IMG/VR virus record: IMGVR_UViG_2563366807_000009
Length of the DNA stretch: 19,447 nt
Source of the DNA: a virus
Lineage: Duplodnaviria; Heunggongvirae; Uroviricota; Caudoviricetes
Direction: 5' to 3' (one strand)
Shown: positions 1 to 19,447 of the stretch, one piece after another
Position numbering within the stretch: the first letter of the stretch is position 1
Layout of the letters: the number at the start of each line of letters is the position of its first letter
Notes under the pieces: generated by a model
Databases searched by the model: none
Told to the model about the DNA's origin: nothing
What the model saw: the letters and a program-made list of their open reading frames with translations, nothing else
Made by a program: the position numbers and the translations under genes

Positions 1-109
1 CTAAATAGGCTGATTCAAGGCATTTACGGGAGAAAAAATCGGCTCAAACATGAAGAAATGAAATGACTGAGTCAGCCGAGAAGAATTTCCCCGCTTATTC
101 GCACCTTCC
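1..109 (-). mobile_element. IS5 terminal fragment; the element continues beyond the window start
   Basis: Read on the minus strand, 109..1 begins GGAAGGTGCGAATAAGCGGGGAAATTCTTCTCGGCTGACTCAGTCATTTCATTTC..., which matches the IS5 terminal inverted repeat and adjacent sequence as I recall them. The abutting tetranucleotide CTAA (rc of 110-113) fits the IS5 target preference. Identity is recalled, not searched. Confidence 0.6.
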
Positions 110-411
110 TTAGCACCAGCTTGTATCGCTCTGCCAGCATAAAAGCATTCTGATTTCGATGATAAAAATAATACTTTCACTGTGCTCTGGATTTGTTTGA
201 TCCTTTTCAGGAAGGTAAAACCGTCTGTTCCGGGCAAGTCTATATCCATAATGATTAAATCAACAGGACGGGTTCGGAGATAATCGATGGTTATGCGATA
301 ATCATCCGTTTTCAGGACAATTTGCAATTCACTGTTTTTTTGCAACAGAACTTCAATAGACATTCTGATGATAGGATGAGTATCCATAATGATCACCGAC
401 GTTGGTTTCAT
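110..411 (-). pseudogene. fimZ: fimZ/sfmZ-like response regulator, N-terminal receiver domain only; interrupted by IS5
   Basis: ATG at 411..409 gives MKPTSVIIMDTHPIIRMSIEVLLQKN...LIIMDIDLPGTDGFTFLKRIK, a CheY-like receiver with the conserved Asp. After ...AGRAIQAGA the frame runs into the IS5 end and stops at 1-3. No LuxR-type HTH is present. The six-frame ORF 1..474 is a 21-codon upstream extension of this. Confidence 0.65.
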
Positions 412-594
412 AGTTACCAGTCTCATAGGATCGGACAATTTTCCGTTAGGGCGGGAAATTGTACTTTGATACATGAAAATACGGGTTTTCTTGATTCAGA
501 CGCGCAGCGGTGTACGTTTGTTTGCCGCTATAGCGAAATAAATCAGAAAATCAGACGCGGTCGTTCACTTGTTCAGCAACCAGATCAAAAGCCA

Positions 595-622
595 TTGACT
601 CAGCAAGGGTTGACCGTATAAT
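595..622 (+). promoter_or_regulatory. sigma70-like promoter upstream of argU
   Basis: TTGACT (595-600), 16-bp spacer, TATAAT (617-622), about 30 bp upstream of the tRNA 5' end. Confidence 0.5.
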
Positions 623-653
623 TCACGCGATTACACCGCATTGCGGTATCAAC

Positions 654-730
654 GCGCCCTTAGCTCAGTTGGATAGAGCAACGACCTTCTAAGTCGTGGG
701 CCGCAGGTTCGAATCCTGCAGGGCGCGCCA
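654..730 (+). tRNA. argU: tRNA-Arg (anticodon UCU)
   Basis: 77-nt cloverleaf GCGCCCTTAGCTCAGTTGGATAGAGCAACGACCTTCTAAGTCGTGGGCCGCAGGTTCGAATCCTGCAGGGCGCGCCA with encoded CCA end, anticodon loop CT-TCT-AA, GTTCGAATC T-loop. An integrase gene follows immediately, as expected for a prophage attachment tRNA. Confidence 0.95.
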
Positions 731-745
731 TTACAATTCAATCAG

Positions 746-1909
746 TTACGCCTTCTTTATATCCTCCATAATTCCAGAGTGGGACATATTTGGGACATTA
801 TCACCAAAAATGTCGTCTATTTTCCTCGCATGCTCTGTCAAATGATTAGGCGCAAGGTGAGCATACCTACGAACCATTTCTATGGACTCCCATCCGCCCA
901 TTTCCTGAAGCACTGATAATGGGACGCCTGACTGAATCAGCCAGCTTGCCCAGGTGTGTCTGAGGTCATGGAAACGGAAATCTTCAATTCCTGCACGACG
1001 ACAAGCTGATAGCCATGATGTCTTGCTGTCGATGCGCATCTTCCTGACCGCAGGCGTTGATGTTCCATCTGCTCGCTTAGCCGCCTTGGTATGTACAAAC
1101 ACCCATTTGTGATGCTTGCCTATTTGATCACGCAACACTTTACAGGCGGTATCGTTCAGCGCCACACCAATGGCGCGGTTTGATTTGCTCTCTTCTGGAT
1201 TCACCCAGGCAACTCGTCGCTGCATGTCGATTTGTTGCCATTCCAGATTTATGATGTTCGACTTTCTCAGACCAGTTGCCAGCGCAAACTTGACGACAGA
1301 TTTCAGTGGTTCGGGGCACTCATCAATAAGGCGTTTTGCTTCCTCCTTTTCCAGCCATCTGACTCGCTTGTTTCTGACCGCTGGTATCTTGATGACAGGC
1401 GCTTTTTCCAGCCACTTCCAGTCGCGTTCTGCAGCACGGAGAATGGCCTTTATCATGGCAAGATGCTTTGCCTTTGTCTGAGTTGATACTGGCTTTGGTT
1501 CATAAACAGGCAGTTCTTTACCTTTCCTGATGGCGGCCTGAACTTTCTGTTTCCATATTTCTTTCGTCTTTCTGTTATGCATTCTGCTTACAGCAGAGTA
1601 AATCTTTGCCTCCGAGATATCTTTAAGCCTTATACCCTCAAAATGTTCAAGCCAGAACTCAATCCGGCTTTTATCTGAATCGAGAGATTTTTTATCAGCT
1701 TTTTCCTCAAGCCATCTTAGGCAGGCCTCTTCAAAAGTGACATCAGGTAAATCCCCTAGCTTTTCTACTCGCCAGAGTTCTGCTTTTCGCTTGTCGTGCA
1801 ACTCCTGAGCTTGCCGCTTGTCCTTTGTGCCAAGAGATTCCTTAATTCGTTTCCCGCCCGGGAGCGAATACGAGGCATACCATATTTCATTTCTGCGGAA
1901 GAGTGACAT
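746..1909 (-). CDS. intD: phage integrase, tyrosine recombinase (DLP12 IntD-like)
   Basis: 387-aa ORF ending 16 bp from the argU 3' end. C-terminal catalytic region [39 protein letters not shown] carries the R..H-x-x-R...Y signature of tyrosine recombinases. Length and position match the argU-linked integrase of E. coli lambdoid prophages. Confidence 0.9.
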
Positions 1910-2136
1910 TTTCTTTCCTCTGTTATGCCATCACCCGCGCTCACCTGGACAGTATGCAGCGGAGACTGAAGCGCCGCAATGCAGGCTTGCCGTGTTGTGA
2001 GGTAAGGAGATTTTGGCTTGGTTGGATCTTTACGTGTTGCCTGTAGGCGGCCTGTTCGTATCCAGTTGGTGGCGGTTGGTCTGGATATCTTAAGAAACTG
2101 ACAGGCCTCATCGAGTGTGAGGCTGTATGATTCCAT
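1765..2136 (-). CDS. xis: excisionase-like DNA-binding protein (Xis/AlpA-type HTH)
   Basis: Directly upstream of int and overlapping its 5' end. Start chosen at ATG 2136 ([31 protein letters not shown]...), preceded by AGAGGT. The 3' boundary is uncertain because the frame continues deep into int. Confidence 0.55.
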
Positions 2137-2386
2137 GGTTACCTCTGCTTTTTGAACGCATGTCACGTAACTTCTTAATGTGTTCTGCCGTTTCGATCTC
2201 TTCTGCTATCCGATCTGCATCAGCTTTATTCACAGGTTCAAAGTCATGATTAAAGCGGAACATGCTGGCGATACATGTTCTGCCTTTTCGGATGTAGTGA
2301 ACTTTGTTGTGGGTAGAACGCAGGATTTTGCAGGGAGTGCCGTGGTGGTCGACGTACCAGGTGTTAGGAAAAATGATTCTGAACAT
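2108..2386 (-). CDS. hypothetical phage protein (92 aa)
   Basis: ORF with GAGGTG Shine-Dalgarno before ATG 2386, co-oriented and tightly packed in the leftward int-proximal operon. No family recognised. Confidence 0.5.
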   Translation of the reverse strand: MFRIIFPNTWYVDHHGTPCKILRSTHNKVHYIRKGRTCIASMFRFNHDFEPVNKADADRIAEEIETAEHIKKLRDMRSKSRGNHGIIQPHTR

Positions 2387-2433
2387 TTTTACACCTCAGT
2401 TGGACGATGTTGAAATTTGCTGCTTTGAGGCCA

Positions 2434-2652
2434 TCATAATCCCCATTGTTTGTTCTTAAGTTCGATCTCCTCCTGGCAACTTGCACAAGTCCGACAACCC
2501 TGAACGGCCAGGCGTCTTCGCTCATCTATCGGATCGCCACACTCACAACAATGAGTTGCAGATACAGTCTGGTAGTTCAGACGACGCATTTTTATTGCTG
2601 TATTGCGCTGTAATTCTTCGATTTCTGATGCTGAATCAATGATGTCTGCCAT
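2434..2652 (-). CDS. TraR/DksA-family C4 zinc-finger protein
   Basis: 72 aa with two Cys pairs, CxxC x17 CxxC (CCECGDPIDERRRLAVQGCRTCASC), the arrangement of phage and plasmid TraR-like proteins. Confidence 0.8.
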   Translation of the reverse strand: MADIIDSASEIEELQRNTAIKMRRLNYQTVSATHCCECGDPIDERRRLAVQGCRTCASCQEEIELKNKQWGL

Positions 2653-2744
2653 CTTCCATTAATCCCTGAATTGTTGGTTAATACGCTTGAGGATGAATGC
2701 GAACAATAAAAAAGGAGCCTGTAGCTCCCTGATGATTTTGCTTT

Positions 2745-3062
2745 TCATGTTAACCGTTCCTTAAAGACGCCGTTTAACATGCCGATCGCCAGGCTTAAAT
2801 GAGTCGGTGTGAATCCCATCAGCGTTACCGTTTCACGGTGCTTCTTCAGTACGCTACGGCAAATGTCATCGACGTTTTTATCCGGAAACTGCTGTCTGGC
2901 TTTTTTGATTTCAGAATTAGCCTGACGGGCAATGCTGCGAAGGGCGTTTTCCTGCTGAGGTGTCATTGAACAAGTCCCATGTCGGCAAGCATAAGCACAC
3001 AGAATATGAAGCCCGCTGCCAGAAAAATGCATTCCGTGGCTGTCATACCGGGTCTCTCTCAT
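2745..3062 (-). CDS. hypothetical small phage protein; start uncertain (alternative ATGs at 3032 and 2966)
   Basis: ORF in the leftward operon between exo and the TraR-like gene, the position of lambda orf61/orf63/orf60a. No motif recognised. Confidence 0.4.
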   Translation of the reverse strand: MRETRYDSHGMHFSGSGLHILCAYACRHGTCSMTPQQENALRSIARQANSEIKKARQQFPDKNVDDICRSVLKKHRETVTLMGFTPTHLSLAIGMLNGVFKERLT

Positions 3063-3234
3063 CTGCTTCTGCTTTCGCCACCATCATTTCCAGCTTTTGT
3101 GAAAGGGATGCGGCTAACGTATGAAATTCTTCGTCTGTTTCTGCTGGTATTGGCACAAACCTGACTCCAATTTGAGCAAGGCTATGTGCCATCTCAATAC
3201 TCGTTCTTAACTCAACAGGAGATGCTTTGTGCAT
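3043..3234 (-). CDS. hypothetical small phage protein (63 aa)
   Basis: Co-oriented ORF overlapping both neighbours by about 20-28 bp, typical of lambdoid early-left packing. No motif recognised. Confidence 0.4.
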   Translation of the reverse strand: MHKASPVELRTSIEMAHSLAQIGVRFVPIPAETDEEFHTLAASLSQKLEMMVAKAEADERDPV

Positions 3235-3389
3235 ACCGCCTCCCGTTTATTATTTATCTTCTCAGCCAGCCGCTGTGCTTTCAGGGGATTTCTGATAACA
3301 GAAAGGCCGGGAAATACCCAGCCTCGCTTTGTAATGGAGTAGACGAAAGTGATCGCGCCTACCCGGATATTATCGTGAGGATGCGTCAT
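3207..3389 (-). CDS. hypothetical small phage protein (about 60 aa)
   Basis: ATG at 3389..3387 overlaps the exo stop TGA (3388..3386) as ATGA, suggesting translational coupling to exo. The ORF track's start at 3395 is 2 codons upstream. Confidence 0.45.
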
Positions 3390-4066
3390 CGCCATTGCTC
3401 CCCAAATACAAAACCAATTTCAGCCAGTGCCTCGTCCATTTTTTCGATGAACTCCGGCACCATCTCGTCAAAACTCGCCATGTAATTTTCATCCCGCTCA
3501 ACCACGACATAATGCAGGCCTTCACGCTTCATTCGTGGGTCATAGTTGGCAAAGTACCAGGCATCTTTTCGCGTCACCCACATGCTGTACTGCACCTGGG
3601 CCATGTAAGCCGACTTTATGGCCTCGAAACCACCGAGCCGGAATTTCATGAAATCCCGGGAGGTAAACGGGCATTTCAGTTCAAGGCCGTTGCCGTCACT
3701 GCATAAACCATCGGGAGAGCAGGCGGTGCGCATACTTTCGTCGCGATAGATGATCGGGGATTCAGTAACATTCACGCCGGAAGTAAACTCAAACAGGGCT
3801 CTGGCGTCGTTCTCGTACTGTTTTCCCCAGGCCAGCGCCTTAGCATTAACTTCCGGAGCCACACCGGTGCAAACCTCAGCCAGCAGGGTGTGGAAGTAGG
3901 ACATTTTCATGTCAGGCCACTTCTTTCCTGAGCGGGGCTTTGCTATCACGTTGTGAACTTCTGAAGCGGTGATGACGCCGAGCCGTAATTTGTGCCACGC
4001 ATCATCCCCCTGTTCGACAGCTCTCACGTCGATCCCGGTACGCTGCAGGATAATGTCCGGTGTCAT
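3386..4066 (-). CDS. exo: lambda-type Red exonuclease (YqaJ-like 5'-3' exonuclease)
   Basis: 226 aa, [54 protein letters not shown]..., matches lambda Exo as I recall it nearly residue for residue. ATGA overlap with the bet stop. Confidence 0.96.
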
Positions 4067-4848
4067 GCTGCCACCTTCTGCTCAGTGGCTTTTTGTTTCA
4101 GGAATCCAAGAGCTTTCACTGCTTCGGCCTGTGTCAGTTCTGACGATGCACGAATGTCGCGGCGAAATATCTGGGAACAGAGCGGCAATAAGTCGTCATC
4201 CCATGTTTTATCCAGGGCGATCAGCAGAGTGTTAATCTCCTGCATGGTTTCATCGTTAACCGGAGTGATGTCGCGTTCCGGCTGACGTTCTGCAGTGTAT
4301 GCGGTATTTTCGACAATGCGCTCGGCTTCATCCTTGTCATAGATACCAGCAAATCCGAAGGCCAGACGGGCACACTGAATCATGGCTTTATGCCGTAACA
4401 TCCGTTTGGGATGCGACTGCCACGGCCCCGTGATTTCTCTGCCTTCGCGGGTTTTGAATGGTTCGCGGCGGCATTCATCCATCCACTCGGTAACGCAGAT
4501 CGGATGATTACGGTCCTTGCGGTAAATCCGGCATGTGCAGGATTCATTGTCCTGCTCAAAGTCCATACCATCAAACTGCTGGTTTTCATTGATGATGCGG
4601 GACCAGCCATCAACGCCCACCACCGGAACGATGCCATTCTGCTTATCAGGAAAGGCGTAAATTTCTTTCGTCCATGGATTAAGGCCGTACTGGTTGGCAA
4701 CGATCAGCAATGCGATGAACTGCGCATCGCTGGCATCACCTTTAAATGCCGTCTGGCGAAGAGTGGTGATCAGTTCCTGTGGGTCGACAGAATCCATGCC
4801 GACACGTTCAGCCAGCTTCCCTGCCAGCGTTGCGAGTGCTGTACTCAT
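4063..4848 (-). CDS. bet: lambda-type Red beta single-strand annealing protein
   Basis: 261 aa, [86 protein letters not shown]..., matches lambda Bet as recalled. Confidence 0.96.
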
Positions 4849-4853
4849 CCGTT

Positions 4854-5150
4854 TTATACCTCTGAATCAATATCAACCTGGTGGTGAGCAATGGTTTCAA
4901 CCATGTACCGGATGTGTTCTGCCATGCGCTCCTGAAACTCAACATCGTCATCAAACGCACGGGTAATGGCTTTTTTGCTGGCCCCGTGGCGTTGCAAATG
5001 ATCGATGCATAGCGATTCAAACAGGTGCTGGGGCAGGCCTTTTTCCATGTCGTCTGCCAGTTCTGCCTCTTTCTCTTCACGGGCGATCTGCTGGTAGTGA
5101 CGCGCCCAGCTCTGAGCCTCAAGACGATCCTGAATGTAATAAGCGTTCAT
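4854..5150 (-). CDS. gam: Gam, RecBCD inhibitor (98-aa form)
   Basis: [60 protein letters not shown]... matches lambda Gam as recalled. Confidence 0.94.
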
Positions 5151-5225
5151 GGCTGAACTCCTGAAAATGGCTGTGAAAAAATCGCCCGCGGAATGCCAGG
5201 CTGATTCGGAAAACAGGAAAGGGGA

Positions 5226-5516
5226 TTAGTGATTCAGACCGTTGCCGCGTCCGTCGAGAAAAACTTCCACGAGCAAGTCACGGGTATAAGTGCGCTCAAT
5301 GCCGCGATGCAGATAAAGTCGTCCGCGTAAATTAGCTGATGCAGTCCAGGTACCATCTTTGCGTTTGACCAGCATTCCTGGCATGACCGCACCGCGATTA
5401 ACGGTCTGCGTTCCGTAATGTTGATGAACCATAAAAACTCCTGCCCGTAAGCTGGGCTGCTGAACATATAAAGACTTCTGCGCGTATTCAGGCGGTGGAT
5501 GGCCGCCGGTTGTCAT
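5226..5516 (-). CDS. hypothetical early-left protein in the kil/cIII position
   Basis: 96-aa ORF preceded by GAGG, first gene downstream of the putative PL. No arginine-rich N-terminus, so not N- or Nun-like. No family recognised. Confidence 0.45.
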   Translation of the reverse strand: MTTGGHPPPEYAQKSLYVQQPSLRAGVFMVHQHYGTQTVNRGAVMPGMLVKRKDGTWTASANLRGRLYLHRGIERTYTRDLLVEVFLDGRGNGLNH

Positions 5517-5707
5517 AACTAAGCCGCCTCGTTGAAGCGACTAAGGTATGAAATGTTGAGTTGATTTCAGCTGGTCACACCGACGTTCACGCGTCCGTTT
5601 CATCCCTCGCACTCCCCGAAGCCTGCTGAAATTCAAGCTGCGGATCTAAGCGGTCATCGCAACGGTGAATCAGGTAGTTGCCGTATCGTTGTGTTGTTGC
5701 GATGAAC

Positions 5708-5790
5708 TTATTTAAAACTATAGTTGTTTTATCGTCAACAACAAAAGTTGTTTTATTGGTTGTTTTAGATATAACTGGTTGTATTTAGGA
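5708..5790 (-). promoter_or_regulatory. OL/PL-like operator-promoter region
   Basis: The 17-mer AAAACTATAGTTGTTTT (5714-5730) is the reverse complement, with one mismatch, of the OR 17-mer at 8144-8160. Further GTTGTTTT-type half-sites lie at about 5746-5754, 5758-5767 and 5777-5785. Minus-strand TTGACG at 5738..5733 is a candidate -35. Confidence 0.5.
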
Positions 5791-5879
5791 TGGATTTATT
5801 TTGTGACTTGAATCGCATAGCGATAACTGAAGCGAGGTTATGGTGGTTTTTTTAACGGTGTGTGTGATGAGGGGAGGGC

Positions 5880-5906
5880 AAAAGAAAACCCGGCACGGTG
5901 GCCGGG
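5880..5906 (-). terminator. Rho-independent terminator ending the cI-cassette operon
   Basis: Perfect 6-bp GC stem CCCGGC/GCCGGG (5889-5894 and 5901-5906), followed on the minus strand by TTTTCTTTT, 8 nt after the stop of the 310-aa ORF. Confidence 0.65.
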
Positions 5907-5914
5907 TAGCATCA

Positions 5915-6847
5915 CTATTCGATTTTTTTAACCATGTAGTTACGTCGTGATGTTCCTAATCTTTCATTGTGAATCTCAGAAACGCTTACTACGAGCGATA
6001 TTCGTTCACCAACTTTATATTTACTTTGAATTTCTCCTAACATATCAATCGGATAAGAAGCCTTTATTTTTCCAAGCTCGCTTGCAATCTCCAATTTCCC
6101 GTACATGGATAAAATAGCAAGTTCGCCTGATATATGCTCATCCGGTAGCTGAATGACCTTCGTTAAAGCTAAGCGAGCATTCAGTTTTTTTATATCTTCT
6201 GAAGAAATTGACACTTGTCTGGTACCATCACTTAAAGGTCCAATCCAAGTAAGATCAAAGTTAAGACTATATTTTTCGCACTCATTTATGATGTTTTTTA
6301 GGTTAGCTGTTGATTGCGAACCAATTTCGGCAATTTTAGCCGTGAATGTTTCTTCATCAATGGATGAGAGTAGTGCAAAAATCTCCTTAACAGCATGACT
6401 GGATACTGTTTCGATGAGCTCGCAAGAACCAGTAGAAAAAGTAACACCTAACTTCGTCGAACCTGGACGCAAGTCTGCCAATCTCATGTCTAATGATTTT
6501 TTAACATCAATCGGCACACGACTAGAATCTTTCCCAGATCCAAGTCGGTAAACTGCTTTCTGTACAAGGGATGCGAGATTACCTGAAATTACAGATAGAA
6601 TATCTAACGGAATAGACCCGAAATCGACCAAAACACCTTTTAATCTCAACTCCATGAAATCACGTAAAGGATGTTGGTTATCGATTGCACGTTGTCTCTC
6701 TCGGAGATCGCTCAGATGGGAGTCAAGTGATCTAAATATAATGTCATCAGCAAATGATCTCCCCTTATTTTGAGCAAGCAGATCCACATCGCGTTGAATG
6801 AACGCAATTCGCTCCTTGAGGGAGTTGAATGTTTTTTCTTCGCTCAT
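5915..6847 (-). CDS. hypothetical 310-aa protein, second gene of the rex-slot cassette; no family recognised
   Basis: Long ORF whose ATG (6847..6845) overlaps the upstream gene's TGA as ATGA. Visibly AT-rich compared with flanking lambda-like genes. Immediately followed by a terminator. No transmembrane segment or catalytic motif that I can assign. Confidence 0.75.
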   Translation of the reverse strand: MSEEKTFNSLKERIAFIQRDVDLLAQNKGRSFADDIIFRSLDSHLSDLRERQRAIDNQHPLRDFMELRLKGVLVDFGSIPLDILSVISGNLASLVQKAVYRLGSGKDSSRVPIDVKKSLDMRLADLRPGSTKLGVTFSTGSCELIETVSSHAVKEIFALLSSIDEETFTAKIAEIGSQSTANLKNIINECEKYSLNFDLTWIGPLSDGTRQVSISSEDIKKLNARLALTKVIQLPDEHISGELAILSMYGKLEIASELGKIKASYPIDMLGEIQSKYKVGERISLVVSVSEIHNERLGTSRRNYMVKKIE

Positions 6848-7317
6848 AACATTACCCTCACGAGGCCTTTAGGATTCTCCTTCCGATCAAAACCAAACCA
6901 CCCTCTCCAGTAACTTCGCCTTTCACTATAATCGATTTCTGGATGATTTTCAGGCAGCAAAAGAACGTCAATGCTGTAGTTTTCTTTAATAAAATCTCTA
7001 TTTAACAATGAGCTGACCAATGGCATCAGCGTGTTTGGCAAAGAGTTTAGGGCCAAATAATCGACGACCACGAGTATATCTATGTCATCAGGTTCAGGTT
7101 TCTCTGTAGTGAATGAACCATCGATCCACACTTCAGAGAAACATAGACACTGCTGATTAACAAGTTTAAATTGCTCAATAAGCTGTATAAAATTACAGTA
7201 TAGCATACTTCTTCTAACGGATTTTGGGAAGGTGTCGACACAAAGAGACTTGATGCCATCACTATCCATATCATGAAATCCTGCTGTAAGAAGAGGTGGG
7301 AAGCTAGGCTTTTCCAT
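6844..7317 (-). CDS. minimal nucleotidyltransferase-like protein (Pol-beta superfamily signature), first gene of the rex-slot cassette
   Basis: 157-aa ORF 81 bp downstream of the cI stop, AAGGA before the ATG. Contains GSFTTEKPEPDDIDILVVV, i.e. G-S, 9 residues, D-I-D, hydrophobic strand, with a later acidic strand YSIDVLLL. This is the hG[GS]-x9-13-Dh[DE]h pattern of MNT-type nucleotidyltransferases. Confidence 0.75.
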   Translation of the reverse strand: MEKPSFPPLLTAGFHDMDSDGIKSLCVDTFPKSVRRSMLYCNFIQLIEQFKLVNQQCLCFSEVWIDGSFTTEKPEPDDIDILVVVDYLALNSLPNTLMPLVSSLLNRDFIKENYSIDVLLLPENHPEIDYSERRSYWRGWFGFDRKENPKGLVRVML

Positions 7318-7398
7318 CCTAAGTCCTTGTTTATGCCATATAGTGTTCTATTTAATATTCTTGAAAAGAGTGTGCCTTAAAAAGCTACAGGCTAATTA

Positions 7399-8088
7399 TT
7401 AACCATGCTTCCTGTACGTCTGCGGCATGCTCCCAATAACCTTACCGAAGATGAACACCCGGTTCATCTCGTCTTTCTCGATCGGGTCCCACGGTGAGTA
7501 GCTTTTGTTATCAGAGATGACCAGCAGCTTATCCTTCATCATTTGCAGGCGCTTTACATGGGCTGTGTCGTCGTACAGAAACGCATAGATACCATCACCG
7601 TCGAAAGATTTAACTGTGATATCAACGAACAGCAGATCACCTGGTTCGATCGTTCCTGACATGCTGTCACCACGCACGTTAATGATGCGGATATTTTCCG
7701 CCTTCCTACCATCGAACATGTGACGAGCATCGTCAAACGAGTACTCAACCGAGCGTAGAACTTCTACAAACTCACGGTTGATGACTCCCGGCCCAGCACT
7801 GACTTCTATATCAAGAACGTCAATCTTGAAGTATTTGGAATGGCTGACAGTTGATTGTATTGGTTGCACTGTACTGTCTGACATATTTCCAACGCCAGAA
7901 GATAACCATTCTGCGCGCACACCCAAAGCGTTCGCGATCTCCACGATTTTAGTTGTTTGATTAGCTTTCCCTGTTTCGATTTTCTGAATAGCAGCCTGGC
8001 TAACCCCGACCAAATCCCCAAGCGCCTTTTGTGTAAGGCCTCGCGCTAATCTGGCTTCTTTAAGTCTTTCTGAGAGTGTTGTTTTCAT
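7399..8088 (-). CDS. cI: CI-like prophage repressor (XRE HTH plus S24 LexA-like autopeptidase domain)
   Basis: Start taken at ATG 8088 (MKTTLSERLKEARLARGLTQKALGDLVGVSQAAIQKIETGK... is the HTH). C-terminal VRGDSMSGTIEPGDLLFVD and AHVKRL supply the Ser/Lys dyad. Not lambda immunity by sequence. The six-frame ORF extends 22 codons upstream into the operator. Confidence 0.85.
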   Translation of the reverse strand: MKTTLSERLKEARLARGLTQKALGDLVGVSQAAIQKIETGKANQTTKIVEIANALGVRAEWLSSGVGNMSDSTVQPIQSTVSHSKYFKIDVLDIEVSAGPGVINREFVEVLRSVEYSFDDARHMFDGRKAENIRIINVRGDSMSGTIEPGDLLFVDITVKSFDGDGIYAFLYDDTAHVKRLQMMKDKLLVISDNKSYSPWDPIEKDEMNRVFIFGKVIGSMPQTYRKHG

Positions 8089-8093
8089 AGTCC

Positions 8094-8166
8094 AAATGTA
8101 CAACCAAGGTTTTATTCCATCAAACGAAAATGGTTGTTGACTAAAAACAACCATAGTTTTAATCTT
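8094..8166. promoter_or_regulatory. OR-like tripartite operator with divergent PRM/PR
   Basis: Three related 17-bp sites spaced about 24-27 bp apart: 8097-8113 (TGTACAACCAAGGTTTT), 8124-8140 (weaker, inverted) and 8144-8160 (AAAACAACCATAGTTTT). TTGACT at 8137-8142 is a -35 for rightward PR. Site 1 lies 9 bp from the cI ATG, suggesting a near-leaderless cI mRNA. Confidence 0.6.
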
Positions 8167-8192
8167 GATTCAAATTAACCACGGAGGTTGTT

Positions 8193-8423
8193 ATGAACCC
8201 AGCTATCAAAACAGCGATCAATATCGTTGGTTCACAAAAGAAACTGGGCGCTGCTTGCGAAGTTTCACAGCAGGCCGTCTATAAGTGGCTTCACAACAAA
8301 GCAAAGGTATCCCCTGAACATGTCGGCAGCATTGTTACGGCTACTGGTGGAGTAGTGAAGGCATACCAGATTCGCCCGGATCTTCCGAAGTTGTTTCCAC
8401 ACACCGAAAAGAACGCAGCTTAA
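8193..8423 (+). CDS. cro: Cro-like HTH regulator
   Basis: 76-aa first rightward ORF, GGAGG 7 nt upstream. HTH-like segment SQKKLGAACEVSQQAVYKWL. Divergent from cI across the operator. Confidence 0.8.
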   Translation: MNPAIKTAINIVGSQKKLGAACEVSQQAVYKWLHNKAKVSPEHVGSIVTATGGVVKAYQIRPDLPKLFPHTEKNAA

Positions 8424-8492
8424 ATTTCCATTTCACGCTCTTTAACAATAAGCAATCAACTTAACAGTCAATTCAAACTAAAGGAGTCAATT

Positions 8493-9032
8493 ATGCAACC
8501 ACTTCCATACCAACAGACTAGCGGATTTAGCCCGACTGCGGTGATAAATCGTTCTCAAACAAAACAGGTGCCAGGCCACGAAAAAATCCGTGATGCCGTC
8601 CGCGCCTGGTCGGCTGTAGATAATCAGGATGTCGTTGCCACACTCATTGTGAATGAGTATCGGGAGCAGGGCGGCGGCACCATCGATTTCCCTGATGATG
8701 TCAGCCGTGCACGCCAGAAGCTGTTCCGCTTCCTCGATAACAAATTCGATTCTGAAAAATACCGAAATAACGTGCGTGAACTGACCCCGGCAATTCTGGC
8801 GGTACTACCGCTGGAATATCGCGGTTACCTGGTTGAGCAGGATAGCTTCATGGCTAGGTTGGCTGAAATGGAAAAGGAACTCAGTGAGGCAAAACAGGCT
8901 GTCATTCTCAACGCACCACGCCACCAGAAACTGAAGGAAATTAGTGAAGGTATTGTATCGATGTTTCGTGTGGACCCAGATCTGGCTGGTCCATTGATGG
9001 CGATGGTTACTACCATGCTGGGGGCGATATGA
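8493..9032 (+). CDS. YdaT-family protein in the cII position
   Basis: 179 aa with AAGGAG Shine-Dalgarno. Segments EYREQGGG and TPAILAVLPLEYR resemble Rac YdaT as I recall it (EYLRQGGG, IPAILAILPREL). Not lambda cII. Confidence 0.65.
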   Translation: MQPLPYQQTSGFSPTAVINRSQTKQVPGHEKIRDAVRAWSAVDNQDVVATLIVNEYREQGGGTIDFPDDVSRARQKLFRFLDNKFDSEKYRNNVRELTPAILAVLPLEYRGYLVEQDSFMARLAEMEKELSEAKQAVILNAPRHQKLKEISEGIVSMFRVDPDLAGPLMAMVTTMLGAI

Positions 9033-9118
9033 CAGGTTCAGAAATGGCGAAAGCCGGTCTGCTGGAACAGAACCGACTTTCAGGTGCAAATCGTAACACA
9101 CTCATTGCGGGAGGAATT

Positions 9119-10048
9119 ATGGCAAACACTGCTGAGATATTCAATTTTCCAGTGCCGGATGCGGCACAAAAGGAGCCGCGCGTGGCAGATCTCGATGATG
9201 GTTATACGCGCATTGCAAATGAGTTGCTGGAAGCTGTGATGCTGGCCGGATTAACACAGCACCAGCTTCTGGTCTTCCTGGCTGTCATGCGCAAAACATA
9301 TGGCTTTAATAAAAAACTGGATTGGGTGAGCAACGAGCAACTTTCCGAATTGACCGGGATATTGCCGCACAAGTGTTCTGCTGCAAAAAGCGTTCTGGTA
9401 AAGCGTGGGATTCTTATTCAGAGCGGGCGGAATATCGGCATTAATAATGTGGTCAGTGAATGGTCAACATTACCCGAATCAGGTAAGAAAAATAAAGTTT
9501 ACCTGAAAGAGGTAAATTTACCTGAATCAGGTAAGAAAAGTTTACCCAAATCAGGTAAAGGCGTTTACCCGAATCAGGTAAACACAAAAGACAAACTAAC
9601 AAAAGACAATATAAAACCTTTTTCGTCCGAGAATTCTGGCGAATCCTCTGACCAGCCAGAAAACGATCTTCCTGTGGTGAAACCGGATGCTGCAATTCAG
9701 AGCGGCAGCAAGTGGGGGACAGCAGAAGACCTGACCGCCGCAGAGTGGATGTTTGACATGGTGAAGACTATCGCACCATCAGCCAGAAAACCGAATTTTG
9801 CTGGGTGGGCTAACGATATCCGCCTGATGCGTGAACGTGACGGACGTAACCACCGCGACATGTGCGTGCTGTTCCGCTGGGCCTGCCAGGACAACTTCTG
9901 GTCCGGTAACGTGCTGAGTCCGGCCAAACTCCGCGACAAGTGGACCCAGCTCGAAATCAACCGGAACAAGCAACAGGCTGGCGTGACAGTCGGCAAACCA
10001 AAACTCGACCTGACAAACACTGACTGGATTTACGGGGTGGATCTATGA
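9119..10048 (+). CDS. O: replication initiator O
   Basis: From ATG 9119 (GGAGG upstream): MANTAEIFNF...VADLDDGY... with a C-terminal half KWGTAEDLTAAEWMFDMVKTIAPSARKPNFAGWANDIRLMRERDGRNHRDMCVLFRW... matching lambda O as recalled. The N-terminal domain differs. An in-frame ATG at 9029 overlapping the upstream stop is an alternative start. Confidence 0.88.
   Translation: MANTAEIFNFPVPDAAQKEPRVADLDDGYTRIANELLEAVMLAGLTQHQLLVFLAVMRKTYGFNKKLDWVSNEQLSELTGILPHKCSAAKSVLVKRGILIQSGRNIGINNVVSEWSTLPESGKKNKVYLKEVNLPESGKKSLPKSGKGVYPNQVNTKDKLTKDNIKPFSSENSGESSDQPENDLPVVKPDAAIQSGSKWGTAEDLTAAEWMFDMVKTIAPSARKPNFAGWANDIRLMRERDGRNHRDMCVLFRWACQDNFWSGNVLSPAKLRDKWTQLEINRNKQQAGVTVGKPKLDLTNTDWIYGVDL
9470..9583 (+). 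repeat. ori iterons inside O, followed by an A-rich tract
   Basis: Five direct copies of a roughly 19-bp unit TTTACCYGAATCAGGTAAR at 9470-9487, 9498-9516 (degenerate), 9517-9535, 9541-9560 and 9564-9582, then ACACAAAAGACAAACTAACAAAAGACAATATAAAACC. Confidence 0.85.
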
Positions 10049-10746
10049 AAAACATCGCCGCACAGATGGTTAACTTTGACCGTGAGCAGATGCGTCGGAT
10101 CGCCAACAACATGCCGGAACAGTATGACGAAAAGCCACAGGTACAGCAGGTAGCGCAGATCATCAACGGTGTGTTCAGCCAGTTACTGGCAACTTTCCCG
10201 GCGAGCCTGGCTAATCGTGAGCAGAACGAACTGAACGAAATCCGCCGCCAGTGGGTTCTGGCTTTCCGGGAAAACGGGATCACCACGATGGAACAGGTTA
10301 ACGCAGGAATGCGCGTAGCCCGTCGGCAGAATCGACCATTCCTGCCATCCCCCGGACAGTTTGTAGCCTGGTGCCGGGAAGAAGCATCCGTTATTGCCGG
10401 ACTACCAAACACCAGCGAGCTGGTTGATATGGTTTACGAGTATTGCCGGAAGCGTGGCCTGTATCCGGATGCAGAGTCTTATCCGTGGAAATCAAACGCG
10501 CACTACTGGCTGGTTACCAACCTGTATCAGAACATGCGGGCCAATGCGCTTACTGATGCGGAATTACGGCGCAAGGCTGCCGATGAACTGACTTGTATGA
10601 CCGCGCGAATTAACCGTGGTGAGGCGATACCTGAACCAGTAAAACAACTTCCTGTCATGGGCGGTAGACCTCTAAATCGTGCACAGGCTCTGGCGAAGAT
10701 CGCAGAAATCAAAGCGAAGTTCGGACTGAAAGGAGCAACTGTATGA
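10045..10746 (+). CDS. P: replication protein P (DnaB helicase loader)
   Basis: 233 aa, MKNIAAQMVNFDREQMRRIANNMPEQYDEKPQVQQVAQIINGVFSQLLATFPASLANR..., matches lambda P as recalled. ATGA overlap with the O stop. Confidence 0.95.
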   Translation: MKNIAAQMVNFDREQMRRIANNMPEQYDEKPQVQQVAQIINGVFSQLLATFPASLANREQNELNEIRRQWVLAFRENGITTMEQVNAGMRVARRQNRPFLPSPGQFVAWCREEASVIAGLPNTSELVDMVYEYCRKRGLYPDAESYPWKSNAHYWLVTNLYQNMRANALTDAELRRKAADELTCMTARINRGEAIPEPVKQLPVMGGRPLNRAQALAKIAEIKAKFGLKGATV

Positions 10747-11045
10747 CGGGCAAAGAGGCAATTATTCATTACCTGGGGACGCATAAGAGCTTCTGTGCGC
10801 AGGACGTTGCTGCGGTAACAGGCGCAACAGTAACCAGTATAAATCAGGCTGCGGCTAAAATGGCACGGGCAGGAATCTTGGTCGTTGATGGTAAGGTCTG
10901 GCGAACGGTGTATTACCGGTTCGCTACCAGGGAAGAACGGGAAGGAAAGGTGAGCACGAATCTGATTTTCAAGGAGTGTCGCCAGAGTGCCGCGATGAAA
11001 CGAGTGTTGGCAGTGTATGGAGATATGAACTTAAACTTGCTGTGA
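10743..11045 (+). CDS. ren: Ren
   Basis: MTGKEAIIHYLGTHKSFCAQDVAAVTGATVTSINQAAAKMARAGILVVDGKVWRTVYYRFATREEREGK... matches lambda Ren as recalled. The last few residues diverge, marking a mosaic junction. Confidence 0.88.
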   Translation: MTGKEAIIHYLGTHKSFCAQDVAAVTGATVTSINQAAAKMARAGILVVDGKVWRTVYYRFATREEREGKVSTNLIFKECRQSAAMKRVLAVYGDMNLNLL

Positions 11046-11293
11046 CGGTTTTCATCGGTAACACACCATGTAATCTAGCAGTCAGCTTAGAAATAGGAGC
11101 GGCAGTTAAAGATTTTTCAGTTAGTAGAAAATTACTGTTATTGCAGGGATCTAATCACCGGAGAGTCGTTCCATTTGTCTTATGATTACCTGAAGTCCGT
11201 TAGTTCGTTGGTAATCACCGTTTTTGTTAGAGAAGTAAGCATCGCTGACAAAATATTCTCAACGATGCCTGCTTTATTGCTACTACAAATTAA

Positions 11294-12796
11294 TTAAATT
11301 GCATCTGCAAACTCTGGGGTTTTTCGCTCAGGTATAATTGATGAGTTGCTGTTGTCACTTTTTTTATTTTCATGATTACGAATAGCCAATGACTCATTAA
11401 AGTCTTTTGCGACTGCTGTCTCAATAAATTCAATTTCTGAATCAGAGTGTTTTTTAACAGCTTCTTTGATCTCATCCAGAGTAACATAGAAAAACTCTTT
11501 TCTACGATTTACAAGATTGACTCTCTTTTTATCGAAGACATCATGTAGTTTTTTTTCTAATGATGGAGCGTCCTCCGAATAAATCATGGCATGTACATCA
11601 AAAATAAAAGGAACAGATGCATCACCGAGCTCATTTACACGGTCTTGCGGATCAAGACGTCGTGTCATGCCTATTTTATAAACATTCTCCCCAAAAGAAC
11701 CTATGTTCGAAATAATATAAACATGACCTTGTTTGGTTTGTTGTGCCATGGATAATGCTCTTTGATGCTTTGATTCAGCCTGCGACAAACTCTGTTCTAG
11801 TTCGGCAATGCGATTTTCGAGGCGCTGCTTCATGTCACCAGTAACTTTTTCCATTTCCTTTCTTGCAGCTTCAATTGCTTTTTTATAACGGCGCTCTTCT
11901 GCCTCTGCGTCTTGCATGGCCTTTTCTATTTCTCGTTGTGCACGCTCCTCCTCTCTCATTTGTGCCCTTATTTCTGCCTGTTCTTCTTTTTCTTTCTGTT
12001 TTTGCTCACGATATTCATGGGTAAGCCACAATTCCTCAAGTTTTTTATTGAGGTATTTAGTGTTTATATATATGTGATTTTGCTCGTTTAGTTTATTTAT
12101 GGCCTCAAATGCCTTTGTGATGCGTTCTTCCATTTTAGTGATGTTTTTCCACGTGCAATTGCTAATTGCAGCATCACATTCATTATTAAATGCTCTAGTA
12201 GTTAGCCTGATATTTCTGTCTGTCATTTTTTTACCCTCTGCTCGAGAGCCTTCAACAGTCCATTGGGTTGTACAATATACTGCGCCAGAGTGGGTTTTAT
12301 CCCGCAGCATTAATTTCTGTTCATCCCTGATGGATTTTATTTTGTTTTTAAATTGCTCTGAATCTTCAAAATTAAAATGAGGTTCGTAAAATCCTAGTTC
12401 GGCTAGCTCAACATCTTCTGAATAAATAGAAATTTGCCTTACTAGTTTATCATATATTTCTTTCTTCTCTTTATAAGTTCTTCTTAGCTCTTGGATTTGT
12501 TTATTGATACCATCCATTTTTTCAATGGTGTTTGTTAGTTCATTATTGGCATTTTCTTTTACTTTTAGGGATTCTTCTTTTATTATGGAGCATTCTTGCT
12601 CTGTTTTCTCAATAAGCTTCTTACATTCTTCTTCTACATTAAAATAATCTGCAAAGCGAGATTTGTATTCTTCATTTTTTTGATTGCTATCACTTAATTC
12701 TAATTGTATTTTTTTGATGCGTTTGATTGCAGCTATATAAAGAACAAGAACAACCAATAAAAATATGATTGCAAGTAATAGAGGAGTTTGAGTCAT
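11294..12796 (-). CDS. membrane-anchored coiled-coil protein with C-terminal GIY-YIG/T5orf172-like nuclease domain; candidate anti-phage defence protein
   Basis: 500 aa, strongly AT-rich, convergent with ren. N-terminal hydrophobic helix (LLLAIIFLLVVLVLYIAAI), long E/K/R-rich predicted coiled coils, C-terminal GHVYIISNIGSFGENVYKIGMTRRLDPQDRVNELG...E, i.e. GIY...YIG...R...E spacing. AAGGAA Shine-Dalgarno before the ATG. Confidence 0.85.
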   Translation of the reverse strand: MTQTPLLLAIIFLLVVLVLYIAAIKRIKKIQLELSDSNQKNEEYKSRFADYFNVEEECKKLIEKTEQECSIIKEESLKVKENANNELTNTIEKMDGINKQIQELRRTYKEKKEIYDKLVRQISIYSEDVELAELGFYEPHFNFEDSEQFKNKIKSIRDEQKLMLRDKTHSGAVYCTTQWTVEGSRAEGKKMTDRNIRLTTRAFNNECDAAISNCTWKNITKMEERITKAFEAINKLNEQNHIYINTKYLNKKLEELWLTHEYREQKQKEKEEQAEIRAQMREEERAQREIEKAMQDAEAEERRYKKAIEAARKEMEKVTGDMKQRLENRIAELEQSLSQAESKHQRALSMAQQTKQGHVYIISNIGSFGENVYKIGMTRRLDPQDRVNELGDASVPFIFDVHAMIYSEDAPSLEKKLHDVFDKKRVNLVNRRKEFFYVTLDEIKEAVKKHSDSEIEFIETAVAKDFNESLAIRNHENKKSDNSNSSIIPERKTPEFADAI

Positions 12797-13104
12797 TCGT
12801 GCTATTCCTTACGGACAATTTAAGACGTTTTGTATTAAATCCTGTTCAATGTGTATGCGGGTGATTGCTACCGCTTACAATCTTCATAATTATCAGTTAG
12901 ATAGACTCGCTAGTAAATAATTTCATTTTTTGCAATATTCTTATTGAATATTTCAATTTATGAAATGAACTCTTTATCCTTTCAAGGTGAAAGGTTTCTT
13001 CTTCGGAAATATTTGCTCTCGTGTGACGTATAAAGACCTTTGATTTTCAAAAATCAGTAGGGAATAATATAGTTACTGTCGGCCTGAACACCCGGTGGTG
13101 GGGT

Positions 13105-13196
13105 TGCGCTAAACGGGGACGTTTATGCGCACACACAATCCAAACTCTCATCTCCATTCACAGATGCAGAAATGCACCTACGATTTTTTACATTCG
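13105..13196 (+). repeat. direct repeat copy A (about 92 bp)
   Basis: TGCGCTAAACGGGGACGTTTATGCGCACA... is identical over the first 29 nt to 15039 onward and shows only a few mismatches thereafter. Contains a 10-bp bulged hairpin GCGCTAAACG/CGTTTATGCGC with a GGGA loop. Confidence 0.85.
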
Positions 13197-13341
13197 GTGT
13201 TTTACTTCGACAGCCAGAATTGGGAGTCTCTATTCGTCTGGCGGCTAAAGGTGATATGGAAATCGTTATGTTTTGGCCTGAGGTAGTTGTAACTGTTGTA
13301 GCAGCTATGGATGTGATCATCATGGTGTCCATTTACTGGGG

Positions 13342-13452
13342 TTGACGACATGATTTATCCGGCGCTATATTCTGTGCGTTGCCGCAAAATCGGCACACGG
13401 GATTGGCGTCCCGGGATACTACTCAACGCATACCGCGTTAAGCGGTTTTTTT
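13342..13452 (+). ncRNA. candidate short terminated transcript (sRNA or attenuated leader) upstream of the Bro-N gene
   Basis: TTGACG (13342-13347), 18-bp spacer, TATATT (13366-13371). Downstream, a GC stem ACCGC/GCGGT with GTTAA loop (13432-13446) runs into a T tract to 13452. The region between is GC-rich and self-complementary. No ORF. Confidence 0.3.
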
Positions 13453-13608
13453 GTGCGCTAAGCACGGCTATGCCCAAATTATGGTGGGCTGTGTGAGGGC
13501 TTCTTCGGAAGCGCCGGGTTTGAGTAGCCGGTTACGCCAACCTTACACAGTTCACCACCAGTCGATTGGCGTCGTTGGTGGTGATGGTTAACCTGATGAG
13601 GTGATACT

Positions 13609-14217
13609 ATGACTACTCAATTAGCATTCCACAAAACGACGTTTACCCCGATTTGCCACAATAACAGAATTTGGCTTACTGCCACTGAAGTTGGTTTAGC
13701 ACTGGAATATGCGGACGATAAAGCAGTTCAGCGCATTTACTCTCGGCACTCAGATGAATTCACAGATATGATGACAAGGGTGGTCAAAGTGACCACCCCT
13801 CGTGGAATGCAGGAGTCTCGAGTATTTAGCCTTCGCGGAGCCCATTTGATCGCCATGTTTGCTCGTACTCCTGTGGCCAAAGAATTCCGCCGCTGGGTTC
13901 TGGATATTCTCGATCGAGAAGTTCAACAATCCCCAATCACAAAACAATTCACTGATAACGAACTTTGCACACTCGCCTGGTTATGGCGAGCAAGTGATAC
14001 GATGTTAACCGCCTGCCAGAACGTTACGCCCCTTCTTCAGGTCGCAGAGCATCGCGAAGCAGGTAGATTCACTTCAATCGAACAAGAATATCCTCGGATA
14101 CTCAACAGGGCGCGAGAAATCCTTGCCAGAGAAACGGCGCATGTAAAATTCCAACCGTGGCAGGATGATAAGTGGAGTCGTGTGTTACCATATTTCCGTC
14201 AGAATCTGTTGCAATAA
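13609..14217 (+). CDS. Bro-N domain antirepressor-like protein
   Basis: 202 aa, GAGGTG Shine-Dalgarno. N-terminal IWLTATEVGLALEYADDKAVQRIYSRHSDEF...RVFSLRGAHLIAMFARTPVAKEFRRWVLDIL fits the Bro-N/antirepressor pattern as I know it. Confidence 0.75.
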   Translation: MTTQLAFHKTTFTPICHNNRIWLTATEVGLALEYADDKAVQRIYSRHSDEFTDMMTRVVKVTTPRGMQESRVFSLRGAHLIAMFARTPVAKEFRRWVLDILDREVQQSPITKQFTDNELCTLAWLWRASDTMLTACQNVTPLLQVAEHREAGRFTSIEQEYPRILNRAREILARETAHVKFQPWQDDKWSRVLPYFRQNLLQ

Positions 14218-14236
14218 AGTCACTAGTTAGAAATAC

Positions 14237-14277
14237 TGCCAGCATTCTGCGATGACGGAAGTGCTGGCATTTTTTTT
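14237..14277 (+). terminator. Rho-independent terminator after the Bro-N gene
   Basis: 8-bp stem TGCCAGCA/TGCTGGCA (14237-14244 and 14262-14269) followed by eight T residues (14270-14277). Confidence 0.7.
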
Positions 14278-14452
14278 GGTAATGTGCGAGTCCATTTCAT
14301 AAAATACGGGTACTGGAACTGGACGATATAATCTAAAAGATACCATTATCAGTAGCATTAAAATCGCTATGTGCCGATACGGATATAAATTATATTGATT
14401 GTTCACATACCTTATTGGATATTACTGAGGGGTGTTTATATAAGGTGTAACG

Positions 14453-14962
14453 ATGATGTGGAACTTTGACAGTGCCGACTTAAGTGCAATAGCAGCAGGC
14501 ATTTCTGCGTTTGGCACATTAGCCGCAGCGGGGTCGGCGCTTGCAAGTTGGTGCACGTCAAAAAAAGCGCTGCAGCTACAAAATAGAGTTTACCTTTATG
14601 AGTCTTTAAAGGCTTGCGCTGAGAGAGCCAATTCATCAGCTAAAGATAAGCGCGGATCTGAATGGAGCGTTAATGATGCAGCGGATATCATCAGGTGCCT
14701 AGTACGGGCGATGGAGCTCATCAAGCAGGATAGCCAGCAGAAAGAAGGTAATCAGGCATTAATGTTGAAACAGTACTTTGTTAATCTGCTAATAATGGAA
14801 CTGTACGAGGAAGTTCATAACGGTGATGCGGCTGATTCTGTTTTTAAAAGTACGGAACCTACACAAGTACTTGATAACTTATGGAGCAAATGGCAGGAGG
14901 CTATAGCTTTTTTTGATATTTGGAATTACCCAGTTGCGACTGAGGAAGACTTGGCAGACTAA
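14453..14962 (+). CDS. hypothetical protein with N-terminal hydrophobic anchor (169 aa)
   Basis: AAGGTG Shine-Dalgarno. An N-terminal hydrophobic stretch of about 25 residues (LSAIAAGISAFGTLAAAGSALASW), remainder hydrophilic. Own promoter region after the upstream terminator. No family recognised. Confidence 0.7.
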   Translation: MMWNFDSADLSAIAAGISAFGTLAAAGSALASWCTSKKALQLQNRVYLYESLKACAERANSSAKDKRGSEWSVNDAADIIRCLVRAMELIKQDSQQKEGNQALMLKQYFVNLLIMELYEEVHNGDAADSVFKSTEPTQVLDNLWSKWQEAIAFFDIWNYPVATEEDLAD

Positions 14963-15038
14963 TTTTCAGCACATTTGATTTCCAATAATCAACCAGCCAT
15001 AATCATGCCATTGGAGCTTGAACAACTCCGGTGACTTC

Positions 15039-15130
15039 TGCGCTAAACGGGGACGTTTATGCGCACATACAATCCAAACTCTCTTCTCCCTTCACAGATG
15101 CAGAGATGCACCTGCGATTTTTTGCATCCA
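15039..15130 (+). repeat. direct repeat copy B, immediately upstream of ybcN
   Basis: Same unit as 13105-13196, including the bulged hairpin. Ends 26 bp before the ybcN GTG start. Confidence 0.85.
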
Positions 15131-15156
15131 GCGTTTGACCTCTGCGGAGGTGAAGC

Positions 15157-15612
15157 GTGAACCTCCCACAAGACGGCATCAAATTGCATCGTGGTAACTT
15201 CACCGCTATCGGCCAGCAGATCCAGCCTTATCTGGAGGAAGGCAAATGCTTTCGCATGGTGCTTAAACCGTGGCGTGAGAAACGCAGTCTTTCCCAGAAT
15301 GCACTCAGCCACATGTGGTACAGCGAAATCAGTGAATACCTCATCAGCAGGGGTAAAACGTTCGCCACTCCAGCTTGGGTAAAAGATGCTCTCAAACACA
15401 CATATCTCGGTTATGAAACCAAAGACCTGGTTGATGTCGTAACCGGTGAGATCACCACTATCCAGTCGTTACGCCATACCTCCGATCTTGATACCGGAGA
15501 GATGTATATCTTCCTGTGTAAGGTTGAAGCCTGGGCGGTGAATATTGGCTGCCACCTGACTATTCCGCAGAGCTGCGAGTTCCAGCTGCTGCGCGACAAG
15601 CAGGAGGCGTAA
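15157..15612 (+). CDS. ybcN: YbcN-like nin-region protein (reported DNA base-flipping protein)
   Basis: 151 aa from a GTG start with GGAGGTG 5 nt upstream. The sequence [62 protein letters not shown]... and its length match DLP12 YbcN as recalled. Confidence 0.85.
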
Positions 15613-15782
15613 TGGCTACACCGCTTATTCGTGTCATGAACGGACACATCTACAGAGTACCAAATCGTCGTAAGCGTAAACCTGAGCTGAAGCCATCCGA
15701 AATACCAACACTGCTCGGATATACCGCCAGCTTGGTTGATAAAAAATGGTTGCGACTGGCAGCAAGGAGGAATCATGGCTGA
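15612..15782 (+). CDS. ninE: NinE
   Basis: 56-aa [59 protein letters not shown]. Its ATG overlaps the ybcN stop (TAATG). Below the ORF-track size cutoff, so translated by hand. Confidence 0.8.
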   Translation: MATPLIRVMNGHIYRVPNRRKRKPELKPSEIPTLLGYTASLVDKKWLRLAARRNHG

Positions 15783-16065
15783 TTTGAGAAAAGCAGCGCG
15801 TGGTCGGGAATGCCAGGTAAGAATCCCTGGCGTATGTAATGGCAATTCTGAGACGTCTGTACTGGCACATATCCGGCTGGCTGGATTGTGCGGTACCGGT
15901 ATCAAACCGCCAGACCTGATTGCCACCATTGCATGTTCTGCCTGCCACGACGAAATCGACCGCCGCACGCATTTTGTTGACGCTGGATATGCAAAAGAAT
16001 GCGCGCTGGAAGGTATGGCGAGAACGCAGGTTATCTGGCTGAAAGAGAGGGTAATTAAGGCGTGA
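15775..16065 (+). CDS. ybcO: YbcO-like Cys-rich putative nuclease (nin region)
   Basis: 96 aa from ATG 15775 (GGAGG upstream): [62 protein letters not shown]..., with Cys clusters. Overlaps the ninE 3' end. Confidence 0.85.
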
Positions 16066-16424
16066 ATACTTACCACATCACACTACCCTGGCCTCCGAGC
16101 AATAATCGCTATTACCGCCATAATCGCGGGCGCACGCACGTCAGCGCAGAGGGGCAGGCATACCGCGATAACGTCGCCCGAATCATTAAAAACGCAATGC
16201 TGGATATCGGCCTGGCTATGCCTGTGAAAATCCGCATTGAGTGCCACATGCCGGATCGCCGTCGCCGTGACCTGGATAATCTGCAAAAAGCCGCTTTTGA
16301 CGCACTCACTAAAGCAGGTTTCTGGCTGGATGATGCTCAGGTCGTTGATTACCGCGTTGTGAAGATGCCTGTTACCAAAGGTGGGAGGCTGGAACTGACC
16401 ATCACCGAAATGGGGAATGAATGA
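16062..16424 (+). CDS. rusA: RusA Holliday-junction resolvase
   Basis: 120 aa, [99 protein letters not shown]..., matches RusA as recalled. Confidence 0.95.
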
Positions 16425-16561
16425 TGTTTGAGTTTAATATGGCAGAACTTCTTCGCCACCGCTGGGGGCGTCTGCGCTTATATCGTTTCCCCGGCTCTGT
16501 TTTGACCGATTACCGAATACTGAAGAATTACGCCAAAACACTGACAGGAGCAGGAGTATGA
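16421..16561 (+). CDS. ylcG: YlcG-like small protein (46 aa)
   Basis: ATG overlaps the rusA stop (ATGA). [46 protein letters not shown]. Position and length as in DLP12. Hand-translated. Confidence 0.6.
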
Positions 16562-16646
16562 AGTCAGAGATAACAATCAACTAATACTGTTTTGTTGATT
16601 TTTGCTTGTAATTGGCGTTCTGGTCTGAGTTTTGTGGAGTAAGTTG

Positions 16647-17030
16647 ATGCGTGATATTCAGATGGTTCTTGAGCGTTGGGGAGCGTGGGCGGCTAATAAT
16701 CATGAAGATGTGACCTGGTCGTCCATTGCCGCCGGTTTTAAGGGATTAATTCCTTCAAAAGTAAAATCTCGCCCGCAATGTTGTGACGATGACGCGATGA
16801 TCATTTGCGGGTGCATGGCCCGTCTGAAAAAGAACAACAGCGATTTGCACGATTTATTAGTAGATTATTATGTAGTCGGTATGACATTCATGTCACTGGC
16901 AGGTAAGCATTGCTGCTCTGATGGTTATATCGGGAAAAGGTTACAAAAGGCTGAGGGCATAATTGAAGGGATGTTAATGGCATTAGATATCCGGTTAGAG
17001 ATGGATATCGTTGTTAATAACTCTAATTAA
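16647..17030 (+). CDS. quuD: late-gene antiterminator Q (phage 82/DLP12 QuuD-type)
   Basis: 127 aa from ATG 16647 (GGAG 7 nt upstream): [60 protein letters not shown]..., Cys-rich. Last gene before the late/lysis region. The track's TTG start at 16632 is less likely. Confidence 0.85.
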
Positions 17031-17040
17031 TATGCCAATT

Positions 17041-17219
17041 GTTTACTAAAAATTATTAAAAATGGGGCGTTGAGACGCCCCCAAAAATAAAGGGTAATAT
17101 ATAACAGAAGGTTTATATAGTTAGAAGCAAGGTTGTGCTTCTAAAGGAAGTGGCTTGAGGGAGCCACTTATATGTTGGGGAGGCAACGCCTCCCGCAACA
17201 TATCTTTTTCGTAATCAGA
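17041..17219 (-). ncRNA. structured nmpC 3' UTR, the location reported for the IpeX regulatory RNA
   Basis: Directly downstream of the nmpC stop on the minus strand. Four stem-loops: 17170-17203, 17150-17167, 17123-17142 and 17064-17081, the last followed on the minus strand by a T-rich run. The IpeX assignment is from recalled literature on the DLP12 nmpC 3' region, not sequence comparison. Confidence 0.3.
17170..17209 (+). terminator. Rho-independent terminator downstream of quuD (tR'-like)
   Basis: Long hairpin ATATGTTGGGGAGGC-AACG-CCTCCC-G-CAACATAT (17170-17203) followed by CTTTTT (17204-17209), about 175 bp after the quuD stop. Confidence 0.5.
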
Positions 17220-18302
17220 TTAGAACTGGTAAACCAGACCTACAGCAACGATGTCATCAGTATCAATACCAGCTGTTTTGGTAAACTTACTATCGTCAAT
17301 TAAGTTGATTTTGTAATCAACAAAAGTGGACATGTTTTTATTAAAGTAGTAAGTAGCACCGACATCGACATACTTGACTAAGTCTCGGTCACCATGAACA
17401 CCAAGGTCTTTACCTTTTGACTGAAGGTAAGCAACAGATGGGCGCAGACCGAAGTCAAACTGATATTGTGCTACTGCTTCAAAGTTTTGTGCTTTGTTTG
17501 CAATATGGTTATTACCAAAAACGGTCATATTCTGAGTTTCAGAATATGTGGTAGCCAGATAGATATTGTTCGCATCATATTTCAGGCCTGCAGCCCATAC
17601 TTCCGCATTTTTGCCGGAGGCATTGAATTTGCTCTTACCATAGGCGACCTGACCGTCAGTGCGATCTGATTTAGCATAGGTTGCACCCACGCCGAATCCT
17701 TCATACTCATAAGTAGTGGAGAAACCGAAACCATCACCATTGGCTTCAGTTACGTCAGTGCGGTCATTTTTACCCTGATACTGAGCAGCAAAGTTCAGGC
17801 CATCGACCAGACCAAAGAAGTCGTTGTTACGATAAGTTGCAACACCAGTAGTGCGACCAGTCATGAACACATCTGTTTGGGTCCAGGTATCACCACCGAA
17901 TTCTGGCAGGACGTCAGTCCACGCACCGATGTCGTATGCTACACCGTAGTTACGGCCGTAATCGATTGAGCCGTAATCACCAAATTTCAGGCCTGCAAAT
18001 GCAAGACGGGTTTTGTCTTTGGAAGAACCTTGAGATTCAGCGCGGTTGCCTTTGAATTCATATTCCCACTGACCGAAACCAGTCAGTTGATCGTTGATTT
18101 GGGTTTCACCTTTGAAGCCAAGACGGGCATAAGTAGTATCACCATCATCTGCATCATTAGAGGAGAAGTAGTGCTTAGCATTAACTTTCCCGTACAGATC
18201 CAGCTTGTTACTGTCTTTATTATAAATTTCAGCTGCCTGAGCAGACATCGCCATCAGTACTGATGCAGCTACAGCAGAAATTGCCACTGTTAATTTTTTC
18301 AT
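17220..18302 (-). CDS. nmpC: outer-membrane porin, OmpC/OmpF family (NmpC/Lc-type), apparently intact
   Basis: 360 aa with signal peptide [29 protein letters not shown], porin hallmarks and C-terminal ...VAVGLVYQF. Uninterrupted here. Confidence 0.93.
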
Positions 18303-18730
18303 CGTGAGCCCTTTTTTTTGAACTATTATTAAAAAATGATGTCACTGCGCGATAAATATTCATCTAATCAATGTGATTATTTCAAGATGTAAGTTTTGGT
18401 TTCTCGTTTAATTTGTGAAGTAGATCTCTATTTTTATCTGAACTTTTTTCTATCGAATCCTATTCATGGCTCTTGGCTGAATAAAAATAAATCTATTAGC
18501 CAATTTATATTAATGGCTGTTATTTATAAGTGCTCTATAATTTGAAGGTTCAATTTAAATTGGCTAAAAATAACGCTGGAAATTATTTGTTGGTTATTTG
18601 TTGAGATTTGCTTATGTATTTGTAGTGGTGTTTTCAATACTCGGTAGCATTCTCGCAAATATCATTTAGTGGTTTACGTACGTAAAAAATTGGTTATGCT
18701 GTTAAGAGTGGTTACTTCGTCACACAGCTT

Positions 18731-18763
18731 AAACCCGCCGTCGAGCGGGTTTTTCCATTTTTT
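18731..18763 (+). terminator. plus-strand Rho-independent terminator-like element upstream of essD
   Basis: Stem AAACCCGC/GCGGGTTT (18731-18738 and 18745-18752) with CGTCGA loop, followed by TTTTCCATTTTTT. No plus-strand ORF precedes it. Confidence 0.45.
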
Positions 18764-18875
18764 GAGTCTCGATATTAGCTGATAACCCAATACCTGAGTT
18801 ATTCACTGACTCCGAGTCTGTTACGTTTCGTAGTATTCCCTCAATTTACACCCGCTTTGTCTGCGAGGTGGGGTT

Positions 18876-19091
18876 ATGAAATCCATGGATAAGTTAACAA
18901 CGGGTGTCGCCTATGGCACCTCAGCAGGTAGTGCCGGGTACTGGTTTTTACAGCTGCTCGATAAAGTCACGCCCTCACAGTGGGCAGCAATAGGTGTGCT
19001 GGGTAGCCTGGTATTTGGCCTGCTGACGTACCTGACAAACCTTTATTTCAAGATTAAAGAAGATAAGCGCAAGGCTGCGAGAGGTGAATAA
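18876..19091 (+). CDS. essD: holin (phage 21 S-type, EssD-like)
   Basis: 71 aa, [71 protein letters not shown], two hydrophobic helices and a charged tail. Stop overlaps the next ATG (TAATG). Confidence 0.9.
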
Positions 19092-19447
19092 TGCCTCCAT
19101 CATTACGAAAAGCTGTTGCTGCTGCTATTGGTGGCGGGGCTATTGCTATAGCATCTGTGTTAATCACTGGCCCAAGTGGTAACGATGGTCTGGAAGGTGT
19201 GAGACATAATCCTTACAAAGACATAGTTGGTGTATGGACTGTATGTTACGGGCATACAGGAAAAGACATCATTCCCGGTAAAACGTATACCGAAGCAGAG
19301 TGCAAAGCCCTCCTGAATAAAGACCTTGCCACTGTCGCCAGACAAATTAACCGGTACATCAAAGTCGATATACCGGAAACAACGCGCGGCGCTCTTTACT
19401 CGTTCGTCTACAACGTGGGTGCTGGCAATTTCAGAACATCGACGCTT
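19091..19447 (+). CDS. rrrD: endolysin with N-terminal signal-anchor (lysozyme RrrD-like); 3' end beyond window
   Basis: [36 protein letters not shown]...[17 protein letters not shown]. The hydrophobic N-terminus followed by a lysozyme-like region matches DLP12 RrrD as recalled. Runs off the window end. Confidence 0.88.

Follow-up and report, generated by a model that had tools for sequence, protein, structure and literature searches.

In phage lambda, the slot between the repressor gene cI and OL is held by rexA and rexB, two genes that lie on the cI strand, end before OL and are transcribed in the lysogen. The Rex pair contains no nucleotidyltransferase (NTase), and one of its two members, RexB, is a membrane protein of the polytopic kind. 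Single-gene defences beside prophage repressors include BstA, which acts as one protein, differs in fold, has a self-immunity element of its own (aba) and likewise involves no NTase. BstA is the product of a lysogen-expressed gene directly behind the repressor of lambdoid or P22-like prophages (PMC8585504). In type VII toxin-antitoxin (TA) systems of the HEPN-MNT kind, the leading gene, which overlaps its neighbour, encodes a small Pol-beta NTase marked by a GSx(9-10)DxD motif. In Hailong (HalA/HalB) and Clover (CloA/CloB), a nucleotide or oligonucleotide made by a constitutively active NTase holds the effector off, and mutants of the NTase are toxic; the Hailong effector HalA forms a transmembrane channel for ions, and the Clover effector CloA acts as a dNTPase. 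AbiE and MenAT are also two-gene systems with a Pol-beta-fold NTase, and NTase toxins are established there. CBASS is recognized by a CD-NTase of about 300 amino acids together with a Cap effector.

The two genes considered here, designated A and B, lie in a window of 19,447 nucleotides (the whole stretch of DNA that was analysed), which is an E. coli lambdoid prophage adjoining tRNA-Arg(tct). They share with rexAB the slot, the orientation and transcription in the lysogen, but have no sequence similarity to it, and B, unlike RexB, has no predicted transmembrane segment. They resemble bstA in lying directly behind a prophage repressor and in being expressed in the lysogen, and differ from it in forming a two-gene unit with an NTase. 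With HEPN-MNT systems they have in common a small Pol-beta NTase gene that comes first and overlaps the second, and the broader signature of those NTases, GSx(9-13)DxD followed by a third acidic residue, is found in A (the third residue being D117). However, B is not a HEPN protein, with no Pfam HEPN match and an Rx4-6H motif in only 27 of 92 family members. An OB-fold modelled in B would suit a receptor for the product of an NTase, as in Hailong and Clover, and would be compatible, though no more than that, with the oligodeoxyadenylate product of Hailong. Nonetheless, B has neither the transmembrane character of HalA nor the dNTPase nature of CloA. Compared with AbiE and MenAT, the gene order is opposite, the NTase coming first, and B is not a winged-helix protein of the AbiEi type. 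Neither gene product is a CD-NTase of about 300 residues or a Cap effector, as would be expected of CBASS. As a pair of components, A and B match no characterised defence system.

We show herein that the cassette is the PADLOC candidate PDC-M63, a small NTase with an OB-fold partner, which is catalogued with a defence role as a candidate only. A is matched by PDC-M63A (PDLC04744, E 7.4e-43, residues 1-156 of 157), and B over its full length by six PDC-M63B models, the best being PDLC04749 (E 4e-42); gene order and strand agree with the candidate as well. The PHROG families of the two proteins, phrog_9194 for A and phrog_6603 for B, are entries without a function. The initial annotation had proposed an undescribed system and had suggested catalogue and structure searches of both proteins. 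In the catalogue sense that proposal does not stand, given the matches at about 1e-42, the DUF6932 family and the PHROG entries; in the functional sense it does, PDC-M63 being a candidate and not a characterised system. The PDC set of PADLOC comprises 145 candidates, picked because members lie within BREX, DISARM or type I restriction-modification (RM) loci. Our literature search found DUF6932 named in no paper and PDC-M63 named in one study only, although testing under another name is possible; the supplements of DefensePredictor do not mention PDC-M63, and a search for defence systems that combine an NTase with an OB-fold returned nothing relevant.

The cassette and the rexAB slot

The features of the locus are collected in the table. 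The arrangement described in the initial annotation, with two open reading frames behind cI on the same strand, 81 nucleotides between cI and A, an ATGA overlap and a terminator in front of OL-like operators, was borne out in every part by the sequence. The stop codon of A and the start codon of B share the four nucleotides at 6844-6847, as read directly, and A and B are translationally coupled through this overlap. Translation of cI probably starts with the ATG at 8088 (MKTTLSERL...); its longest reading frame reaches 8154, within the operator palindrome. Between cI and A, a search of the minus strand found no terminator, and a promoter scan found nothing above threshold. The terminator behind B has a GC-rich stem, ACCCGGC..GCCGGGT, which runs from 5907 to 5888 on the minus strand and is followed by a T-run (TTTCTTTT). 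Phage PhiR30_1 differs in immunity but has a cassette 99.4% identical to that of the window, and its alignment with the window shows a sole diverged stretch, at about 5703-5810. Confinement of the divergence to this stretch, at the cluster of half-sites, fits the placement of OL there.

Table. Features of the cassette and its surroundings in the 19,447-nucleotide window (strand as annotated; residues are given where they define the feature).
Feature	Position	Strand	Remarks
Gene A, 157 aa	6844..7317	-	ORF list; DUF6932, PDC-M63A, phrog_9194; minimal Pol-beta-fold nucleotidyltransferase
A catalytic motif G67-S68-x9-D78-x-D80	7078..7119	-	homologue alignment
A third carboxylate, D117 codon	6967-6969	-	homologue alignment
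Gene B, 310 aa	5915..6847	-	ORF list; PDC-M63B, phrog_6603, no Pfam family
B N-terminal helical hairpin	residues 10-57	-	predicted, AF2 model
B middle region	residues 59-160	-	top sequence conservation; pLDDT 30-58
B Ser130 codon, GST motif	6458..6460	-	within middle region 59-160
B C-terminal OB-fold, five-stranded barrel	5921..6163; residues ~229-309	-	predicted, AF2, block pLDDT 72-87
cI-type repressor, 229-251 aa	7399..8088	-	HTH_3 + Peptidase_S24
cI-A spacer, 81 nt	7318..7398	-	AAGGA ribosome-binding site 7324-7328, 7 nt before A ATG
Intrinsic terminator	5878..5907	-	8 nt past B stop
OL-like operator cluster	5693..5790	.	GTTGT/ACAAC half-sites, clustered 5693-5782
OR-like operator cluster	8078..8192	.	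between cI and cro; GTTGT/ACAAC half-sites; includes 25-bp palindrome 8130-8154

The cassette is, as the initial annotation had it, more AT-rich than its neighbours. Its GC content is 39.3%, against 45.3% for the window, 47.0% for cI and 52.2% for the exo-bet-gam recombination genes, and 9% of equal-length windows are as AT-rich. Compared with 11 homologues, A and B gave dN values of 0.11-0.55, with dS mostly saturated, and dN/dS ratios of 0.05-0.13 where dS was computable. Full-length homologues of both proteins are spread over many genera. These ratios, together with the spread of full-length homologues, indicate that A and B are real protein-coding genes under purifying selection.

Two prophages of lambda immunity (L047 and L049) define the slot most closely. 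Both are 98-99% identical to lambda through cro, OR and cI, up to a point 31 bp past the cI stop; identity to lambda returns exactly at the stop codon of rexB, and the cassette fills the gap. From these breakpoints, the cassette lies in the rexAB slot in the strict sense, and the two prophages represent an exact swap for rexAB. The cassette itself bears no resemblance to the genes it replaces, again as anticipated: BLASTP of A and B against RexA and RexB gave E values of at least 0.12 in all four pairings, and no Rex model of PADLOC was matched. Homology to Rex was ruled out by these comparisons.

A repressor is also found in front of the cassette elsewhere. In each of the 10 enterobacterial immunity types scanned, the gene upstream on the same strand encodes a repressor with an HTH and/or S24 domain, and so it does in 7 of 10 distant, divergent prophages. 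In two of the distant prophages the upstream gene overlaps A, with an HTH match in one (L148) and no Pfam match in the other (L149). In two phage isolates, mEpX1 and Erwinia vB_EhrS_59, the region reads cI, A, B, nutL/N. The exact swap for rexAB and the recurrence behind unrelated repressors suggest that the slot behind the repressor may be a general place in which to seek defences expressed by lysogens.

The nucleotidyltransferase, its partner and their pairing

A matches Pfam DUF6932 with 92.5 bits (gathering cut-off, 27; E 4e-26), and shows weak matches to Pol-beta NTase families as well. In an alignment of 43 homologues, down to 35% identity, G67, S68, D78 and D80 never vary, and D117 is kept in at least 90%; a second conserved motif, RSYWRGWFGFDR..PKG, is found towards the C-terminus in the same set. 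Judged from the alignment, GS..DxD..D is the classic catalytic motif of the Pol-beta superfamily, and it is intact. A is therefore predicted to be a catalytically competent, or at least active-looking, minimal nucleotidyltransferase. The AF2 model of A (pLDDT 96) is a confident globular NTase fold, and the nearest folds in a structure search were minimal NTases, MNT antitoxins and ANT enzymes. The MNT antitoxins 2rff, 7ae2_B, 8xeh_E, 5yep and 1no5 were among the best structural matches; the likeness is distant (Z at most 6.4), and relative to MNT both the N- and the C-terminus of A carry additional elements, the RSYWRGWFGFDR..PKG motif among them. No HalB-like chain was present among the top structural matches, and the AbiEii/DUF1814 families gave no match to A in Pfam or PADLOC.

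B has no match in Pfam, NCBIfam or the PDB sequences. A search of PDB sequences with B and with a profile of 92 B sequences returned nothing significant, a Pfam scan of all 92 family members gave scattered matches at chance level only, and a profile-based search for homologues found no fused or annotated architectures. The family is compact: at 50% identity it falls into 271 clusters, and almost every full-length member listed has about 300-330 residues. The AF2 model is of moderate quality (overall pLDDT 67) and places a helical segment between the middle region and the C-terminal barrel. Ser130 is the sole invariant residue besides the start Met among the 92 diverse family members. B is predicted to be soluble, its highest 19-residue Kyte-Doolittle mean being 1.54, and it has no recognisable catalytic or membrane-disrupting domain. 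As to HEPN, RSLDSH and RAIDNQH do occur in the window protein, but the family as a whole does not keep the motif (R39 in 11 and H44 in 56 of the 92 members), and this assignment was rejected. An internal duplication relating the middle region to the OB-fold was likewise rejected (hhalign probability <4%).

The A-B pairing is obligate. Starting from B, A lies directly upstream in all 62 loci that have upstream sequence. Starting from A, a gene of the B family lies directly downstream in all 80 viral loci; 77 of these genes are complete, one has a frameshift and the other two run off their contigs. The four-nucleotide overlap is kept in 75 of the 80, down to 29% identity in A. Among 5,426 complete E. 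coli genomes, 98 carry a cassette of at least 99% identity, its two genes being annotated as "DUF6932 family protein" and "hypothetical protein". The pair is also retained in Pseudoalteromonas, Bermanella and other bacteria, and on metagenomic contigs, and its neighbours outside prophages include a Tn3/mer element, an integrase at an smpB island and a NACHT protein. In a Treponema locus, A is kept and B is reduced to a 92-amino-acid remnant. A is intact and B degraded at two loci (L030/L082 and L070), and the reverse case was not seen, in what are tiny numbers.

Transcription in a lysogen and published phage challenges

The NC-SV prophage of E. coli NC101 carries a cassette that is 99.7% identical to that of the window, in the order kil, B, A, cI, cro, a YdaT-domain gene and O. 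A published RNA-seq data set compares NC101 wild type with an NC-SV deletion (PMC12803456, S1 Data), and two annotations of NC101 were paired gene by gene through consecutive locus tags and identical product names. In the deletion relative to wild type, logFC was -11.7 for B (GQ584_RS06840), -11.1 for A (GQ584_RS06845), -9.8 for cI, -6.7 for cro and, among lytic genes, -5.8 for kil, -5.5 for bet and -5.0 for the replication protein at the position of O (PMC12803456). B and A thus rank first and second by fold-change genome-wide in the NC101 table, above cI. Judged by these fold-changes, transcription of the cassette in the lysogen equals or exceeds that of cI, in counts that are not length-normalised and that come from cultures sampled 10 min into infection by a virulent phage. 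Expression in the lysogen, which had been predicted from position alone, is thereby supported (PMC12803456).

Two published phage challenges bear on the cassette. In E. coli NILS69, deletion of a prophage-borne PDC-M63AB made no change for 10 virulent phages. In NC101, deletion of the whole NC-SV prophage left plaque counts unchanged for four virulent phages; an effect on plaque size and adsorption was described for two of the four and was ascribed to an sRNA located where cI ends, on its 3' side (PMC12803456). NC101 without NC-SV showed no growth defect (PMC12803456). The two challenges, in the portions available, comprise virulent phages only, 14 in total. These two null results reduce the odds of a broad defence, and temperate phages lie outside their scope. 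They also call for caution, in that the cassette ranks with the most abundant transcripts of the prophage and yet showed no effect against virulent phages; panels made up of virulent phages alone may miss prophage defences.

Possible modes of action

In our judgement the odds are about even that PDC-M63 is a conflict module expressed by lysogens, its NTase guarding or regulating the OB-fold partner; a role in defence, which protein regulates the other, and what sets the system off are what we infer. In this scheme, temperate phages would carry the two genes as a moron right behind the lysogeny repressor, and transcription would most likely arise by read-through from the repressor promoter and end at the cassette's own terminator before OL. 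A would act as a constitutive guard of B. It might do so by nucleotidylylating B, in the manner of MNT on HEPN, or by making a nucleotide or oligonucleotide ligand that is held by the OB-fold of B, as HalB does for HalA. For the former route, Ser130, which is invariant and lies in a flexible, highly conserved loop, is the obvious candidate site. The C-terminal OB-fold, if the model is right, may bind nucleic acid, and could alternatively sense phage ssDNA. A superinfecting phage would upset the guarded state, for example through the ssDNA or replication intermediates that it makes, or through breakdown of the ligand, and the freed B would then block growth of the phage or of the cell. If active, the cassette would be a widespread immunity module that is co-expressed with the repressor.

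The assignment of A as the guard is favoured by several observations. MNT antitoxins are among the folds nearest to A, whose gene lies upstream of B and overlaps it, the position of an antitoxin; in HEPN-MNT, Hailong and Clover, the NTase is the negative regulator of a two-gene system; and the only degraded copies seen have lost B and kept A. A more specific version appears possible but rather doubtful. It sees in PDC-M63 a new class of guard, expressed by lysogens, that replaces RexAB functionally, with the NTase silencing a soluble OB-fold/coiled-coil effector by Ser-nucleotidylylation or through an oligonucleotide ligand, and that it fires mainly on superinfecting temperate phages. Firing of this kind would account for the null results with virulent phages.

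The same components could also be read with the roles reversed. A would then be a toxic NTase which, like MenT or AbiEii, modifies a nucleic acid such as tRNA, and B a sensor or antitoxin whose OB-fold detects phage nucleic acid. A clear catalytic site is present in A alone, NTase toxins are well established in AbiE and MenAT, and a single invariant residue besides Met suits a binding or regulatory protein. However, A lacks a match to AbiEii/DUF1814 in Pfam and PADLOC, and in structure it comes closest to MNT-type antitoxins and ANT enzymes rather than to MenT. Its place upstream of, and overlapping, the second gene is that usual for an antitoxin, and the two loci with an intact A and a degraded B (L030/L082 and L070), with none of the opposite kind, are what would be expected if B were the harmful partner, tiny as the numbers are. 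Altogether, we regard the reversed arrangement as unlikely.

Somewhat less likely again is an addiction module, that is, a toxin-antitoxin pair that stabilizes a prophage or island and plays no part against other phages. An overlapping two-gene layout with an MNT-like first gene would suit such a module, as would its presence on many kinds of mobile elements and the negative outcome of the published phage challenges. Against this stand the consistent placement in a lysogen-expressed exclusion slot, including the exact replacement of rexAB, and the occurrence of the PDC-M63 family within BREX, DISARM or RM systems. An integrated prophage, moreover, profits little from post-segregational killing, and NC101 without NC-SV grew without a defect. 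The least probable of the readings, with a slim chance at best, is lysogenic conversion or regulation outside phage conflict, in which A would be an antibiotic (small-molecule) nucleotidyltransferase or the pair would modulate the switch between lysis and lysogeny. A has 157 residues, against about 250 in ANT enzymes, and lacks their C-terminal substrate-binding domain, and an obligate OB-fold partner is unexpected for a resistance enzyme. As for a modulator of the switch, the pair also occurs outside prophages, at sites with no repressor nearby, and this counts against a role specific to the switch.

Immunity exchange around a constant cassette

Comparison of the window (stretches 5703-5810 and 7850-8492) with loci L001 and L162 suggests, at the sequence level, that the cassette (gene A, a DUF6932 nucleotidyltransferase, and gene B, an OB-fold protein) stayed constant while the immunity around it was swapped. 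Differences between the window and PhiR30_1, a phage with the same cassette and another immunity, affect only the OL operators and, within cI, the N-terminal part. The match with NC-SV, a prophage of E. coli NC101, runs through OL, B, and A into cI, where it covers the C-terminal part; megablast gave no match from about 7850 to 8492 (cI N-terminus, OR, and cro). NC-SV is integrated at icd, yet carries the same cassette as the window, where the tRNA-Arg(tct)/integrase junction is likely the attachment site and prophage end; thus, the region of immunity and cassette moves between prophages with different integration sites. The A-B pair of L141, a divergent prophage on an IMG/VR contig (A at 4001-4414), comes after a P2-type gpD baseplate/tail gene in place of a repressor, a position resembling the defence hotspots of P2-like phages.

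Features of the window outside the cassette
Feature	Position	Strand	Remarks
tRNA-Arg(tct)	654-730	+	adjoins integrase gene
Integrase gene	746-1909	-	adjoins tRNA-Arg(tct)
kil-like gene	5226-5516		5517-5700 separates it from OL/PL region
Hairpin AGATGAAC..GTTCATCT	7449-7469	+	within cI 3' end, strand opposite cI, A, and B
Gene in cII position	8493-9032	+	YdaT_toxin, E 8.5e-30
500-aa gene	11294-12796	-	flanked by ren and ninB
isrK and C4 antisense RNA, back to back	13380-13562	+	Rfam: isrK 58.7 bits, C4 74.8 bits
Bro-N/P22 antirepressor-like gene	13609-14217	+	after isrK/C4 pair
OmpC-type porin gene, full length	17220-18302	-	Porin_1, E 2e-151
Holin-like gene	18876-19091		porin gene just upstream

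RNA-based and early regulation

The hairpin could mark a convergent RNA that interacts with the cI-A-B transcript; the svsR sRNA of NC-SV was placed on the positive strand, at cI's 3' end (PMC12803456). In this lambdoid prophage, isrK, C4, and the antirepressor-like gene together look like a module of P1/P7 style in which antisense RNA controls an antirepressor. Lambda and mEpX1 have an N-like ORF between OL/PL and the kil-like gene, whereas none of at least 40 aa was found on the minus strand at 5517-5700 of the window, and early antitermination may follow a different mode in this prophage. At the window position equivalent to the annotated "Kil" start of PhiR30_1, a stop is reached after about 20 codons.

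Possible second moron slot and other genes

The 500-aa gene matched PD-Lambda-1 in PADLOC (1.9e-198) and contains DUF4041 and T5orf172/MUG113 domains. SNIPE, a membrane nuclease with DUF4041, was recently described (PMC13190303); if the two are the same system, the prophage would have a validated defence occupying a second moron slot. No other part of the window is as AT-rich as the one where this gene lies (GC 0.29-0.39).

The gene in the cII slot is not a lambda-type CII. The late region holds the porin gene, with the holin-like gene following it (the porin gene is just upstream). Transcripts of the porin gene's NC-SV counterpart are likewise present in the lysogen, with a logFC of -7.2 in NC101 RNA-seq (wild type versus NC-SV deletion).

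What the first reader, a model, noticed from the sequence alone, without database searches (positions are those of the whole stretch)
6844..7317. Minimal-nucleotidyltransferase signature in the 157-aa cassette protein
GSFTTEKPEPDDIDILVVV places G-S, nine residues, then D-I-D at the head of a hydrophobic strand, with a second acidic strand (YSIDVLLL) about 35 residues later. That is the spacing of the Pol-beta/MNT nucleotidyltransferase active site, as in MntA-type antitoxins and other small NTases. NTases in defence contexts act as signal generators or as modifiers of a partner toxin, so the 310-aa neighbour may be its target or effector. The fold assignment comes from the motif alone.
Basis: partly seen in the sequence, partly recalled or inferred. 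Interest (0 to 1): 0.75.

Follow-up and report, generated by a model that had tools for sequence, protein, structure and literature searches.

The report
Prophage nucleotidyltransferase with obligate partner gene
The 157-residue protein does have the fold and catalytic residues of a small nucleotidyltransferase, and with its 310-residue partner it forms a removable two-gene cassette behind a prophage repressor that databases already list as an untested anti-phage candidate.

Summary

The protein belongs to Pfam DUF6932. It does not qualify as an MntA antitoxin: the partner has no HEPN domain, its only Rx4H motif is not conserved, and the NTase Pfam models score below threshold.

The gene pair matches PADLOC candidate PDC-M63, which is catalogued but untested. 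One published deletion of it showed no phenotype.

New here:
- The partner lies directly downstream in 77 of 80 genome loci, spanning many bacterial phyla and methanogenic archaea, and in 80 of 80 viral loci. The two genes usually overlap by 4 nt.
- In phages the pair sits behind many different cI-type repressors.
- The cassette is window 5907-7396. Phage PhiR34_1 has nearly identical flanks and lacks it.
- Variant partners keep only an N-terminal helical hairpin and carry transmembrane or TPR C-termini instead.

Most likely this is a toxin-antitoxin-like or abortive-infection module made in lysogens, with the NTase restraining a modular effector. That mechanism is inferred, not shown. Interest is moderate.

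The parts
6844..7317 (-). Gene for the 157-aa minimal nucleotidyltransferase (Pfam DUF6932; PADLOC PDC-M63A; phrog_9194)
7078..7119 (-). Codons for G67-S68 ... D78-I79-D80, the NTase G-S and DxD catalytic motif
   Evidence: Codons read. G67, S68, T71, K73, D78 and D80 are invariant in 67 homologues. They are retained in NTases paired with variant partners.
6967..6969 (-). Codon for D117, the predicted third catalytic carboxylate, at the start of strand 116-123
   Evidence: At least 90% conserved. Strand E116-123 in the model.
6844..6918 (-). Codons for the conserved C-terminal motif R134-SYWRGWFGFDR-x-E-x-PKG151, specific to the DUF6932 family (residues 134-157)
   Evidence: W137, K150 and G151 are invariant; R134, R138, G139, F141 and R145 are at least 90% conserved. 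The motif is kept with variant partners. Its function is unknown.
5915..6847 (-). Gene for the 310-aa partner (PADLOC PDC-M63B; phrog_6603; no Pfam family). Soluble. S130 is the only invariant residue across the deep family alignment.
   Evidence: 274 stand-alone representatives of about 300-325 aa. No TM segment. Nothing convincing in PDB by profile.
6674..6847 (-). Codons for the partner's N-terminal ~58-aa helical hairpin (motif ..P-D-x-F-A..L...S-L..H-L..L..), shared with variant partners that have other C-termini; proposed NTase-docking or target module
   Evidence: Profile matches restricted to positions 1-58 in L028, L038, L055, L060, L064 and L071. Alignment A5. Variant C-termini are TPR repeats or two TM helices.
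7318..7398 (-). 81-nt leader between the cI stop codon and the NTase start codon; contains the AAGGA ribosome-binding site; no terminator predicted
   Evidence: Sequence. Terminator scan.
5888..5907 (-). Intrinsic terminator (7-bp stem with 6 G-C pairs, then a T-run) 8 nt after the partner's stop codon; lies in the flank shared with cassette-free phages (analogue of lambda's t_imm)
   Evidence: The flank is conserved in 13 other lambdoid phages and in PhiR34_1.
5907..7396 (-). The whole accessory cassette (leader + NTase + partner), 1,490 bp, GC 36-41% against 51-54% in the flanks
   Evidence: blastn against PhiR34_1: window 4801-5906 is 98.4% identical and 7397-9200 is 99.7% identical, but PhiR34_1 has 119 unrelated bp in between. 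Composition.
7399..8154 (-). cI-type repressor (HTH_3 + Peptidase_S24), directly upstream and co-oriented; presumed source of transcription in lysogens
   Evidence: Pfam. Annotated cI in PhiR30_1. The same arrangement recurs behind 60 distinct repressor-like proteins in viral contigs.

Best explanation
The 157-aa protein is a catalytically competent, divergent minimal nucleotidyltransferase of the Pol-beta superfamily (Pfam DUF6932). Its gene is translationally coupled to a 310-aa partner gene. The pair is a self-contained, horizontally mobile two-gene module. In this lambdoid prophage the module is a dispensable cassette inserted between the cI repressor gene and the immunity-region terminator, the slot that rexAB occupies in phage lambda. 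It is therefore probably transcribed with cI in lysogens.

The most likely function is a toxin-antitoxin-like, abortive-infection-type exclusion system working by a 'guard' logic. The NTase is constitutively active and keeps the partner, the effector, switched off. It would do so either by covalently nucleotidylylating the partner, as MntA does to HepT, or by making a nucleotide product that the partner binds, as HalB does for HalA in Hailong. Infection by another phage would interrupt this restraint and release the effector. The partner's conserved N-terminal helical hairpin is proposed to be the part that docks to, or is modified by, the NTase. Its C-terminal domain is proposed to be the exchangeable effector.

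Shown here: the NTase fold and motifs, the obligate pairing, the cassette boundaries, the placement behind repressors, and the modular partner. Inferred: enzymatic activity, co-transcription with cI, which protein is the effector, any anti-phage role, and the trigger.
For: Fold and active site:
- Pfam DUF6932 at E=4e-26.
- NTase-clan families are the only recurrent secondary hits in 67 members.
- G67, S68, D78 and D80 are invariant and D117 is at least 90% conserved.

Module:
- The partner is immediately downstream on the same strand in 77/80 genome loci, from Enterobacterales, Bacteroidota, Nitrospirae, Acidobacteria, Planctomycetes, Actinomycetota, Parcubacteria and methanogenic archaea. The junction is most often a -4 or -8 nt overlap.
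- It is downstream in 80/80 viral loci, 74 of them with a -4 overlap.

Cassette and expression:
- The cassette is present or absent between nearly identical flanks in two phages and has low GC.
- No terminator lies between cI and the NTase gene, and a strong one follows the partner.
- Of 60 distinct upstream proteins in phage loci, 40 carry HTH_3 and 33 carry Peptidase_S24.

Effector-like modularity:
- Variant partners share only the N-terminal ~55 residues and end in two TM helices (L055, L060) or TPR repeats (L038).
- Their NTases keep all catalytic and C-terminal motifs.

Defence association:
- Both proteins match PADLOC PDC-M63A/B. That candidate was derived from genes embedded in BREX, DISARM or type I RM systems.
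- The same prophage also carries PD-Lambda-1.
- Scattered defence genes lie next to the module in other genomes.

Precedents for NTase-as-guard: MntA-HepT structures and Hailong HalB-HalA (review PMC13434031).
Against: - No activity, toxicity or phage-resistance data exist for this family.
- Deleting PDC-M63AB in E. coli NILS69 changed nothing against 10 virulent phages (bioRxiv 10.1101/2024.12.20.629700).
- The partner has no recognisable effector domain and no TM segment. Across the family its only strongly conserved polar residues are E63 and S130, so an enzymatic effector role is not evident.
- Frameshifted copies show no antitoxin/toxin asymmetry: 3 partner pseudogenes against 1-2 NTase pseudogenes.
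- Genomic neighbourhoods outside phages are mixed and include housekeeping genes.
Confidence: 0.4

Rival explanations
1. The roles are reversed, as in AbiE/MenT. The NTase is the toxin or effector, for example transferring nucleotides to tRNA acceptor ends or another essential target. The 310-aa partner is its antitoxin or phage sensor and holds the NTase through its N-terminal hairpin.
For: NTase-fold toxins exist: AbiEii and MenT (established knowledge). The NTase is the invariant, catalytically conserved component while the partner's C-terminus is swapped for TPR or TM domains, which could equally mark an exchangeable sensor. The partner shows no catalytic signature.
Against: No match to the AbiEii/DUF1814 family in Pfam or PADLOC. 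The gene order, with a small upstream NTase overlapping a larger downstream gene, is that of antitoxin then toxin in MntA-HepT. Variants with two TM helices look like effectors rather than sensors. One NTase-frameshifted locus keeps an intact partner (L082), which says little either way.
Confidence: 0.2
2. Infection-activated second-messenger signalling, as in CBASS. The NTase is switched on by phage infection, makes a nucleotide signal, and the partner is the signal-activated effector.
Against: At 157 aa the enzyme lacks the C-terminal helical domain of CD-NTases and has no SMODS/CD-NTase Pfam or PADLOC hit. The SAVED hit disappeared with the deeper 113-sequence profile. No SAVED, STING, TIR, patatin or nuclease domain was found in 113 partners. 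The part of the partner conserved across variants is a short helical hairpin, not a ligand-binding domain.
Confidence: 0.12
3. Not a defence system. The pair is an accessory regulator of the mobile element itself, or of host physiology, linked to the repressor module. It might tune lysogeny maintenance or induction, or act simply as an addiction module stabilising the prophage.
For: In phages it sits directly behind cI-type repressors. One relative appears to be fused to a Peptidase_M78 (ImmA/IrrE-type anti-repressor) domain, in a mechanically called 389-aa ORF in L064. XRE-type HTH genes recur nearby in non-phage loci. The one defence test was negative.
Against: The cassette is absent from a viable phage that has a 99.7% identical cI region (PhiR34_1), so it is not needed for immunity or induction. 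Many loci have no repressor nearby, for example L005 in a strain carrying the Bermanella marisrubri protein (between an SOS-mutagenesis-type polymerase cassette and efflux genes) and the Pseudoalteromonas Tn3/mer island. The slot downstream of cI is a known home of exclusion genes such as rexAB and bstA (PMC8585504, listed, plus established knowledge).
Confidence: 0.15
4. A phage counter-defence enzyme: the NTase modifies or depletes a host immune component or signal for the benefit of the phage.
For: It is phage-borne and NTase-fold enzymes are versatile. No direct evidence.
Against: It is placed in the lysogenic (cI) transcription unit rather than among early lytic genes. It also occurs in chromosomes, transposon islands and archaeal genomes outside phages. 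It was first catalogued from genes embedded within host defence systems.
Confidence: 0.05

Closest known systems
PADLOC phage-defence candidate PDC-M63 (PDC-M63A + PDC-M63B), Payne et al. 2024 preprint
   Same: Both window proteins match its HMMs full-length (E=7e-43 and 4e-42) and are adjacent in the expected order. This locus is an instance of PDC-M63.
   Different: PDC-M63 is only a computational candidate, one of 145 described as untested. It has no mechanism, fold assignment or phenotype attached, and one deletion study was negative.
MntA-HepT (MNT-HEPN) type VII toxin-antitoxin systems
   Same: Small Pol-beta-fold NTase with G-S, DxD and a third Asp. MNT chains 7ae9, 7ae2 and 8xeh are among the best structural matches. 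The upstream NTase gene overlaps a downstream partner gene.
   Different: The partner is not HEPN and has no conserved Rx4-6H. The NTase has an extra N-terminal segment (residues 1-33) and a family-specific C-terminal RSYWRGWFGF...PKG motif. PF01909 and PF18765 scores are below threshold. AMPylation has not been tested.
Hailong (HalA ion-channel effector + HalB nucleotidyltransferase)
   Same: A two-gene system in which an NTase acts as a constitutive negative regulator of an effector (review PMC13434031). Some DUF6932 relatives are paired with small two-TM proteins (L055, L060).
Lambda RexAB (and BstA, SieB): exclusion genes downstream of the prophage repressor
   Same: Same genomic slot and orientation: cI, then a two-gene accessory unit, then a terminator. 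Presumed expression in lysogens.
   Different: No sequence relationship was detected: no PADLOC hits other than PDC-M63 and three weak PDC-M candidates. RexB is a multi-pass membrane protein, while neither protein here has a TM segment.
AbiEii/MenT NTase toxins and CBASS CD-NTases
   Different: Those enzymes are much larger, with additional domains. No DUF1814 or SMODS profile match. The partner families are different.

Membership tests
Pol-beta-like nucleotidyltransferase superfamily (fold level) | G-[SG] motif at the end of strand 1 | tested here: met
   G67-S68 follow strand 60-66 and are invariant in 67 homologues.
Pol-beta-like nucleotidyltransferase superfamily (fold level) | [DE]-x-[DE] at the start of strand 2, plus a third carboxylate on the next core strand | tested here: met
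   D78 and D80 are invariant, immediately before strand 79-86. D117 is at least 90% conserved, in strand 116-123.
Pol-beta-like nucleotidyltransferase superfamily (fold level) | alpha-beta-alpha-beta-alpha-beta core that superposes on solved NTases | tested here: met
Pol-beta-like nucleotidyltransferase superfamily (fold level) | Nucleotidyl-transfer activity | not testable with these tools
   Needs enzyme assays.
Pfam DUF6932 (PF22014) | Score above the family's gathering threshold over the full domain | tested here: met
   92.5 bits against a cutoff of 27, residues 8-155 matching profile positions 7-141 of 142. RefSeq annotates the E. coli copies as 'DUF6932 family protein'.
MNT/MntA antitoxin of type VII (MNT-HEPN) TA systems | Membership of PF01909 (NTP_transf_2) or PF18765 (Polbeta) at the curated threshold | tested here: not met
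   PF18765 scores 14.6 bits against a cutoff of 26.9. PF01909 is not reported for the window protein. Only sub-threshold hits occur across the family.
MNT/MntA antitoxin of type VII (MNT-HEPN) TA systems | Adjacent cognate HEPN toxin with a conserved Rx4-6H motif | tested here: not met
   The partner has no Pfam hit. Its RSLDSH (R39-H44) varies to N/D...Y in close homologues. Among 113 family members there were only two isolated weak HEPN-type hits, one member each.
MNT/MntA antitoxin of type VII (MNT-HEPN) TA systems | Neutralisation of the toxin by (oligo)AMPylation | not testable with these tools
   Needs mass spectrometry or biochemistry.
PADLOC PDC-M63 candidate system | Both component HMMs matched, with the genes adjacent and co-oriented | tested here: met
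   PDC-M63A E=7.4e-43 over residues 1-156. PDC-M63B E=4e-42 over residues 25-309. The genes overlap by 4 nt.
PADLOC PDC-M63 candidate system | Demonstrated anti-phage activity | not tested
   Listed as untested by its authors. A deletion in NILS69 had no effect against 10 phages.
CBASS (CD-NTase + effector) | CD-NTase/SMODS-type enzyme with a C-terminal helical domain | tested here: not met
CBASS (CD-NTase + effector) | Effector with a nucleotide-sensing domain (SAVED, STING and the like) | tested here: not met
   A weak SAVED hit at E=1.3 with the shallow profile was lost with the deep profile. None was found in the Pfam scan of 113 members. A fold-level test of the partner was not possible.
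AbiE (AbiEi/AbiEii) type IV TA | AbiEii/DUF1814 NTase together with an AbiEi HTH antitoxin | tested here: not met
   Neither protein has such a hit in Pfam or PADLOC.

The most novel reading that the evidence does not exclude
DUF6932 plus its partner is a new, widespread family of NTase-guarded immune or addiction modules, found across many bacterial phyla and in methanogenic archaea. A minimal NTase would recognise or nucleotidylylate a conserved ~55-residue helical hairpin that serves as a universal handle on interchangeable effectors: the 310-aa soluble domain, two-TM proteins, or TPR proteins. Temperate phages would have recruited the module repeatedly into the repressor operon as a rex-like exclusion system. 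This would be a type VII-like TA logic with a non-HEPN, modular toxin.
Probability: 0.3. Interest if true: 0.7.

Novelty: new variant of a known kind. Interest (0 to 1): 0.5.

Why it matters
If the pair works as proposed, it adds a widespread NTase-controlled two-gene system, present in bacteria, archaea and phages, whose effector family has no known fold or function. That would extend the MntA-HepT and Hailong principle, an NTase acting as a constitutive guard, to a new and modular partner.

It would also give a second well-defined example, after rexAB, of an exclusion cassette carried in the repressor operon of lambdoid prophages. About 1.8% of complete E. coli genomes carry this exact allele (98 of 5,426).

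Two cultured phages have nearly identical immunity regions with and without the cassette (PhiR30_1 and PhiR34_1). That makes the question directly testable.

As it stands the finding is not a surprise to a specialist. The NTase nature is already implied by database names, and the pair is already a listed but unvalidated candidate.

Tried and rejected
1. Single-sequence AF2 of the NTase gave pLDDT 36 and was unusable. This used one of the two structure jobs, so the partner could not be modelled.
2. Profile searches against PDB sequences found nothing significant for the NTase or the partner. A SAVED-domain lead (9r8s, E=1.3) did not survive the deeper profile.
3. HEPN hypothesis for the partner: its RSLDSH motif is not conserved and there are no consistent HEPN hits. 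Rejected.
4. Internal-repeat hypothesis for the partner (the ELRLxG..GS and LRLAG..GST motifs): hhalign of segments was not significant.
5. Toxin/antitoxin asymmetry in pseudogenes: 3 partner against 1-2 NTase frameshifts, which is no signal once gene length is considered.
6. The IS3 insertion between the two genes in strain OkiPb01716 is a single case and not informative.
7. The BFVD viral fold search was uninformative and the afdb50 library was unavailable.
8. Promoter scan: promoter-like hits inside the cassette are no more frequent than in shuffles (7 found against 6.1 expected), so I make no claim of an internal promoter.
9. Literature: no paper mentions DUF6932. None of the five protein accessions searched appears in any paper. 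The DefensePredictor preprint does not mention an NTase. The Hailong primary paper was not held.
Full report
WHAT IS THERE. The window is the early region of a lambdoid prophage. On the - strand it carries exo (3386-4066), bet (4063-4848), gam (4854-5150) and kil. These are followed by a 310-aa ORF (5915-6847), a 157-aa ORF (6844-7317) and a cI-type repressor with HTH_3 and Peptidase_S24 domains (7399-8154). On the + strand it carries cro, a YdaT/cII-like gene, and O- and P-like replication genes. Phage PhiR30_1 (PV340558) is 99.4% identical over window 5800-7400, which spans the cassette. The same allele is present at 99% identity or more in 98 of 5,426 complete E. coli genomes, always on the chromosome, annotated 'DUF6932 family protein' plus 'hypothetical protein'.

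THE OBSERVATION. It is correct. The 157-aa ORF contains G67-S68, nine residues, then D78-I79-D80 leading into ILVVV, and D117 within YSIDVLLL, 37 residues further on. The combined pattern occurs once in the six-frame translation of the window. It occurred in none of 200 shuffles, and the first half alone is expected 0.045 times per shuffled window. In 67 homologues down to 33% identity, G67, S68, T71, K73, D78 and D80 are invariant and D117 is at least 90% conserved. A family-specific C-terminal motif, RSYWRGWFGFDR-x-E-x-PKG, is also conserved.

THE FOLD. Pfam places the protein in DUF6932 (E=4e-26). It also gives sub-threshold hits to DNA_pol_B_palm and Polbeta over the motif region. When all 67 members are scanned, the only recurrent secondary families are NTase families: DNA_pol_B_palm in 41, Polbeta in 30 and NTP_transf_2 in 28, with a best E-value of 5.9e-5.

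The single-sequence AlphaFold run failed at pLDDT 36. With the alignment the model reached pLDDT 96.1 and pTM 0.90. Its topology is helix 34-56, strand 60-66, G-S, strand 79-86 (DxD), helices, strand 116-123 (D117), helix, strand.

NOT AN MntA. The defining partner of MNT antitoxins is a HEPN RNase with an Rx4-6H motif. The 310-aa protein has no Pfam family. Its one Rx4H (RSLDSH) changes to N/D...Y in close relatives. A scan of 113 family members shows no consistent domain. Profiles of 37 and 113 sequences find nothing convincing among PDB sequences; a SAVED-domain hit at E=1.3 vanished with the deeper profile.

An exhaustive search found 274 representatives of the partner. Those listed are nearly all stand-alone proteins of about 300-325 aa. 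Across the family only S130, in a G-S-T turn, is invariant. E63, G77, L81, G129, G176, W201 and G241 are nearly so. The protein has no TM segment and no detectable internal repeat.

ALREADY CATALOGUED. Both proteins match PADLOC's PDC-M63A/B models at E of about 1e-42, and PHROGs 9194 and 6603, both of unknown function. PDC systems are 145 untested candidates, derived from genes embedded in BREX, DISARM and type I RM loci. One study deleted PDC-M63AB from a prophage of E. coli NILS69 and saw no change with 10 virulent phages. No paper mentions DUF6932.

THE MODULE. In one-genome-per-species contigs, 77 of 80 DUF6932 loci have the partner family immediately downstream on the same strand. The junction is most often a 4-nt (31 loci) or 8-nt (10 loci) overlap. 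The exceptions are one contig end and two loci with other downstream ORFs. The hosts span Enterobacterales, other Gammaproteobacteria, Betaproteobacteria, Bacteroidota, Nitrospirae, Acidobacteria, Desulfobacterota, Planctomycetes, Actinomycetota, Chloroflexota, Parcubacteria and two methanogenic archaea. In IMG/VR, all 80 loci have the partner, 74 with the 4-nt overlap. A Pseudoalteromonas partner at 29% identity aligns end to end with the window's partner family (hhalign probability 99.9).

A MODULAR PARTNER. In six loci the downstream ORF matches only profile positions 1 to about 58, a helix-turn-helix hairpin with the motif P-D-x-F-A..L...S-L..H-L..L, and then diverges. L038 continues into TPR repeats. 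L055 and L060 end in two hydrophobic TM helices. L028 has a small unknown domain. The NTases in these loci keep DGS, DxD, the third Asp and the YWRGxFGF..PKG motif. A conserved handle with exchangeable C-termini is the pattern seen for effectors in modular defence and TA systems, so I read the hairpin as the part that meets the NTase. One relative (L064) appears to be a Peptidase_M78-DUF6932 fusion, in a mechanically called ORF.

THE CASSETTE AND ITS EXPRESSION. Phage PhiR34_1 is 98.4% identical to window 4801-5906 and 99.7% identical to 7397-9200, including cI. It has 119 unrelated bp where the window has 5907-7396. The pair is therefore a dispensable 1.49-kb cassette. Its GC content is 36-41% against 51-54% in the flanks.

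No terminator is predicted in the 81 nt between cI and the NTase gene. A strong terminator (5888-5907, - strand) follows the partner and lies in the shared flank. This is the layout of lambda's cI-rexA-rexB-t_imm.

The arrangement is general. In 76 of 78 assessable viral loci the ORF just upstream is co-oriented. Of 60 distinct upstream proteins, many under 20% identical to the first of them, 40 carry HTH_3, 33 Peptidase_S24 and 9 Phage_CI_repr. Outside phages the neighbourhoods are mixed. They include XRE regulators, recombinases, scattered defence genes (type IIG RM, HEC-01, SIR2, PD-T7-4, Ssp, type IV REase) and housekeeping genes.

HOW IT MOST LIKELY WORKS. Five things are shown:
- an NTase fold with an intact, strongly conserved catalytic triad;
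- obligate, translationally coupled pairing with the partner;
- horizontal mobility of the pair;
- placement in the lysogenic transcription unit;
- a partner made of a conserved hairpin plus a swappable C-terminal domain.

From this I infer a TA-like or abortive-infection exclusion module (confidence 0.4). The NTase would constitutively restrain the partner and infection would relieve the restraint. The restraint could be nucleotidylylation, as with MntA-HepT, whose AMPylated complexes are the best Foldseek matches. It could instead be a bound nucleotide product, as with Hailong HalB-HalA.

The rivals are reversed roles, with an AbiEii/MenT-like NTase toxin (0.2); infection-activated signalling (0.12); a non-defence regulatory or addiction role tied to the repressor (0.15); and counter-defence (0.05). 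The main evidence against any defence role is the single negative knockout and the lack of any recognisable effector chemistry in the partner.

VERDICT. The MntA analogy is a resemblance and not membership. The locus is an instance of an already catalogued but uncharacterised candidate system. The new points are the breadth and strictness of the pairing, the repeated placement behind diverse repressors, the exact cassette boundaries with a natural empty-site comparator, and the modular partner. Interest is moderate (0.5). I class it as a new variant of a known kind, NTase-based two-gene TA or defence modules.

Noticed in passing
window 11294-12796 (-): The 500-aa ORF is PD-Lambda-1 (PADLOC E=1.9e-198; Pfam DUF4041 + T5orf172/MUG113). 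It is a second catalogued defence gene, in the nin region of the same prophage. PhiR30_1 carries different cargo there (an acyltransferase and a lipoprotein).
   Followed up: partly
window 13380-13562 (+) and 13609-14217 (+): Rfam finds isrK (58.7 bits) and C4 antisense RNA (74.8 bits) immediately upstream of a Bro-N/P22_AR_C antirepressor gene. This looks like a P1/P7-style c4-ant secondary immunity module inside a lambdoid prophage.
   Followed up: no
window 17220-18302 (-): A 360-aa Gram-negative porin (Porin_1, E=2e-151) lies just after the Q antiterminator gene (16632-17030), so it is a phage-borne outer-membrane porin gene.
   Followed up: no
window 654-727 (+) and 746-1909 (-): A tRNA gene lies directly beside the tyrosine integrase gene, so it is the likely attachment-site tRNA.
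   Followed up: no
window 5517-5887: There is no ORF of 40 aa or more on the - strand between kil and the cassette terminator, where lambda has N. The phage may use an N-independent (HK022 put-like) or very small antiterminator. Rfam found nothing here at gathering thresholds.
   Followed up: no
L064 5284-6453 (+): A mechanically called 389-aa ORF in a Pseudomonadota MAG joins a Peptidase_M78 (ImmA/IrrE) domain to DUF6932. It is followed by a 76-aa ORF that matches only the partner's N-terminal hairpin.
   Followed up: partly
L008 4940-6207 (E. coli OkiPb01716): An IS3 element is inserted exactly between the DUF6932 gene and its partner. It slightly shortens the annotated NTase gene (465 nt instead of 474) and separates the two genes.
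   Followed up: partly
L001 6506-6931 (PhiR30_1 GenBank record): The deposited annotation starts the NTase at Met17 (141 aa). Conservation of residues 1-16 and the ribosome-binding site favour the 157-aa form that RefSeq uses.
   Followed up: yes
L005 1-4566: In L005, a Logan run assembly carrying the protein that NCBI assigns to Bermanella marisrubri, the module sits beside an imuA-imuB-dnaE2-like SOS-mutagenesis gene set (called genes with IMS-family and PHP/DNA_pol3_alpha domains). No phage or defence genes lie within 5 kb.
   Followed up: no

Follow-up and report, generated by a model that had tools for sequence, protein, structure and literature searches.

Gene B, a 310-aa reading frame on the minus strand, is the obligate partner of a small nucleotidyltransferase (NTase) encoded by gene A, and the two genes form a strictly conserved cassette. 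In the window, i.e., the whole 19,447-nt stretch of DNA that was analyzed, this pair occupies the slot that rexAB takes in lambda, inside a palindrome-bounded immunity region. B is not a HEPN RNase and, according to its structure model, is a soluble three-part protein composed of a helical hairpin, a central alpha/beta domain and an OB fold. The features of the locus are listed below.

5723..5742, unstranded: operator-like palindrome GTTGTT-N8-AACAAC on the PL side (pattern scan)
5888..5907, minus strand: intrinsic terminator with a 7-bp stem (6 G-C pairs) and a T-run, starting 8 nt past the stop of gene B
5915..6847, minus strand: gene B, 310 aa, PADLOC PDC-M63B and phrog_6603, no Pfam family (ORF list, HMM matches)
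6844..6847, minus strand: ATGA overlap of the gene A stop and the gene B start (ORF coordinates, sequence)
6844..7317, minus strand: gene A, 157-aa DUF6932 minimal nucleotidyltransferase, PDC-M63A (Pfam, PADLOC, motif alignment)
7399..8154, minus strand: cI-type repressor (HTH_3 and Peptidase_S24), first gene of the operon (ORF, Pfam)
8133..8151, unstranded: operator-like palindrome GTTGTT-N7-AACAAC on the PR/PRM side, between cI and cro (pattern scan)

Gene B, gene A and their pairing

An earlier note on this DNA had proposed the reading frame at 5915-6847, and on the sequence evidence it is a real, strongly constrained gene product. It starts with an ATG that is preceded by a GAGGG Shine-Dalgarno sequence 9 nt further 5', and nearly all of its 69 homologues (44-99% identity) have a length of exactly 309-310 aa, in an alignment that is essentially indel-free. 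A profile search against 1.84 billion representatives yielded a family of 274 members (E<=0.001); nearly all of the 150 matches listed (of 274) span 300-330 aa, with no domain fusions among those.

We then assigned the protein to families. Six PDC-M63B models of PADLOC match B (best E 4e-42, covering residues 25-309 of 310), and PHROG returns phrog_6603 (PHROG 6603) with an E-value of 5e-177; both are, as far as sequence families tell, uncharacterised. Pfam holds no family for B at E<=1 and nothing significant for 107 of its relatives. NCBIfam likewise gave nothing significant for B, and neither did PDB sequence and profile searches based on alignments of 28 and 107 sequences. A SAVED-domain match from the PDB profile search (E 0.57) and an LPXTG match from the PDB searches (E 0.008) were treated as noise. 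That is, the previous statement that B has no assignable family stands for characterised families only, and is qualified by the PDC-M63B and phrog_6603 matches. Weak PADLOC matches link residues 62-148 with three PDC-M32A models (E 0.005-0.01) and residues 7-101 with one PDC-M02B model (E 0.009).

With regard to individual sequence features, the earlier description of B was accurate. The protein contains neither a Walker A motif (P-loop) nor known nuclease features, and no recognised effector domain. Its most hydrophobic 19-aa window reaches only 1.54 on the Kyte-Doolittle scale and, thus, no transmembrane segment is evident.

Gene A matches DUF6932 in Pfam (E 4e-26), along with weak Polbeta and DNA_pol_B_palm matches, and PDC-M63A in PADLOC (E 7.4e-43, residues 1-156 of 157). 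Its catalytic DGS...DID motif comprises residues 66-80 (window 7078-7122). An alignment of 34 relatives, the most distant of which share 34% identity, shows no variation at D66-G67-S68, D78 and D80 and almost none at D117. Since this completes the hG[GS]...DxD...D signature, we predict A to be an active, minimal pol-beta-type nucleotidyltransferase with intact motif. A PDB profile search with A found no solved relative, and a literature search returned nothing on DUF6932. The 4-nt ATGA overlap of the two genes implies that translation of A and B is coupled.

The pairing was evaluated at 19 related loci, which span Enterobacterales to Bacteroidota. In all of them (19/19) as well as in the window, gene A is located directly 5' of gene B on the same strand, either with a 4-nt overlap or abutting. 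Distant pairs are found in Pseudoalteromonas, Bermanella and Psychroserpens (Bacteroidota). Here, the distant downstream partners still match the B profile (hhalign E 1e-66 and 5e-48) at an identity of only 21-23%. The view that B is the partner of a small NTase within a repressor operon is supported.

Within E. coli, the cassette is present in 98/5426 complete genomes, always on the chromosome and with at least 99% identity. When the species-genome search is done with the narrow B alignment, 6 genomes match. The A-B entity is already in databases and near-identical copies are common. Outside of prophages, the pair directly follows a type I restriction-modification (RM) operon in one context and a type ISP RM enzyme in another; it also adjoins a Lit-type peptidase U49, and at one locus it is simply inserted between housekeeping genes.

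Predicted structure of B and the RAIDNQH motif

The AlphaFold model of full-length B has a pLDDT of 80 and a pTM of 0.71. We consider its confidence moderate, since the remaining four of the five models scored only 60-68. The model divides B into three parts:

6680..6820, minus strand: residues 10-56, predicted N-terminal antiparallel helical hairpin, coiled-coil-like (model)
6164..6664, minus strand: residues 62-228, predicted central alpha/beta domain with conserved polar positions (model and conservation)
5918..6163, minus strand: residues 229-310, predicted C-terminal OB-fold beta-barrel (model)

The two hairpin helices are formed by residues 10-25 and 32-56. For the central domain, no convincing fold match was found in the PDB. 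The C-terminal barrel is modelled with a pLDDT of about 90 and shows five strands with a helix between strands 3 and 4, i.e., the arrangement that defines an OB fold. In the model, the domain is an OB fold of the SSB, RuvA (domain I) or anticodon-binding type, where the sequence identity to the structural matches is only 5-16%. OB folds also mediate protein binding.

Next, we studied which positions of B are kept within its family. Only S130 (codon 6458-6460) is invariant across 107 relatives. It is placed in a Gly-Ser-Thr loop, a region that is also the weakest part of the model (pLDDT 53-64). The polar positions of B that are kept in the family are D63 (E in most relatives), E66, R68, D120, R122 and S130. 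When counted over the 107 members, an acidic residue at 63, R68, D/N120, R122, D/N142 and S/T147 are conserved in 85-96% of the sequences. In addition, G77, P80, L81, G105, G129, G176, W201 and W212 are near-invariant structural positions in this set. Such conservation suggests a binding pocket or a site of modification rather than a classical catalytic centre. B itself departs from the family residue at C142 (D in 92/107) and T147 (S in 88/107). Since the enterobacterial subclade that includes gene B has replaced some family-conserved residues (D142C, W212V), the pocket may differ here.

The earlier note had pointed to an R-x5-H spacing in B (RAIDNQH) as a superficial fit to the HEPN RNase signature, together with the caution that it may be coincidental. 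Under this reading, B would be a HEPN-type RNase toxin acting via R53 and H59 and neutralised by the gene A NTase. RAIDNQH does occur, at residues 53-59 (window 6671-6691), and HepT-MntA pairs (type VII toxin-antitoxin) also place a small NTase 5' of the partner gene. Against this stands the conservation of the motif. In the 28 relatives of at least 44% identity, the R53 column holds R in 18 sequences, L in 5, I in 3 and K and V in one each. H59-P60-L61 is invariant in the same set, but H59 is fixed in the enterobacterial subclade only; over the whole family (107 members), K, E, A or S occupies column 59, and R prevails in column 60. An Rx4-6H pattern is present in the RAIDNQH region of just 12/107 relatives, compared to 19/107 at a second such site of B (residues 39-44, R39...H44), and 61% of shuffled versions of B contain at least one such pattern by chance.

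The structural context points the same way. RAIDNQH forms the last turn of the second hairpin helix and enters a loop with pLDDT below 50. In the model, the motif thus ends a hairpin of two helices and is not part of the expected four-helix bundle. A structure search recovered no HEPN structures for B, and a profile search found no significant HEPN family for B or the 107 relatives, where a HEPN_AbiU2 match in 1/107 (E 0.005) is at noise level. We therefore rejected the HEPN RNase on the grounds of conservation, chance expectation and hairpin context, and regard it as extremely improbable; the caution about coincidence was well placed, given that the frequency of the pattern does not exceed chance. 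Mutating R53 and H59 as HEPN residues would be a poor use of effort. Better handles are S130, the DxD motif of the NTase and the OB domain.

The immunity region as a cassette slot

Within the window, the genes follow the order cI, an 80-nt spacer, A, B and the strong intrinsic terminator, and cI is the first gene of the operon. No terminator-like site is found in the 80-nt cI-A spacer. Given this arrangement, A and B would be co-transcribed with cI in lysogens. A scan for internal promoters of B marked two promoter-like sites within the 3'-terminal part of A; as the total site count equals the shuffle expectation, we claim no such promoter. The palindrome at 8133-8151 overlaps the start of the longest ORF of cI, so that translation probably begins at an internal ATG near 8088.

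The GTTGTT-N7/8-AACAAC pattern is found twice in the window, where 0.01 occurrences are expected by chance, and both instances bracket cI-A-B. The palindrome at 5723-5742 is furthermore overlapped by a TTGACG...TATAGT promoter-like site. Diverging from cI are a YdaS/Cro-like gene, a YdaT/cII-like gene and the O and P replication genes, and the other side of the block holds Gam, RecT/Bet and a YqaJ exonuclease. This is, as we take it from the lambda map, the same layout as cI-rexA-rexB between OR and OL. It was thus an overstatement that a protein of this kind is unexplained by standard lambdoid gene content: the pair sits where lambda carries rexA-rexB, and related phages swap accessory cassettes at this place.

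We compared the slot among related phages. A-B is found right after the repressor in phage PhiR30_1 (97% DNA identity to the window) and also in Escherichia phage mEpX1 and Erwinia phage vB_EhrS_59. It likewise lies immediately 3' of the repressor in a metagenomic prophage, and in several Enterobacterales genomes an HTH repressor-like ORF precedes the pair. In sister phages with near-identical flanks, the same slot holds a HipA_2 kinase with a DUF3037 protein (matching PDC-M66), a 357-aa protein with an ASCH protein (matching PDC-M11) or a 340-aa protein with a membrane protein. The cI-proximal gene in sister-phage slots is annotated as a toxin (HipA, GevT). Since the cargo differs between near-identical flanks, two-gene accessory cassettes are exchanged at this site. 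Phage PhiR34_1, a close relative, carries no cargo there and, thus, the A-B cassette is dispensable for the phage. Literature searches returned nothing on the PhiR phage accessions or on GevT/HipD in a lambdoid context.

Proposed function and comparison with known systems

The context of A-B supports a defence or toxin-antitoxin cassette. Our favoured but tentative reading, which we regard as possible rather than probable, is that B is the second subunit next to the NTase A in a conflict module that would be expressed in lysogens and act as one complex. Such a complex could mediate superinfection exclusion, abortive infection or a toxin-antitoxin-like response. The OB fold of B would supply the binding or sensing of single-stranded nucleic acid, while A would supply nucleotidyl transfer. 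In the preferred version, which follows the logic of type VII HepT-MntA, A would nucleotidylylate B and thereby keep it inactive, until infection disturbs the balance. The candidate acceptor of the nucleotide would be the invariant S130 in the flexible loop of B. In a closely competing version, B would instead present a nucleic acid to A, which would tail its 3' end. Among these, we favour type VII-like control since the NTase size, gene order and overlap mirror what is known of MntA-HepT.

So far, the literature provides a single test of PDC-M63 that we could find, and it is negative. Deleting PDC-M63AB from E. coli NILS69 left the infectivity of 10 virulent dsDNA phages unchanged, where the authors note that the phage panel was narrow (bioRxiv 10.1101/2024.12.20.629700). 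A literature search returned nothing on anti-phage systems that combine an NTase with an OB fold.

The evidence is also compatible, to differing degrees, with other divisions of labour between the two proteins. The NTase A could be the toxin itself, MenT/AbiEii-like and acting on tRNA or other RNA, with B as antitoxin or as specificity or sensor subunit whose OB fold binds RNA or releases A on infection. The complete catalytic motif of A fits this, as do the resemblance of the predicted OB fold to tRNA anticodon-binding and ssDNA-binding domains and the toxin annotation of the cI-proximal genes in the sister-phage slots. Yet A has only 157 aa, belongs to DUF6932 and not to AbiEii/DUF1814, and carries no extra nucleic-acid-binding domain; moreover, AbiE/MenAT antitoxins are encoded upstream and contain a wHTH, which B lacks. 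We consider such a toxic NTase unlikely. An improbable variant is a signal-gated effector similar to Hailong or CBASS, for which A would make a nucleotide or oligonucleotide, constitutively or inducibly, and B would bind it via the OB fold or the central pocket such that its activity is switched. Hailong does consist of two genes, where the oligodeoxyadenylate made by HalB keeps HalA closed (PMC13434031). For B, an OB fold would be a plausible oligonucleotide receptor, and its polar pocket is conserved. On the other hand, B has no membrane domain or other known effector domain, the SAVED-domain match is not significant, and PADLOC gives A only PDC-M63A and no model of CBASS or another known system. 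A is also far smaller than CD-NTases.

Still less probable, in our view, is that A-B serves the phage's own biology, either by modulating the lysis-lysogeny switch, a role that has been proposed for RexA, or as an SSB-like accessory of recombination or replication. The position of the pair inside the immunity region and next to the red/gam recombination genes would agree with it, as would the SSB-like OB fold of the model and the missing defence phenotype of the NILS69 deletion. It is at odds with the same pair residing outside prophages by RM systems and a Lit-type peptidase as well as in Bacteroidota, with its dispensability in PhiR34_1, and with its interchangeability with toxin-antitoxin-like cassettes.

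Returning to the A-B complex as a conflict module, a bolder version of it can be formulated, which we hold to be distinctly unlikely. Here, the central domain of B would have a new fold that it shares with PDC-M32A, PDC-M02B and DUF6575 proteins, other candidate defence proteins. A-B would then represent a mechanistically new class of prophage immunity, where a minimal NTase nucleotidylylates the invariant serine of a soluble OB-fold effector or tails the nucleic acid presented by it. That is, type VII-like control would be exerted on a non-HEPN, non-enzymatic-looking effector that binds ssDNA or RNA and senses phage replication intermediates.

The same kind of enzyme as the type VII NTases is here locked to a different, non-HEPN partner. 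The pair is worth pursuing, since the pairing holds across bacterial phyla and since it is repeatedly found in the rexAB-position slot of prophages, where it would be expressed in lysogens, and also beside restriction systems. If A-B is active, a new effector type would be added to NTase-based immunity. It could further account for what is expressed from this prophage repressor operon in about 2% of complete E. coli genomes. Our expectations are moderate, given that the cassette is already catalogued (PDC-M63) and its single published test was negative.

Finally, we compared the locus with known systems. It is a member of PDC-M63, as both proteins match the respective HMMs over their full length and in the expected adjacent order. 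PDC-M63, already catalogued in PADLOC, is itself a computational defence candidate. With regard to structure, a Foldseek search of predicted viral structures (BFVD) related B to a DUF6575 phage protein of 370 aa (E 5e-14 across 255 columns) and to a protein of Leptospira phage LE1 (E 4.5e-7), where the TM-scores are low (0.38-0.44) and the matched proteins are longer (370-390 aa). At the sequence level, no match to Pfam DUF6575 is present in the 107 B members. DUF6575 is listed as a domain of defence systems that were validated experimentally in E. coli (PMC9519451). We regard this model-based connection as a lead and not as a result.

When compared to lambda rexA-rexB, A-B is likewise a two-gene cassette after cI that lies in the immunity region with a terminator before PL/OL. 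It differs in that only PDC models are matched in a comparison by PADLOC models alone, and in that RexB is membrane-spanning while neither A nor B has a comparable membrane segment. Hailong is similar as a two-gene system of an NTase and a protein that could bind an oligonucleotide, which B might do via its predicted OB fold. In contrast, HalA forms a membrane channel gated by DNA, while B appears soluble and lacks channel features, and a sequence relationship between the systems was not detected. AbiE and MenAT are two-gene NTase conflict modules too, some with abortive-infection activity. In the present pair, the genes stand in the opposite order, A is only about half as large and does not match AbiEii/DUF1814, B lacks an AbiEi-type wHTH and PADLOC reports no AbiE match.

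For two-gene cassettes with a minimal NTase, the known mode of action involves a HEPN RNase as partner (type VII toxin-antitoxin). A-B resembles HepT-MntA in that the NTase is small, minimal and equipped with a GS...DxD motif, and in that its gene lies upstream of the partner gene and overlaps it within a compact, mobile two-gene module. The differences reside in the proteins themselves, i.e., B has neither a conserved Rx4-6H nor a HEPN fold or profile match and is a 310-aa protein with a predicted OB fold, while A belongs to DUF6932 and not to the MntA families. The A-B locus is thus best described as a variant of the NTase two-gene conflict modules with an OB-fold partner.

Cassettes at the rexAB position

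We compared the slot downstream of the cI-type repressor gene, i.e., the rexAB position of lambda, among four close relatives, namely PhiR5_1 (L020), PhiR47_2 (L021), PhiR34_1 (L022) and Perceval (L023). Here, three alternative two-gene cassettes are found: a HipA_2 kinase with a DUF3037 protein (PDC-M66), a 357-aa protein with an ASCH protein (annotated as GevT/GevA; PDC-M11), and a 340-aa protein with a membrane protein (without family). In one phage (PhiR34_1), the slot carries no cassette at all. Since related phages thus differ in, or lack, the cassette at one and the same site, the rexAB position is a defined exchange hotspot.

The DUF6932 NTase and its partner B at other loci

The loci that carry the pair itself include:

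L016 1511-3112, DUF6932 + B pair of Psychroserpens
L019 3510-5327, divergent pair of a 189-aa DUF6932 protein and a 415-aa B-like protein (profile E 5e-16 for the latter)

Downstream of the Psychroserpens pair lie a Lit-like gene (Peptidase_U49) and one that encodes a DUF6933 protein. The Pfam numbers of DUF6932 and DUF6933 are adjacent, such that both families may have been defined from one common neighbourhood. At L019, a type ISP restriction enzyme directly precedes the pair, and the B variant is longer by ~100 residues, which might form an added domain.

Gene starts and lengths

Next, we considered how the genes around the slot are delimited, including two open reading frames of the window:

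5226-5516, minus strand, 96-aa ORF between PL and gam
7399-8154, minus strand, longest cI ORF (251 aa), starting within the OR-side palindrome GTTGTTGACTAAAAACAAC (8133-8151)

The PhiR30_1 GenBank record (PV340558.1, 4346-4771) annotates the NTase with 141 aa, using an internal Met as start. Judged by conservation, the correct form is the 157-aa one (window 6844-7317) rather than the 141-aa one, because its N-terminal segment FPPLL-x-GFHD is conserved and G13 is invariant in 34 homologues. The same record gives cI as 242 aa. Translation of cI probably begins further in, at an internal Met near 8088 (MKTTLSERL...); the stretch 8088-8154, which the mechanical ORF reads as 22 N-terminal residues, is likely untranslated operator/promoter DNA. 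For the 96-aa ORF, no Pfam family was found; its counterpart in related phage records is annotated as Kil, with lengths that vary from 68 to 139 aa, i.e., this gene is annotated inconsistently.

A second accessory gene

Downstream of the O/P/ren-type genes, we find a further gene:

11294-12796, minus strand, 500-aa protein with DUF4041 and T5orf172/MUG113 domains

The surrounding DNA is low in GC (29-41% across 11001-13000). The protein matches PADLOC's PD-Lambda-1 over its full length (E 1.9e-198), an E. coli defence gene validated by experiment (Vassallo 2022). The prophage therefore carries, in a different slot, a second accessory gene, which is a validated defence gene.

Follow-up and report, generated by a model that had tools for sequence, protein, structure and literature searches.

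The window analysed here, a 19,447-nucleotide stretch of viral DNA, appears to belong to a lambdoid E. coli prophage with argU tRNA as its integration site, and carries two AT-rich islands set among the genes of the phage backbone (Table 1). The first, in what we term slot 1, lies directly downstream of a cI-like repressor gene and comprises two adjacent, co-oriented genes with a 4-nt overlap (6844-6847), whose products, M63A and M63B, correspond to the catalogued pair PDC-M63. The second, in slot 2, is flanked by ren and ybcN and is occupied by the gene for a 500-aa protein, SNIPE (or PD-lambda-1), beyond which a direct repeat leads into a second sub-module.

Table 1. Features of the two accessory slots and their borders, in window coordinates.
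Feature	Position	Strand	Remarks
oL-like operator palindromes, downstream of cassette	5712-5760	.	19 nt at 5712-5730 95% complementary to 8144-8162
Intrinsic-terminator-like hairpin and T run, slot-1 left edge	5888-5907	-	7-bp stem, 6 G-C pairs, then TTTCTTTT
Slot-1 cargo cassette PDC-M63	5908-7396	-	GC 0.390; bounded by homology breaks against five phages
M63B, 310 aa, partner protein	5915-6847	-	Helical N-terminus, poorly modelled middle, C-terminal OB fold
M63A, 157 aa, DUF6932, small Pol-beta-type nucleotidyltransferase	6844-7317	-	
cI-like repressor (HTH_3 and Peptidase_S24)	7399-8154	-	Pfam; stop codon forms slot-1 right edge
oR-like operator palindrome between cI and cro	8119-8162	.	Inverted repeats I1, I2, I5
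ren, slot-2 left flank	10743-11045	+	PHROG Ren-like; RefSeq 'protein ren'
Slot-2 SNIPE module (ORF and AT-rich flanks)	11021-13104	-	GC 0.354, ~2.1 kb
SNIPE / PD-lambda-1, 500 aa	11294-12796	-	N-terminal transmembrane helix, DUF4041, GIY-YIG (T5orf172) nuclease
Sigma-70-like promoter candidate upstream of SNIPE	12889-12917	-	TTTACT-17-GATAAT, 9/12, consensus match only
104-bp direct repeat, copy 1	13105-13208	+	SNIPE/Ant module boundary; 89% identical to 15039-15142
Slot-2 second sub-module	13380-14962	+	isrK sRNA, C4 antisense RNA, Ant/Rha-like gene (13609-14217), 169-aa gene
104-bp direct repeat, copy 2	15039-15142	+	Just upstream of ybcN
ybcN, slot-2 right flank	15157-15612	+	Labelled NinB in PhiR5_1 and PhiR30_1

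A sequence-only reading had judged both islands by eye to be far more AT-rich than the adjacent exo/bet/gam and O/P/ren genes, with long A/T runs and AT-biased codons, and sliding-window GC and codon-usage calculations bore this out on every count. GC content was 0.393 over 5915-7317 and 0.351 over 11294-12796, against 0.505-0.529 for exo/bet/gam and 0.489-0.533 for O/P/ren, and among ~1,200 windows of equal length elsewhere in the 19.4 kb none was as AT-rich (minima 0.398 and 0.395). Relative to the 25 other phage genes (mean 0.486, sd 0.031, minimum 0.430), all three island genes lay below the observed range, with z-scores of -3.2 for M63B (GC 0.389), -2.8 for M63A (0.399) and -4.4 for SNIPE (0.351). 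Third-position GC (GC3) was compared with an expectation computed analytically from the amino-acid content of each protein and background synonymous usage, and reached 0.317 for M63B where 0.489 was expected (z = -6.2), 0.391 for M63A against 0.512 (z = -3.1) and 0.281 for SNIPE against 0.487 (z = -9.6); as GC3 fell below the amino-acid expectation in all three genes, the codon bias is not an amino-acid effect. Runs of at least six A/T occurred at 16.4/kb in island 1 and 28.6/kb in island 2, compared with ~6/kb in exo-gam and O-ren. The span 5915-12796 is to be understood as two separate islands rather than one continuous one, since the intervening 7318-11293 (cI, cro, cII-like, O, P and ren) has a normal GC of 0.480. 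Island 2 outreaches its ORF, extending over about 11021-13104 through AT-rich non-coding flanks (GC 0.383 at 11046-11293 and 0.342 at 12797-13100). Outside both islands, further AT-rich spots were a porin gene at 17220-18302 (GC3 z = -4.1), its flank at 18303-18875 (GC 0.342) and, at 1-411, the end of the host gene fimZ.

The edges of slot 1 are sharp to the nucleotide, with the cI stop codon (7397-7399) on one side and on the other the terminator-like hairpin, which lies within the flank common to all slot-1 variants and thus belongs to the conserved backbone. Homology with five isolated phages, at 96.7-99.6% in the flanks, ends at 5906-5908 and restarts at 7397-7399, and between these breakpoints the five contain either a different cassette or just 119 bp. 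Across phages the slot has been filled with PDC-M63, PDC-M66 (HipA/HipD), PDC-M11 (GevT/GevA), a lipoprotein, or the 119 bp without cargo. PADLOC candidate models match all three two-gene cargos (M63, M66 and M11); a literature search on GevT, GevA and HipD retrieved only unrelated papers. PDC-M63 itself recurs at ≥99% identity in 98 of 5426 complete E. coli genomes and follows no fewer than three distinct repressor alleles. The cI-like gene of this window has RefSeq coordinates of 7399-8088. The oL-like palindromes, with AACAAC/GTTGTT half-sites recurring 24 nt apart, and the oR-like palindrome enclose cI and the cassette in the way that oL and oR enclose cI-rexA-rexB in lambda, so that the name 'rex slot' used in the sequence-only reading is positionally right. 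Consensus scanning between cI and the cassette revealed neither a terminator nor a promoter-like site, and on that basis M63AB most likely shares the repressor's transcript in the lysogen, in the manner of lambda rexAB.

The likeness to lambda is one of position. M63AB, like rexA-rexB, follows cI in the same orientation, is enclosed by oR and oL and precedes a terminator, and both are pairs of AT-rich genes (GC 0.40 for rexA and 0.43 for rexB). RexB is a membrane protein, whereas neither M63A nor M63B contains a transmembrane segment (maximum hydropathy 1.26 and 1.54), and the biochemistry of a nucleotidyltransferase paired with an OB-fold protein differs from that of RexAB. RexA, the one Rex protein compared directly, gave BLASTP E-values of 0.12 or worse, rejecting M63AB as RexA homologues, and no Rex family appeared among the Pfam or PHROG matches.

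In slot 2, where lambda has a ren-ninB gap of 73 bp, homology with three phages breaks on the left at 11009-11020, and the SNIPE module ends on the right where the 104-bp repeat begins (13105). Relatives hold SNIPE, an acyltransferase with a lipoprotein, qacE with a recombinase and an esterase, or small ORFs in this place. The SNIPE module occurs in 132 of 5426 complete E. coli genomes, and in some genomes IS5 or IS1 insertions lie in or beside the gene; strain M23917 has the small ORF and then ybcN immediately after SNIPE. The second sub-module, missing from PhiR30_1 and 4A7, has a near-normal GC of 0.457 (13209-14973), with Rfam matches to isrK (58.7 bits) and C4 (74.8 bits) and a PHROG match to the anti-repressor Ant. 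Rfam scanning identified no RNA family inside either island, and a terminator scan showed no clear candidate for SNIPE.

Comparison with related prophages thus finds both slots variable and the backbone conserved, with relatives whose flanks are 95-99% identical holding other cargo at both places, and the island genes do not behave as fixed backbone. This supports the earlier view of the islands as acquired cargo at lambdoid accessory positions, here the cI-to-oL interval of rexAB and the interval from ren to ybcN/ninB. We consider it very probable that both are horizontally exchanged accessory ('moron') cassettes at two lambdoid recombination hot spots, with SNIPE in slot 2 and PDC-M63, co-transcribed with cI, in slot 1. 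Lambdoid morons, of which HK97 gp15 is an example, are likewise extra genes of deviant composition inserted between conserved neighbours, expressed from the prophage and often protective against superinfection; both islands deviate in nucleotide composition, and both slots are occupied or vacant between the same neighbours in different phages. Slot 1 departs from the classic self-contained moron in that it lacks a promoter-like site and borrows the backbone terminator. It looks like an 'expression slot' of the repressor operon, in which any inserted cargo would automatically be expressed with that operon. The phenomenon of AT-rich, swappable defence cargo in lambdoid prophages is already known and follows a textbook pattern: phage and satellite hot spots are reportedly the subject of Rousset et al. 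2022, and Brenes & Laub 2025 (Cell Host Microbe) probably describes the PhiR phages and both slots. The prophage studied here illustrates cleanly how lambdoid prophages keep defence genes in fixed 'plug-in' positions, and annotators can take a local fall in GC in the cI-oL or the ren-ninB interval as a good sign of defence cargo.

Where the cargo was acquired from is a separate matter. The sequence-only reading had taken the composition as the signature of a different genomic background, a view that calls for caution, every alternative cargo in both slots being AT-rich as well (GC 0.35-0.40). These values, together with those of the 119-bp 'empty' filler (0.345) and of lambda rexA (0.40), rexB (0.43) and sieB (0.39), indicate that low GC may be a shared property of the mobile pool rather than the mark of one particular donor. 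That AT-richness is a general trait of the enterobacterial phage accessory and defence gene pool, and not the fingerprint of a single low-GC donor, has in our estimation somewhat less than an even chance of being correct; such a trait could arise from AT-biased mutation under relaxed selection, or be tolerated because of H-NS silencing. M63 homologues in three Enterobacterales contexts fit such a pool, at 0.36-0.39 against flanks of 0.49-0.53, whereas the M63 cassettes of Pseudoalteromonas (0.341, surroundings 0.35) and Bermanella (0.430, surroundings 0.447) match their genomic neighbourhood. The latter are compatible with an origin of M63 in low-GC gammaproteobacteria, and the pool and donor views can both hold; no donor can be named from low GC alone. 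It is highly improbable that low GC instead reflects protein composition or function, such as the Lys/Glu/Asn-rich coiled-coil linker of SNIPE: GC at the first two codon positions is indeed low in SNIPE (0.388, where most backbone genes have 0.45-0.52), but the GC3 deficits, the AT-rich non-coding flanks and the presence or absence of the segments between identical flanks all speak against it, and the GC3 test and presence/absence polymorphism refute protein composition as the sole cause.

Judged by its sequence, the slot-2 protein is the already characterised anti-phage nuclease SNIPE, whose mechanism was described by Saxton et al. (Nature 2026, PMC13190303) and whose alternative name, PD-lambda-1, comes from PADLOC-DB. 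It is 100% identical to a PhiR26_1 protein annotated 'PD-lambda-1' and matches the 491-position PADLOC PD-Lambda-1 model over residues 1-485 (658 bits). Pfam places DUF4041 (PF13250) at residues 198-252 (70.4 bits) and T5orf172 (62 bits) and MUG113 (69 bits) at residues 357-449, with a glutamate at the catalytic position, E414. A hydrophobic segment begins at residue 6 (best 19-residue window, Kyte-Doolittle mean 3.37), in keeping with the transmembrane domain near the N-terminus of SNIPE (PMC13190303), and all nine residues named in that study stand at identical numbers. Length and architecture are the same, and there is no detectable difference between the proteins; what this locus adds is the setting within a prophage, where ren and ybcN enclose a 2.1-kb AT-rich module with the 104-bp repeat as its right border. 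SNIPE is a membrane-anchored GIY-YIG nuclease shown experimentally to cleave incoming DNA of lambda and other siphoviruses during injection (PMC13190303). Transferred by sequence identity, the mechanism would shield the lysogen while leaving the resident prophage unharmed.

The pairing of a DUF6932 nucleotidyltransferase with an OB-fold partner is conserved across Gammaproteobacteria. The slot-1 pair shows no difference from PADLOC PDC-M63, matching its A and B models at 144 and 142 bits. M63A has the hG[GS] motif, the DxD, the third acidic residue and the fold of a nucleotidyltransferase, with D78 and D80 as its predicted catalytic residues, and its closest structural matches include MNTs. 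In M63B the OB fold is the confident domain; no recognisable catalytic motif was found, nor any invariant Asp, Glu or His among nine diverse partners, although a PGS loop (S130) is invariant. The two genes are retained together in Enterobacterales and as far away as Pseudoalteromonas and Bermanella, mostly with the 4-nt overlap, and the partners are 30% identical (E = 1e-44). The pair lies in differing contexts: lambdoid immunity regions in two cases, an integrative element in another and a Tn3/mer island in a further one. A search of 1.84 billion representatives with an M63B profile recovered 279 clusters, nearly all full-length ones of ~300-330 aa, none with a domain fusion that would reveal function. 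Searches of the PDB with M63A and M63B, by single sequence and by profile, gave no significant match, a SAVED-domain match (E = 1.1) and an LPXTG-protein match (E = 0.007 over 35 residues) being dropped as noise; nothing came up in the literature under the protein accessions or the PHROG id.

A close known arrangement is the HEPN-MNT type VII toxin-antitoxin system (for example PDB 7ae9, 8xeh, HI0073/HI0074), in which a small Pol-beta nucleotidyltransferase lies upstream of, and overlaps, its partner, as M63A does. Unlike that enzyme, M63A has additional helices at its N-terminus and an RSYWRGWFGF motif at its C-terminus, and while the HEPN partner carries a conserved Rx4-6H, the 310-aa, OB-fold M63B does not: its sole RxxxxH candidate (R39..H44) is not conserved and, with no invariant His in the nine partners, M63B was rejected as a HEPN RNase.

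PDC-M63 is a catalogued bioinformatic defence candidate and as such unproven. M63A might act as a minimal nucleotidyltransferase that nucleotidylylates M63B, or nucleic acid held by its OB fold, with an outcome perhaps akin to a type VII toxin-antitoxin or abortive-infection switch answering a superinfecting phage. We propose tentatively, and at a rather low probability, that PDC-M63 is a functional new immunity module of the repressor operon, a nucleotidyltransferase with an OB-fold partner directed mainly against temperate phages absent from the published screen; if true, it would define a non-HEPN branch of nucleotidyltransferase-controlled toxin-antitoxin and abortive-infection systems. 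The only published test, in which PDC-M63AB was deleted in its native host NILS69 and challenged with 10 virulent phages, gave no defence (bioRxiv 10.1101/2024.12.20.629700). That result, the resemblance of M63A to MNT antitoxins and the labelling of neighbouring slot variants by their depositors as toxin-antitoxin pairs would suit a cassette with no part in phage defence, an addiction-type toxin-antitoxin or lysogeny-related function riding in the cI operon, which we regard as possible if somewhat unlikely. The negative study, however, covered just those virulent phages, and PDC-M63 both holds the rexAB position, as do other defence candidates, and occurs in non-phage mobile islands.

The sequence-only reading took two segments of this prophage, the cassette in the rexAB position of lambda (island 1) and the 500-aa gene beyond ren (island 2), to be AT-rich morons acquired from a different genomic background. 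The observation is real and that interpretation right, AT-rich exchangeable cargo being a well-known property of lambdoid phages. GC is 0.453 across the entire window, but 0.389 and 0.399 in the cassette genes M63B and M63A and 0.351 in the 500-aa gene, against 0.505-0.529 in exo/bet/gam and 0.489-0.533 in O/P/ren. The remaining 25 phage genes average 0.486 (sd 0.031), which places these values at z = -3.2, -2.8 and -4.4, and no same-length window elsewhere in the sequence is equally AT-rich. The long A/T runs seen by eye are indeed 3-5 times denser in the islands than in the flanks. AT-biased codons were likewise borne out: when expected GC3 was calculated from the amino acids that each gene encodes and from how the background genes use synonymous codons, the observed values were 0.317 against 0.489 in M63B (z = -6.2), 0.391 against 0.512 in M63A (z = -3.1) and 0.281 against 0.487 in the 500-aa gene (z = -9.6), dismissing protein composition as the sole cause of low GC in all three. 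The boundaries required revision. Positions 5915-12796 hold two islands and not a single AT-rich stretch, as the ~4 kb of immunity and replication genes between them (7318-11293) has normal GC (0.480), and island 2 exceeds its ORF, its non-coding flanks extending it to about 11021-13104 (GC 0.354).

Features of the prophage and its accessory slots
Feature	Position	Strand	Match
tRNA-Arg	654-730		
Operator-like palindrome, left	5712-5760		
Strong terminator hairpin	5888-5907		
M63B	5915-6847	-	PADLOC PDC-M63B, 142 bits
M63A	6844-7317	-	PADLOC PDC-M63A, 144 bits
Operator-like palindrome, right	8119-8162		
YdaT/cII-like gene	8493-9032		Pfam YdaT_toxin, 103 bits; PHROG cII-like activator family
500-aa gene (SNIPE)	11294-12796	-	PADLOC PD-Lambda-1, 658 bits, end to end
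104-bp direct repeat, two copies	13105-13208, 15039-15142		
isrK Hfq-binding sRNA	13380-13452		Rfam, 58.7 bits
C4 antisense RNA	13477-13562		Rfam, 74.8 bits
Ant/Rha-like anti-repressor gene	13609-14217		
Porin gene	17220-18302	-	Pfam Porin_1, 505 bits

The window opens within the host gene fimZ, followed by tRNA-Arg and a lambdoid prophage in the order intD, exo-bet-gam-kil, cI-like repressor, cro, YdaT/cII-like gene, O, P, ren, ybcN-ninE-ybcO-rusA-quuD, porin gene and essD; at least 80% of it is present at ~99.9% identity in 53 of 5426 complete E. coli genomes. The double family match of the gene in the cII position recalls the ydaS/ydaT region of the Rac prophage. The interval from the oL-like operators to kil (5433-5711) showed no N-like antiterminator ORF, its largest ORFs being ≤36 aa; in lambda the equivalent stretch is occupied by N, sieB, ral, ea10 and cIII.

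Both islands occupy lambdoid accessory positions, as proposed, and comparison with related phages shows both slots to be sharply variable. In five isolated phages with flanks 96.7-99.6% identical to the window, homology around slot 1 stops at 5906-5908, the end of the terminator hairpin, and restarts at 7397-7399, at the cI stop codon. PhiR34_1 carries 119 bp of filler there, PhiR5_1 a HipA-like kinase and DUF3037 protein (annotated HipA/HipD; PADLOC PDC-M66 match), PhiR47_2 and IdasGreatGrand GevT/GevA with an ASCH domain (PDC-M11 match), and PhiR26_1 a BamE-like lipoprotein. M63B is identical in PhiR30_1, behind a repressor differing in its N-terminal part, and in strain NGF1 the cassette follows a further repressor allele. 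The palindromes bracketing cI and the cassette mirror oL and oR around cI-rexA-rexB of lambda; a sequence scan found no terminator or promoter-like site between cI and M63A, so that joint transcription of cI and M63AB is the most parsimonious inference.

Slot 2 lies between ren and ybcN; the ren-ninB interval of lambda is 73 bp. Homology with PhiR5_1, PhiR30_1 and 4A7 is lost at 11009-11020, close to the 3' end of ren, and picks up again at 13831 or 14974, the alternatives across these phages being small ORFs with a Rha variant, an acyltransferase with a lipoprotein, and qacE with a serine recombinase and an esterase. The first copy of the direct repeat, whose two copies are 89% identical, bounds the SNIPE module on the right. 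Duplicating the sequence ahead of ybcN exactly at module boundaries, this repeat is likely a recombination linker for module exchange; in strain M23917, SNIPE directly adjoins the stretch in front of ybcN. The remainder of the slot, 13380-14962, is a distinct sub-module whose GC is close to normal, with isrK and C4 RNAs immediately upstream of the anti-repressor gene. Judged by sequence, these RNAs and the gene form a putative anti-repressor control module of the P1/P7 immI-like or Gifsy isrK type in a lambdoid nin region.

Neither cargo is new. Island 1 is identified by its profile matches as PDC-M63, already catalogued as a candidate defence system, its two overlapping genes encoding a DUF6932 nucleotidyltransferase (M63A) and an OB-fold protein (M63B). 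Among 1.84 billion representatives, an M63B profile search found just 279 clusters; the full-length ones are nearly all about 300-330 aa, and hence no fusions are seen. The pair is kept in Edwardsiella, where the integrative element is a different one, in Bermanella, in a Tn3/mer island of Pseudoalteromonas, and in a lambdoid phage from a metagenome, where a cI-like gene once more stands immediately before it. In Treponema-like contigs the gene downstream of the nucleotidyltransferase encodes another kind of partner, of 92 aa and not of the 310-aa M63B type, so the enzyme appears to swap partners. The single experimental report found in the literature deleted PDC-M63AB in its native host, with no effect on 10 virulent phages (bioRxiv 10.1101/2024.12.20.629700). 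What this nucleotidyltransferase and OB-fold pair does is the remaining interest.

Island 2 corresponds to SNIPE, already characterised, its predicted protein being identical to the studied allele. PD-lambda-1 was renamed SNIPE in a 2026 Nature paper, which describes a protein anchored in the inner membrane that combines a transmembrane domain with DUF4041 and a GIY-YIG nuclease, associates with the tape measure protein and with ManYZ, and cleaves phage DNA during injection while leaving an induced resident prophage unaffected (PMC13190303). The 500-aa protein has DUF4041 and T5orf172/MUG113 domains, a strongly hydrophobic segment from residue 6, and all nine residues named in that work (E414, E223, W257, L253, E264, K305, I308, T319 and N250; PMC13190303) at identical positions. 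It is 100% identical to the 'PD-lambda-1'-annotated protein of PhiR26_1, and some RefSeq genomes label it 'SNIPE associated domain-containing protein'. Of the 5426 genomes, 132 contain the module, usually adjoining ren. Some of them have an IS5 or IS1 within or beside the gene. The SNIPE match in NZ_CM144251.1, NZ_CP043406.1 and NZ_CP101915.1 is broken into at least two parts, and a transposase of IS5 or IS1 is annotated beneath it. In NZ_CM144251.1 and NZ_CP101915.1 the annotation gives the gene as two separate fragments, which suggests occasional inactivation.

Exchangeable cargo is thus upheld, whilst the 'different genomic background' fits either of two sources. Origin in low-GC gammaproteobacteria is consistent with M63 homologues that blend into their surroundings in Pseudoalteromonas (GC 0.34) and stand out from them in Enterobacterales (0.36-0.39). 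A mobile accessory pool that is AT-rich in general would fit too, given that all alternative cargos have a GC of 0.35-0.40 against 0.46-0.54 in their flanks, and lambda rexA, rexB and sieB are likewise AT-rich.

The porin region (17031-18875) is a third moron-like island, outside the original finding: the gene, flanked by the Q-like antiterminator and the lysis genes, has low GC3 (z = -4.1), and the sequence around it is AT-rich (GC 0.342 at 18303-18875).

Follow-up and report, generated by a model that had tools for sequence, protein, structure and literature searches.

The gene at 11294-12796 of the window, by which we mean the whole 19,447-nucleotide stretch of DNA analyzed, almost certainly encodes SNIPE, a membrane nuclease that cuts injected phage DNA, and here it would form a self-contained prophage cassette of ~2 kb that protects the lysogen. 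Judged by its sequence, the product is the already published SNIPE / PD-lambda-1 protein in its archetype allele, and not a new protein. PD-lambda-1 came out of a functional selection in strain ECOR26 of E. coli (Vassallo et al., 2022; PMC9519451) and was renamed SNIPE by Saxton et al. (Nature 2026; PMC13190303). The gene and the domains of its product lie at the following positions:

11294-12796, minus strand: SNIPE / PD-lambda-1 coding sequence, with an ATG start and 500 aa plus stop (RefSeq WP_000195116.1)
12725-12784, minus strand: N-terminal transmembrane helix PLLLAIIFLLVVLVLYIAAI, codons for aa 5-24, placed by Kyte-Doolittle hydropathy and the delta-TM primer junction
12062-12370, minus strand: compact central domain including Pfam DUF4041, codons for aa 143-245, AlphaFold2 pLDDT 92-96
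11420-11728, minus strand: GIY-YIG (T5orf172/MUG113) nuclease domain, codons for aa 357-459, with the catalytic E414 codon at 11555-11557

Identification of the gene as SNIPE

A first-pass annotation, made from the letters alone, had described a 500-aa, AT-rich open reading frame on the minus strand, convergent with the replication operon, and both the list of open reading frames and the GC profile agree with that description. The gene has a GC content of 35.1%, well below that of the whole window (45.3%) and of the adjacent replication genes (52–54%), and a sliding profile drops from 52–54% across the replication genes to 29–40% across the SNIPE gene. An open frame of 500 aa at 35% GC is far beyond chance. 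SNIPE is convergent with its three plus-strand neighbors, O (9029-10048), P (10045-10746) and ren (10743-11045).

The PADLOC PD-Lambda-1 profile matched the full protein (PDLC03976, E = 1.9e-198), with residues 1–485 of the protein falling on profile positions 1–485 of 491; PDLC03977 matched at E = 7e-195, and PHROG 1847, a family of unknown function, matched the full length of the protein. At the DNA level, it shows 100% identity to the gene that is annotated as 'PD-lambda-1' in Escherichia phage PhiR26_1. The surrounding prophage is a 97–98% identical variant of PhiR26_1 that differs from it in carrying another two-gene cargo beside the repressor gene.

Comparison with the cloned gene was possible through the published mutants and primers. 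All nine residues numbered by Saxton et al. (E414, L253, E264, K305, E223, T319, W257, I308 and N250) are present in the window protein. The gene-specific parts of 22 primers from their supplement map exactly onto the window, the only mismatches being the designed mutations, and the primer footprints extend 36 nt past the SNIPE stop codon and cover 17 nt of the 5' leader. The window coding sequence has the same length, 1503 bp, as that of ECOR26 PD-lambda-1 (contig QOXL01000020, RCP76574.1, CDS 49060-50562, cloned fragment 48998-50844; PMC9519451), with which it also shares a lambda-like prophage position. Identity with the cloned ECOR26 gene was judged from these nine residues, the primer footprints, the CDS length and the PhiR26_1 copy. 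A functional difference between the two genes themselves is not expected, and no sequence feature contradicting the identification was seen. RefSeq records of WP_000195116.1 use one of two names, 'DUF4041 domain-containing protein' and 'SNIPE associated domain-containing protein'.

The family had been proposed as DUF4041/T5orf172, and a Pfam HMM search bore this out: DUF4041, T5orf172 and MUG113 all scored above their curated cut-offs, giving the protein a GIY-YIG-type match.

A membrane-anchored nuclease with interrupted helices

The strongest hydrophobic 19-mer of SNIPE begins at aa 6, with a Kyte-Doolittle mean of 3.37, and the published delta-TM primers (oDS47/48) meet at a junction that deletes precisely 60 nt, the codons for aa 5–24. 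The transmembrane helix and inner-membrane hold that had been read from the sequence thus coincide with the published deletion, and the topology is experimental: PhoA-LacZalpha fusions place the N-terminus in the periplasm and the remainder of the protein in the cytoplasm (PMC13190303).

An AlphaFold2 model of SNIPE (mean pLDDT 79.3) predicts a helix at residues 4–125 that begins with the transmembrane segment, a low-confidence stretch at 128–143, a compact domain at ~143–245 (pLDDT 92–96), helices at 246–317 and 321–355 (246–355 overall) and then an alpha/beta domain at 357–459. Hydrophobic heptad periodicity is significant in residues 26–125 and 246–317 (p <= 0.001 vs. shuffles). The first-pass annotation had envisaged one long coiled coil; the heptad-bearing helical stretches are there, but they are not continuous, being split by the globular ~143–245 domain. 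Pfam DUF4041 (PF13250) covers aa 198–252 (E = 1.2e-19, 70.4 bits vs. a cut-off of 27), nearly the same residues as the published delta-DUF4041 deletion, whose primer junction (oDS51/52) corresponds to aa 197–252, or window positions 12041-12208. DNA-binding and tape-measure-binding roles have both been reported for this domain (PMC13190303).

The C-terminal motif reads G357-H-V-Y360 ... Y373-K-I-G376 ... R379-R380 ... E414. Two Pfam families cover it, T5orf172 (PF10544) at aa 357–449 (E = 6.9e-17, 62.3 bits vs. a cut-off of 20) and MUG113 (PF13455) at aa 373–449 (E = 7e-19, 68.6 bits vs. a cut-off of 22.3). In the model, the C-terminal domain is predicted to adopt the GIY-YIG alpha/beta fold and to match the fold of SLX1. 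When Foldseek was run with the full-length SNIPE model, it returned no significant match, with Slx1 appearing only at E = 1.4, and PDB sequences, searched both with the protein itself and with a profile of 78 sequences, yielded nothing meaningful and no relative with a solved structure. SNIPE stands apart from the SLX1, I-TevI and UvrC types of GIY-YIG nuclease in that its sequence has no detectable likeness to any protein of solved structure, in that the second-motif tyrosine is often phenylalanine in its family, and in its fusion partners, a membrane anchor and DUF4041, where those types are joined to DNA-recognition or repair modules.

In the 78-sequence alignment, invariant positions are concentrated in the nuclease domain (G357, Y360, K374, G376, T378, R379, R380, R386, E389, E414, H418, N427, N430 and E434), although the alignment spans only 49–62% identity to the SNIPE query, which makes invariance a weaker test than it appears. 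In the GIY...YIG...R...E segment noted in the first reading, Y360, R379, R380 and E414 are present in 78/78, but the YIG tyrosine is not conserved throughout. The window protein has Y373, yet this column holds tyrosine in 46 of the 78 sequences and phenylalanine in 32, so that the family as a whole can do without the hydroxyl; the three residues that follow, K374, I375 and G376, are conserved. Conservation per column ranges from 0.31 at the N-terminus, the lowest value, to 0.79 in the nuclease, the highest. The low N-terminal value agrees with the published view of this region as a variable adaptor (PMC13190303), and the N-terminal hydrophobic segment is retained in 76 of the 78 sequences.

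Homologues of SNIPE are abundant, with at least 8000 candidates at E <= 1e-5. The E. coli allele belongs to a tight cluster of 975 members at 90% identity, and at least 1000 contigs carry it. After this cluster come relatives from Vibrio, Shewanella and Photobacterium, at only ~57% identity. Together with the DUF4041 proteins of other Enterobacterales, they share with SNIPE the three-part architecture, the Pfam domains and the invariant nuclease residues, but differ from the E. coli protein in being at most ~57–62% identical to it among the matches listed.

The cassette between ren and ninB

The following features were found around the gene:

11021-13104, no strand assigned: SNIPE cassette, DNA absent from related lambdoid phages with other cargo (blastn vs. 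PhiR5_1, IdasGreatGrand and PhiR30_1)
11237-11270, minus strand: hairpin with a 12-bp stem, candidate terminator at the ren junction, 24 nt 3' of the SNIPE stop
12889-12917, minus strand: candidate sigma-70 promoter, TTTACT, 17-nt spacer, GATAAT (9/12 in a consensus scan), ending 93 nt 5' of the ATG
13105-13208, plus strand: junction element of ~100 bp forming the right cassette bound, beginning TGCGCTAAACGGGGACGTTTATGCGCACA (direct repeat D1, 104 nt)
15039-15142: second copy of the junction element, just before ybcN/ninB, 89% identical to 13105-13208

In blastn comparisons, homology to other phages stops at 10988-11020, where ren has its 3' end, and starts again from 13105 (from 13039 in PhiR30_1); most lambdoid phages cease matching at query position 983, which is window position 11022. 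This gap between the ren 3' end and 13105/13039 places SNIPE on a cassette of ~2 kb. Other lambdoid phages carry different cargo at the same slot: emrE/qacE with a hydrolase and ybcK, an acyltransferase with a lipoprotein, or small ORFs. The junction element that bounds the cassette on the right also precedes ninB in PhiR30_1, and in strain SB0258h1 it joins SNIPE directly to ybcN.

The gene had been placed between ren and the nin region. On one side this is accurate, since ren adjoins the cassette, but the nin genes are not its direct neighbors, as a module at 13209-15038 intervenes between the two copies of the junction element. This module holds the isrK and C4 small RNAs, an anti-repressor-like Rha gene and a 169-aa ORF; Rfam locates isrK at 13380-13452 and the C4 antisense RNA at 13477-13562, upstream of the anti-repressor-like gene. 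We considered the Rha gene and the 169-aa ORF as partners of SNIPE and rejected them, because strain SB0258h1 joins SNIPE straight to ybcN; the module's own small-RNA control elements and its flanking repeats likewise argue against a partnership. The order ren-SNIPE-ybcN is identical in all sampled genomes.

The candidate promoter would lie within the 282-bp flank of the defense-conferring ECOR26 fragment (supplement of Vassallo et al., 2022), if that flank is the upstream one. At the other end of the gene, the minus-strand RNA of 11200-11296 folds at –24.6 kcal/mol (z = –3.6), with none of 200 shuffles folding as well, and the hairpin at 11237-11270 may serve as the SNIPE terminator. A terminator scan of the ren-SNIPE interval did not find a canonical intrinsic terminator, and RNA folding of the plus strand in this interval was no better than in shuffles (z = –0.66 and +0.85).

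Defense at the point of DNA entry

The first-pass annotation had also suggested an anti-phage nuclease acting on entering DNA. Precisely this activity has been demonstrated directly for SNIPE (PMC13190303), which the window protein matches at every comparable position. The published defense is direct and non-abortive, and the protein is spread uniformly at the membrane (PMC13190303). With SNIPE present, adsorption and 32P uptake are unchanged, injected 32P-labeled lambda DNA is fragmented, parS foci are down ~30-fold, and an induced prophage is unaffected (PMC13190303). Robust defense against lambda requires ManYZ, and TurboID-ManZ labels both SNIPE and the tape measure protein gpH (PMC13190303). 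The SNIPE-sensitive phages of the BASEL collection are siphoviruses only, and phages of the lambda-H-type tape measure protein (TMP) clade are ManYZ-dependent and highly sensitive (PMC13190303). Bas14 escapes through mutations in its tape measure protein; against this phage, mutations in DUF4041 increase defense, and a crosslinker at SNIPE N250 captures the Bas14 tape measure protein (PMC13190303). DUF4041 also promotes DNA binding (PMC13190303). Removal of the membrane segment (delta-TM) yields a highly toxic protein that goes to the nucleoid and makes double-strand breaks in host DNA, and E414A abolishes both defense and the toxicity of delta-TM SNIPE (PMC13190303). The published work expressed SNIPE from a plasmid clone, pKVS45-PD-lambda-1.

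Applied to the window protein, these results suggest the following sequence of events. SNIPE would associate with the mannose permease ManYZ, the inner-membrane route of lambda DNA entry, and its long helices would space out the central DUF4041 domain and the C-terminal GIY-YIG nuclease. As a siphovirus injects its genome, the tape measure protein and the incoming DNA would encounter SNIPE at the membrane; DUF4041 would bind the DNA and the tape measure protein, and the nuclease would cut the DNA during entry. Host DNA would be spared because SNIPE stays at the membrane and is inactive there. At this locus, if a single copy is assumed to be enough for defense, SNIPE would be expressed from the repressed prophage through its own promoter and would protect the lysogen.

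Among superinfection-exclusion proteins, HK97 gp15 and T4 Imm do their work at the stage of DNA entry. Proteins of this class resemble SNIPE in being prophage-encoded, in residing in the inner membrane, in acting at genome injection and in their link to a tape measure protein and a sugar permease. They differ in blocking entry without a nuclease, whereas with SNIPE DNA is taken up equally and then cut. By analogy, then, the likeness is one of working and not of family membership, and Pfam, PHROG and PADLOC scans of SNIPE showed no similarity to superinfection-exclusion families. The Nature Discussion mentions prophage superinfection-exclusion proteins only in general terms (PMC13190303). It also draws in Zorya and Kiwa, which, like SNIPE, act at the membrane, at or near the site of genome injection (PMC13190303). 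These are multi-gene systems thought to sense envelope perturbation, while SNIPE consists of one protein and depends on constitutive localization and protein contacts; a PADLOC match of SNIPE to ZorA was insignificant (E = 0.12).

Could SNIPE be an abortive-infection toxin instead, a tethered nuclease that is freed on infection, destroys the host chromosome and kills the cell? Abortive-type action is common among prophage-borne nucleases, and the toxicity of the delta-TM protein, with its breaks in host DNA, would fit such a scheme. However, infected cells bearing SNIPE survive and reach confluence at high multiplicity of infection, unlike those with the abortive-infection control PD-lambda-3; the DNA that is fragmented is the injected phage DNA; and host DNA brought to the membrane adds no toxicity (PMC13190303). 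We consider such a toxin very improbable. We give just as little credence to a mobile GIY-YIG/T5orf172 homing-type endonuclease that spreads its own cassette into lambdoid ren-nin slots, with defense as a side effect. A homing enzyme would have no use for a membrane anchor or a tape-measure-binding domain, and the hydrophobic N-terminus is kept in all but two of the 78 sequences. Other cargoes occupy the ren-nin slot without a nuclease, so cassette exchange does not need one, and SNIPE is inactive on DNA already inside the cell (PMC13190303).

Some database names point elsewhere again, to an SMC-like or ParA-like role in chromosome segregation: cluster members and homologues are called 'chromosome segregation ATPase' or 'chromosome partitioning protein ParA' in some sources. 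NCBIfam has no model for the SNIPE family and gave two weak matches far below their cut-offs, one to a MazE antitoxin and one to an SMC-related protein (E = 5.9e-4, 18.6 bits vs. a cut-off of 300). The SMC-related matches cover the long helical regions only. Pfam finds no ATPase domain in SNIPE, where the confident domains are DUF4041 and GIY-YIG, and a segregation protein is the least probable of these readings, its chance being close to nil. The preferred reading remains SNIPE, acting as a nuclease on DNA at entry.

The host prophage and its carrier phage

The window starts in host DNA, with the 5' part of fimZ (1-474) and tRNA-Arg(tct) (654-730), and the lambda-like prophage runs from ~729. 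Its attachment site is that of the K-12 prophage DLP12, with which it has the gene names intD, ybcN, ninE, ybcO, rusA, ylcG, quuD, essD and rrrD in common. At least 53 complete E. coli genomes contain 80% or more of the window. Of 5426 complete E. coli genomes, 131 have the SNIPE gene itself, in each case on the chromosome, and 109 of these copies are at least 99% identical.

The tail genes lie outside the window, and the tape measure data come from two relatives. PhiR26_1 has a complete lambda-type tail module, in which the tape measure gene shares 98.9% identity with lambda H. In strain EC6868, which has the exact arrangement of the window, the prophage appears to be complete, and its TMP shares 97.8% identity with that of PhiR26_1. 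Because the carrier TMP is of the lambda type, SNIPE should exclude phages of the carrier's own kind. A SNIPE lysogen thus probably also cuts incoming DNA of its carrier's phage type, a form of superinfection exclusion beyond repressor immunity.

This leads to a broader proposal, which we regard as evenly balanced between right and wrong: that native SNIPE is mainly a weapon against the carrier's kin, that it is damped by antisense transcription, and that the ren-ninB slot is a point of cargo exchange. Whatever the repressor immunity, the lysogen would destroy the incoming DNA of lambda-like phages, be they siblings or heteroimmune. As the gene lies antisense behind ren, rightward lytic transcription would enter it, damping SNIPE after induction. 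At the ren-ninB slot, bounded by the repeated junction element of ~100 bp, lambdoid phages would swap defense and other cassettes. The native SNIPE locus is not discussed in the Nature paper (PMC13190303), and on the native setting Vassallo et al. state only that some systems reside in lambdoid prophages (PMC9519451); kin exclusion, antisense damping and the exchange slot are addressed in neither PMC9519451 nor PMC13190303.

Significance

SNIPE separates self from non-self by where the DNA is: it cleaves where the phage genome enters, and reads neither sequence nor modification. This form of discrimination has already been published for exactly the same protein, so the present finding brings no new biology. 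Its value is that of a calibration point, the right family and mechanism having been inferred from raw sequence alone. The points on native expression, kin exclusion and cassette exchange add to a system already known and do not amount to discoveries of their own. The additions on the native locus are modest: SNIPE lies on a cassette of ~2 kb, at a ren-ninB site of DLP12-like prophages where cassettes would be swapped, in 131 of 5426 genomes, and the carrier phage's own tape measure protein is of the type that SNIPE targets.

Cargo beside the repressor gene and near the lysis genes

Besides the gene for SNIPE, a published membrane-anchored anti-phage nuclease, the prophage carries a gene pair next to its repressor gene, a toxin-domain gene at the cII position and a porin gene.

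Prophage genes outside the SNIPE cassette
5915-7317, minus strand: two-gene cargo adjoining the repressor gene, with PADLOC profile matches
8493-9032, plus strand: cII-position gene, matching the Pfam profile for the YdaT toxin domain (PF06254) at E = 8.5e-30
17220-18302, minus strand: porin gene, annotated OmpC or OmpD (Pfam Porin_1, E = 1.9e-151)

The repressor-side cargo, which occupies the position that rexAB has in lambda, encodes two proteins: one of 310 aa, for which Pfam gave no match, and a DUF6932 protein of 157 aa. As a pair, the genes match a PADLOC candidate system (PDC-M63B, E = 4e-42; PDC-M63A, E = 7.4e-43). In one study, deletion of PDC-M63AB in its native host gave no defence phenotype. 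Unlike the window, the related Escherichia phage PhiR26_1 has another gene at this position. Phage records annotate the gene at 8493-9032 as 'cII', whereas RefSeq names its product 'toxin YdaT domain-containing protein'. The porin gene, a second cargo gene, is in antisense orientation, with the Q antiterminator on one side and the lysis genes on the other; this is the nmpC position of DLP12, the K-12 prophage at the same attachment site.

A putative anti-repressor module between direct repeats

The interval from 13105 to 15142 contains two sRNAs and two genes.

Features of the repeat-bracketed interval
13105-13208 and 15039-15142, plus strand: direct repeat (104 nt, 89% identity)
13380-13452, plus strand: isrK Hfq-binding sRNA (Rfam, 58.7 bits)
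13477-13562, plus strand: C4 antisense RNA (Rfam, 74.8 bits)
13609-14217, plus strand: Rha-annotated anti-repressor-like gene (Bro-N/P22_AR_C)
14453-14962, plus strand: 169-aa ORF (PHROG 1779, unknown function)

Both sRNAs are immediately 5' of the Rha-annotated gene, and a predicted promoter-like site (13342-13371) and terminator-like hairpin (13432-13446) are consistent with the isrK unit. The region looks like an anti-repressor module under sRNA control, of the kind known from immI of P1/P7 or IsrK of Gifsy. The 169-aa ORF, which has no Pfam or PADLOC match, co-occurs with the Rha module and is always annotated as hypothetical. The repeat copies bracket the module together with this ORF. 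The same element is also found 5' of ninB/ybcN in other lambdoid phages, and the related phage IdasGreatGrand has two copies as well. The repeat looks like a module-junction sequence serving cassette exchange.

The SNIPE locus in other strains and the origin of the allele

In E. coli FDAARGOS_1373, which has a 98.1% identical SNIPE allele, a 515-aa HD-domain protein is encoded between a frameshifted ren and SNIPE (L007, the locus from this strain, 2094-3641), and may be further defence-type cargo stacked in the ren-ninB slot. Strain SB0258h1 has a SIR2 family gene on the far side of the repressor gene. There are also signs that the SNIPE gene is decaying in some strains: an IS5 element interrupts it in LP-26-E1-261 (NZ_CM144251.1 3693445-3696146), and in P276M a decayed prophage retains only a shortened DUF4041 gene (annotated CDS of 1017 nt; L006, the P276M locus, 4001-5017).

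The E. coli SNIPE allele (11294-12796 in the window) is near-uniform, falling into a 975-member cluster at 90% identity, and its nearest relatives outside this cluster, from Vibrio, Shewanella and Photobacterium, are only ~57% identical. Taken with the gene's GC content of 35%, these comparisons suggest that it was acquired fairly recently, from a lower-GC donor.

Follow-up and report, generated by a model that had tools for sequence, protein, structure and literature searches.

Two copies of a nin-operon leader flank an antirepressor cassette probably exchanged by homologous recombination in a lambdoid prophage

Mosaicism among lambdoid phages is known to arise in part from the relaxed homologous recombination that Rad52-like phage recombinases carry out (PMC3945230). 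In module exchange as described by the modular theory, identical flanks occur with or without an accessory block between them, and the junction falls in a short sequence shared by otherwise diverged alleles (PMC3945230). The same features are found in the window analyzed here, by which we mean the whole 19,447-nt stretch of Caudoviricetes DNA in IMG/VR record IMGVR_UViG_2563366807_000009; the prophage carries the Red genes (Exo, Bet, and Gam), and the presence or absence of its accessory cassette is ordinary phage mosaicism, a kind of module exchange that is already known. The window differs from the usual lambdoid case in two respects. One genome contains the shared sequence twice, which makes intramolecular deletion possible as well, and this sequence is a predicted structured regulatory leader rather than a linker at a gene boundary.

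The shared sequence belongs to a gene that has been annotated before, as ylcH in the Escherichia coli K-12 prophage DLP12 and as orf33 in phage 82 (X92588). In phage 82, the orf33 stop codon overlaps the start of orf151. The X92588 record also marks a putative −35, a putative −10, and an inverted repeat that it regards as a possible DNA site for a regulator. RNA from ylcH has been detected in K-12 as an entry in a transcriptome table, which is the only expression evidence for the gene (PMC8910356). That table was the sole relevant match for ylcH in our literature searches, which found no paper naming ylcH together with ybcN. At the same map position, directly before the first nin gene, phage lambda has a terminator (the tR2 position, between ren and ninB), a GC-rich stem with a U-tract, and lacks ylcH, its promoter, and the two hairpins described below.

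Antirepressor loci of a related type are found in P1 immI (c4-icd-ant) and in Gifsy-1 (isrK-orf45-anrP). In Gifsy-1, translation of the IsrK read-through mRNA stays off until this mRNA is activated by the short IsrK RNA, and the locus lies downstream of antQ (PMC4825925). In contrast, the locus in the window sits in the slot between ren and the nin genes, upstream of the nin operon and between two copies of the ylcH leader. We consider it quite probable that these copies of the nin-operon head flank an accessory antirepressor cassette that is exchanged by homologous recombination between leader copies, and that the ylcH leader carries a hairpin over the Shine-Dalgarno sequence and AUG.

The repeats and the head of the nin operon

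A repeat scan of the window reported a single family of direct repeats, at 13105-13208 (copy A) and 15039-15142 (copy B), both on the plus strand, as are all features below unless stated otherwise. The copies align without gaps over 104 nt at 89% identity with a spacing of 1934 nt, and their similarity fades beyond about 13208 and 15142. A preliminary description of this DNA had placed them at 13105-13196 and 15039-15130, identical for the first 29 nt and nearly identical later. Pairwise alignment agrees, with the first mismatch at offset 29 and 8 mismatches over 92 nt (91% identity). The identical stretch is not a chance occurrence, since about 7e-10 exact 29-mer repeats are expected in 19.4 kb. 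Weaker homology (about 65%) extends a further 75 nt or so leftward from both copies and spans a promoter-like site and a second hairpin. The two-copy arrangement is found at 100% identity in many complete E. coli genomes (112 complete genomes contain at least 80% of 12800-15700) and also in the complete phage record PhiR26_1, and thus is not an assembly artefact.

Copy B comprises the ribosome-binding site and ORF of ylcH (33 codons; 15059-15160). This assignment is based on RefSeq CDS WP_001309322.1, on K-12 b4588 at the same position, and on the ribosome-binding site annotated in phage 82, which is the same in copy B; DLP12 ylcH and phage 82 orf33 both align closely with copy B across leader and ORF (alignment A2). 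The ylcH stop codon overlaps the ybcN start (GTGA), as orf33 does with orf151. The GTG of ybcN lies at 15157, which bears out the earlier placement of copy B directly upstream of this gene (15157-15612; NinB/Orf-family by RefSeq, Pfam, and PHROG), the first long gene of the nin operon. A small ORF of about 31-33 codons with a stop overlapping the ybcN/ninB start is present in copy B and absent from copy A, which is a decaying copy of the 5′ part of ylcH. The repeat, first read as an anonymous conserved boundary sequence, is instead part of a small gene already known, namely its ribosome-binding site and coding start, together with the leader before it. YlcH itself has no match in Pfam or PHROGs. 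Judged by sequence, the repeats are paralogous copies of the nin-operon head of phage-82/DLP12-type lambdoid phages, with copy B predicted to be the working head. Compared with phage 82 and DLP12, the window has an extra, partial ylcH copy 1.9 kb upstream. In K-12, the ylcH leader of DLP12 lies at about 572,316-572,470.

A structured leader upstream of ylcH

The predicted leader starts from a conserved sigma-70 promoter motif (TTGATT-17-CATAAT; 14975-15003) identified by consensus scan. The putative −35 and −10 of X92588 align with this site, and the X92588 inverted repeat aligns with the first of two hairpins, H1. The motif TTGAT(T/A)-17-NATAAT is present about 14 nt upstream of the H1 loop for both copies, and 45 unique sequences upstream of leaders have TTGANN-17-NATAAT at a constant distance. 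The hexamers and the 17-nt spacing are conserved, and the spacer sequence is variable.

Copies A and B are the only matches in the window to a two-hairpin covariance model (R1) composed of H1, with a CCUGAACAA loop, and H2, with a GGGA loop. The leader of copy B (15006-15069) scores 54.4 bits (E = 6e-11) and folds into H1 at 15009-15033 (loop CUUGAACAA) and H2 at 15039-15065 (GGGA loop at 15050-15053). H2 (UGCGCUAAACG-GGGA-CGUUUAUGCGCA) has 11 bp, one bulged U, and a predicted stability of -14.4 kcal/mol; relative to shuffled sequences, z = -4.4 and -5.2. Folding therefore supports the bulged GGGA hairpin without a U-tract that had been noted earlier, with a stem of 11 bp rather than the 10 bp then given. 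In copy B, the Shine-Dalgarno-like GGGGA and the ylcH AUG (15059) both lie inside H2.

When folded singly, all 16 leaders located ahead of a ybcN/ninB gene, which come from six or more genera, form H1 and H2. Paired cells account for 96.7% in the leader alignment (A5), which was fitted to the model structure and leans towards it (a concern that the single-sequence folds lessen but do not remove), compared to 81% in shuffles and 32-46% in slid controls. Changes on both sides of the stem occur at 17 of 20 pairs, and RNAalifold independently recovers both hairpins, in line with the hairpin being a conserved structure. The covariance-model alignment was used because a MAFFT alignment (A3) mis-registers H2 between E. 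coli-type and Enterobacter-type stems. U-G pairs are frequent, consistent with folding of the plus strand. As the covariation includes G-U pairs, we favor an RNA hairpin over a DNA site for the inverted repeat of X92588. Invariant in H2 are the GGGA loop, which holds the Shine-Dalgarno sequence, and a start codon in the 3′ arm, the spacing being 6 nt throughout. By these alignments, the leader (predicted sigma-70 promoter, H1, and H2) is conserved across Enterobacterales with strong compensatory covariation.

The ylcH leader looks like an undescribed conserved RNA element. No Rfam family covers the repeat or hairpins, either in a scan of the whole window at gathering thresholds or at E <= 1 over 12800-15300, where the permissive cmscan returned only C4, isrK, c4-a1b1, and a spurious mir-725. 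Rfam 15 at E <= 1 likewise gave no match over 13040-13208 and 14975-15142, and we found no paper describing a ylcH leader RNA. A search for an antisense partner to the H1 loop (TTGTTCAGG, at most one mismatch) gave 8 matches against 5.4 expected, the only relevant ones being the two loops themselves. Within ylcH, a long hairpin (H3; AUGCAGAAA/UUUYUGCAU) is predicted in copy B and is broken by Siccibacter and Enterobacter-MAG variants, and a small UGCA-GNRA-UGCA hairpin has one compensatory change in its support; hence, we make no structural claim for the block inside the gene. A terminator-like call at 15099-15116, with five weak pairs and a T-run shared with an alternative stem, was not adopted.

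Because H2 encloses the ylcH Shine-Dalgarno sequence and AUG, it probably gates ylcH translation. We infer that H2 would repress ylcH, and ybcN via coupling, until it is opened; with ylcH translationally coupled to ybcN, opening of the hairpin would free both. Among factors that could open H2, CsrA is a speculative candidate, in view of the GGA in the loop. H2 recalls the MS2 coat-protein operator at the replicase start, which we take to be an RBS-sequestering hairpin of this type. The likeness lies in a short bulged hairpin whose 4-nt loop and 5′ arm hold the Shine-Dalgarno sequence and whose 3′ arm holds the start codon, and it is a lead from structure only.

The data suggest that an RNA element controls the expression of ybcN/ninB, RusA, and ultimately Q in phage-82-like phages, where lambda uses a terminator; lambda has no leader homologue, and the leader model finds nothing there. 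A wider reading is plausible, although we offer it tentatively. The ylcH leader may be an undescribed cis-regulatory RNA, consisting of the promoter, H1 with its invariant CCUGAACAA loop, the GNRA-loop H2, and a near-invariant 35-nt ylcH block, that gates the nin operon (ybcN/ninB ... rusA ... Q) at the level of translation, and perhaps of transcription too, in phage-82-like lambdoids across Enterobacterales, with H2 doubling as a preferred crossover point that shuffles defence and antirepressor cassettes into the ren-nin slot. The leader may matter more than the cassette, in that what was taken for a boundary has covarying structure and a conserved promoter of its own; if this is confirmed, a classic system would gain a further level of regulation. 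The leader might also be part of the reason why rusA is silent in DLP12, which we assume to be the case from the phage 82/rusA literature.

The antirepressor cassette and the partial copy A

After copy A comes a small hydrophobic ORF of 29 aa (MEIVMFWPEVVVTVVAAMDVIIMVSIYWG; 13256-13345; phrog_4612, E = 5.9e-17). Its stop falls within the −35 element of an isrK-type promoter (TTGACG-18-TATATT; 13342-13371), which is the best promoter-like site in the region (10/12 matches) and lies just upstream of the start of the isrK model match. Two RNAs follow, an IsrK-like sRNA with terminator (13380-13452; RF01394, 58.7 bits against an Rfam gathering score of 50) and a C4-type antisense RNA (13477-13562; RF01695, 74.8 bits against 45). 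A match to the c4-a1b1 target (RF03163; 13365-13417) overlaps that of isrK and, at 39.6 bits, is below the gathering score of 46.7. The antirepressor gene (13609-14217) encodes a Bro-N and a P22AR C-terminal domain and is assigned by Pfam, PHROG anti-repressor families, and RefSeq. After it, a terminator-like hairpin with a T8 tract (14238-14277; GCCAGCA...TGCTGGC, then A and TTTTTTTT) was read by eye from the sequence; the consensus scan does not list it, probably due to the long loop. The last gene of the cassette encodes 169 aa with a hydrophobic N-terminal segment (14453-14962; phrog_1779, of unknown function, E = 1.7e-102). It matches nothing in Pfam or PADLOC, which leaves its earlier label of membrane protein a putative one, and it represents variable trailing cargo that is swapped for other cargo in four loci (L003, L020, L058, and L064).

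The isrK and C4 RNAs, which had been missed in the first reading, are predicted to control the antirepressor. As in P1 immI and the Gifsy-1 locus, isrK and C4 matches above Rfam gathering scores precede a Bro-N/P22AR antirepressor, and the cassette has its own predicted promoter and an IsrK terminator. By this likeness, the antirepressor is of the P1 immI/Gifsy-1 isrK type, its regulation here being predicted from sequence. The same isrK-C4-ant core lies between two repeat copies in other phages, at spacings of 1933-2463 nt and with differing trailing cargo, and it is also found directly after ren without copy A in L013 and L059.

Copy A retains only part of what copy B has. Its promoter-like site (TTGATT-17-AATAAT; 13040-13068), found by consensus scan, aligns with the invariant TTGAT/ATAAT columns of A3. 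Its leader (13072-13135) scores 23.6 bits (E = 0.005) against the 54.4 bits of copy B, because H1 is degenerate; the H1 stem forms only via G-U pairs around a CCUGAACA loop, and folding yields H2 (13105-13131; GGGA loop at 13116-13119), which is intact, and not H1. The ORF opened by the ATG at 13125 runs into unrelated sequence and ends at 13286 after 53 codons; the 53-aa product has no Pfam match. This frame is broken in three of seven sequence variants, by loss of the start (L003), a stop at codon 15 (L020/L062), or a frameshift (L024).

The intact H2 and the promoter-like site are kept in nearly all copy-A variants, which could reflect selection rather than a passive scar. If so, copy A might be no relic, and the prophage would have two working heads, the left one retained as a promoter and structured leader that drives the small hydrophobic ORF and read-through into isrK-ant. 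Such a functional duplication would fit the perfect H2 and TTGATT-17-AATAAT of copy A, its continued detection by the covariance model, and the finding that in 9/9 two-copy loci the segment after copy A is the same one, with the phrog_4612 ORF. Nevertheless, we regard it as unlikely. In addition to its broken frame and the lack of a predicted H1, copy A has a CTGCG to CTACG mismatch in the conserved block beyond H2, and the scanned terminator-like stem and the folded hairpin of copy B were not recovered in it. Moreover, the isrK module has its own near-consensus promoter and, in the two loci noted above, dispenses with copy A, and the small hydrophobic ORF, intact in the variants of 8/12 copy-A relatives, is interrupted in the variant of L042/L046/L058/L100.

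Gain and loss of the cassette in the ren-nin slot

The roughly 1.9 kb between the copies had been proposed to be a module, and relatives do gain or lose it exactly at the repeat. Here, gapL refers to the 308 nt left of copy A (12797-13104) and gapR to the 76 nt left of copy B (14963-15038). The empty site (gapL-single copy-ybcN) occurs in seven IMG/VR loci with 95-100% identity to the window; in those that extend further left, gapL is preceded by the PD-Lambda-1 gene, ren, and P. Among complete E. coli genomes, a synthetic empty junction is found in one piece in 46 (98.5-99% identity) and the filled left junction in 83. In strain EC96, the empty form is part of a prophage at the same argU/intD site. 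All four combinations of flank and repeat exist, gapL-A in the window, gapR-A in L024 (99-100% identical across the cassette), gapL-B in the empty sites, and gapR-B in most loci. Given these combinations and the empty and filled forms, we conclude that the cassette is an insertion/deletion polymorphism that arises via homologous recombination in conserved sequence.

The single copies flanked by PD-Lambda-1 are B-type at every diagnostic position, and thus a crossover, if any, took place within the first 29 nt; chimeric A-left/B-right single copies, sought as a sign of deletion within the repeat, were not found. The best empty-site genome is 99.0% identical over 600 nt and none is 100% identical to the window prophage, so that the empty form may stem from either insertion or deletion and need not be a recent deletion from this exact element. 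Loss is evidently rare, given that dozens of genomes have the filled form at 100% identity. Both the direction of any single gain or loss and the agents of the exchange, Exo/Bet/Gam or RecA, are matters that we infer.

In the mechanism we propose, the nin head would have been duplicated, giving a working copy B and a partial copy A with a decaying ylcH frame at the left end of the cassette. The cassette would then be gained, lost, and re-flanked via homologous recombination between leader copies. Crossover would most likely fall in the invariant 29-nt H2 block, as no other perfectly matching stretch is long enough to recombine efficiently. The H2 hairpin is not itself a recombination scar.

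The recurrence of H2 would have another explanation if it were a transcription terminator or an RNase III processing site punctuating the pR transcript at module boundaries. H2 is indeed stable and conserved, and the corresponding ren-ninB interval of lambda has a classic terminator hairpin with a U-tract. However, the leader model gives no match to the lambda terminator. Directly after H2 the sequence reads ACACACAAUCC or ACAUACAAUCC, a U-tract is absent after the hairpin in all homologues examined, and the terminator scan makes no call at H2. An 11-bp stem is also short for RNase III, and the invariant GGGA loop/Shine-Dalgarno sequence and start codon at fixed 6-nt spacing point to control of translation initiation, which makes punctuation of the transcript very improbable. 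Least credible, and contradicted by the data, is a mobile element inserted by transposition or site-specific recombination with the repeats as target-site duplications or attachment sites: the cassette is a discrete accessory block between direct repeats with a precise empty site in relatives, but the repeats are at least 104 nt long and only 89% identical, whereas short identical target-site duplications would be expected, the repeat is a resident gene head (about 2,940 E. coli genomes have it as a single copy), other phages have a longer duplicated unit (gapR plus repeat, ~180 nt), the left junction of the cassette exists in at least two forms, and no transposase, integrase, or recombinase domain or terminal inverted repeat was found between the copies, nor did the repeat scan find inverted repeats at the cassette ends.

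Exchange between leader copies makes the window a quantified example of accessory-cassette swapping in lambdoid prophages, with a short conserved nin-head sequence as the homology patch. The left neighbor of copy A, which separates it from ren, is a minus-strand gene of 500 aa (11294-12796) for the anti-phage defence system PD-Lambda-1 (DUF4041 and T5orf172/MUG113 in Pfam). It is a full-length match to the PADLOC model (E = 1.9e-198, residues 1-485), and PhiR26_1 annotates the homologous gene as PD-lambda-1. The preliminary description had supposed a simpler form in which ren is directly followed by ybcN. Such a junction was not seen among 57 loci, in which the distance from ren to the leader is 839-4812 nt; while the module and the hairpin of that description stand, the ren-ybcN junction and the anonymous boundary sequence are not supported. 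The ren-to-leader interval acts as a hypervariable slot for cargo. This helps to predict where prophages will carry defence and regulatory cargo, and to account for the movement of that cargo as blocks. Depending on the relative, the slot holds the PD-Lambda-1 defence gene, the sRNA-controlled antirepressor, or, in K-12, emrE and ybcK-ybcM.

The repeated sequence is ylcH

A repeat search of the window recovered a single long family, consisting of copy A (13105-13208) and copy B (15039-15142). These 104-nt sequences align without gaps at 89% identity, with a spacing of 1934 nt. Identity sets in sharply at TGCGCTAAACGGGG and the first mismatch falls at offset 29, so the preliminary description of two copies identical over their first 29 nt was confirmed by both search and pairwise alignment (8 mismatches across the 92 nt considered there). 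By our own arithmetic, chance would produce an exact repeat of 29 nt about 7e-10 times in 19.4 kb. Both copies open with UGCGCUAAACG-GGGA-CGUUUAUGCGCA, a hairpin folding at -14.4 kcal/mol (z about -4.4 to -5.2 relative to shuffles). The GGGA loop and the presence of a bulge (a single U) are as first read, and no U-tract follows the hairpin in either copy; the stem has 11 bp rather than the 10 bp claimed. Many complete E. coli genomes carry the 2.9-kb region at 100% identity (112 have at least 80% of it), and the complete phage record PhiR26_1 has the same two-copy arrangement.

The window is a DLP12-like lambdoid prophage encoding a tRNA, integrase, exo-bet-gam, repressor, O, P and ren, with ybcN-ninE-ybcO-rusA-ylcG-quuD after ren. 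Copy B does lie directly before ybcN, as had been noted: it spans the RBS and most of an annotated 33-codon CDS (15059-15160) that ends in a stop codon overlapping the GTG start of ybcN. K-12 has ylcH (b4588) here and phage 82 has orf33; the phage 82 record places an RBS on GGGG in the loop of the hairpin, closely preceded by a putative -35, -10 and inverted repeat. Copy A has the same ATG, at 13125, and diverges past about codon 27 into a 53-codon ORF. Among seven sequence variants its frame was destroyed three times, through the start codon (IMG/VR locus L003), a stop at codon 15 (L020/L062) and a frameshift (L024). Given this divergence and the broken frames, copy A is a relic of the 5' portion of ylcH.

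A polymorphic antirepressor cassette

The first ORF after copy A (13256-13345, plus strand; phrog_4612) encodes 29 strongly hydrophobic residues (MEIVMFWPEVVVTVVAAMDVIIMVSIYWG; Shine-Dalgarno AAAGGTGAT) that align to the C-terminal half of phrog_4612. Its stop falls within the -35 hexamer of the predicted isrK promoter, which a consensus scan placed at 13342-13371 (TTGACG-18-TATATT, near consensus). Relatives carry two C-terminal versions of this ORF, which is interrupted in one variant group, and it may encode a small membrane peptide or toxin tied to the isrK cassette. Downstream, Rfam models match an IsrK-type sRNA plus terminator (13380-13452; 58.7 bits against a gathering score of 50) and a C4-type antisense RNA (13477-13562; 74.8 bits against 45). 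These are followed by a Bro-N/P22AR antirepressor (13609-14217), a terminator-like hairpin with T8 read from the sequence (14238-14277) and, as the last gene before copy B, a 169-aa ORF with no assigned function (phrog_1779). An Rfam match to mir-725 (14225-14283; 23 bits, gathering score 76) is a false positive on the post-antirepressor terminator hairpin. Judged from these sequence matches, the cassette is an antirepressor switch of the P1 immI/Gifsy-1 isrK-orf45-anrP type. In Gifsy-1, read-through from the isrK promoter yields a translationally silent mRNA that the short IsrK RNA activates in trans (PMC4825925). In the window, AUUGGCG occurs at 13402-13408, within the second IsrK hairpin loop, and at 13565-13571, shortly 3' of C4 and 5' of the antirepressor RBS; both sites, as read from the sequence, are complementary to CGCCAA(U) within C4 RNA (13535-13540). 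This layout looks similar to that of the b1/b2-b' targets of P1 immI.

Scanning IMG/VR with the 27-nt hairpin core yielded 120 loci, which were classed by BLAST against named window pieces, including gapL (12797-13104, the 308 nt that precede copy A) and gapR (14963-15038, the 76 nt that precede copy B). In seven loci (L018, L023, L036, L065, L066, L079, L085) the order is gapL-single copy-ybcN. These empty sites share 95-100% identity with the window, and their junction lies exactly at the repeat; where the loci reach further left, the PD-Lambda-1 gene, ren and P come before gapL. When 12805-13104 was fused in silico to 15039-15338 as a synthetic empty junction, 46 complete E. coli genomes matched it in a single piece (98.5-99% identity); 83 genomes contain the filled left junction. 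The prophage of strain EC96 that has the empty form likewise occupies the argU/intD site. The proposal that the 1.9-kb interval is a module is therefore borne out, in that relatives have or lack it exactly at the repeat. Two copies are present in L003, L020, L021, L024, L058, L062, L064 and L100 (spacing 1933-2463 nt), where the isrK-C4-ant core always adjoins copy A and the cargo after ant differs; in L013 and L059 the core comes straight after ren, without copy A.

Where a single copy follows the PD-Lambda-1 flank, it is B-type at 22 of 22 diagnostic positions, so any crossover occurred within the first 29 nt. Left and right alleles around the hairpin occur in all four combinations. The window is gapL-A and the empty sites are gapL-B; most loci are gapR-B, and L024, which elsewhere is 99-100% identical across the cassette, is gapR-A. 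From these sequence combinations, recombination at the hairpin point must have taken place. Efficient homologous recombination needs a minimal segment of about 25 bp. The strictly conserved 29-nt GGGA-loop hairpin (H2) is the sole perfect block of the copy A/B pair long enough for it, in line with where the junction is seen and with how rarely the cassette is lost. Genes for Exo/Bet/Gam are present in the prophage, and enzymes of this kind are known to generate lambdoid mosaicism through relaxed recombination (PMC3945230). A transposon footprint was rejected, as the repeats are too long and imperfect and a recombinase is absent between them. None of the components is new (ylcH/orf33, the isrK/C4 antirepressor switch, PD-Lambda-1, exchange of modules where sequence is conserved), and the polymorphism is a well-documented further instance of such exchange.

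The simple form predicted in the preliminary description, with ren directly followed by ybcN, was absent. The left neighbour of copy A is not ren but a 500-aa PD-Lambda-1 defence gene (DUF4041/T5orf172; 11294-12796, minus strand; full-length PADLOC match, E = 1.9e-198) that lies between ren and copy A and is annotated as frameshifted in EC96. In 57 loci, ren and the leader lie 839-4812 nt apart, at about 20 different spacings, and the K-12 interval holds emrE, ylcJ, ybcK, ybcL and ybcM; this interval is a hypervariable cargo slot. Elsewhere, a 310-aa hypothetical protein and a DUF6932 protein are encoded between the kil/gam region and the S24 repressor (5915-7317, minus strand). This may be a further variable accessory or defence slot, since EC96 has a different gene there.

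A conserved structured leader

The hairpin suspected of marking a conserved boundary belongs to a conserved structured leader. Among ybcN homologues gathered from other species blind to their upstream sequence, the unit precedes those of Enterobacter, Citrobacter, Huaxiibacter, Siccibacter and Phytobacter, and it also occurs in phages HK639, HK225, CobraSix and KO-TP1; it is absent from four more distant homologues (three Pantoea, one Rosenbergiella). NinB-type genes are likewise preceded by a ylcH-type leader (L075, L096, L112, HK639, KO-TP1). The promoter motif, TTGAT(T/A)-17-(C/A/G)ATAAT, has invariant hexamers and a variable spacer, and lies at a fixed distance in 45 unique upstream sequences. 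In the upstream hairpin (H1) the loop CCUGAACAA is conserved and the stems differ yet stay complementary (GUCACCGGAG/CUCCGGUGAC, UUGUCAG/CUGACAA, CUGCCAG/CUGGCAG); the same holds for H2, with its invariant GGGA loop (GCGCUAAACG/CGUUUAUGCGC, CGCAUUUAAG/CUUAAAUGCG, GCACUUCGAUG/CAUUGAAGUGC, GCGCCGCAAUG/CAUUAUGGCGC).

Single-sequence folding predicted both hairpins in 16 of 16 non-relic leaders, and did not predict H1 in copy A of the window. With a covariance model trained on six Enterobacter/Citrobacter-type leaders, copy B scored 54.4 bits and copy A 23.6 bits; the rest of the window and lambda gave no match. In the alignment to this model 96.7% of cells are paired, versus 81% in shuffles and 32-46% with partners slid, and 17 of 20 pairs show changes on both sides. 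RNAalifold independently recovered both hairpins (compensatory change in 16 of 17 pairs). Because U-G pairs are frequent, the hairpins fit folding as plus-strand RNA rather than a DNA operator.

A block in the 3' half of ylcH, CACAGATGCAGAAATGCACCTGCGATTTT(C/T)TGCAT, shows per-column conservation of 90% or more between genera, while synonymous third positions of ybcN in the same comparisons are just 45-56% identical; constraint therefore acts at the nucleotide level. The 35-nt ylcH block contains a putative UGCA-GNRA-UGCA mini-hairpin, supported by one compensatory change in Siccibacter. In the leader alignment, which spans E. coli and Siccibacter, this block (15094-15128, CACAGATGCAGARATGCACCTGCGATTTTYTGCAT) hardly varies, although ybcN synonymous sites are saturated.

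Rfam contains no family matching the leader RNA (permissive scan of 12800-15300), and our literature search found no paper describing it; the sole hint of expression is ylcH RNA detected in a K-12 transcriptome (PMC8910356). We tentatively propose, at a little short of even confidence, that the leader is an undescribed regulatory RNA and a recombination hotspot. Additional H2/H1 alleles with wholly different complementary stems occur in the L021, L014 and L088 leaders (L021, reverse strand, 10608-10668: H2 stem GCGCUUUGAG/CUCAAAGUG). In L021/L082 a different upstream junction truncates the H1 5' arm, which suggests further breakpoints inside the leader.

Proposed leader function and the lambda counterpart

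In H2 a Shine-Dalgarno-like GGGG(A) occupies the loop and 5' arm, and the 3' arm contains the ylcH start codon; the two are 6 nt apart by our count in both E. coli-type and Enterobacter-type hairpins. A -14 kcal/mol hairpin over the RBS should leave ylcH mostly untranslated until opened. In homologues the ylcH stop overlaps the start of ybcN or ninB, and through coupling the first nin gene would likewise stay mostly untranslated until H2 opens. A terminator role for H2 was rejected, as no U-tract follows. In lambda, by contrast, the interval from ren to ninB has a classic terminator hairpin with a U-tract (AACAGGCCTGC...GCAGGCCTTTTTATTT; L148 1096-1135, record 40595-40634), at precisely the position that the promoter-H1-H2-ylcH leader occupies in 82-type phages. 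The two are different solutions at a single map position.

Follow-up and report, generated by a model that had tools for sequence, protein, structure and literature searches.

What kind of control element, if any, occupies the DNA in front of a prophage antirepressor gene when no gene has been assigned to it? The stretch of viral DNA analyzed here, 19,447 nucleotides in length and referred to below as the window, contains an 813-nt stretch at this locus that is unannotated in RefSeq and in the deposited phage record, with no RNA entered in RefSeq. We find that the region is a copy of a phage RNA switch that has already been described, functional-looking but not new, and that, as read from the sequence, a small IsrK-type RNA is followed by a C4-type antisense RNA and then by the antirepressor gene. 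We consider it likely that an immI-type RNA switch, assembled from two known RNA families, guards the antirepressor gene of this prophage, in which case what has gone unannotated is the RNA control of a prophage antirepressor, a determinant of induction. The present analysis contributes family membership, structures, complementarity with covariation, and collinearity with P1 and Gifsy-1; support from sRNA production, read-through, a1:a' pairing, activation by IsrK, and repression by c4 is borrowed from experiments on homologs.

Two RNA families upstream of the antirepressor gene

The first-pass annotation had proposed a near-consensus sigma70 promoter followed by a GC hairpin and a T7 tract with no ORF between them, and each of these elements was recovered, the hairpin having a 5-bp stem (Table 1). 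The promoter is the best promoter-like site within 12700-13800, its position is homologous to Gifsy-1 PisrK and P1 P51b (P1c4), and its -35 and -10 elements line up and show conservation in a three-way alignment of the window, P1, and Gifsy-1. Across 93 distinct homologous upstream regions, the -10 element of the best promoter-like match ends 12 nt before GCAAAATC in 85, and a match of at least 9/12 is present in 69. From a start near 13379 to the terminator, a transcript of approximately 75 nt is predicted, laid out as hairpin 1, the a1 hairpin, a b1 linker, and a terminator hairpin with a U7 tract. This transcript contains no AUG, and the listed ORFs that span the unit (13350-13496 on the plus strand, starting inside the promoter spacer, and 13355-13477 on the minus strand) are mechanical only.

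The predicted transcript matches the Rfam family isrK (RF01394) at 13380-13452 on the plus strand with 58.7 bits (E = 1.6e-10, model positions 1-77), above the curated gathering score of 50 bits. Like the members of that family it has three hairpins, the last an intrinsic terminator with a U-tract, and its own promoter, and it precedes a C4-fold element and an antirepressor gene, both encoded on its own strand. The Rfam model c4-a1b1 (RF03163) scored 39.6 bits at 13365-13417, below its gathering score of 46.7 bits, and is above threshold in P1 (51.0 bits) and Gifsy-1 (48.1 bits); because the c4-a1b1 and isrK models cover the same nucleotides, they correspond to overlapping portions of a single element. 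Covariation is seen in hairpin 1 and the terminator, with compensatory changes in 9 of 18 IsrK pairs, and a run of at least five T follows the terminator in 88 of 93 distinct homologs. The terminator is probably leaky, by analogy with Gifsy-1, where read-through of the IsrK terminator has been demonstrated (PMC4825925). In Salmonella, Gifsy-1 IsrK is an experimentally mapped 77-nt sRNA that activates AnrP translation (PMC2330248, PMC4825925), and a stable, Hfq-associated IsrK sRNA of approximately 77 nt is known only for that genus (PMC2330248).

The suggestion of a structured leader was also borne out by homology, although the C4-like RNA at its center and the b1/b'/b2 sites had gone unrecognized. 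Located between the two copies of a 10-mer repeat, this RNA matches Rfam C4 (RF01695) over the whole of the plus-strand interval given in Table 1 with 74.8 bits (E = 2.7e-13, model positions 1-87; curated gathering score, 45 bits). It is strongly structured (minimum free energy -42.9 kcal/mol, z = -5.9), and the minimum free energy structure reproduces the family fold of a long closing stem around two hairpins. The RNA stems covary in both elements: compensatory changes occur in 17 of the 24 predicted C4 pairs (49 sequences) in addition to those in IsrK. Its a' and b' segments are unpaired and complementary to a2 and b2, which lie where translation of the downstream gene starts. Homology to c4 as annotated in P1 predicts a mature C4 spanning 13483-13559 (77 nt), and P1 shares both the surroundings of the homologous cut site (AAUUAU^GGUGGG) and the 3' ...CCACC. 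The P1 c4 RNA is reportedly excised from a longer precursor, with RNase P acting at the 5' end. In Salmonella, the same region gives rise to STnc1160, a processed species of approximately 80 nt that is expressed in lysogens under all conditions tested.

The gene that follows encodes a product with matches to P22_AR_C (1.7e-17) and Bro-N (4.4e-10) in Pfam, and this protein clusters with Gifsy-1-type AnrP-like proteins, which are found downstream of 29 of 51 homologous modules. The genes downstream of these modules are mostly of antirepressor type (Bro-N/ORF6N, P22_AR_N, KilA-N, and weak Rha) or Icd-like, with the family unrecognized in 7 of the 51. An icd gene is absent at this locus, and ant comes next without an intervening gene. 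A 36-codon frame resembling orf45 runs through and just past C4 and has no Pfam match; we rejected it as a conserved protein-coding gene, as it is only modestly more open than other frames and is broken in P1 and nine other homologs. A mir-725 match at 14225-14283 was discarded as spurious (23 bits against a gathering score of 76).

Table 1. Positions of the promoter, RNA elements, complementary sites, and reading frames at the antirepressor locus, numbered from the first nucleotide of the window.
Feature	Position	Strand	Basis or remark
Sigma-70 promoter, TTGACG-18-TATATT	-35 13342-13347; -10 13366-13371	+	Score 10/12
IsrK-type small RNA, ~75 nt	13379-13453	+	Rfam match and predicted fold
IsrK hairpin 1	13380-13395	+	Predicted fold
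IsrK hairpin 2 (a1 hairpin), CGGGAU/GUCCCG	13398-13413	+	Predicted fold
a1, UUGGCGU	13403-13409	+	Loop of IsrK hairpin 2; core of first 10-mer
b1, CUACUCAA	13419-13426	+	Single-stranded IsrK linker
IsrK intrinsic terminator, stem ACCGC/GCGGT and T7	stem 13432-13446; T7 13447-13453	+	Prediction
C4-type antisense RNA, 86 nt	13477-13562	+	Rfam match, fold, covariation
orf45-like frame, 36 codons, inside and just after C4	13481-13591	+	Translated status uncertain
b', UUGAGUAG	13520-13527	+	Loop of second internal hairpin of C4
a', ACGCCAA	13534-13540	+	Unpaired joint of C4; includes CGCCAA
a2, UUGGCGU	13566-13572	+	Hairpin loop; core of second 10-mer
Shine-Dalgarno sequence GAGGUGAU and start codon AUG of the antirepressor gene	13598-13605; 13609-13611	+	
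Antirepressor gene, 202 aa, Bro-N and P22_AR_C; regulated target	13609-14217	+	Pfam, RefSeq CDS start
b2, CUACUCAA	13613-13620	+	Codons 2-4 of the antirepressor gene

Complementary site triplets and their covariation

The 10-mer GATTGGCGTC, singled out earlier as a repeat, has exactly two copies in the 19.4 kb analyzed (13401-13410 and 13564-13573). This is far beyond chance, with an expected count of 0.04 and at least two matches in 0 of 200 dinucleotide-preserving shuffles. The hairpins that had been drawn around both copies are predicted by our folding as well, the second formed by CACCACCA (13553-13560) and TGGTGGTG (13576-13583) and sharing its 5' arm with the 3' end of the C4 closing stem. 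A complementary CGCCAA is likewise present, one base from where it had been placed (13535-13540, not 13536-13541). The relationship is that of a triplet, as a1 and a2 are identical and both are the exact reverse complement of a' over 7 nt. A second triplet, missed on first reading, has the same design: b1 and b2 are identical and are the exact reverse complement of b' over 8 nt. An a-like 8-mer (ATTGGCGT) also lies at 16611-16618, upstream of the Q gene; no b site was found near it, and chance alone would be expected to give a 7-8 nt match in a window of this length.

Pairing between the sites was judged by opening energies and short-duplex energies. RNAduplex folding of the whole C4 against IsrK or the leader was dropped, having yielded long unspecific duplexes; cofolding cannot represent loop-to-strand pairing because such pairing is pseudoknot-like. 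The opening energies are 0.0 kcal/mol for a' and 1.3 kcal/mol for b', and a', b', a1, and b1 all open at no more than 2.4 kcal/mol.

Homologous units were fetched from viral contigs by a pattern in which part of IsrK is fixed, and were then filtered by a regular expression in which part of C4 is fixed, so that conservation of the fixed IsrK and C4 columns is by construction. Among the 95 distinct viral-contig units obtained, the C4 core is at a fixed distance and there are 47 different b' loops. Both triplets change in concert across approximately 50 distinct homologous units drawn from viral contigs, P1, and Gifsy-1. For the 47 distinct loops, complementarity between b' and the b1 of its own unit has a median of 8 nt, compared with a mean of 4.1 nt for non-self combinations, and the corresponding values for b' and b2 are a median of 8 nt and a non-self mean of approximately 5 nt. 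At the a sites, a1 is the exact reverse complement of a' in all 50 distinct units and a2 in 47 of them, with concerted change of a1, a', and a2 in P1 and in the units L068 and L081, while in L045 a1 and a' have changed and a2 matches at 6 of 7 positions. The hairpin flanking a2 is conserved too, with a median of 7 bp as opposed to 4.8 bp for shuffled flanks.

Collinearity with P1 immI and Gifsy-1 isrK

The locus aligns end to end with both P1 immI and the Gifsy-1 isrK-orf45-anrP region, and these are closer analogues than P22, to which the locus had at first been compared. With the Gifsy-1 isrK-orf45(STnc1160)-anrP locus (Padalon-Brauch 2008, PMC2330248; Hershko-Shalev 2016, PMC4825925) it shares, in identical order, the promoter, IsrK with its own terminator, the C4-fold element, and an antirepressor gene of the Bro-N/ORF6N cluster. 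The antirepressor products of both loci begin MTTQ, the a sites are identical (UUGGCGU / ACGCCAA), and both loci exceed the gathering thresholds for isrK and C4. Two compensatory pairs proven genetically in Gifsy-1, IsrK G28:C162 and G31:C159 (PMC4825925), map onto a1:a' as G13405:C13538 and G13408:C13535 of the window. The loci differ in their b sites, as Gifsy-1 has the b' loop UCGGUGAU and a b2 (AUCACCG) next to the Shine-Dalgarno sequence, whereas in the window b' is UUGAGUAG and b2 falls in codons 2-4. They differ further in that the orf45 stop overlaps the anrP AUG in Gifsy-1 and lies 17 nt upstream of the ant AUG in the window, in the flanking genes (antQ immediately upstream and isrJ downstream in Gifsy-1; no match to isrJ in the window), and in host, Salmonella for Gifsy-1 and E. 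coli for the window.

The immI operon order of promoter, a1, b1, c4, a2, b2, and antirepressor gene is found in the window and matches the P1 record (NC_005856), in which a1, b1, c4, a2, and b2 are annotated. The P1/P7 immI region (P51b-a1-b1-c4-a2-b2-icd-ant; Citron and Schuster 1990) follows the same three-site logic and element order and has a C4 fold (68.8 bits in P1), an IsrK-like terminator hairpin between b1 and c4 (isrK 35 bits, c4-a1b1 51 bits), and an a2 just 3' of c4 in a hairpin with the 3' strand of c4; in P1, antisense pairing at the ribosome-binding site represses antirepressor synthesis, a function that the locus in the window would share. In contrast to the window, P1 has the a site UUGACAG, a small icd between c4 and ant with b2 covering the icd Shine-Dalgarno sequence, and a second, C1-controlled promoter, P51a, upstream, and it is a plasmid prophage rather than an integrated lambdoid one.

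A candidate switch and its alternatives

Most likely, by analogy with these systems, C4 represses translation of the antirepressor through a2 and b2, and an IsrK decoy relieves the block. Transcription would start near 13379 from the constitutive-looking sigma-70 promoter, and most transcripts would end at the terminator to give the approximately 75-nt IsrK-type sRNA that displays a1 and b1. Read-through transcripts would run into the C4-type RNA and on into the antirepressor mRNA, with C4 probably cut out as a stable RNA of approximately 77 nt, as for P1 c4 and Salmonella STnc1160. The exposed a' and b' of C4 could then pair with a2 and b2, which lie on either side of the ant Shine-Dalgarno sequence and start codon, and such pairing would block initiation of ant translation and keep the prophage repressor safe. 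Terminated IsrK would carry identical a and b sequences that are easier to reach and would act as a decoy; as it would compete for C4, in cis or in trans, antirepressor translation would be turned on. The earlier idea of a small RNA or a regulated leader controlling the antirepressor gains support from homology in isrK, C4, the a sites, and the antirepressor domains. By analogy we infer that the E. coli copy is expressed, that its C4 is processed, and that b2 pairing in codons 2-4 is enough to block initiation. Several observations count against this switch: a2 is partly buried by prediction (opening energy 8.2 kcal/mol), the a2-b2 spacing of 40 nt is longer than in most homologs, and b2 follows the AUG, while in most homologs it overlaps the Shine-Dalgarno sequence, its end falling 6-12 nt short of the start codon. 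Likewise, co-expression of STnc1160 with IsrK in the Gifsy-1 work led to stronger, not weaker, toxicity (PMC4825925).

A strict reading of the Gifsy-1 model, which we hold to be possible but doubtful here, treats 13481-13591 mainly as a translated upstream ORF, the homolog of orf45, that turns ant on by translational coupling; IsrK would open a closing stem that hides the ORF start, and the C4 fold would be an inhibitory structure rather than a trans-acting antisense RNA. At its 5' end the C4 stem does carry a conserved AUGG, from which the 36-codon frame starts, and the frame is open through C4 in 51 of 61 homologs, compared with 39 and 33 for the other frames. In Gifsy-1, SPA-tagged orf45 is translated, mutations of its start or stop lower anrP activation, and the authors explain activation by orf45 translation and coupling, not by release of a C4:a2/b2 duplex (PMC4825925). 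However, the same paper describes conservation of the nucleotide but not the amino-acid sequence (PMC4825925), the frame is broken in 10 of the 61 homologs, including P1, and four further units lack the AUGG. In the window, no Shine-Dalgarno sequence precedes the AUG at 13481, the stop lies 17 nt short of the ant AUG without overlap, and processing at the 5' end predicted from the P1 c4 annotation would split the AUG. Translation of the frame also leaves the covariation of a2/b2 with a'/b' unexplained. Control at the level of transcription, of the P4 CI type or by P1-type polarity, appears unlikely: pairing of C4 with a1/b1 or a2/b2 would alter termination at the IsrK terminator or through Rho downstream, and the main output would be the amount of read-through, not translation initiation. 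In P1, blocked icd translation is said to cause a Rho-dependent loss of ant transcription, which favors such a reading. The P4 CI RNA resembles the C4 arrangement by analogy, as a processed RNA from an untranslated leader that pairs with two target copies, seqA and seqC, one on each side, but its output is premature transcription termination of replication genes rather than translational control of an antirepressor. The Gifsy-1 authors themselves raise transcriptional control and call IsrK a structural homolog of P4 SeqA, and they report an 8-fold rise of a transcriptional fusion with IsrK in trans (PMC4825925). Against such control, the response of the translational fusion was far stronger, at 139-fold (PMC4825925), and the a2 hairpin of the window lacks a T-run behind it. 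In most homologs, moreover, b2 is placed on the Shine-Dalgarno sequence or start codon, which points to control of initiation.

The comparison with P22 offered by the first-pass annotation captures antisense control of an antirepressor, but only loosely, as all of the RNAs here are on the ant strand. P22 sar is a small RNA that limits antirepressor translation by pairing at the initiation region, but it is cis-encoded on the opposite strand and has no sequence or structure in common with IsrK or C4. An arrangement of that kind, with a small opposite-strand RNA spanning the ant ribosome-binding site, is highly improbable at this locus: the general analogy that P22 ant is under antisense RNA control is its sole support, no minus-strand promoter-like site was found in 12918-13800 (and so none near 13560-13640), there is no minus-strand Rfam match, and both Rfam matches and all complementary sites are on the ant strand. 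The idea that the intergenic spacer is non-functional and that its repeats and hairpins arose by coincidence is already refuted and retains practically no probability. We found nothing in its support; against it stand the shuffling result for the 10-mer pair, two curated covariance models matched above threshold, three-way covariation of sites across approximately 50 alleles, and at least 99% identity of the 401-bp region (query 13300-13700) in 119 E. coli genomes.

The locus contributes nothing new in kind, but three points of use emerge from the comparison. Homology between the classical immI region of P1 and the experimentally studied isrK locus of Gifsy-1 extends over their whole length; the element called 'orf45' in Gifsy-1 belongs to the C4 RNA family; and the system comes in many specificity alleles, preceding antirepressor genes of several types. 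Taken jointly, these points would help to reconcile two mechanistic models held apart in the literature that we searched. IsrK and c4 are handled as unrelated entries in those papers, while Rfam implicitly overlaps them. The Gifsy-1 paper (PMC4825925) and a 2025 review draw no link from IsrK/orf45 to P1 c4, and the Weinberg 2010 supplement, which summarizes an earlier proposal of a decoy role for a1/b1 in P1 and covers c4, c4-a1b1, and the decoy idea, does not mention IsrK. On balance we lean slightly toward the view that both published models describe one three-site switch, including C4 identity, the IsrK decoy, and a b address code. In such a switch orf45/STnc1160 may be a bona fide C4 immunity RNA that represses ant via a2/b2, and IsrK may be a diffusible, terminated a1/b1 decoy that titrates the C4 RNA. 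If so, the b triplet, which is hypervariable and has at least 47 alleles, with concerted change at all three sites, would constitute a private address code for each prophage, preventing cross-induction and cross-repression between co-resident prophages.

The prophage in the window is integrated and lambdoid and adjoins a tRNA-Arg gene in E. coli. A PD-lambda-1 defence gene lies upstream in the window, and Q is located 3 kb downstream.

Two adjoining RNAs upstream of ant

With gathering thresholds applied, an Rfam scan of the window yielded two adjoining plus-strand matches, isrK (RF01394; 58.7 bits, gathering score 50) and C4 antisense RNA (RF01695; 74.8 bits, gathering score 45). The curated thresholds place each RNA in a curated family, and on the strength of these matches the promoter-to-terminator unit can be assigned as an IsrK-type sRNA and the stretch between the two 10-mers, left undescribed by the first-pass annotation, as a C4-type RNA. 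Folding reproduced the C4 family structure (-42.9 kcal/mol, z = -5.9). An additional permissive scan placed c4-a1b1 (RF03163), which Rfam describes as 'a1, b1 targets of C4 antisense RNA', in overlap with the isrK match at 39.6 bits, under its gathering score of 46.7.

The elements listed in the first-pass annotation fit this assignment. The promoter (TTGACG, 18-nt spacer, TATATT; 10/12) is the top-scoring site in the region, the GC hairpin is followed by T7, predicted folding agrees with both hairpins claimed, and GATTGGCGTC is present at 13401-13410 and 13564-13573. This 10-mer has an expected count of 0.04 in the window and none of 200 shuffles held two copies; these values and the two Rfam matches above threshold exclude a chance origin of the repeats and hairpins. 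The sole correction concerns the complementary CGCCAA, which lies at 13535-13540, one base before the reported 13536-13541. The first-pass annotation correctly rediscovered, from first principles, an RNA module that has already been dissected in P1/P7 and Gifsy-1, and together with the curated families this makes the module of the window a known one.

We named the pairing sites after the annotated P1 record, in which a pairs with the unpaired C4 joint and b with the loop of the second internal C4 hairpin. The two 10-mer copies correspond to a1 and a2 and CGCCAA to a', while the b triplet is added here. According to predicted opening energies, the C4 sites are essentially free, the IsrK sites are readily opened and a2 is partly buried.

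Features of the window, with predicted opening energies of the pairing sites
Feature	Position	Strand	Description	Opening energy (kcal/mol)
tRNA-Arg(UCU)	654-730		anticodon TCT; adjoins integrase gene	
Integrase gene	746-1909	minus	directly beside tRNA-Arg	
DUF4041 'PD-lambda-1' gene	11294-12796	minus	500-aa protein, DUF4041 and T5orf172/MUG113 domains; name from PhiR26_1 annotation	
Promoter	13342-13371			
c4-a1b1 match	13365-13417			
isrK match	13380-13452	plus		
a1	13403-13409		UUGGCGU; loop of IsrK hairpin 2	2.4
b1	13419-13426		CUACUCAA; IsrK linker	1.2
Terminator hairpin	13432-13446			
C4 match	13477-13562	plus		
orf45-like frame	13481-13591		36 codons	
b'	13520-13527		UUGAGUAG; C4 hairpin loop	1.3
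a'	13534-13540		ACGCCAA; C4 joint	0.0
a2	13566-13572		UUGGCGU; ant leader	8.2
b2	13613-13620		CUACUCAA; codons 2-4 of ant (AUG at 13609)	2.9
Porin gene	17220-18302	minus	RefSeq 'ompC'	

Comparison with Gifsy-1, P1 and homologous units

The Gifsy-1 locus matches isrK (79.3 bits), C4 (69.0 bits) and c4-a1b1 (48.1 bits), and its C4 match covers the element named orf45 by Hershko-Shalev et al. (PMC4825925), from which the stable ~80-nt species STnc1160 is processed. Two compensatory pairs proven in Gifsy-1, G28:C162 and G31:C159 (numbered from the IsrK 5' end; PMC4825925), map exactly into a1:a', their equivalents in the window being G13405:C13538 and G13408:C13535. The immI region of P1, whose GenBank record annotates promoter P51b, a1, b1, c4, a2, b2, icd and ant, matches C4 (68.8 bits), c4-a1b1 (51.0 bits) and isrK (35 bits), and the isrK match takes in a terminator-like hairpin between b1 and c4. 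In a three-way alignment, window, Gifsy-1 and P1 are collinear from the -35 box through the start codon. Judged by sequence, IsrK/orf45 and c4 are one and the same module; the literature searched contains no link between them and treats them as separate systems. The new points made here are mild and synthetic only.

The hairpin between b1 and c4 in P1 (about 695-716 of the P1 locus, L124) is accompanied by a T5 run. P1 may, to go by these features, make a short a1/b1 RNA too, of which we know of no report.

The conserved IsrK core, used as an exact pattern against viral contigs, was matched at 120 loci; in 95 distinct units, carrying 47 different b' loops, a C4 core follows IsrK at a fixed distance. 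Part of IsrK was set by this pattern and part of C4 by the regular expression, which makes conservation of the columns concerned a product of the search design; covariation of the b sites, the stems and the variant a sites is not such a product. Each b' loop has a complementary segment (median 8 nt) in its own IsrK, about 10 nt after a1, and another (median 8 nt) in its own downstream region, 40-50 nt after C4, against mean complementarities of ~4 and ~5 nt, respectively, to the units of other alleles. The b sites amount to a large set of co-varying specificity alleles, one of the mildly new points. The a sites are nearly invariant, a1 being the reverse complement of a' in 50/50 units and a2 in 47/50, and variants are altered together in a1, a' and a2 (P1, UUGACAG; L068, UUGGCCU; L081, UUGGCAU); in L045 (UUGGCAG) a1 and a' are altered and a2 matches at 6/7 positions.

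RNAalifold, run on one representative per allele, recorded compensatory changes at 17 of the 24 pairs in C4 and 9 of the 18 in IsrK. Among 93 distinct upstream regions, 69 have a best promoter-like match of at least 9/12, and in 85 the -10 of the best match ends 12 nt ahead of the conserved GCAAAAUC; a run of at least five T follows b1 in 88 of 93 distinct units. The hairpin around a2, already noted in the first-pass annotation, is likewise conserved (median 7 bp versus 4.8 bp in shuffled flanks), and its compensatory variants include GCCACC/GGUGGC and CAUCACC/GGUGAUG. The 3' strand of the C4 closing stem serves as the 5' arm of this hairpin, so the hairpin and the closing stem cannot form together. 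In homologs b2 usually overlaps the Shine-Dalgarno sequence and ends 6-12 nt ahead of the start codon; in the window it starts one base past the AUG, and this placement inside the coding region is a further mildly new point. Bro-N/ORF6N-type antirepressors form the largest cluster of downstream genes (29 of 51, window included), followed by nine small Icd-like proteins grouping with Icd of P1; two carry P22_AR_N, two KilA-N, one has a weak Rha match and seven have no recognised family.

Several units depart from the common layout. The five that lack the T run (L046, L117 and three more) may fail to terminate IsrK as a separate sRNA. A subset has ~40 extra nt between IsrK and C4 (C4 core offset 221 nt versus ~180 nt), including L015, L021, L058, L062, L085 and L109, with an Icd-like small gene downstream as in P1, and L080 and L083, whose downstream gene is not Icd-like. 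One contig (L030) holds two IsrK-C4-antirepressor modules 3.3 kb apart, around 3964 and 7226, with differing b' loops (UUUCCGUAC, AUGUUUCGA) that each match their own b1 and b2.

Probable control of ant

For the window itself, membership of the families, the folds and two covarying complementary triplets are demonstrated. Work on homologs shows IsrK to be a terminated sRNA, with partial read-through, that pairs with the a'/b' region and activates antirepressor translation, and c4 to repress through a2/b2; in P1, c4 RNA pairs around the ribosome-binding site and so represses the synthesis of antirepressor. Lysogens with Gifsy-1 express IsrK and STnc1160 under all conditions examined. In Gifsy-1, IsrK in trans raises anrP translation 139-fold (PMC4825925). 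Competition of a1/b1 with a2/b2 for c4 is an idea of Citron and Schuster 1990, according to the Weinberg 2010 supplement.

By extension, C4 of the window, in cis or after excision, would pair with a2 and b2. As the two sites lie on either side of the Shine-Dalgarno sequence (13598-13605) and AUG, such pairing would block 30S binding. Pairing within the first five codons was reportedly enough for other sRNAs in the work of Bouvier et al. 2008. IsrK, presenting the same two sites accessibly, would titrate C4 and so derepress ant. We regard it as likely that C4 blocks ant through a2/b2 and that the IsrK decoy relieves this block.

The main rival, compatible with the C4/decoy picture, is the reading developed for Gifsy-1, in which translation of an orf45-like frame is coupled to ant. 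This frame, whose start is the conserved AUGG of the C4 stem, is open in 51 of 61 homologs and broken in the other 10, P1 among them; in the window it lacks a Shine-Dalgarno sequence and stops 17 nt short of the ant AUG. Moreover, its AUG would be lost at the C4 5' end predicted from the annotated c4 of P1 (U13482/G13483); as the AUG straddles this end, C4 processing and translation of the frame would be mutually exclusive, and we consider coupling rather unlikely here. A transcription-level component, by Rho polarity or P4-CI-like termination, appears less probable still. The analogy with P22 originally proposed is only a loose one, and a sar-like opposite-strand RNA is highly improbable because no minus-strand promoter was found in 12918-13800.

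Prophage setting

The sequence of the window is that of a lambdoid E. coli prophage, with integrase, cI/cro/O/P/ren, nin-region genes, Q and lysis genes. The tRNA-Arg/integrase junction marks the attachment-site end, as it does in DLP12-type elements at argU. A 401-bp query (13300-13700) finds 119 complete E. coli genomes at 99% identity or more and phage PhiR26_1 at 99.8%; neither the E. coli genome nor the PhiR26_1 annotation has a feature between the 'PD-lambda-1' gene and ant. The ant product carries Bro-N and P22_AR_C domains and is therefore an antirepressor.

'PD-lambda-1', an anti-phage defence gene, occupies an insertion on the opposite strand between ren and the IsrK promoter, and the porin gene, between Q and the lysis cassette, is cargo of the lysogenic-conversion type. 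ACGCCAA recurs at 16530-16536 and ATTGGCGT, eight bases of the 10-mer, at 16611-16618; the quuD-like Q gene starts at 16647, ~29 nt downstream of the latter. There is no b-type site near either, so these a-like sequences are probably due to chance; in Gifsy-1, AnrP raises antQ expression, which makes their position near Q curious.

Follow-up and report, generated by a model that had tools for sequence, protein, structure and literature searches.

Two probably independent cassettes between the replication and nin genes

Within the 19,447-nucleotide window analysed here (the whole stretch of DNA, to which all positions refer), the interval between the replication and nin genes is best read as two independent cassettes: an antirepressor gene under the control of small RNAs (13342-14277) and a separate accessory gene for a probable membrane protein (about 14200-14970). 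We put the probability of this reading, together with the mechanism set out below, at roughly 0.6. The host element is a DLP12/lambda-like E. coli prophage, in which the two cassettes are bracketed by a pair of nin-leader copies. In an identical E. coli locus, RefSeq annotation places O (9029-10048), P (10045-10746) and ren (10743-11045) 5′ of the region and begins the nin side with ninB/ybcN (15157-15612), bearing out the location proposed by a first-pass annotation of this DNA. The resident cI-like repressor, with HTH_3 and Peptidase_S24 domains, is encoded at 7399-8154, and a defence-system search (PADLOC) found SNIPE/PD-Lambda-1 at 11294-12796. SNIPE is a proven membrane-bound defence nuclease (PMC13190303). 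The two nin-leader copies are as follows.

13039-13208, + strand: upstream copy, with a promoter-like site (TTGATT-17-AATAAT, 13040-13068), a ribosome-binding site and the start (~26 codons) of a ylcH/orf33-like ORF
14974-15160, + strand: second copy, with a promoter-like site (TTGATT-17-CATAAT, 14975-15003) and the core repeat D1 at 15039-15142

A repeat search delimited the core, D1, as the 104 nt of 13105-13208, which are 89% identical to 15039-15142, and the repeat was compared in a four-way alignment of both window copies, phage 82 and locus L006. An intact ylcH/orf33 (15059-15160) runs from the second copy into ninB/ybcN (RefSeq CDS WP_001309322), and the phage 82 record X92588 carries, at the nin-leader, annotations of orf33, of a putative -35/-10 and of a site where a regulator may bind.

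Between these copies, both ORFs named in the first-pass annotation were present at the coordinates claimed, and neither is a chance ORF, judging by family matches for the first and by dN versus dS for the second.

13609-14217, + strand: antirepressor-type gene, 202 aa, ATG start, with Bro-N and P22_AR_C domains
14237-14277, + strand: intrinsic terminator downstream of the antirepressor gene (13-bp stem, -18.6 kcal/mol, U8)
14453-14962, + strand: gene of a 169-aa orphan protein of the phrog_1779 family

The antirepressor gene follows an IsrK/C4 RNA module

Pfam assigned to the 202-aa protein a Bro-N domain (residues 17-100, E 4.4e-10, 40.5 bits against a cutoff of 25.6), which had been recognised earlier, as well as a P22_AR_C domain (residues 110-180, E 1.7e-17, 63.7 bits against a cutoff of 22.4), which had gone unmentioned. 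Furthermore, antirepressor families of PHROGs match the protein (phrog_245, 2.8e-56), and its RefSeq name is 'P22AR C-terminal domain-containing protein'. It is these domain and family matches that back the earlier proposal of an antirepressor-type protein, one whose target could be the resident cI-like repressor or the repressor of another prophage. The reading of the first-pass annotation survived as to antirepressor type and as to the single hydrophobic segment and likely separate expression of the 169-aa gene, but its view of the Bro-N gene as a plain early-operon gene did not: the gene instead appears to be governed by an IsrK/C4 RNA switch that has a promoter-like site of its own and is composed of the following elements.

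13342-13371, + strand: isrK promoter-like site, TTGACG-18-TATATT, 10/12 consensus, its end lying some 8 nt short of the IsrK 5′ end
13380-13452, + strand: IsrK sRNA, Rfam RF01394, 58.7 bits (gathering 50)
13401-13410, + strand: IsrK site b1, GATTGGCGTC
13418-13426, + strand: IsrK site a1, ACTACTCAA
13432-13452, + strand: weak IsrK terminator, 5-bp stem, -7.9 kcal/mol, U7 (hairpin 13432-13446 and T run)
13477-13562, + strand: C4-type antisense RNA, Rfam RF01695, 74.8 bits (gathering 45), full-length model
13481-13591, + strand: leader ORF, 36 aa, beginning at an ATG conserved in the C4 5′ strand
13520-13527, + strand: C4 loop a′, TTGAGTAG, in the loop of hairpin 2
13534-13540, + strand: C4 sequence b′, ACGCCAA
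13564-13620, + strand: antirepressor translation-initiation region, with C4 target sites either side of the Shine-Dalgarno sequence and ATG
13564-13573, + strand: target site b2, GATTGGCGTC, an exact repeat of b1, complementary to C4
13598-13604, + strand: antirepressor Shine-Dalgarno sequence, GAGGTGA, 4 nt before the ATG at 13609
13612-13620, + strand: target site a2, ACTACTCAA, codons 2-4, an exact repeat of a1

The regulatory RNAs at 13342-13591, which are part of the Bro-N gene unit, had been overlooked in the first-pass annotation. Beginning about 270 nt 5′ of the Bro-N gene, the isrK promoter-like site is the top consensus match within 12700-15300, and its position agrees with that of PisrK, which drives isrK-orf45-anrP in Gifsy-1 (PMC4825925). 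Overlapping isrK, a c4-a1b1 match (RF03163, 13365-13417) scored 39.6 bits (E 6e-8), below its gathering threshold of 46.7. The predicted fold energy of the C4 RNA is -42.9 kcal/mol. At the 3′ end of the unit, the terminator at 14237-14277 is absent from a simple scan because of its long loop and bulge.

The leader ORF matches phrog_20442 (5.5e-9) and stops 17 nt upstream of the antirepressor ATG. Its length varies by locus (8, 15, 15, 33, 35, 36, 36 or 64 aa, or fused with the downstream gene), and in position it corresponds to Gifsy-1 orf45; translation and coupling of the leader ORF have been demonstrated in Gifsy-1 only (PMC4825925).

C4 loops and their two sets of target sites co-vary

Exact complements of a′ (8 nt) and b′ (7 nt) occur at both b1/a1 and b2/a2. 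The same C4-target geometry was found in nine other phages, and in Gifsy-1 as well as nine other phage loci the isrK and C4 tandem lies 5′ of a gene start, mostly that of an antirepressor-type gene. The predicted duplex of the C4 core with IsrK reached -31.7 kcal/mol, against -17.5 ± 3.4 for shuffled sequences, none of 500 of which attained it; the a2 duplex alone was no better than shuffles (-18.2 versus -13.0 ± 3.2). A duplex-energy matrix of C4 cores against targets separated cognate from non-cognate pairs poorly. Conserved CCGG stems dominate these energies and make the matrix too noisy for cognate specificity; therefore, an exact-complement test restricted to the loops was used instead.

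In this test, the longest exact complement of the a′ loop averaged 7.2 nt in the cognate isrK and 8.3 nt in the cognate initiation region, as opposed to 3.8 and 4.6 nt, respectively, in those of other loci. The cognate locus was best or tied-best in 9 of 10 cases for isrK and in all 10 for the initiation region. The sequences a′, a1 and a2 vary between loci yet agree within each locus, L011 and L014 show joint changes in b′, b1 and b2, and across ten phages, Gifsy-1 included, the C4 loops, IsrK sites and initiation-region sites co-vary as three partners. Collectively, the analysis shows that these RNA elements are present, that they are complementary and that they co-vary. At the level of sequence comparison, the three-way covariation shows that the IsrK family corresponds to the a1b1 decoy arm of the C4 system. 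Moreover, the isrK-C4 cassette is portable, being joined to at least three antirepressor architectures; related cassettes were present in 223 phage records, the majority of them Stx-converting phages. The antirepressor allele of the window is carried by about 2-3% of complete E. coli genomes.

Proposed action of the antirepressor cassette

In Gifsy-1, IsrK acts in trans to activate anrP translation via orf45, and AnrP induces the prophage (PMC4825925, Hershko-Shalev et al. 2016). Extrapolating the IsrK-dependent translational switch and the antirepressor-driven induction from that system to this prophage, we propose that transcription would begin at the promoter just 5′ of isrK and that most transcripts would end at the weak IsrK terminator, yielding the short IsrK sRNA. 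Read-through transcripts would carry C4, the 36-codon leader ORF and the antirepressor mRNA, in which pairing of C4 loops a′ and b′ with the sites flanking the Shine-Dalgarno sequence and covering codons 2-4 would keep the antirepressor translationally silent. IsrK, with identical sites b1 and a1, would compete for C4 or remodel the leader, so that a rise in IsrK would turn translation on. The Bro-N/P22_AR_C protein would then bind a repressor, which we infer to be either the LexA-like cI of this prophage or a co-resident prophage's repressor, and bring about induction without SOS cleavage. An assignment of the protein as an orthologue of AnrP (STM2616) was rejected, given a BLASTP match of E 0.003 over residues 1-59 only and differing domains; its target and activity are therefore extrapolated.

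Alternatively, the Bro-N/P22_AR_C protein might be a DNA-binding regulator, or an antirepressor for heterologous prophages only, and leave the resident cI untouched. Domains of the Bro-N, ORF6N and KilA-N types bind DNA, and cross-action of antirepressors on other prophages is known. In addition, SOS induction is already provided for by an S24 autoprotease domain in the resident cI, and our search found no solved structure or assayed orthologue of the Bro-N/P22_AR_C protein. Antirepressors of Gifsy prophages are reported to inactivate lysogenic repressors (PMC4825925, citing its ref. 26). Even so, the equivalent Gifsy-1 protein induces its own prophage (PMC4825925), and the isrK-C4 cassette precedes an antirepressor-type gene in most loci examined. 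P22_AR_C, moreover, is found at the C terminus of P22 Ant, a protein that has been assayed. On balance, we regard a regulator that spares the resident cI as unlikely, and retain an RNA-controlled antirepressor as the preferred reading. By analogy, such an antirepressor would offer the prophage a RecA-independent route of induction, which could answer physiological signals or permit cross-talk between prophages and which bears on the induction of Stx phages.

The 169-aa gene forms a separate cassette

The terminator and the AT-rich sequence that the first-pass annotation had described between the two genes were both recovered, the former by folding and the latter as a 175-nt spacer (14278-14452) with 34.9% GC, compared with 45.3% for the window. 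Within the spacer lies a promoter-like element.

14395-14423, + strand: promoter-like element of the 169-aa gene, TTGATT-17 nt-GATATT, 8/12 consensus

Because only 8/12 positions match the consensus, the element is absent from a promoter scan; alignment nevertheless revealed TTGnnT-17-GATATT, with an invariant TGGATATTA, conserved in five loci whose upstream genes differ. No clear terminator was seen after the 169-aa gene and before the nin leader.

Comparative context separates the two genes further. IdasGreatGrand keeps 13105-14199 and has different DNA from 14200 to 14970, so that the antirepressor is present there without the 169-aa gene. Conversely, PhiR5_1 has retained the 169-aa gene, lacks isrK/C4 and carries an antirepressor whose N-terminus differs. 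The homologues in L006, L007, L009, L021 and L023 have no adjacent antirepressor, and in 66 E. coli genomes the antirepressor is reduced to a 3′ fragment beside an intact 169-aa gene; in the two loci of this type that were examined, ybcK and emrE lie between ren and the fragment. These data, with the strong terminator and the spacer, weigh against the proposal that the antirepressor and the 169-aa protein form one co-transcribed unit acting jointly, for which one may cite that 112 E. coli genomes and phage PhiR26_1 have the two genes side by side in the same orientation and that PhiR5_1 pairs a variant antirepressor with the 169-aa gene. Joint action is very improbable and, from what the comparison of loci indicates, largely refuted; a functional pairing of the two proteins was likewise rejected on comparative context. 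We therefore treat the 169-aa gene as a cassette separate from the antirepressor. As the first-pass annotation anticipated, it is likely expressed on its own, in view of the promoter-like element conserved in five loci and of the intact gene in the 66 genomes with an antirepressor fragment.

The 169-aa protein is a conserved orphan with a predicted membrane anchor

The 169-aa protein matches phrog_1779, a family of unknown function, over its full length (1.7e-102), and this is its sole PHROG match. Searches of Pfam, NCBIfam and PADLOC gave no match, in agreement with the earlier description of a protein with a single N-terminal hydrophobic segment and no recognisable domain, and profile searches with PHROGs and PADLOC detected no similarity to known exclusion or defence families. 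Pfam scans of all 28 family members returned scattered single weak matches only, a profile search of PDB sequences returned nothing below E 0.27, and structure searches yielded generic helical-bundle matches that were uninformative. A literature search with the protein's accession, its PHROG number and phage names found nothing. The family comprises about 34 representatives at 50% identity, located in variable early regions of enterobacterial lambdoid prophages; a GTDB genome scan with a narrow family alignment found a single locus. Against diverged homologues, dN was 0.17-0.43 with dS saturated; the family is under purifying selection. A second ORF, of 171 aa, beside the L021 homologue was tested as a paralogue and is not one.

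The hydrophobic segment (residues 12-30) is marginal, with a Kyte-Doolittle 19-mer mean of 1.59 and a summed Hessa scale of +2.7 kcal/mol, the latter sum being positive for most family members. The helix is Ala/Gly/Ser-rich over about residues 10-33 and runs on into a long stalk helix, residues 7-63 being one unbroken helix in the AlphaFold model; beyond the stalk come a predicted small helical bundle and then an acidic C-terminal tail (TEEDLAD). With this marginal hydrophobicity, the continuous helix and small residues recurring along one helix face, the segment could instead serve oligomerisation as a soluble helix, or be SAR-like and releasable, in a soluble protein. Such a protein is, however, quite unlikely: the N-terminal hydrophobic segment is kept in 28 of 28 members examined, its flanks obey the positive-inside rule (the N-flank acidic in most members and the C-flank basic in nearly all), and the member P0041 carries extra, clearly hydrophobic segments upstream of the conserved one. 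We thus favour a protein that is probably anchored in the inner membrane, with its N terminus out and its C-terminal part cytoplasmic.

Exclusion factor or early lytic accessory

Cassette 2 would most likely confer on the lysogen a benefit at the membrane, for example exclusion of superinfecting phage. An exclusion function is plausible because SNIPE/PD-Lambda-1 adjoins, and it is a guess; SNIPE was not annotated beside the 169-aa homologues in the other loci examined. In its most specific form, the proposal is that the family represents a previously undescribed single-gene inner-membrane exclusion or abortive-infection factor, with its own promoter, a helical domain and invariant acidic tail on the cytoplasmic face, and a place in the ren-ninB hotspot of SNIPE. 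We offer this version tentatively and consider it rather unlikely as it stands.

The competing account makes the 169-aa protein an early lytic accessory, serving host takeover at the membrane or counter-defence and expressed from pR via N-antiterminated read-through, and not an exclusion factor of the lysogen. The homologues in L006, L007, L009, L021 and L023 run co-directionally inside early operons, separated by 70-100 nt from the gene before them, that of L021 lying in the pL operon between N and xis/int; given this placement and short gap, expression may also, or only, occur in the lytic cycle. The conserved promoter-like element is missing in four diverged loci, where the gene lies within the early operon, and the GC content of the gene (44.5%) equals that of the phage backbone. 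Against this stand the element directly upstream of the gene, conserved among the five loci with different upstream genes, and the strong terminator that precedes the gene here, together with the 66 genomes in which it is intact beside an antirepressor fragment, which suggests a benefit to the lysogen. An exclusively lytic role is, in our assessment, somewhat unlikely, and a separate accessory membrane gene of the lysogen remains our preferred reading. The 169-aa gene makes a well-defined target for inexpensive experiments: it encodes a conserved orphan and predicted membrane protein, has its own promoter-like element, neighbours a gene of proven defence function and persists where the adjacent antirepressor is down to a fragment.

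Comparison with known systems

With lambda SieB and RexB, HK97 gp15, T4 Imm and SNIPE, the 169-aa protein shares small size, an N-terminal membrane-type helix and location in a variable region of temperate phages; it differs from them in having no sequence or profile similarity to them and no nuclease or other catalytic domain. Set beside a moron, the gene has a conserved promoter-like element, no clear terminator after it and a GC content near that of the window (44.5% versus 45.3%).

The antirepressor and P22 Ant have the P22_AR_C C-terminal domain in common, and PHROG antirepressor Ant families match; a P22_AR_N domain was not found in the window protein. Regulation differs, being exerted by Mnt, Arc and sar in P22 and, as proposed here, by IsrK and C4.

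Cassette 1 appears to be a switch of the kind found in P1 immI and Gifsy-1 isrK-orf45-anrP, placed on another antirepressor. As in the immI regions of P1 and P7 (c4-icd-ant), a C4 RNA (Rfam RF01695) would be processed from the same transcript as its target, and two C4 loops are complementary both to upstream a1 and b1 and to a2 and b2 downstream, at the translation start controlling the antirepressor. Specificity in P1 versus P7 is set by co-varying a/b sequences, and such co-varying sequences were seen across loci here too. Unlike that of P1, the a1b1 segment of the window has its own terminator and hence would yield IsrK as an sRNA in its own right. An icd homologue is absent, the leader ORF overlaps C4 itself, and the antirepressor domain content is unrelated, as far as tested. 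Moreover, P1 is a plasmid prophage with C1, whereas the present element is a lambdoid prophage with a LexA-like cI.

The likeness to Gifsy-1 extends to the order of parts: a promoter, IsrK with a leaky terminator, a C4-like RNA and leader ORF about 25 nt on, and an antirepressor-type gene, with isrK, c4-a1b1 and C4 in the same arrangement according to Rfam. In both, the initiation region contains sites complementary to the C4 loops, and only a short distance separates the leader ORF stop from the antirepressor start. In contrast, AnrP has an ORF6N domain and the window protein Bro-N and P22_AR_C, the two proteins having no meaningful similarity; the module follows Q in Gifsy-1 and precedes ninB here; and the downstream element is the isrJ sRNA there and a protein gene here, no isrJ match being found in 12800-15300 even at E ≤ 5. 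Site a2 occupies codons 2-4 in the window, as opposed to the Shine-Dalgarno sequence in most other loci examined. Control of an antirepressor by a C4 system is known from P1 and Gifsy-1, and the cassette proposed here joins such a system to a Bro-N/P22_AR_C antirepressor.

Organization of the antirepressor module

The two open reading frames described by the first-pass annotation were recovered at exactly the same coordinates, and the strong terminator and AT-rich spacer placed between them were likewise present.

13609..14217, + strand: Bro-N gene (202 aa)
14237-14277: intrinsic terminator between both genes (13-bp stem, -18.6 kcal/mol, then U8)
14453..14962, + strand: 169-aa gene (169 aa)

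The spacer 3′ of the terminator spans 175 nt at 34.9% GC, compared with a window average of 45.3%. Assignment of the first gene as a Bro-N antirepressor was corroborated by a Bro-N domain at residues 17-100 (Pfam, E 4.4e-10) and by matches to several PHROG families labelled antirepressor; furthermore, a P22_AR_C domain, absent from that annotation, was detected at residues 110-180 (Pfam, E 1.7e-17).

The window is a DLP12/lambda-like prophage adjoining a tRNA gene at 654-727. Over the module region, it is identical to Escherichia phage PhiR26_1 and is matched at ≥99% in 103 complete E. coli genomes. The tRNA gene (Rfam, 72.1 bits) lies beside the integrase gene (746-1909, -); its anticodon loop was read by eye as UCU (tRNA-Arg, argU-like), and it would therefore serve for attachment of the prophage, as in DLP12. 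An OmpC/NmpC-like porin gene (17220-18302, -) situated downstream of quuD, the Q antiterminator gene, and annotated by RefSeq as porin OmpC in an identical E. coli locus, is a typical DLP12-type lysogenic-conversion gene.

An IsrK/C4 element upstream of the antirepressor gene

Analysis of the region upstream of the Bro-N gene predicts that the antirepressor is produced under the control of an RNA switch, a point that the first-pass annotation did not contain. All elements are on the strand of the Bro-N gene.

13342-13371: promoter-like site TTGACG-18-TATATT, the best of the region, ending about 8 nt 5′ of IsrK
13380-13452: IsrK sRNA (Rfam 58.7 bits, gathering 50)
13401-13410: b1 site in IsrK, complementary to b′ of C4
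13418-13426: a1 site in IsrK, complementary to a′ of C4
13477-13562: C4 antisense RNA, directly upstream of the Bro-N gene (Rfam 74.8 bits, gathering 45)
13481-13591: leader ORF of 36 codons, whose ATG start is conserved within the 5′ strand of C4
13520-13527: a′, the C4 hairpin-2 loop, TTGAGTAG
13534-13540: b′, the single-stranded stretch after hairpin-2, ACGCCAA
13564-13573 and 13612-13620: b2 and a2, exact recurrences of b1 and a1 downstream of C4

A c4-a1b1 "target" motif scoring just under the Rfam threshold overlaps the 5′ half of IsrK, and the weak terminator closing IsrK (-7.9 kcal/mol) is in keeping with read-through. The Shine-Dalgarno sequence of the Bro-N gene lies between b2 and a2, and codons 2-4 of that gene are covered by a2. 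The leader peptide itself is probably not the conserved unit, since the "orf45"-like ORF ranges from 8 to 64 codons, or is fused in frame to the downstream gene, across the comparison phage and prophage loci L003-L017.

Pairing was assessed by covariation in loci that carry the isrK and C4 tandem, namely Gifsy-1 and nine further phage loci. The a′ loop occurs in at least seven versions (counted by eye), and the complement of each is present in the IsrK and the downstream initiation region of the same locus. The longest exact a′ complement averaged 7.2 nt in cognate versus 3.8 nt in non-cognate IsrK, and 8.3 versus 4.6 nt in the initiation region; the cognate locus ranked top or tied in 9 of 10 and 10 of 10 rows, respectively. 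Moreover, b′, b1 and b2 co-vary in two loci. The duplex between the C4 core and IsrK (-31.7 kcal/mol) was stronger than those of all 500 shuffles. Covariation is the main evidence for pairing, because the full duplex-energy matrix across loci did not discriminate cognate pairs and the a2 duplex taken alone was unremarkable.

Several otherwise unrelated isrK-C4 antirepressor genes share an MTTQ start (ATG-ACx-ACT-CAA), seen at 13609-13620 in the window, in two comparison loci (L004 and L011) and in Gifsy-1. In the window the MTTQ-encoding sequence coincides with a2, the C4 target; MTTQ is kept elsewhere though a2 lies on the Shine-Dalgarno sequence.

cI, the resident repressor, is LexA-like (HTH_3 and Peptidase_S24; 7399-8154). 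Regarding the target of the antirepressor, we infer from this type of repressor that it would add an SOS-independent induction route or act on other prophages.

The 169-aa gene as a separate cassette

Comparison of loci indicates that the 169-aa gene is a cassette separate from the antirepressor. Phage IdasGreatGrand shares window 13105-14199, comprising the repeat, isrK, C4 and the antirepressor, followed by unrelated DNA to 14971. PhiR5_1 shares 13831-15300, covering the C-terminal half of the antirepressor, the spacer and the 169-aa gene; its antirepressor has a different N-terminus, and isrK/C4 is absent. Distant homologues occupy variable early regions of lambdoid prophages with no antirepressor: just 5′ of NinB or DUF1367, after DUF551 or unknown genes (L006, L007 and L009); between replication genes and DUF1367, with pyocin S and other genes before DUF1367 (L023); or in the pL operon between N and xis/int (L021).

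The gene was found in 181 of 5,426 complete E. coli genomes, accompanied by the full antirepressor module in 112 and, in 66, lying behind a ybcK recombinase gene and a mere 3′ antirepressor fragment. This fragment has an internal stop in E. coli O104:H4, and the 169-aa ORF is intact in both fragment-type loci examined (n=2). In these DLP12-like prophages (L025, from E. coli O104:H4 2009EL-2050, and L026), emrE and ybcK lie between ren and the fragment, with ylcJ also annotated there in L026. K-12 presumably carries ybcL-ybcM in place of the fragment and the 169-aa gene.

Directly 5′ of the 169-aa gene, a non-coding element (TTGnnT, 17 nt, GATATT, with TGGATATTA invariant) is kept in five loci with differing upstream genes. 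As a weak promoter consensus match (8/12), its promoter activity is putative. The independent expression proposed earlier is supported by this element and by the gene's separate occurrence, and read-through may add transcription in the lytic cycle.

The 169-aa protein and its neighbourhood

As claimed earlier, the 169-aa protein has no recognisable domain (no match in Pfam, NCBIfam or PADLOC); it matches phrog_1779, of unknown function, over its full length. The family is small, comprising 14 clusters when grouped at 90% identity and, among 1.8 billion proteins, 34 representatives at the 50% level, and is under purifying selection (dN 0.17-0.43, synonymous sites saturated). The single N-terminal hydrophobic segment described earlier is shared by all members: a short, usually acidic N-terminus bearing a conserved Trp precedes a run of some 20 residues rich in Ala, Gly and Ser (Kyte-Doolittle 1.5-2.5; 1.59 in the window), followed in nearly all by a basic flank, a pattern that predicts an N-out/C-in topology. 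In one member, further hydrophobic segments precede the helix. A conserved core (RAN..KGK..W..D.ANI) follows the helix, and many members end in an acidic D/E-D-L-x-D tail. AlphaFold, using a 28-sequence alignment, modelled residues 7-63 as a single helix, followed by a small helical bundle (pLDDT 84.9).

Repeats and both known and candidate defence genes surround the module.

5915-7317 (-): PDC-M63A/B candidate defence pair (PADLOC, M63B 4e-42; M63A/DUF6932 7e-43)
11294-12796 (-): PD-Lambda-1/SNIPE gene, full length (PADLOC 1.9e-198)
13039-13208 and 14974-15142: nin-leader direct repeat (about 170 nt; 104-nt core 89% identical)

The PDC-M63 pair adjoins the cI-like repressor gene, in the position of lambda's rexAB. 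Between ren and the isrK module, immediately upstream of the latter, the SNIPE gene is low in GC (35%) and encodes DUF4041 and T5orf172/GIY-YIG with a hydrophobic N-terminal stretch; the SNIPE nuclease is bound to the membrane and cleaves phage DNA as it is injected (PMC13190303). Each nin-leader copy contains a promoter-like site, an RBS, a ylcH/orf33-like ORF start and a small hairpin with a T run. The repeats flank the whole isrK-antirepressor-orf169 insert, and the duplicated leader may be a recombination site allowing exchange of cargo. Elsewhere among lambdoids, the repeat matches enclose DNA that shares no homology with the window module, and an annotated esterase gene underlies the repeat match.

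Because the 169-aa gene is retained beside a decayed antirepressor, has its own regulatory element and lies in a defence-rich neighbourhood, a membrane function that benefits the lysogen, exclusion for example, is our tentative preference, with a probability put at between about one in four and one in three. Collectively, the observations of the first-pass annotation were confirmed, and its interpretation, of a prophage-switching antirepressor and an exclusion candidate, was supported in part. The 169-aa protein is a genuine conserved orphan; nothing yet marks a new mechanism, and the gene merits a simple experiment.

Comparison with Gifsy-1, P1 and Stx phages

Architecturally, the window cassette matches both the immI region of P1 and the isrK-orf45-anrP locus of Gifsy-1. 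In the latter, transcription past the IsrK terminator yields a translationally silent mRNA, IsrK in trans switches on anrP translation via orf45, and AnrP induces the prophage (PMC4825925). By Rfam, isrK, c4-a1b1 and C4 occur there in the same order as in the window, and C4 sits where that study places orf45/STnc1160. The two loci differ in detail: a2 covers the first codons in the window and the Shine-Dalgarno sequence in most other loci, and the leader ORF, of 36 codons here, is not conserved in length.

The window antirepressor was rejected as an AnrP orthologue (BLASTP E 0.003, first 59 residues only; AnrP is ORF6N). IsrJ was not found in the window after the antirepressor, its Gifsy-1 position; IsrJ-family matches occur in two prophages with 169-aa homologues (L005, 8682-8752; L006, 9567-9643), the latter directly 3′ of the Q antiterminator gene.

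In the set of loci examined, the isrK-C4 cassette is partnered with Bro-N and P22_AR_C, ORF6N and P22_AR_C, ORF6N alone or Bro-N alone. By DNA similarity in the phage collection, it occurs in 223 phage records, most of them Stx1- or Stx2-converting; in two phages examined from that set, it is situated in the nin region between ninE and an antirepressor gene. The antirepressor half of the module joins the known IsrK/C4-controlled antirepressors as a new member; its moderate interest stems chiefly from the presence of related cassettes in many Stx phages.
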